A DNA stretch of 19,157 nucleotides from an uncultured Nitrososphaeraceae archaeon. GTDB lineage: Archaea; Thermoproteota; Nitrososphaeria; Nitrososphaerales; Nitrososphaeraceae. The notes below the pieces were generated by a model. That model was not told the DNA's origin and ran no database searches. It saw only the letters and a program-made list of their open reading frames with translations. The translations under genes were made by a program, and so were the position numbers. How positions within the stretch are numbered: position 1 is the stretch's first letter; each line of letters opens with the position of its first letter. The DNA lies in the NCBI GenBank assembly GCA_963765895.1, contig CAVXZB010000020.1:1-19157 (forward strand), written 5' to 3'. Shown one piece after another: positions 1 through 19,157 of the stretch.

Positions 1-532
1 GAGACTAATTTCTTTGGGGCTATTAGGGTTATTAAATCGATATTGACTACGGAAGAGAAAACAGATGAGTGGAAAGAATAGTAAATATCTATGGGTAACA
101 AAATTGCCGTTCCTCTTAATACAACTTATCACGCTACAAAATTTGGCTTGGAGGGAATATTTGAATTGCTACAATTTCAATCGGAATAGTTAGGATAAAG
201 ATAATACTAATAGAATCTGGAGCTGTAGAATCTAATTTTTGGGCTAATTTGAAAATCGCTAAAAGCTCTGAGTAGATGTACAGCCCTAATTCGCCTTAGT
301 TACGATTAATTCAGACTGTATCAAAAGTGGTTGAAAGAATGTCCGGAGAACCAATCACCGCAGGAGAACTTGCATGAGTGGTATCAGAGACTGTCACCTA
401 GAGGCTATCACCTCTGACGACCCGGGTTTAGATACGTGGGTGGTAAGGATGCCACAAGAATAATGATACAAGGAAGATATATCTGAAAAACAGTTTAAAG
501 AATGAATGATGGAGAATTTCGGCCTGGTATAG
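1..532 (+). pseudogene. Short-chain dehydrogenase/reductase (SDR), C-terminal part, degraded and truncated by the window edge
   Basis: Manual translation across frames gives ETNFFGAIRVIKSIL ... IAVPLNTTYHATKFGLEG (YxxxK catalytic motif) ... IKIILIESGAVESNFW ... RYVGGKDA ... MMENFGLV*. Several in-frame stops and frameshifts. Confidence 0.85.
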
Positions 533-991
533 GAATCCGTGAAGACTGATTATTACAAATATTTACTTACCGGCACAGACCCATCCTCTAGATAGACTCA
601 TTAAAGCTAGGTATTTTTGAGCTTCTTCTAGGAATATTTGGAAACTTAATTACTAATAGGCCGCCTTATTGTATTCATTTATTTATATCGATCATATATC
701 TCACATAGAGAGCATAAGATGTTATTAATTTATTTCGAATAACCATTTATTCCTATAACTCATAAGTAAATCTACTGTCGTTCCTACAGCATAAGGTTGG
801 CTGGAAACCCAAGAGCACATTTGTCAAATTGATGACATGTGTTCATCCGCGCAAATTGTTTTGGGGGCTACACCATCAACCAATTTGCTATTTTTTTATT
901 ATAGTATACCCATTTGATTAGATTTGGTTGTCATTCAAGCTATTAAGGTGATGCGGTCATAACTCTTTCTATCTCATATTATGGTAAGTTA

Positions 992-1236
992 TTAGTTAGT
1001 TCTTTTTGAAAGTTTCATAATCAACTCTTTAATCATTTTCTGTTGCTCCAGTATTAATGCAATAAACAACGATTCAGTCATAAATGGCTCGCCTTTAGCA
1101 TTTATTGCATCAACATATTTATTAATTTCCTCTATCATTTCCATAAATAATTCTTATCTGCTTGTAAAGTGAATGCAAAGCCATTTTTCCATGACTCTAT
1201 TTCTTTTGTTAACCTATAGTTCTCATTTGTAGCCAA
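992..1236 (-). CDS. Small helical protein (~81 aa) resembling the PolB2-operon partner protein (PPB2/arCOG07300-like); one frameshift near 1154
   Basis: Joined translation: MATNENYRLTKEIESWKNGFAFTLQADK/ELFMEMIEEINKYVDAINAKGEPFMTESLFIALILEQQKMIKELIMKLSKRTN*. The E-x-x-x-W-x-x-x-F ... D-K-E-L-F ... P-F-x-x-E-S-L-F-x-A-L-x-L-E-Q pattern was recognised from memory; the family assignment is not search-verified. Confidence 0.6.
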
Positions 1237-1258
1237 ATATGTAATTAGCGCACATTCC

Positions 1259-1329
<71 letters not shown>

Positions 1330-1463
1330 GATTAGACTACTTTAGGGAGTGAACAGTTAGTTTGGTTGGTTGGTTGTTTATTGTTCATACTTACACATTG
1401 TCCTCATTTATCCCGGAATATATCTAATATGTCTCCCTTGGAGAGAGGTGTATCTGTACCTGT

Positions 1464-1712
1464 TTACTTGTAGTATAATTCCGTTTCAACGGCTTTCTGT
1501 ACATCCGGATTGAGATTCTCTTGTTTCTTTAGAAGCAGAAAATCTCTCCAAGACATATTGCTAGTGGTCGTAGAGACCTGTCGTGCAGCAAGCTCGTTTT
1601 TTAGCGAATCGAAGATCTGATAATGTCGATAATAGTATACGCTATTATTATCATCTAGCGAAACGGCATTCTGTCCACATGCAATGCATATCTTTCCTGC
1701 TCCTATAGTCAT
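1464..1712 (-). CDS. Hypothetical protein, 82 aa, N-terminal CxxC
   Basis: Intact ORF with protein-like composition (CIAC motif) and an AT-rich TATA-like upstream region. No family recognised. Confidence 0.5.
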   Translation of the reverse strand: MTIGAGKICIACGQNAVSLDDNNSVYYYRHYQIFDSLKNELAARQVSTTTSNMSWRDFLLLKKQENLNPDVQKAVETELYYK

Positions 1713-2346
1713 TATTTGTGATAATTTCTAACCCTTAATATGGTTTAAAAATATTATATATCAGCTCAATTTCCCAAACTATACCATCCATCACCATTTT
1801 CACGTAGTGCTCAGACAATAAACGACAATCTATTAAATCAAGTGACTATATCAGCATTTAAATATAATACTACAATGAGTAATAATACCAATATTTTCAA
1901 ATCTAACGCAACTAGTGATTCTCGTACTAGCAATTTCACACATTAAGTTGATAGGATAATTACTAGACGGTTTGATGTATAGATATTCTTACTTATTCTT
2001 ACTGTATCTGGACCTCGAATACTATTACTAAATGCTGTAATTACAGACACAGATGAATATTTAGCTGACGGACATGGGTTAAACTTCTGTTGTCAGGAAG
2101 TACCTCCTCCATTCGATTGTGATCATAGCAAGAATGGTGGAGGTAATCCTGATAGATAGAGATGTCAAAAAATGATACTCCGTTTAAATCCTGCTTTTAC
2201 ACCTGTTTTTAGCACGAATTTGATCTGTAGTGAGATCGTAGAGATATTTTATATATCATAGTCAGCAGTCAAAATGTGTGATTTTGTTAGTATAGCTAAC
2301 TTCATGTTGTTGGTTTTAAATAATATATTAACTAGTAACAATATAC

Positions 2347-3284
2347 ATGACTCTGGCTAACGGGAAAGATATTAAGTCAATGTTAATAAACAAAAAAACT
2401 ATTTCATTATTCTTTCAGTTGTCTTTGACGGTCCTGATTTTGTTAGGAGCTGGATTAGCACCTGCTCAAGCTTCAGCGCAATCAATTCCAAGTACTGGCA
2501 ATACATATTCCTTCTCAAACCCAAATTTATCTTCTCCTGTCAGACCTAGTCCAACTACATTTCATCCACCGTCAATATCTCATGAATTGTCTGCCGCTCA
2601 AAAAAGCGCATCAACAAACAAGCCATGCACACTTACACCATCGCTGATAGAACACGAAGGTACTCCACAACAGACAGAAGGTCCATACTTTGTTAATGGC
2701 ATGCCTAACCGATCTGATATAAATCAGATCTTTCTGATGGTTCAATACAGCAAGGCATCCCATTGCATCTAGTAATTCATGTTTATGGTATAAATAAAAA
2801 TGGTTCATGTAGTCCTCTCAAAGGAGCCAAAGTAGATATCTGGCAGGCTAATTCTCAGGGTATTTATTCTGATATTGCTGACCAAGGTAATATAGGAAAG
2901 AAATTCCTTAGGGGATATCAACTTACGGACAGTAGTGGGACCGTTAGATTTACAACGATATATCCAGGTTGGTATCAGGGCAGAGCCATTCATATACACG
3001 ACAAGGTTAGTACTTTTAACGGATCAGACAAAACTTTAGATTGGACATCACAGCTATACTTTGACAATTCTGCAAATGAACAGGTCCACAAGCAACTACC
3101 ATACAGCAAACATGGACCCCCTGACATGACGAATGAACAAGATGGTATTTATGCAGGACCATCAACTGATGGCCTATTTCAGAGCAATAGTGGGAATCAT
3201 TTAATGGTTGATTTAACTAAAGAAGGACAATCCTACCTTGGTACATTCAATATTGTATTAAAACACTACTCAACAAAAAGTTAA
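2347..3284 (+). CDS. Secreted intradiol ring-cleavage dioxygenase (protocatechuate 3,4-dioxygenase beta-like); one frameshift near 2720
   Basis: Signal peptide (..LLGAGLAPAQASA), S/P/T linker, then CTLTP...TEGPYF...RSDI/SDLSDGSIQQGIPLHLV...GAKVDIWQANSQGIYS...FLRGYQLTD...FTTIYPGWYQGRAIHIH. The Fe ligands Tyr, Tyr and His-x-His are present. Joins ORFs 2347-2772 and 2763-3284. Confidence 0.92.
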
Positions 3285-3943
3285 TCAATTCTAAACCCGT
3301 AGTGATTCCAAGACTAAAGAGGAGGACGAGATAATAAAATATATAAAATAGTTGGGGGCAATGTGCCTGCATATACGGCTTTCGAGTTCTGCAATACTAG
3401 TTACCAAAAAAGGTAAGCCGATAATAGTACTTGAATACTAATACAAAAGGTCAGCATAGTGAGACATTTGAGCAAAAAATGACAAGAAATGTCATCGCAT
3501 TCTTTATCATCACCATTACCATCATCATACACTAAATTCTCCGACCTTGGCAAAGTATTCTGGCCTGAGACAACACAACTGAAATTCATCCTTGGATTAG
3601 TAGAATAAAGGACTATTGATGCCTGTAGCCAAGTGATAAATCAAACAAACGCTCTACTAGTAAATCAAGATAAATGTGGCTTAAGTTTTTCCTGATTTTA
3701 TAGTCTTTGATTTGGATTCCTATATCTATGCTGGGTCGGACTTTTACTGTAGTTATCTTTGCTCCTTAAGTTACGCTAGGTTTGGGAATCTTTGGGTTTT
3801 TTGTAAGTTGCAACTCCTTTCCATTTTGATCATGTCCATCATCAGGCGCGCTCCCCTAGCGTATCTACGCATTATTATCTTCCCGTTAATCTTATTCAAT
3901 TCGCATGCTGAATAGTAATATATATGGTATTCCCATATTTTAC

Positions 3944-4227
3944 ATGGATTCAAAAGCTCTGATTCATAGCATACTAGCAGTATCAACAATCATCATGATG
4001 CTAGTAACAATGGCGTCAATAGGACAAAGACTAGATGCTACATCTGCAGTAACAACAACAAAAAGTGCTGCAGAACAATAACCCCCAATACAAATGACAT
4101 AAATTGTCAATCTAAGAAGGGAACTGCAAACACTGAAACAGCTCTGGGTACATTAAAGTTTGCAGGTGAAAAATGTACAGGTGAAAATCGTGGAACGGTA
4201 GGACAGGCGGAGTCAAATCCAATCTAG
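3944..4227 (+). CDS. Small secreted Cys-containing protein (~94 aa); frameshift in the A-run near 4062
   Basis: MDSKALIHSILAVSTIIMMLVTMASIGQRLDA (signal peptide) ...TTTK/KCCRTITPNTNDINCQSKKG...GEKCTGENRGTVGQAESNPI*. TAATATATAT lies ~20-28 nt upstream of the ATG. Confidence 0.55.
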
Positions 4228-4776
4228 GAGCTATAGGAATACACGGTGTTAATGGCCCAAACGACAATTCTCATATTGGGGGATTTATCAAAAGGTAGAT
4301 AAGTACATACTCCATTTTTCTGCGTAGAAATAATTGTCTGCACTTGCTTGTCCTATATAAATTACTGTAAATCTGCAAAGCAAAGATTTACTCATCTTAT
4401 TAGTGCGAATTGTGCACAAATTGAGAAATTATTCTCTACTGAATATGTGAAAAGTCCTACTTCTTCCTCTCCTTCATTGTCTAGAGGCATTCTAAAATGG
4501 GAGATTTGATTTATAGGACAATGCCTGGTTATGACGTTTAAAATTCAAGTGTATTTCGATCATGAGGCGCGCTAACTAAATCTTATAAAGATAACAATTC
4601 ATTAGGAGAGCGCCGTCCAGCCAGCCTTATGAGTTGTTTTTATTAAATCCTATAATTTTATGCATATATGTTATCATGCGTTAGTTACTCTCGCTTTCGA
4701 CTGGAAACTAGGAAATGAAGAAGACTCTTCTACAACAGACGCTGAAATAAATAAGCCCTAAATATTATATCGTGGA

Positions 4777-5014
4777 ATGAGTCAGGATTCCTATGGCAAC
4801 TATCAGTGTTATTGTCTAATAGCCATCGTTATTTCGATAACTATGACTATGACAGTCTATACTCATACAGCAAAAGCAAACTCAATATTACCAAATGGTT
4901 AAGAAGAACCGTAACATGGCCGTCGCGATTAGAGGTATACCAGAAAACTGTGCAGAAAACACGACCGGATCTGGAAACTCACTATCGTCTATTATGAGTG
5001 TCCAATGTAAGTAG
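4777..5014 (+). pseudogene. Possible broken small secreted protein
   Basis: MSQDS...LIAIVISITMTMTVYTHTAKA (signal-like) then a stop; a downstream frame reads MAVAIRGIPENCAENTTGSGNSLSSIMSVQCK*. Confidence 0.3.
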
Positions 5015-6063
5015 ATAAGAAAAAGCAAGGAATCGGATAGATTGATGGAACTTGGATGATAATAACTGTTGCAATAGTTGTGGTTATACTATTCTGATAA
5101 CAGGAAGGATTAATATGAGTAATGAAATGGAATTTATTTCAGATCCTTCGGTATCTGTAATTCTTTTCTATCATGATAAAATTACGCATGTCTATTATGA
5201 GGCGCACCAAATAATATCTTCTGTAGAGAAGAATTGTTCATATAAAAAGATCCAGTCTGATTACTGATTGATTGCCGATTGCTCAAAGTTTAACAAAATA
5301 TGGCAATTTTTTCAACGGTATCTGGTATATCATAAATACTTGTGCTTCATAACATAGTTCTATTATTTGGAGGAACAGTAACGAACTAACTTTGTATCGA
5401 TATGAATGAGAGGGTACTCTGAATACGAGAAATATGTAGGGGAGGTTAACCAGAATATACTGTAATTTAACGATTGAATCCGTTCTTCAATATCATCATG
5501 ATCCTTTCTGTAATTAGAATTCGTAGTAACTATACCCTCTTATCACCAATGCTATTAATAGCAAGGACCGTAATTATTGTTCCAGTTATTACTGCTCAAC
5601 CAAATTTCGCCTCTGCTAGTACCACAAAAGGAAAAGGTTGTCCTAACTGCTATTAATGTTATGCTTGAATAAATTGGCTTCAAGGCAATTTCCAGTCCAA
5701 CAAAATAAGGTCAGAAATATCTTACTATTACTAATTCTTTTTTTACACTCTAGGTATTTGAATTATAATCAATGTCCAGACCAGTAATAGCCAAACAAGT
5801 AATAACTATTTCAAATATTTACTATTAACTATGAAGGGTATTTCTTCGATTACAAGATATTCTACCCAATTTTGATGAGGGTTTTGTAATCGAGGAGGAA
5901 TGAGACACACATCGCCTGACATTCAGTCATCATTTCTAATTTCATAGATTAGGATCGAAAAGATTTCTGCTAGCAGTATCATTTAATAATCCGTCTACTA
6001 CCAATATAAAAAAATGAAGAGTTAGAAACAAGTTGGTATCCTTACATCTGTTTCTTATATTCA

Positions 6064-6490
6064 CTAATTGCTGGCATCATTATTACTGTCGTTAGGACTA
6101 TTACCTGTATCCTTACTGCCGCCAGAATTGTCGTTAGTATCGCTACTGCTGCTACTGCTGCCTACCCCCTCCAAATGTAGAATCAAAACAATCTCTTATT
6201 TGCTGTTTCGTTGCAGAACCACCGTTTGAAGCGTCAGAAAGACAACTCTGGAACTTGTCGTAATCGCCTTTACCCGAGCCGCTACTGCTTCCACTGCCGC
6301 TACTGCCACTGCCGCTACTACCACTGCCGCTACTGCCACTGCCGCTACTACCACTGCCGCTACTACCACTGCCGCTATTGCTACTGTCGTCTTTCTGTGC
6401 AAATACATGGCTTGTGAAACTAACTGATGACATAGATAATGCCACTGCAATTGTCATGAGAACAATTGATATCATTTTTGTTGTATACAT
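6064..6490 (-). CDS. Secreted Gly/Ser-rich low-complexity protein with a two-Cys helical hairpin; frameshift near 6162
   Basis: Signal peptide ending VFA, (SSGSG)n tract, YDKFQSCLSD...QQIRDCFDSTF. After a frameshift the Ser/Asn/Asp tail GSSSSSSDTNDNSGGSKDTGNSPNDSNNDASN* continues to 6064. Confidence 0.8.
6291..6380 (-). repeat. 15-bp coding tandem repeat, 6 copies (CCACTGCCGCTACTR on + strand), encoding SSGSG
   Basis: Read directly from the sequence; the last copy has one mismatch. Confidence 0.95.
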
Positions 6491-7559
6491 TGTTTCTTTA
6501 ACGAATATCCTCTTATGTCATTTAAATTATTTACTCAACATTTTGTTACTCCTTATTCAGGTTATGTTGTTAAACAAAATATGTGGAATTAGGTCATAAT
6601 ATTTTGCAAGTCGAAATGGCATAAATGGTAAAAGCTATCAATTTGGCTACATTTGATGAGTAATTTATATAATCAAGGCGAAACTGAACACTCGAAACTA
6701 TTATTATTATAACGAATCATCTTTTTTGCAATAGCAATATTGCGACAAGAATAATCTCGCATATATTGAGCATTTGTGATTATTAAATCAAGACGAATTC
6801 CGATAGGTAAATCCCACCATAGATCAAACGCAATACAACTTAAATGAGGATTCAAAAGGGGTTGAAACCATCAAATATTAATAATACCGTGCTTGCTGCG
6901 AACGTATCATCTTAAAGTCTTGACATATCCATAGTATCATAGGTTTTTCATATTAGTAATTAATTTGCCGGAACAGTCATACGATTGGAGGAAAATTAAA
7001 ACTTCTATGAAATGATTTACATATTTAATATTGCTTTTGCGATACAGAGCATCTAAAGGAGTATCATATTATACCTTTTTTATATTTTATTAGAGTTTTT
7101 ATCAAAGTTAACGTCTTTTTCAAAGTGGGAGTGTTTATCTGCTAAATAATAGACAGATTAATTTAGCGTAGAGAGGATCGTTGTTTGAATGTTCTTAAAA
7201 TGCATAGATTGAGTACGATAATATATCAGGTTAAAATGTGCAAATGACCATCAAGAGTATACAAGATAAATAAAAGATATTGTTTTTTATTCTAAATATA
7301 TGAAAATTCCAAAGTAGATACCTTGATATGGTTGTAAAATCAATACCTGACTCCCTTCTCAATAGTATAAGGCTTCAGGTCTTTTGCAAAATGCCCAGAA
7401 TTATATTTGCAAGAACAACGCAATCAATCTATCAATTAATCTAAGCCATGTTCTAGGGCTATAGAATTGGTAGAAGATATCTATGATTAGATTGAGGTTT
7501 CCATTCTCACCAATCTCAGATAAAGAATAATACAACTCGATATAGCAGTAGTATTCATA

Positions 7560-8161
7560 ATGAAAAGGTAAACAGGCGCAACTTAGCAATTGAAGCAGCA
7601 TTGACAGTAATAATGTTAGTTGGCACAGCCTTGATATCGATCACCGCATCAACAGCAGATAGCATATTTGCAAGAAAATATGGAAGACATGATGTAAATA
7701 ATATTGATCAAGCGGCGTCTATTAGCAATTCATGTCTAAACCCTAATCTAATTCTAATACTAACGATAATATGATTAGTAACAGTAATTGTGGCGGTACA
7801 GTGTCACAGCAAGGAAGATTAGGGCAAGCATCAACACCGACAACTGTTCAAAATGCAAACCCTACAATCGAAGTGCAACGATCAATACAACCACTATTAA
7901 CAACAAGAGGAAACTGTACAGCATGTTTTGATCCCTTACCTCTGCTCAGAAATCGGGTTTGAAAATACACTCCACATCCACATCCCTAATGCCGGGATAA
8001 CTACAATCAAAGAATTATGTGCGTTCCTGAGAGATGAAGTTGCGAACTGAATAGATCCGATAGAATCAATCAGCACAATAAGTAGTGCCTTACCTGACGA
8101 TCGAGTTAGTCAAAGCACTATTTCAAACATAACGTCTCGTGTGCTAAGAGCAGTCGAATAA
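7560..8161 (+). pseudogene. Secreted Cys-containing hypothetical protein (~200 aa); several frameshifts and one in-frame TGA
   Basis: Joined: KVNRRNLAIEAALTVIMLVGTALISITASTADSIFA-RKYG...QAASISNSCLNP/SNSNTNDNMISNSNCGGTVSQQG...QNANPTIEVQRS...CTACFDPL/.../FENTL...ITTIKELCAFL...SRVLRAVE*. Confidence 0.7.
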
Positions 8162-8570
8162 TATAAAATAATTAGTCTCAGATATATGCATGCATAAGAT
8201 AGACAGCCAGAGAAAAACAATCCAAGGCCCACCCTAATAACTAGGGTGATCTGAACTTTACAACACTATAATTAATCTTAAACAATCAAAAATGATCCTA
8301 AAGGCAAAGTAATGATTCTTGTTCTGATCAAATTATTATGTCTTTTAATATCCAGCTTGTATTTTAGGGTTCACAGGCTCTCGAGAATTCTATTATAATG
8401 AAATCAATTGTTATAGCAAGAATCTTGTATACATACAGAACCTACTGAATTTACTTCATTTAAAATAGCTACTGATTTGGTTTATATTTCGCTCAATTCT
8501 AAATCGATTTTTCTGCCCAGCACCGAAATATTTGAATAAGTCATTTTATCTTCTTCTTGGCTTGATAAAA

Positions 8571-8738
8571 ATGGTTTATTATACATGTACAAAGTGCCAA
8601 GCTCAGATAGCAGACACATCACTTGATCGTAAGAAACTAAATCAACAAATCTGGGAGCATTTTTGTAGTTTCCACGCCGAAGAGCAAGATTTGGACGCAT
8701 TAACTGTCTTCCGTGCTTATCTGAATCCTGAAAAGTAA
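8571..8738 (+). CDS. Small C2H2-type zinc-finger protein (55 aa)
   Basis: MVYYTCTKCQAQIADTSLDRKKLNQQIWEHFCSFHAEE has CxxC...HxxxxH spacing. ATG at 8571 preferred over TTG at 8532. Confidence 0.55.
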   Translation: MVYYTCTKCQAQIADTSLDRKKLNQQIWEHFCSFHAEEQDLDALTVFRAYLNPEK

Positions 8739-9110
8739 TACTAGTATTATTTTGTTCATCTGAACCTTCTAGAACCTGCTCTTTAGTGGGCCGGGTCGTT
8801 TGTGAATTGTTATTGACACAATTTCCTGGCCCCGAATCATAGAGCTCATAAGTAGTATGATGCTACATAGGCAGTCATCTGATATTGTCAATTAATTCAG
8901 GTCAGATATAGAAGTATCATCTCAGCTCCATACCGCTATCTTCTCCCTTGTCATTCGTTGTCGCATCCATATAGCAGACTTAAAAAATAGCCATATAGAA
9001 ATATCTTTGTCGTATGTCCCAGAATAAGGGGAATTCTCCATTTAGTTTCTCATTATTGTTAAAGATAATAAACATGCCGGTATAAAGTGAATAAAGCGTC
9101 GTACCACTAG

Positions 9111-9327
9111 ATGACTATTAGAATAGAAACAGTAGCAGCCAGCAATAATGGTGGTATTAGTGCTAACGTTCGTGGTAAACACAACTACAGTATTTGCTGA
9201 CTCGAGCGGAAATAACGGACAATGCATACAGCTTCAGAAAACGTTCCCACCTGAATTACAAGATTATCAAGGCTGTCATGACACATTTACAGGCCCAGGA
9301 CACAACGAGCCACCACCACTACCCTGA
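9111..9327 (+). CDS. Small secreted two-Cys protein (~71 aa); frameshift near 9139
   Basis: MTIRIETVA/AAIMVVLVLTFVVNTTTVFA-DSSGNNGQCIQLQKTFPPELQDYQGCHDTFTGPGHNEPPPLP*. Confidence 0.6.
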
Positions 9328-9615
9328 GCCACAACCAATATCCTAGTCCTGAAATATAACGCACATAACAACCTCATGGTCAACTGCTCTAATATTGGTT
9401 TATTAGTTGGGAGACATGGCCCTCATGGTTAAATCAACGTATAATAGGACTATTACTCGGTTAAAGAGGATACTATGCTCCCATTTTCTTTTTACGAGTG
9501 AAGGTAGTCACCTTAGTTCGTTTGTTCTTAGTCATGTGCGGCACTTTTAATTCTTCTGGGAAATGCAAACTGCGTATTCCCTATCTGCCGGTTGCCTCCC
9601 GGTGTCTCAATTTGC

Positions 9616-9627
9616 GCTATATATAGC
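9616..9627 (+). promoter_or_regulatory. Palindromic TATA element GCTATATATAGC upstream of Zn-ribbon copy 1
   Basis: Ends 26 nt before the TTG at 9654; conserved before all three paralogues. Confidence 0.7.
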
Positions 9628-9653
9628 TTAGATATGATATATTATACTATAAA

Positions 9654-9845
9654 TTGGTCGTTATCGCTGTATGGGAACGAACTGTATATTGCCTTTTTTG
9701 CAATGCTATGGCGACGCTCAAGCCAACCAAGACAGGTCGTATAATGCTACGATGCAATACATGTGGCGCTTTATTTGTTAATGGAATACTATCATAGCAA
9801 AGAATTAAGACATCGAAGGATTTCGTATTTCGGCGTGTACGTTGA
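9654..9845 (+). pseudogene. Zn-ribbon (CxxC-x17-CxxC) mini-protein, copy 1; in-frame TAG at 9795
   Basis: MVVIAVWERTVYCLFCNAMATLKPTKTGRIMLRCNTCGALFVNGILS*QRIKTSKDFVFRRVR*. Clear paralogue of 16222-16424 and 18803-18997. Confidence 0.8.
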
Positions 9846-10015
9846 CTTCAATGATTAGGATAGTTTGTATCCAAGTCTAATTATACGAAGGCCGACAATA
9901 GTTCAGTGAATAAACGATTGTTGATTGGTATACTATTCTTGCGCAGATATTAATGAGTAGACTTGCAAATATCGCGTATGTCCTAGAAATATAATATCTG
10001 AGCGATTGGCTTGCG

Positions 10016-10445
10016 TCAACTGTTTTCACAATTTACTGTCTTTGTATCAACGCCTAGTTGAAAGTCAGTAATTGTGTCTGTGCCTGCACCGCAATTAATG
10101 TGATCTTTGTCTGGACCTCCAGTAAGGATATCATTACCATTACCTCCAGATATTTGGTCACTGCCGGAATTGTCTTGTGTAATGTCATTTCCTGCAAAGT
10201 CATTCAGCATGTCATTTCGTTGGCTCTCTTGCAATTCGATCGTCTCCATCACCGCCTTTGATGATGTCAGCTCCGTTGCATACATTTATTCCGTTATTTC
10301 CAGCTCGGCTATTAATAATGCCATTTCCGGGAGTTCTTATAAGAGTATCATTTCAGTTGGTACCCGTTATGCTCCTGACAGGACTGCTGTTACTAACACA
10401 AGAACTGTCAAGAGGCGGAATAGGGGCTGTGACTTGCCATGTAAA
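10016..10445 (-). pseudogene. Secreted RTX/hemolysin-type Ca-binding repeat protein, degraded
   Basis: Hydrophobic leader LLTVLVLVTAVLSGA, then /ITGTN*NDTLI...GADIIKGGDGDDR/...SGSDQISGGNGNDILTGGPDKDHINCGAGTDTITDFQLGVDTKTVNCE. GGxGxD nonapeptides, one stop and two frameshifts. Start uncertain. Confidence 0.8.
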
Positions 10446-10517
10446 TGAGACCGAAGGTCCGTGAAGTTCTATGATAATGTCGGCAGATTTACCCGCCAAG
10501 CGTGGTGTAGATATATG

Positions 10518-12585
10518 CTATATCCCACCGTCTGATTGGAGGCCAGTTGAAGCAGCATAGTCAGGAAAAGAGGGAGTGTCGAAAGGTAATGCATCGAATC
10601 GAGTCTGACTACCCTGAGGCCACTGTCCTCGTTGGTAATTTATGTTGGTCCCGACCACTGAGTTGTCTGTTCCTATCCACAAGACGTCTATCTCGTTTGA
10701 AGGTCTCATCAAAGCGGCCAGACCACCGCTAGTTGAGGCAGGAGGTCCATATAGTGTGTAAGTGCCTCCCCATCCTTCGGAGGAGTTCCAAGTCATACCA
10801 TACCTACCACCGTTGTATATCCAATATACTTCCATGCTGGCTGGACTGCTCACTACAGCGGACCATACCACCTCTAATTGAGCCACCTGTATTTATTGCG
10901 CGCGCTCCCTTCCACTGTCTATCAGCAGATGAGTTCCAATAAACATATCCATTTTGTGCGTTTGGACATGCTCCACGTTGGCCTGATTCCGTTGGTCCTA
11001 TCCACCATACATCGATTTTGTTTATACCTCCTAACACAGAGGACACAGCAACAATACTATTGCCCCAAGCACTACCCGGTCCTGCTATTTGGTATGGGTT
11101 CCCATATTCGTTTGAATCAAATGCCCCCCCATCATGAAACCATTGACCCTTCACAGAACCATCTCCTTCTATCCACAAGACATCCACGGCGGTAGGTCCA
11201 TTCGGTACAGCGAGCCAGACCACTACTAGTTGAGCACCACCTCATTGGTCGTAATGCCTCCGATCTCCAGTTACCACGATCCCAGTACTCCCGGTAAACC
11301 TGACTATCACATCCAATGCAAAACATTTGTGGAGTATTACGGATGAATAAAGCAGCTATACCACCGCTAGTTGAGCTATATTTGACTGTACTAGGCATTG
11401 TGTTCCAAGTCAAATTCCCATCGACGTCGTAATAACCCACCACATGCTCCACAGAACTATCTGATCTTGTCCACCAGACATGTCGTTCATTCGGCTCTTA
11501 TAAATCGCAGTGATACTACCGCTAGGTACAGATGCGCTACCAGGTAAAGCTAATTGGTATGGTTTTCCCCAGCCTTTATTTACATACAACCTACCATTCA
11601 CAGAACCATTTGAGCCTATCCAGTAGACTTCCAAGTTGCCTGAACCTGTCGCTACAGCAGTGATAGCATGATTGCCAGGATCGTATGCGACCCCTATTTG
11701 TTGACTACTTAAAACGCTCGACAATGTCGGCGGGTTTCGTTCTTCGTCCCAAGGAAATATTTTAGCACTCCTATTCTGATACGGTATAACACCTCCACCG
11801 GTAGTGACGGTACCGTCACTAGGATAATAATCATCGTTGTCTGGTTTATTTATTTGCCATCGATCCCATATACGATCGACGTAGCAGTGATGAAGGAAAA
11901 ATACAGGATCGTTTGGAGAAGTCATGGGGAACATGGATCCACCAACCCAGAGATGGATATGGCCATGGACTTCCTCTAATGCTTTCCTAAAGCTTTTCTC
12001 AAGAATCATTATTCCAAGGGGAAGTGTCATAACTGGTTATATCTTTTAATGCATTACTTACCTGAGCCGAAGTCGGTAATCGGAATCCAGAACCAGCTAA
12101 ATCGCGTTTTAATAAACCAAGTGATATACCATCTTCACCAACAATTTGCCATCTCCGAAAGGGGCCCTCATCTACGATGAAATCATTACTGGGATATCCG
12201 GTGCCACCCATACAATCTTTATTCCAAACAGCCATATCCTTCGGTTCTTTGGAAGAATCCTCTGTCCAGTTCCAATAAGGCAATGTTATGCCAGTGCCAT
12301 TGTCTACCTGCTGTAACTCTTCTTCAAATCTTCGAATGAAATAACGGTGCCACGGGAAGAATGACGGACCTGTATGTGCAACGGCCCGATGTGGGACGTC
12401 TGGTGGAGTAACCTGGCCTACTGGAGTATCCTTATAAGCAGAGCAGCATGATGCCAGAGGACGAATTCGTCATATTTATTACTGGCATGACCACCATCTA
12501 TTTTACTTTTTAGTGCCCTTACTGCCGTAGTAAACCGTAGTAGCTCAGCTTTACTTAATGATGCTACGTTTCTTCTCCAGTTCAT
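10518..12585 (-). CDS. Tyrosinase (MelC2-like type-3 copper protein) fused to a C-terminal 7-repeat lectin-like beta-propeller, ~690 aa, five frameshifts
   Basis: MNWRRNVASLSKAELLRFTTAVRALK...YDEFVLWHH...AHTGPSFFPWHRYF (CuA)...LPYWNW...EEVHGHIHLWVGGSM...SPNDPVFFLHHCYVDRIWDRWQ (CuB). Then seven blades of type hxAh...hEVhWIGxDGSV. Frameshifts near 12440, 12003, 11482, 11212 and 10862. Confidence 0.92.
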
Positions 12586-12600
12586 ATTTGTACACTATGA

Positions 12601-12823
12601 TTAACTAAAGCCTGGGAACACGTCCGCGATCTTCCTAGCCAATGCGGATACCAAGGGATAGGTGGCATAAGGCAGATAAAGTGAAGAATAACTATTACCC
12701 TCTAATAACTTCAATAGATCTTTCTCCAATTTGTAGGTACAATCTTATTATCGTCAGGTTTTCCTCGAAGGAAAATTTCCTATTTTTATAAGTTTCAGTA
12801 AGGTTGTTGGGTGCTTTACTCAT
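12601..12823 (-). CDS. Tyrosinase cofactor/caddie MelC1-like protein (~74 aa); frameshift near 12700
   Basis: MSKAPNNLTETYKNRK...LYLQIGERSIEVIR/EGNSYSSLYLPYATYPLVSALARKIADVFPGFS* aligns by eye to the MelC1 core (FDEVYxGRRI...[25 protein letters not shown]...PRAAARAAVD). Its stop is 15 nt before the tyrosinase ATG. Absent from the ORF track. Confidence 0.72.
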
Positions 12824-13190
12824 CTCAGTTATATCTCCAGTATTCACTACTTTGCAGATATTGTATCATAGCTGTAAAAAATTACTATAATATTCCTATT
12901 AAAGGGTACTATAGATTATTCTCCCTGCTGTTTGTATCATTTGATTTAGTTTACCCTTTTTTAGCTGATCTTTAGACTAGAATGGCCTTCCTATACTGAC
13001 ATTCCCGCTCGGCCCATAATAGAAATCTTCTATGCTACTACATTTATTGGCACTTCCCCAGTAGCTCTGATGTTCAGAAGAATATTTATGTCAAATAAAT
13101 GAGACTTGCGGTAATTGTGTGAGTGGGATAGATCGCTACTTGTCGAAAACTATCCTATATCTTATTATCTGCATGAGAACATTTGTTAAG

Positions 13191-13299
13191 CTAATTCAAT
13201 ACTACCCCAGCATGTGCTGCTTGTGTTCCTGCTATTAGCGTGATTCCTAATCCTCCGGCAATGAGAGCCCAATCATGGCTAGTAATTTCTTGCCATCAT
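13191..13299 (-). CDS. Putative 36-aa secreted peptide precursor (signal peptide + GVVLN); needs two single-G corrections
   Basis: M/DGKKLLAMIG/ALIAGGLGITLIAGTQAAHA-GVVLN*, with ATATAATA about 15-23 nt upstream. Confidence 0.5.
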
Positions 13300-13673
13300 G
13301 TAACTACGTGCATGATATTATATGCGTCTTGTGTGACAAATGTGGTATCGTCTTTTGCCGACAATCCCGCCTTGGATTTTCGTGGAATTGGTTCAGAGAC
13401 ACGTTTGACTCCTTTCCCATTAGGAACAGGTAAGACCATCGAGTCTGCTTTTCGTCGGCTCTCAGGGATGTAGTGTGTGTATATAGCATGATGATAATGA
13501 CAGGTTCGCCGGCGAGCAATCTCGCTTCAAAGAAACATACCGAATGTTTCAACGCCGGCCATGCGCCAGCCATCTATACTTTGGCCATGCATAGGCATGT
13601 GAATTCATCGTCGTTGTCGTTATTATTATAATATTATTATTATGATATCACTATTATTGTTGTTGCCGTGTAA

Positions 13674-15587
13674 TCAAATATAATCTAGCAATGTCTTTTG
13701 CTGAGCCAATTTCTTTATCCTTTCTACTCTATGTAAATTTGAGATTTTGATGCCTACTTTTCTATAGTTAATAGTAGTAGTATTATTATTATTAAAAAAA
13801 CTAAATCTATCCACCAATCCCTGTAAAACAGATGCGATGCTTTCTCTGTCACCACGAGAATTTGAAAATGACGTCTCTCTTGTCTCAATCGAAAAGTCAG
13901 ATCTAACTAGTTTGACTCCCACAGTTCTAAATTCATAGCCATGTTTTCTTACTCTTTCATAAACTTCATCGACAAGTTGATTTAGATGTTGTAGAATCTT
14001 TACTCTATCACTCGTAGCGCGATCTAGTGTTTGTTCTGTACTTATAGATATATTATCTTCCCGTGGCACAACAGGATCATCACTGTCTCTGCCATTAGCT
14101 ACTTGCCACATCCAAAGGCCATTCTTTTTGCCAAACCTGTCCTTTAATTTTTGAACATCATATTTTGCTAGCTGGCCTATGGTTTGAATTCCCATTTCAT
14201 CCTTTAGGACCTGCTGTGTCTTGGCACCTATTCCAGCTATCCTATATACTTCCAAATTCTCCAAGAATTTGTGCACTTGAGCAGGATAGATAACAGTAAG
14301 CCCGTCTGGTTTCTTGAAGTCGGAGGCAACCTTGGCAGCTGACTTTGTAGGAGCTACGCCAATTGATGACAAAAGCCCTCCGCATTGTTGCCTGATTGCA
14401 TCTTTGATTGTGGCGGCATATTCCTCCACATTATTTGCGCCATCGGCAGTTATTTTCTTTGTACAATCCAGATATGCTTCGTCTATGCTGGCCTGCTCTA
14501 ATACATCTGCATACTCTTCTATCAGATTCATGACCTTCTCGGATACTCTGTTGATAATAGGATTTGTTTACAGGATTTAAAATCAGTTGGGGACATAATC
14601 GCTTGGCAGCAAAAAGGGAGATAGCTGACCTGACACCATATTTCCTAGCTTCATAAGAACATGAGGCCACAGCACCTCTGATTATCTTACCTTTGGTTTC
14701 GTCAGTCATAATCACAGCATGCGGTTTCCCCTTTAATGTCGGATCTCTTAGCTCCTCACAAGACGGAAGAAAGAATTAAGGTCTACATGCATTATTACCT
14801 TGCCAATCCACTGGCTATGGCCGTATGTTTTCTCAGGTAAACCTAATAATTTTAATGTCTGATTTGCTTTAGCAGGATTACTAACAACTACTACTACAAA
14901 GCCAATGCCCTCTTCTTCCTCACTGTATCTTCCTCCTCCTCCGCTGCTCTGGTGTTCCACTCGCTAACTTTTCCCTTTGCTTTCTCTATCCATGTCTCTT
15001 CATTACCATTAATCCTAAGGTACAGGAAATCGGCTGTCACAGCTGCATATGAATATCGGCTACTAAAATCAGACCAAACCACAGCCGCTTTGTGCTTATT
15101 TAATAGATTATATGTTAAATCTTGAAACCACGATGTGTGATTGAATTCCAATGCAACTGAATAGCCATGGTAAGTACAAGTATCCTAAGATATCATCAAG
15201 CCATTCTCTCCCGCCATTGCCTAGGGTTAGTTTACTTGGCGGTGGCGACTCTATAATCACAGCAAGAATCTTCTCCTCTAATGGTGCAAGCTCCTCTAGG
15301 AAGTTACCAACTTTGTACGTATCCTCTATGATGTACCTGGGTAGTTTCACGGTAAAGCGAAAATTGTGAGGGGTATTTTTTGCCCACCTTTTGAAAAGCA
15401 GTCTGTCATAAAGTTTGTTGTCATTATCATTCGAATTTCCGCCTCCTCTACTACCCAAATCTAACTCCACGAGATCAAATACCTTGGAGTAATACGCGAG
15501 GTAGTCATTAGGATCTAAGGTGGGCGGATAGAATTCTTCTGACCATCTCTCATCTCTCCATCCCCTACAGCCAACATAATATTTCAA
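13674..15587 (-). CDS. dinB: Y-family DNA polymerase IV with an N-terminal DUF72 domain (apparent fusion, ~637 aa), four frameshifts
   Basis: DUF72 part: YVGCRGW, FYP, YLAYYSKVFDLVE, WAKNTPHNFRFTVKLP, EFNHTSW, TADFLYLRING. Linker ...NPAKANQTLKLLGLPEKTYGHSQWIG runs in frame into the PolY motifs VIMHVDLNSFF/PSCEELRDP...VASCSYEARKYGV...SIDEAYLD...AKVASDFKKPDG...GIGAKT, little finger, and C-terminal PIP box QKTLLDYI. Frameshifts near 15185, ~14950, 14765 and 14547. Confidence 0.88.
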
Positions 15588-15752
15588 ATTTTTTTCCCAA
15601 CTACCTCTGCTATTGTCTACTACCTTTTCACAGACAATATGTTTCCGATAATCATAATAATAAAAAATTGCATAAGCTAAAAAATATTGGCTTATTGTAA
15701 ATTAAAAATTTCAAAACGCTTAACATAATGCTTACGATAGACAGGGTCTACT

Positions 15753-15842
15753 ATGGTTACGTAACAGCCTGATGAGTTTATGTCGCTACAACGAAACCAT
15801 CTCCAATCAGGAGAAAAACAACCCTGACGGCTGTGGTATGCT
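15753..15842 (+). ncRNA. Hammerhead-ribozyme-like core (imperfect stem I)
   Basis: CTGATGA (15769-75), stem II GTT...AAC, GAAA (15793-96). ACCAT can pair with upstream ATGGT-T (15753-58) or downstream GTGGT-A (15833-38). Stem I is non-canonical in both folds. Confidence 0.35.
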
Positions 15843-16097
15843 TAATTATATCGCTAGTGATTTGCGCACGAGATTACCAGAAAAATCAGCCGTCAGGGAC
15901 GTCATGGTATCCATAGTGCTTTATTGATATACTATTCGTATTATTGTGGGTGTATAATAATATCTTTAGTTAACCTATTTTATTTAATTCGAATTAATAT
16001 ATACTATGGTTACTATGGATGCCCTGACGGATACAATATCAATAGTGATCTGAGCGTGAAATATTATGAAACCACTAGTAAATCTAATTCGTCAGGG
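15822..16097. repeat. Nested inverted-repeat array: two CCCTGACG...CGTCAGGG units flanking an AT-rich spacer
   Basis: CCCTGACGGCTG (15822-33) and CAGCCGTCAGGG (15887-98) form a perfect 12-bp IR. CCCTGACG (16022-29) pairs with CGTCAGGG (16090-97). 15890-15918 matches the reverse complement of 16002-16030 at 22/29. Confidence 0.9.
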
Positions 16098-16180
16098 TTC
16101 ATTTTATATACATTAGATATTAATTGCCCGCGATCGTTGATTATCTCATTTGGCTCGAGTGTCACTGATTGTCTCGCGAC

Positions 16181-16192
16181 GCTATATATAGC
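16181..16192 (+). promoter_or_regulatory. Palindromic TATA element GCTATATATAGC upstream of Zn-ribbon copy 2
   Basis: Ends 29 nt before the ATG at 16222; identical to 9616-9627. Confidence 0.7.
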
Positions 16193-16221
16193 TGAGAAAT
16201 AATATACTGTATCATGGGAAC

Positions 16222-16424
16222 ATGTCTATTGTCGATTCCTGGGAACGAACTGTGCATTGTCTTTTTTGCAATTCTATGGCACGTTAAAGCCTACCAAGAC
16301 GAAACGCATAATGTTGCGCTGCAACACTTGTGGAGCTCTACTGTTCGCCAATGGAATATTCTCGCAACTGAGAATTAAGACACTAAGAGATTTCAGATTT
16401 ATACCAATACATGAAATAGAATAA
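16222..16424 (+). CDS. Zn-ribbon mini-protein, copy 2 (best preserved; 1-nt deletion near 16280)
   Basis: MSIVDSWERTVHCLFCNSMA/TLKPTKTKRIMLRCNTCGALLFANGIFSQLRIKTLRDFRFIPIHEIE*. Confidence 0.8.
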
Positions 16425-16807
16425 AGCAATGTCAATAGTATGGTCAATTCTCGCTCAAGTAACGCTATATTGTAGTTCGTAGGCTTGGATTAGTATTTCT
16501 ATTTATTCGCCGGCATGTAGATAGTCTTTTAGTAGATTTCGGTTTAGACGAATCTGCAGCCCTCATCGTATCTTTCGTCTGGAATTACATGTTCTATTGA
16601 TATGATCGTATATTCTTTCTTACCCGATTTCACCTTGCCTGTCACGTACTCGGCAATCATTTGTCTATCTTGTCATTCGCCGGCAAAACTGGGAAGATCC
16701 AATACACAGTAATAAAAATTGGTAAATAGGTCAAATCTTCAGGCGCTATCCTTATTGCAAGATTCACTAGGCGTAGGTAGTATAGTACATTGTCTTTAGT
16801 TAGAGTA

Positions 16808-16849
16808 TTTTTCCACGTCTGCCTGTTTTTTTTTTCTACGTCTGCCTGT
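16808..16849. repeat. Direct repeat TTTTTCYACGTCTGCCTGT x2 (23-bp period) with a T10 run
   Basis: Read directly from the sequence. Confidence 0.75.
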
Positions 16850-17190
16850 CTTATGTTATTATCGATGCAATAAATCAGTTACAGAGTCAAAATAGTATAA
16901 AAATGGATTAATAGTAGTGATGATTAGACAACTCAGATTATTTGGAATATATTAATCTCTCTAGTTCTCTAGTTGCTATTTGCATCAATTGAATATTTAT
17001 TTAGAACCCTCTTCCCAGTACTCAAAGGCTCAGATTTCATATGCCTCATTAATACATTTAACAAAAAGTCACTTTTGCAATGGTACTCCAAATTTTGTAA
17101 TTAGTGAAGCAGAAAAATTGCTGATTAGGTTGGTCAATCTCTTATATCATATGTTGTATACGCATACCGTATAACAAAGAGAGGTGAATT

Positions 17191-18250
17191 TTGGAAAAAA
17201 ATGACGAACAAAATTTAAAGATATTTCGCGAAAGTGAAAAAAACAATATAATCGATGGCACAAGAAGTGACGGTAAGAAGAAGGAGAAGTATAATAGTAA
17301 GGAACAAGCGTTTGATGTAGCAATAATAGGCGGCGGGTTCGCAGGGCTATCCTCAGCATTATTGCTTGGCAGATATATCAGACCTACGGTGGTTTTTGAT
17401 AGTGGGAATACAAGAAACTCTATGACCAGACAAGTCCATGGTTATTTAGGGTATGAAAACGTCTGTCCGAACAGCTTATTAAGAAAACTCGGAAAGATGT
17501 ATTGCAGTATAGATCGATAAAGATAATCAACGAGAAAGTTGAAAAGGTTAAGAAATACAAGGATATTTTTTTATTAACTACAGACAAAAGGATTACTTCT
17601 ATTAAGTGCAGATATGTTGTAATAGCAACAGGAATTGAAGATATAAAGCCAAGTATTAAAAATTTTAGAAAGTTCGATGGAAATGGAGCATGGCATTGCC
17701 CTCATTGTGATGGATTCCAAAGCGAAGGGACAAAGCTCATCATTATTTCGTCTGGTGATAATAGCATAAATTATGCAAAAGAATTCCTGGGATGGACTGA
17801 GAATATTACGCTTTTTATAAATGATAATTATAAGATGAAACAAGAAGAATTAGATGATGCCAAGAAATTAAAGATCAAGATAACAAAATGATATACCTAT
17901 AGAAATTACTGCAAATAAAAAAGGATTTCTCACAGGAATTATATGTAAAAGTGGGAGACTATATCCCGGAGATGTGATATTCTATAATATTGGATACAAA
18001 GTTAGAAATCAGATTGCAAGGCAAATTGGATGCGAAGTAGATGAGCATGGGTTTGTCAAAGCGAATAACATGCAGCAAACCACAGTTCCTAACGTTTATG
18101 CAGTAGGAGATATAGCTACGATAGACACTATGTAGTCCTAGCAGAGCCAGTGGAGCACTTGCTTCTATATCGATTTACGAAACCCTTCTAAGAGATGCCA
18201 TCAAGAGAAGAAGATCTGGAACATCTAAATCAACCATTAACACAACGTGA
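17191..18250 (+). CDS. Thioredoxin-reductase-like NAD(P)/FAD-dependent oxidoreductase (CPHC type), four frameshifts
   Basis: FDVAIIGGGFAGLSSAL (FAD-binding), VHGYLG, VVIATG, HCPHCDG (redox CxxC), QQTTVPNVYAVGDI, then /DRHYVVLA/ASGALASISIYETLL. Frameshifts near 17470, 17886, 18120 and 18144. Confidence 0.9.
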
Positions 18251-18766
18251 GAAAATGAAGGATGATGTAGTAGCACACTTATCAGACCAACTTATGATCA
18301 TGATCGGAAGATTGTAGAACTCAGCTGAGACAAATATCGGTTAGGCATACTATGTTTGAAAAGCTTAATGAAATATAAGTAATATGTCTAATGGTCCAAT
18401 GACTCCATAATCTATGTAAGTGCATCCAATGGATAATTATTTAGCCGGCTGAAAGTGAGGTGTATAATATCGGACGTGACTGTAAGCAGCATCGATGATT
18501 TAGGTAATTAATTCATATTTCGTCTTCATTTCTTTTTTATTTTTATTCCAATGCTGCTGGTACTCCAGATTCTTGCGTGTGGTACTTTGGACTGGGACAC
18601 ATGTTCTACGGATGTATTTGCATCTGCATACTTACTTCGCTTTCTTATCACCTAGTCTGTACCTAACAGTGGTCATTTGTTTTATTTCGTTGTTAGTCTG
18701 TTTGCCGGCGATCTTTAAGTAGTTATAAGATTTAGCGAATAAACCCAAATTGTTCACTCTCTTATC

Positions 18767-18778
18767 GTTATATATAGT
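18767..18778 (+). promoter_or_regulatory. Variant TATA element GTTATATATAGT upstream of Zn-ribbon copy 3
   Basis: Ends 24 nt before the ATG at 18803; followed by TAGATATGA as in copy 1. Confidence 0.65.
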
Positions 18779-18802
18779 TAGATATGAGTATAATATAGTA
18801 AA

Positions 18803-18997
18803 ATGCTGTTACAACCCATGAGAGCGTATGTGAATTGTCTTTTTTTTTGTAATTCTATGGCAATACTCAAGCCAACCAGGACTAGACGTATAATGTCGCG
18901 ATACAATACATGCGGGGCTCTGGTGTTTGCAAACGGAGTATTCTCGCAACGGAGAATTATGATATTGAAGAATTACGCTTTTCCATCCCTACGTTGA
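18803..18997 (+). CDS. Zn-ribbon mini-protein, copy 3 (third Cys replaced by Tyr; possibly decaying)
   Basis: MLLQPMRAYVNCLFFCNSMAILKPTRTRRIMSRYNTCGALVFANGVFSQRRIMILKNYAFPSLR*. Confidence 0.75.
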   Translation: MLLQPMRAYVNCLFFCNSMAILKPTRTRRIMSRYNTCGALVFANGVFSQRRIMILKNYAFPSLR

Positions 18998-19157
18998 TGA
19001 GTATAAGATAGCGGGCAGTGTTGTTAGACAACAATCGCCGGCATTTCATATGTTATTTAGAAGTCTAGTGATTAGTTACCAAACTTAGTATTGGTTACTA
19101 TACATGTCTTAGTTTGACCATCATTTATAATGCCTACACAATCTAAGGATAAACTAG

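Follow-up and report, generated by a model that had tools for sequence, protein, structure and literature searches.

A DUF72 TIM barrel fused to a Y-family DNA polymerase in Nitrososphaeraceae archaea

The window analysed here, the whole of a 19,157-nucleotide stretch from an uncultured Nitrososphaeraceae archaeon, carries on its minus strand a gene (13674..15587) that joins a DUF72-like TIM barrel to a Y-family DNA polymerase. Comparison with orthologues gives a product of ~637 aa when four 1-nt indels are allowed for, and the limits of the gene are exact, with a TTG start at 15585-15587 and a stop at 13674-13676. No uninterrupted reading frame for this protein is present in the window; the four indels leave five pieces in the list of ORFs on this strand, of 159 aa (15587-15108), 85 aa (15151-14894), 70 aa (14960-14748), 94 aa (14715-14431) and 285 aa (14531-13674). 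The remodelled barrel occupies three frame pieces (14835..15587, from Pfam PF01904 and an orthologue domain model) and is followed on the same strand by a conserved 12-residue linker, EKTYGHSQWIGK (14799..14834; consensus ..RKYGH.QWIGK), and by a DinB/Dpo4-type polymerase (13674..14798) built of IMS palm and fingers, HhH thumb and IMS_C little finger. Among the window pieces, Pfam detects DUF72 in two segments (1-106, E 1.6e-14, 55 bits; 112-187, E 1.4e-11, 45.3 bits; PF01904 gathering cut-off 25.3 bits), IMS in two segments (9-78, E 1.2e-18, and 74-148; 67.9 and 54.3 bits, cut-off 23.2 bits), HhH, and IMS_C (68.3 bits, E 9e-19; cut-off 20.7 bits), and the junction piece taken alone matches no Pfam family.

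The 70-aa junction piece contains GIGFVVVVVSNPAKANQTLKLLGLPEKTYGHSQWIGKVIMHVDLNSFF and reads through from the DUF72 C-terminus to polymerase motif I with no intervening stop, as the original prediction had described. It had further held that the junction needs no frameshift correction, in agreement with the lack of any indel at 14768-14929 relative to two intact orthologues. The catalytic Asp of motif I (HVDLNSFF; 14781..14783, minus strand) corresponds to D283, which is invariant in 105 fusion proteins, as are the catalytic D383 and E384 of the SIDE motif (14478..14489, minus strand). At the C-terminus, the PIP-like tail QKTLLDYI (13677..13700, minus strand) conforms to a Qxx[ILM]xx[FY]-type motif, and in the same 105 proteins its Q642 is invariant and its Y648 at least 90% conserved. 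The catalytic Asp, the SIDE residues and the PIP box noted earlier are all present in the window at the sequence level. The interval 13674-15587 is almost certainly a single gene for a real DUF72–IMS/HhH/IMS_C fusion protein.

The frameshifts that the original prediction had implied were placed, at approximate positions, by DNA alignment to the two intact orthologues, against which all other indels are multiples of three. Two are extra bases on the minus strand, at 15183 (missing from the contigs of all three runs that cover the site) and at 14546 (absent from 4/4 runs). The other two are missing bases on this strand, one (net –1) in a GGA/GAG-rich stretch at 14948..14951, where each of four runs shows a net +1, and one at 14767 inside motif I (..NSFF|PSCEEL), where 4/4 runs add a base. 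The stop at 14894, earlier proposed as a possible true end of the DUF72 part, falls out of frame once the indel at 14948-14951 is allowed for. Because contigs from these four public runs restore the frame at every site covered and other genes on the contig (Tyrosinase and Pyr_redox_2) are likewise split, assembly errors most likely account for the breaks. The run contigs are 95-99% alike and come from close relatives or strains whose identity with the source genome is unproven; one run, possibly the source sample, differs at 31 letters over ~1.8 kb. Frames of at least 150 aa cover only 0.16 of the contig, compared with ~0.5-0.7 on large contigs, a long-ORF cover among the lowest in the assembly. 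In the synteny comparison, only 13649-15935 of the window aligns to the two closest relatives. With a frame-breaking indel roughly every 0.5 kb along this 1.9-kb gene, the contig needs polishing, and the four breaks are very probably artefacts of an error-rich contig rather than gene decay.

A true pseudogene in the source organism, with real frameshifts and a standalone PolY on contig C53 having taken over, is by comparison improbable. Four frame-breaking indels within 1.9 kb and, on C53, an intact fusion-type PolY paralogue of 385 aa are consistent with decay, the DUF72 part has been lost at least twice within the family, and the corrected contigs derive from 95-99% alike DNA that is not provably the source strain. 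However, no in-frame stop or nonsense substitution is found once the indels are ignored, and dN/dS against orthologue L005 is 0.24 and 0.21; the same kind of break affects further genes of this contig, its long-ORF cover is as low as stated above, and many DUF72 copies elsewhere in the source genome are also fragmented. That two adjacent genes had their stop and start erased by sequencing error, as an error-rich assembly might suggest, is scarcely credible and was rejected on the intact orthologue frames, their domain content, the database fusions and the indel-free junction, given that dozens of independent assemblies, six single-contig genomes among them, hold one open frame across the junction and that the only canonical start between the DUF72 end and motif I is a Met three residues before the catalytic Asp.

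The fusion is widespread in the family. With the N-terminal DUF72 piece as query, single open frames of 605-745 aa were found in at least 45 of 120 family genomes (150 of 431 matches listed), which bears out both the single polypeptide proposed earlier and the expectation that relatives would hold DUF72 + IMS + IMS_C proteins. Orthologue L005, 90% identical at the amino acid level over the DUF72 piece, is a single 649-aa open frame, and Pfam finds DUF72, IMS, HhH and IMS_C in all seven frames tested, the same set also occurring in the genomes G003, G037 and G001. PF01904 together with PF00817 is carried by 119 of the 120 best database proteins, and PolY is the partner of this DUF72 clade in 119 of 120 listed (162 matches, proteins of 356-1136 aa). 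Outside the family, the listed PolY matches cover the polymerase part only, in frames of 356-452 aa; one such family (f2) has a match in 112/114 genomes, and the other families of the class with the gene have standalone polymerases. In the phylogeny, 31 fused and three standalone PolY domains of the family form one clade (support 100/100), and a grouping of the fused rows alone is rejected (p-AU 0.00027). A single fusion event lies at the base of the Nitrososphaeraceae; the family's three standalone copies go back to secondary loss and still carry the W.GK part of the linker. Both halves are under purifying selection, with a dN/dS of 0.14-0.43 for the fused DUF72 in seven pairs, and the TTG start is conserved among fusion genes. 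Evidence of expression consists of contigs from one RNA library only, which possibly contains DNA. Around eight loci (6-kb flanks, 32 flanking ORFs, Pfam), no recurrent repair gene lies beside the fusion, and the only repeated neighbours are a cyclophilin with a TetR gene (two loci, one genus) and a YgjP-like gene (two loci, another genus). No paper describing a DUF72–PolY fusion was found among open-access articles.

The polymerase half belongs to the DinB/Dpo4 (Pol IV) branch of the Y family by its profiles, catalytic carboxylates and fold. IMS and IMS_C are matched by Pfam in 7/7 orthologues, the NCBIfam Pol IV profile scores 273 against a cut-off of 256, and the orthologue model superposes on Dbh, Dpo4 and DinB chains with E values of 1e-27 to 1e-33, a target TM score of ~0.8 and 28-35% identity. 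Like these enzymes, the fusion combines IMS, HhH and IMS_C with the catalytic D and D-E, an aromatic residue at the steric-gate position and a C-terminal clamp-binding tail, and its polymerase half would carry out PCNA-dependent lesion bypass. It differs from them in an N-terminal DUF72 TIM barrel of ~260 aa and the conserved linker; none of the matches is a solved or described Pol IV with such a barrel. Furthermore, whereas classic Pol IV members have an Asp second after the motif I Asp, the fusion has an Asn at this position (VDLN).

DUF72 is a large bacterial and archaeal family for which three structures have been solved and no function has been assigned. As modelled for the orthologue (pLDDT 90.2), the fused domain is a DUF72 TIM barrel closest to solved DUF72 structures: the best match is 1VPQ (Z 20.8, rmsd 2.4 over 213 residues), followed by 1VPY (Z 20.0), while all other folds score at most 12.3. 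The Foldseek match to the solved DUF72 structures has an E of 8e-12. The relationship is also detected by sequence (E 4e-13 to 1VPQ), and the L005 domain has a Pfam score of 100.7 bits. The fused domain shares the PF01904 match and the eight-stranded barrel with TM1631 (1VPQ), EF0366 (1VPY, 1ZTV) and E. coli YecE. Structural modelling, suggested earlier, recovers both the barrel and the polymerase folds but leaves the interdomain arrangement undefined (pTM 0.49 for the full-length model), and a predicted complex of PolY 271-649 with DUF72 12-266, run without controls (score 0.08, mark 0.32), carries no weight either way on docking of the two halves. The kinship with UVDE and AP endonucleases originally assumed is so far supported only at the level of the TIM-barrel superfamily, with Endo IV chains (5zhz, Z 11.7; 3aam, Z 11.2) on a plateau shared with sugar isomerases and epimerases and UVDE absent among the 50 structural matches listed.

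The obvious differences between the fused domain and canonical DUF72 proteins occur in conserved residues. As hallmarks we took the 17 polar or aromatic positions that reach 85% conservation or more among 73 canonical members of the family. Across 121 fused domains, 8/17 are kept and 9/17 replaced or deleted. Those lost are the loop Tyr, T-H, Q, R, H, Y and N-N, counting two near-invariant His and the invariant Arg and Gln. A low-complexity insert stands in place of the T-F/Y-Y loop, and the Y.Y.Y segment has been lost. The fused domain retains E54, K94, E160, H163, D186 (74%) and R204 at the C-terminal strand ends of the barrel, and R140, W142, C150, Y152 and H153 are new invariants, with Y155 also among the invariant surface-type residues gained. 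A further difference is that the fused domain is not standalone, which is the norm for DUF72, as had been stated beforehand; in eleven canonical DUF72 proteins of 377-402 aa, Pfam detects no domain besides DUF72, and a 330-aa one carries a zinc ribbon.

The sister of the fused domain is a Nitrososphaeraceae subfamily of standalone DUF72 proteins ('SWFQDLAY' type, 283-300 aa), with members in the source genome on contigs C38 and C47. Fused and sister rows together split from 31 canonical rows (support 99), and the two groups share the derived residues G139, Q168, D169, Y172, W184 and S185. By comparison with the fused domain, the sister proteins are unfused, keep 15/17 hallmarks and bear a tail of their own, a C-terminal KQxx[ILM]xDF in 22/22. 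Strict PIP-like motifs are found in 6/2948 long frames of the source genome, and five of the six are DUF72 or PolY. As for the linker, we discarded its reading as a relic of the sister-group PIP tail, because no Qxx[ILM] pattern occurs in the linker and W274 pairs with the tail Phe only where the alignment ends and the match is forced. The fusion had been put forward as a Rosetta-stone clue to DUF72 function; the conserved fusion itself is real, but the clue is weaker than it looks with 9/17 hallmarks replaced. The better guide to the role of DUF72 is the sister subfamily, with its 15/17 hallmarks and its own PIP-like tail. One lineage offers three natural forms of DUF72 for comparison, namely canonical, clamp-tagged, and fused and remodelled.

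We propose, with moderate confidence, a clamp-linked fusion with a remodelled DUF72 accessory domain, in a gene whose frameshifts are contig errors. A clamp-tagged polymerase would have gained a DUF72 of the clamp-tagged subfamily at its N-terminus, merging two PCNA clients into one. The DUF72 half would have dropped the canonical DUF72 chemistry and, by analogy, may assist the polymerase in cis as an accessory domain that binds DNA or lesions or otherwise selects substrates. That loss of the hallmarks means loss of activity is itself an inference from sequence conservation, and the retained charged residues together with the new invariant Cys, His and Tyr could form a re-specialised active site. 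We regard the choice of a non-canonical accessory over a canonical nuclease for the DUF72 half as about an even call. Of the original proposal, one polypeptide coupling lesion recognition or processing to bypass synthesis, the clamp-linked fusion stands, while the fused barrel is probably not a canonical DUF72 enzyme.

The foremost alternative is that the fused DUF72 is an active UVDE- or Endo IV-like enzyme that recognizes or nicks lesions and hands the product in cis to the polymerase. This would fit the broad superfamily shared with Endo IV, the charged residues at the strand ends with the new invariant C150/Y152/H153, and the purifying selection on the domain. For Tm1631, a purely computational study predicted an Endo IV-like endonuclease whose Tyr-bearing loop is proposed to probe DNA (PMC3828134), and PolB2 translesion ('mutasome') operons are reported to be enriched in neighbouring DUF72 genes (PMC11791011). 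However, the loop Tyr that the Tm1631 model inserts into DNA is among the 9/17 hallmarks replaced, so nicking by a canonical DUF72 active site, as first envisaged, is doubtful. In addition, the Endo IV match is inseparable from sugar isomerases of equal Z, and the open-access articles found report no nuclease or other biochemical activity for any DUF72 protein. On balance, we consider this alternative unlikely.

A re-specialised barrel is quite unlikely; in it, the new invariant Cys/His/Tyr/Arg/Trp would join the retained Glu/Lys/Glu/Asp/Arg in a new active site and process a blocking lesion or DNA end (such as an AP site, a 3' block or a 5'-dRP) on the PCNA ring of the polymerase. If correct, it would represent a single-polypeptide archaeal 'process-and-fill' repair enzyme and open the large DUF72 family to biochemistry for the first time. 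Pol beta, which combines a lyase and a polymerase, and bacterial LigD are functional analogues of such an enzyme.

A non-DNA module, kept only for control of the polymerase through protein docking, regulation or stabilization, is very unlikely. The loss of canonical hallmarks and the gain of the surface-type invariants R140, W142, Y152, H153 and Y155 are compatible with it, and the conserved TTG start suggests low, controlled expression. However, clamp-binding tails on its nearest relatives tie the lineage to DNA, and clamp-like C-terminal motifs end 16/87 canonical DUF72 representatives compared with 41/2948 background frames.

Returning to the clamp-linked accessory domain, the N-terminal extension of the catalytic core recalls eukaryotic Y-family polymerases, in which modules such as the BRCT domain of Rev1 and the N-clasp of Pol kappa change how DNA or partners are bound. 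These modules have folds unrelated to DUF72, and no TIM barrel is known as an accessory domain of eukaryotic Y-family polymerases. The PolB2 operons (PMC11791011) tie DUF72 to a translesion polymerase by separate genomic evidence; there DUF72 is a neighbouring gene and the polymerase belongs to the B family, while here the Y-family fusion is covalent and has no conserved neighbours. Together with the tailed sister subfamily and this operon enrichment, the fusion points to DUF72 acting on DNA at the sliding clamp in damage tolerance, and its conservation and selection across the whole family make it good comparative evidence on the role of DUF72.

In databases, the fusion proteins bear the name "DNA polymerase IV", and this plain annotation by pipelines hides the extra domain.

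The DUF72–PolY gene is read on the minus strand of the window between positions 15587 and 13674, where five ORF pieces in three frames follow one another: first the N-terminal and then the middle part of DUF72, next one of 70 aa, and finally two more from the polymerase. Within the 70-aa piece the DUF72 C-terminus runs stop-free into polymerase motif I (…FVVVVVSNPAKANQTLKLLGLPEKTYGHSQWIGKVIMHVDLNSFF). This junction piece alone matched no Pfam family; the pieces together match DUF72 (profile positions 1–106 and 112–187), IMS (9–78 and 74–148), HhH and IMS_C. ORF pieces and Pfam matches thus agree with the gene description and coordinates of the original prediction. Alignment of the window DNA to two intact orthologues, L005 (649 aa, in a congeneric genome) and L006, revealed zero indels at 14768–14929, and the junction indeed needs no frameshift correction, as had been claimed.

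The DUF72–PolY fusion is real. When the DUF72 N-terminal piece was searched against 120 Nitrososphaeraceae genomes, at least 45 of them, single-contig genomes included, gave a match within one open frame of 605–745 aa, a lower bound because it derives from the best 150 of 431 matches; DUF72 and PolY therefore form one polypeptide, as originally proposed. These 45 genomes represent 11 of the 18 genera sampled. The fusion was also found in genera g3 and g12 by Pfam analysis of the frames, and genus g5 contributes a 770-aa frame with similarity matches to both DUF72 and PolY. Of 29 fetched loci, 27 contain a frame of 400 aa or more with the SIDE motif, and the remaining two stop at contig ends. 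Full-length relatives with the predicted architecture were recovered in both searches: DUF72, IMS, HhH and IMS_C occur together in all seven frames scanned with Pfam, and PF01904 and PF00817 are both present on 119 of the best 120 matches to the 649-aa orthologue in a collection of 5.8 billion proteins. The unpublished genomes G035 and G076 (120-genome search) and G250 (a 200-genome search) enter denominators and tallies only.

Precomputed Pfam hits already reveal the architecture in public protein collections, where JGI and NCBI call these proteins DNA polymerase IV and two clusters are labelled Nitrososphaeraceae archaeon. The NCBIfam Pol IV model is passed (273 bits against a cut-off of 256), and therefore the extra DUF72 domain goes unnamed. 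The literature searched yielded no published description of a DUF72–PolY fusion or of any DUF72 activity. The protein is a Y-family polymerase bearing a previously undescribed accessory domain.

The catalytic Asp of motif I and the Asp-Glu of SIDE are invariant in 105 fusion proteins, as is Q642 of the PIP-like tail, and at least 90% of them retain the tail aromatic residue Y648, bearing out the expectation that PolY retains its catalytic residues and PIP box. Modelled in full length (pLDDT 83.8, pTM 0.49), the orthologue matches Dbh, Dpo4 and bacterial DinB chains with a TM of about 0.8 at 28–35% identity. PolY of the class carries PIP-like tails in general, whether fused or standalone. Judged from these features, the polymerase half has the look of a working Pol IV-type translesion polymerase that would be recruited by PCNA.

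The model of the DUF72 domain (87 aligned sequences; pLDDT 90.2, pTM 0.88) is an eight-stranded beta/alpha barrel. Among solved structures it lies closest to the DUF72 proteins 1VPQ (Z 20.8, with 213 residues at rmsd 2.4 Å) and 1VPY (Z 20.0). Next comes a plateau of xylose-isomerase-like barrels at Z of at most 12. The originally suggested kinship to UV-damage and AP endonucleases is seen only at the level of the TIM-barrel superfamily: Endo IV is recovered (Z 11.7 and 11.2) but stands amid sugar epimerases, and UVDE is absent from the best 50 structures.

A set of 121 fused domains was compared with two others: 73 full-length representatives of canonical DUF72 clusters, retrieved with the canonical copy of the window's own genome, and 22 'SWFQDLAY'-subtype standalone proteins, of which 20 come from relatives and 2 from the window's genome. 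Hallmarks were defined as the 17 polar or aromatic positions at least 85% conserved in the 73 canonical proteins. The standalone subtype keeps 15 of the 17, and the fused domain eight (W28, Y33, Y46, E54, K94, E160, W166 and R204). The losses include the Gln and the Arg of E-F-R (each 73/73 in canonical DUF72), the T-H pair (His in 72/73), the His of R-x-H-G (66/73), the Asn-Asn pair and the Tyr of the T-F/Y-Y loop, and the Y.Y.Y segment is deleted. The T-F/Y-Y loop is the Tyr47/Tyr48 loop put into DNA in the Tm1631–DNA model (PMC3828134). In its place, the loop after barrel strand 2 (L005 58–75) is of low complexity and rich in G, S and N; it is enlarged by long Q/N-rich inserts in genus g2 forms (L056 and L059), whose proteins reach 690–745 aa. 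The fused domain is not decaying, with dN/dS of 0.14–0.43 compared with 0.08–0.21 for the polymerase part (7 pairs computable out of 12).

In a quick tree built from 65 DUF72 domains, one branch (support 99) separates 31 canonical rows from the fused domains and the standalone subtype, which form groups of 12 rows (support 100) and 22 rows (support 98), respectively. The subtype, the sister group to the fused domain (283–300 aa, many genera; loci L083–L102, G000:C38:28522–32211 (L036) and G000:C47:89028–92717 (L037), G000 being the window's genome), carries the PIP-like tail KQxx[ILM]xDF(x) in 22 of 22 proteins, a tail that the canonical copy of G000 lacks. Among 2948 stop-ended G000 frames of at least 150 aa, 6 show a strict version of the motif (Q..[ILM].D[FY] within the final 12 residues), namely three DUF72, two PolY and one radical-SAM protein. 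The latter, 328 aa long (G000:C56:27978–28961, minus strand; L103:79–1062), ends in …DDQLTLIDYI, has a Pfam Radical_SAM match and resembles the PA0069/Rv2578c families below NCBIfam cut-offs. Looser clamp-type patterns occur in 16 of 87 canonical DUF72 representatives versus 41 of 2948 background frames, a crude comparison. DUF72 is expanded in this lineage: G000 holds 29 PF01904 matches, many of them fragments, and at least three intact standalone copies (canonical on C13; clamp-tagged on C38 and C47). The tails of the sister subtype and of PolY together indicate that two predicted PCNA clients were merged into one protein, the product keeping one tail, which agrees with the enrichment of DUF72 genes beside PolB2 translesion operons reported in PMC11791011. 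The 'SWFQDLAY' subfamily is well suited to a first biochemical study of DUF72.

The barrel of the fusion is conserved but remodelled, and derives from a clamp-tagged DUF72 lineage. In the working model that we favor, the C-terminal tail would tether the protein to PCNA, the polymerase half would carry out bypass synthesis, and the barrel, with about half of the family hallmarks lost, would serve in cis as an accessory domain that selects DNA, lesions or substrates, and not through canonical DUF72 chemistry. The main alternative is that the fused barrel holds a re-specialised active site; R140, W142, C150, Y152, H153, G154 and Y155 are invariants peculiar to the fused domain. For the proposed coupling of lesion recognition or processing to PCNA-dependent bypass, the single polypeptide, intact polymerase core and clamp tail speak in favor, whereas canonical processing chemistry is disfavored with 8 of 17 hallmarks kept.

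The whole fusion was also used to query 200 genomes from across the class. In families other than the window's own, the listed matches (119 others aside) span the polymerase part alone (query about 261–645) in frames of 356–452 aa; family f2, for instance, has a match in 112 of its 114 genomes, and 5 of 13 other families gave zero matches. A careful maximum-likelihood tree was built from 50 PolY domains, leaving out L012, L024 and L030 (cut by locus ends), the re-fetches L060 and L061 and the near-duplicate L026. It places all 31 fused rows and three standalone family rows (G000:C53, G026 and G012) in one clade (100/100), with standalone PolY of three other families as its sister. A topology with the fused rows alone together, a group named after the tree was seen, is rejected (p-AU 0.00027). 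The DUF72 part was therefore gained once and has since been lost at least twice. The G000 copy (G000:C53:1056–2213; L002) is an intact standalone PolY of 385 aa, 57% identical to the window polymerase part, with the start …QWIGKIIFHIDLNSFY. Nested in the fusion clade and retaining the QWIGK pre-motif, this copy is secondary, the DUF72 part having been lost from it or never acquired. In genus g8, PolY of the fusion clade occurs in 454–475-aa frames that show no DUF72 match, and genus g4 has only a distant PolY (29–31% identity). A second, older PolY lineage, which family f2 also has, is an extra copy in G014 and G028.

The frame breaks of the window copy are very probably assembly indel errors. 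Against L005 and L006 there are exactly four, all remaining length differences being multiples of three: on the minus strand, +1 near 15183 (base omitted by 3/3 covering runs), net −1 at 14948–14951 (net +1 in 4/4 runs), −1 at 14767 (base inserted by 4/4) and +1 at 14546 (base omitted by 4/4). Among the 12 of 18 indel rows listed, every public run covering a site restores the frame; the four runs comprise two labelled as soil or rhizosphere DNA, a third with no label and a metatranscriptome library from rhizosphere, which has no cover at 15183. A recent pseudogene in the window's strain is improbable: the run contigs, 95–99% alike to the window, come from relatives or strains and are not proof for its own strain, but the gene has no in-frame stop once the four indels are ignored, comparison with L005 gives a dN/dS of 0.24 for the DUF72 part and 0.21 for the polymerase part, and genes elsewhere on the contig, C20, are split likewise. 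These are a tyrosinase (11413–12469, minus strand, two frames) and a Pyr_redox_2 oxidoreductase (17188–18132, plus strand, three pieces); a dioxygenase (2332–3281, plus strand, profile partly matched) is also frameshift-split. The longest ORF across the 19-kb contig is 285 aa, frames of at least 150 aa cover 0.16 of it versus roughly 0.5–0.7 of large contigs, and many DUF72 copies elsewhere in G000 are likewise fragmented. The assembly (4.9 Mb, 88 contigs, 88% complete) has the window as the entire contig C20, which needs polishing; the window copy contributes a sequencing-quality caveat, not new biology.

The TTG start (15585–15587) recurs in all 24 orthologue locus records examined, two of them re-fetches and three with the TTG one codon upstream, which suggests low or controlled translation initiation. 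Flanking ORFs of the orthologue loci revealed no conserved operon partners. Window 13649–15935 is similar at the DNA level to the two closest genomes (G033:C325 and G015:C10) only over the gene and about 350 bp upstream, and the flanks are unrelated, so the gene's surroundings differ even between members of one genus. An ORF fragment at 10019–10285 (minus strand) carries RTX calcium-binding nonapeptide repeats (HemolysinCabind, E 2e-7), and L060 has a similar repeat protein close to the fusion gene.
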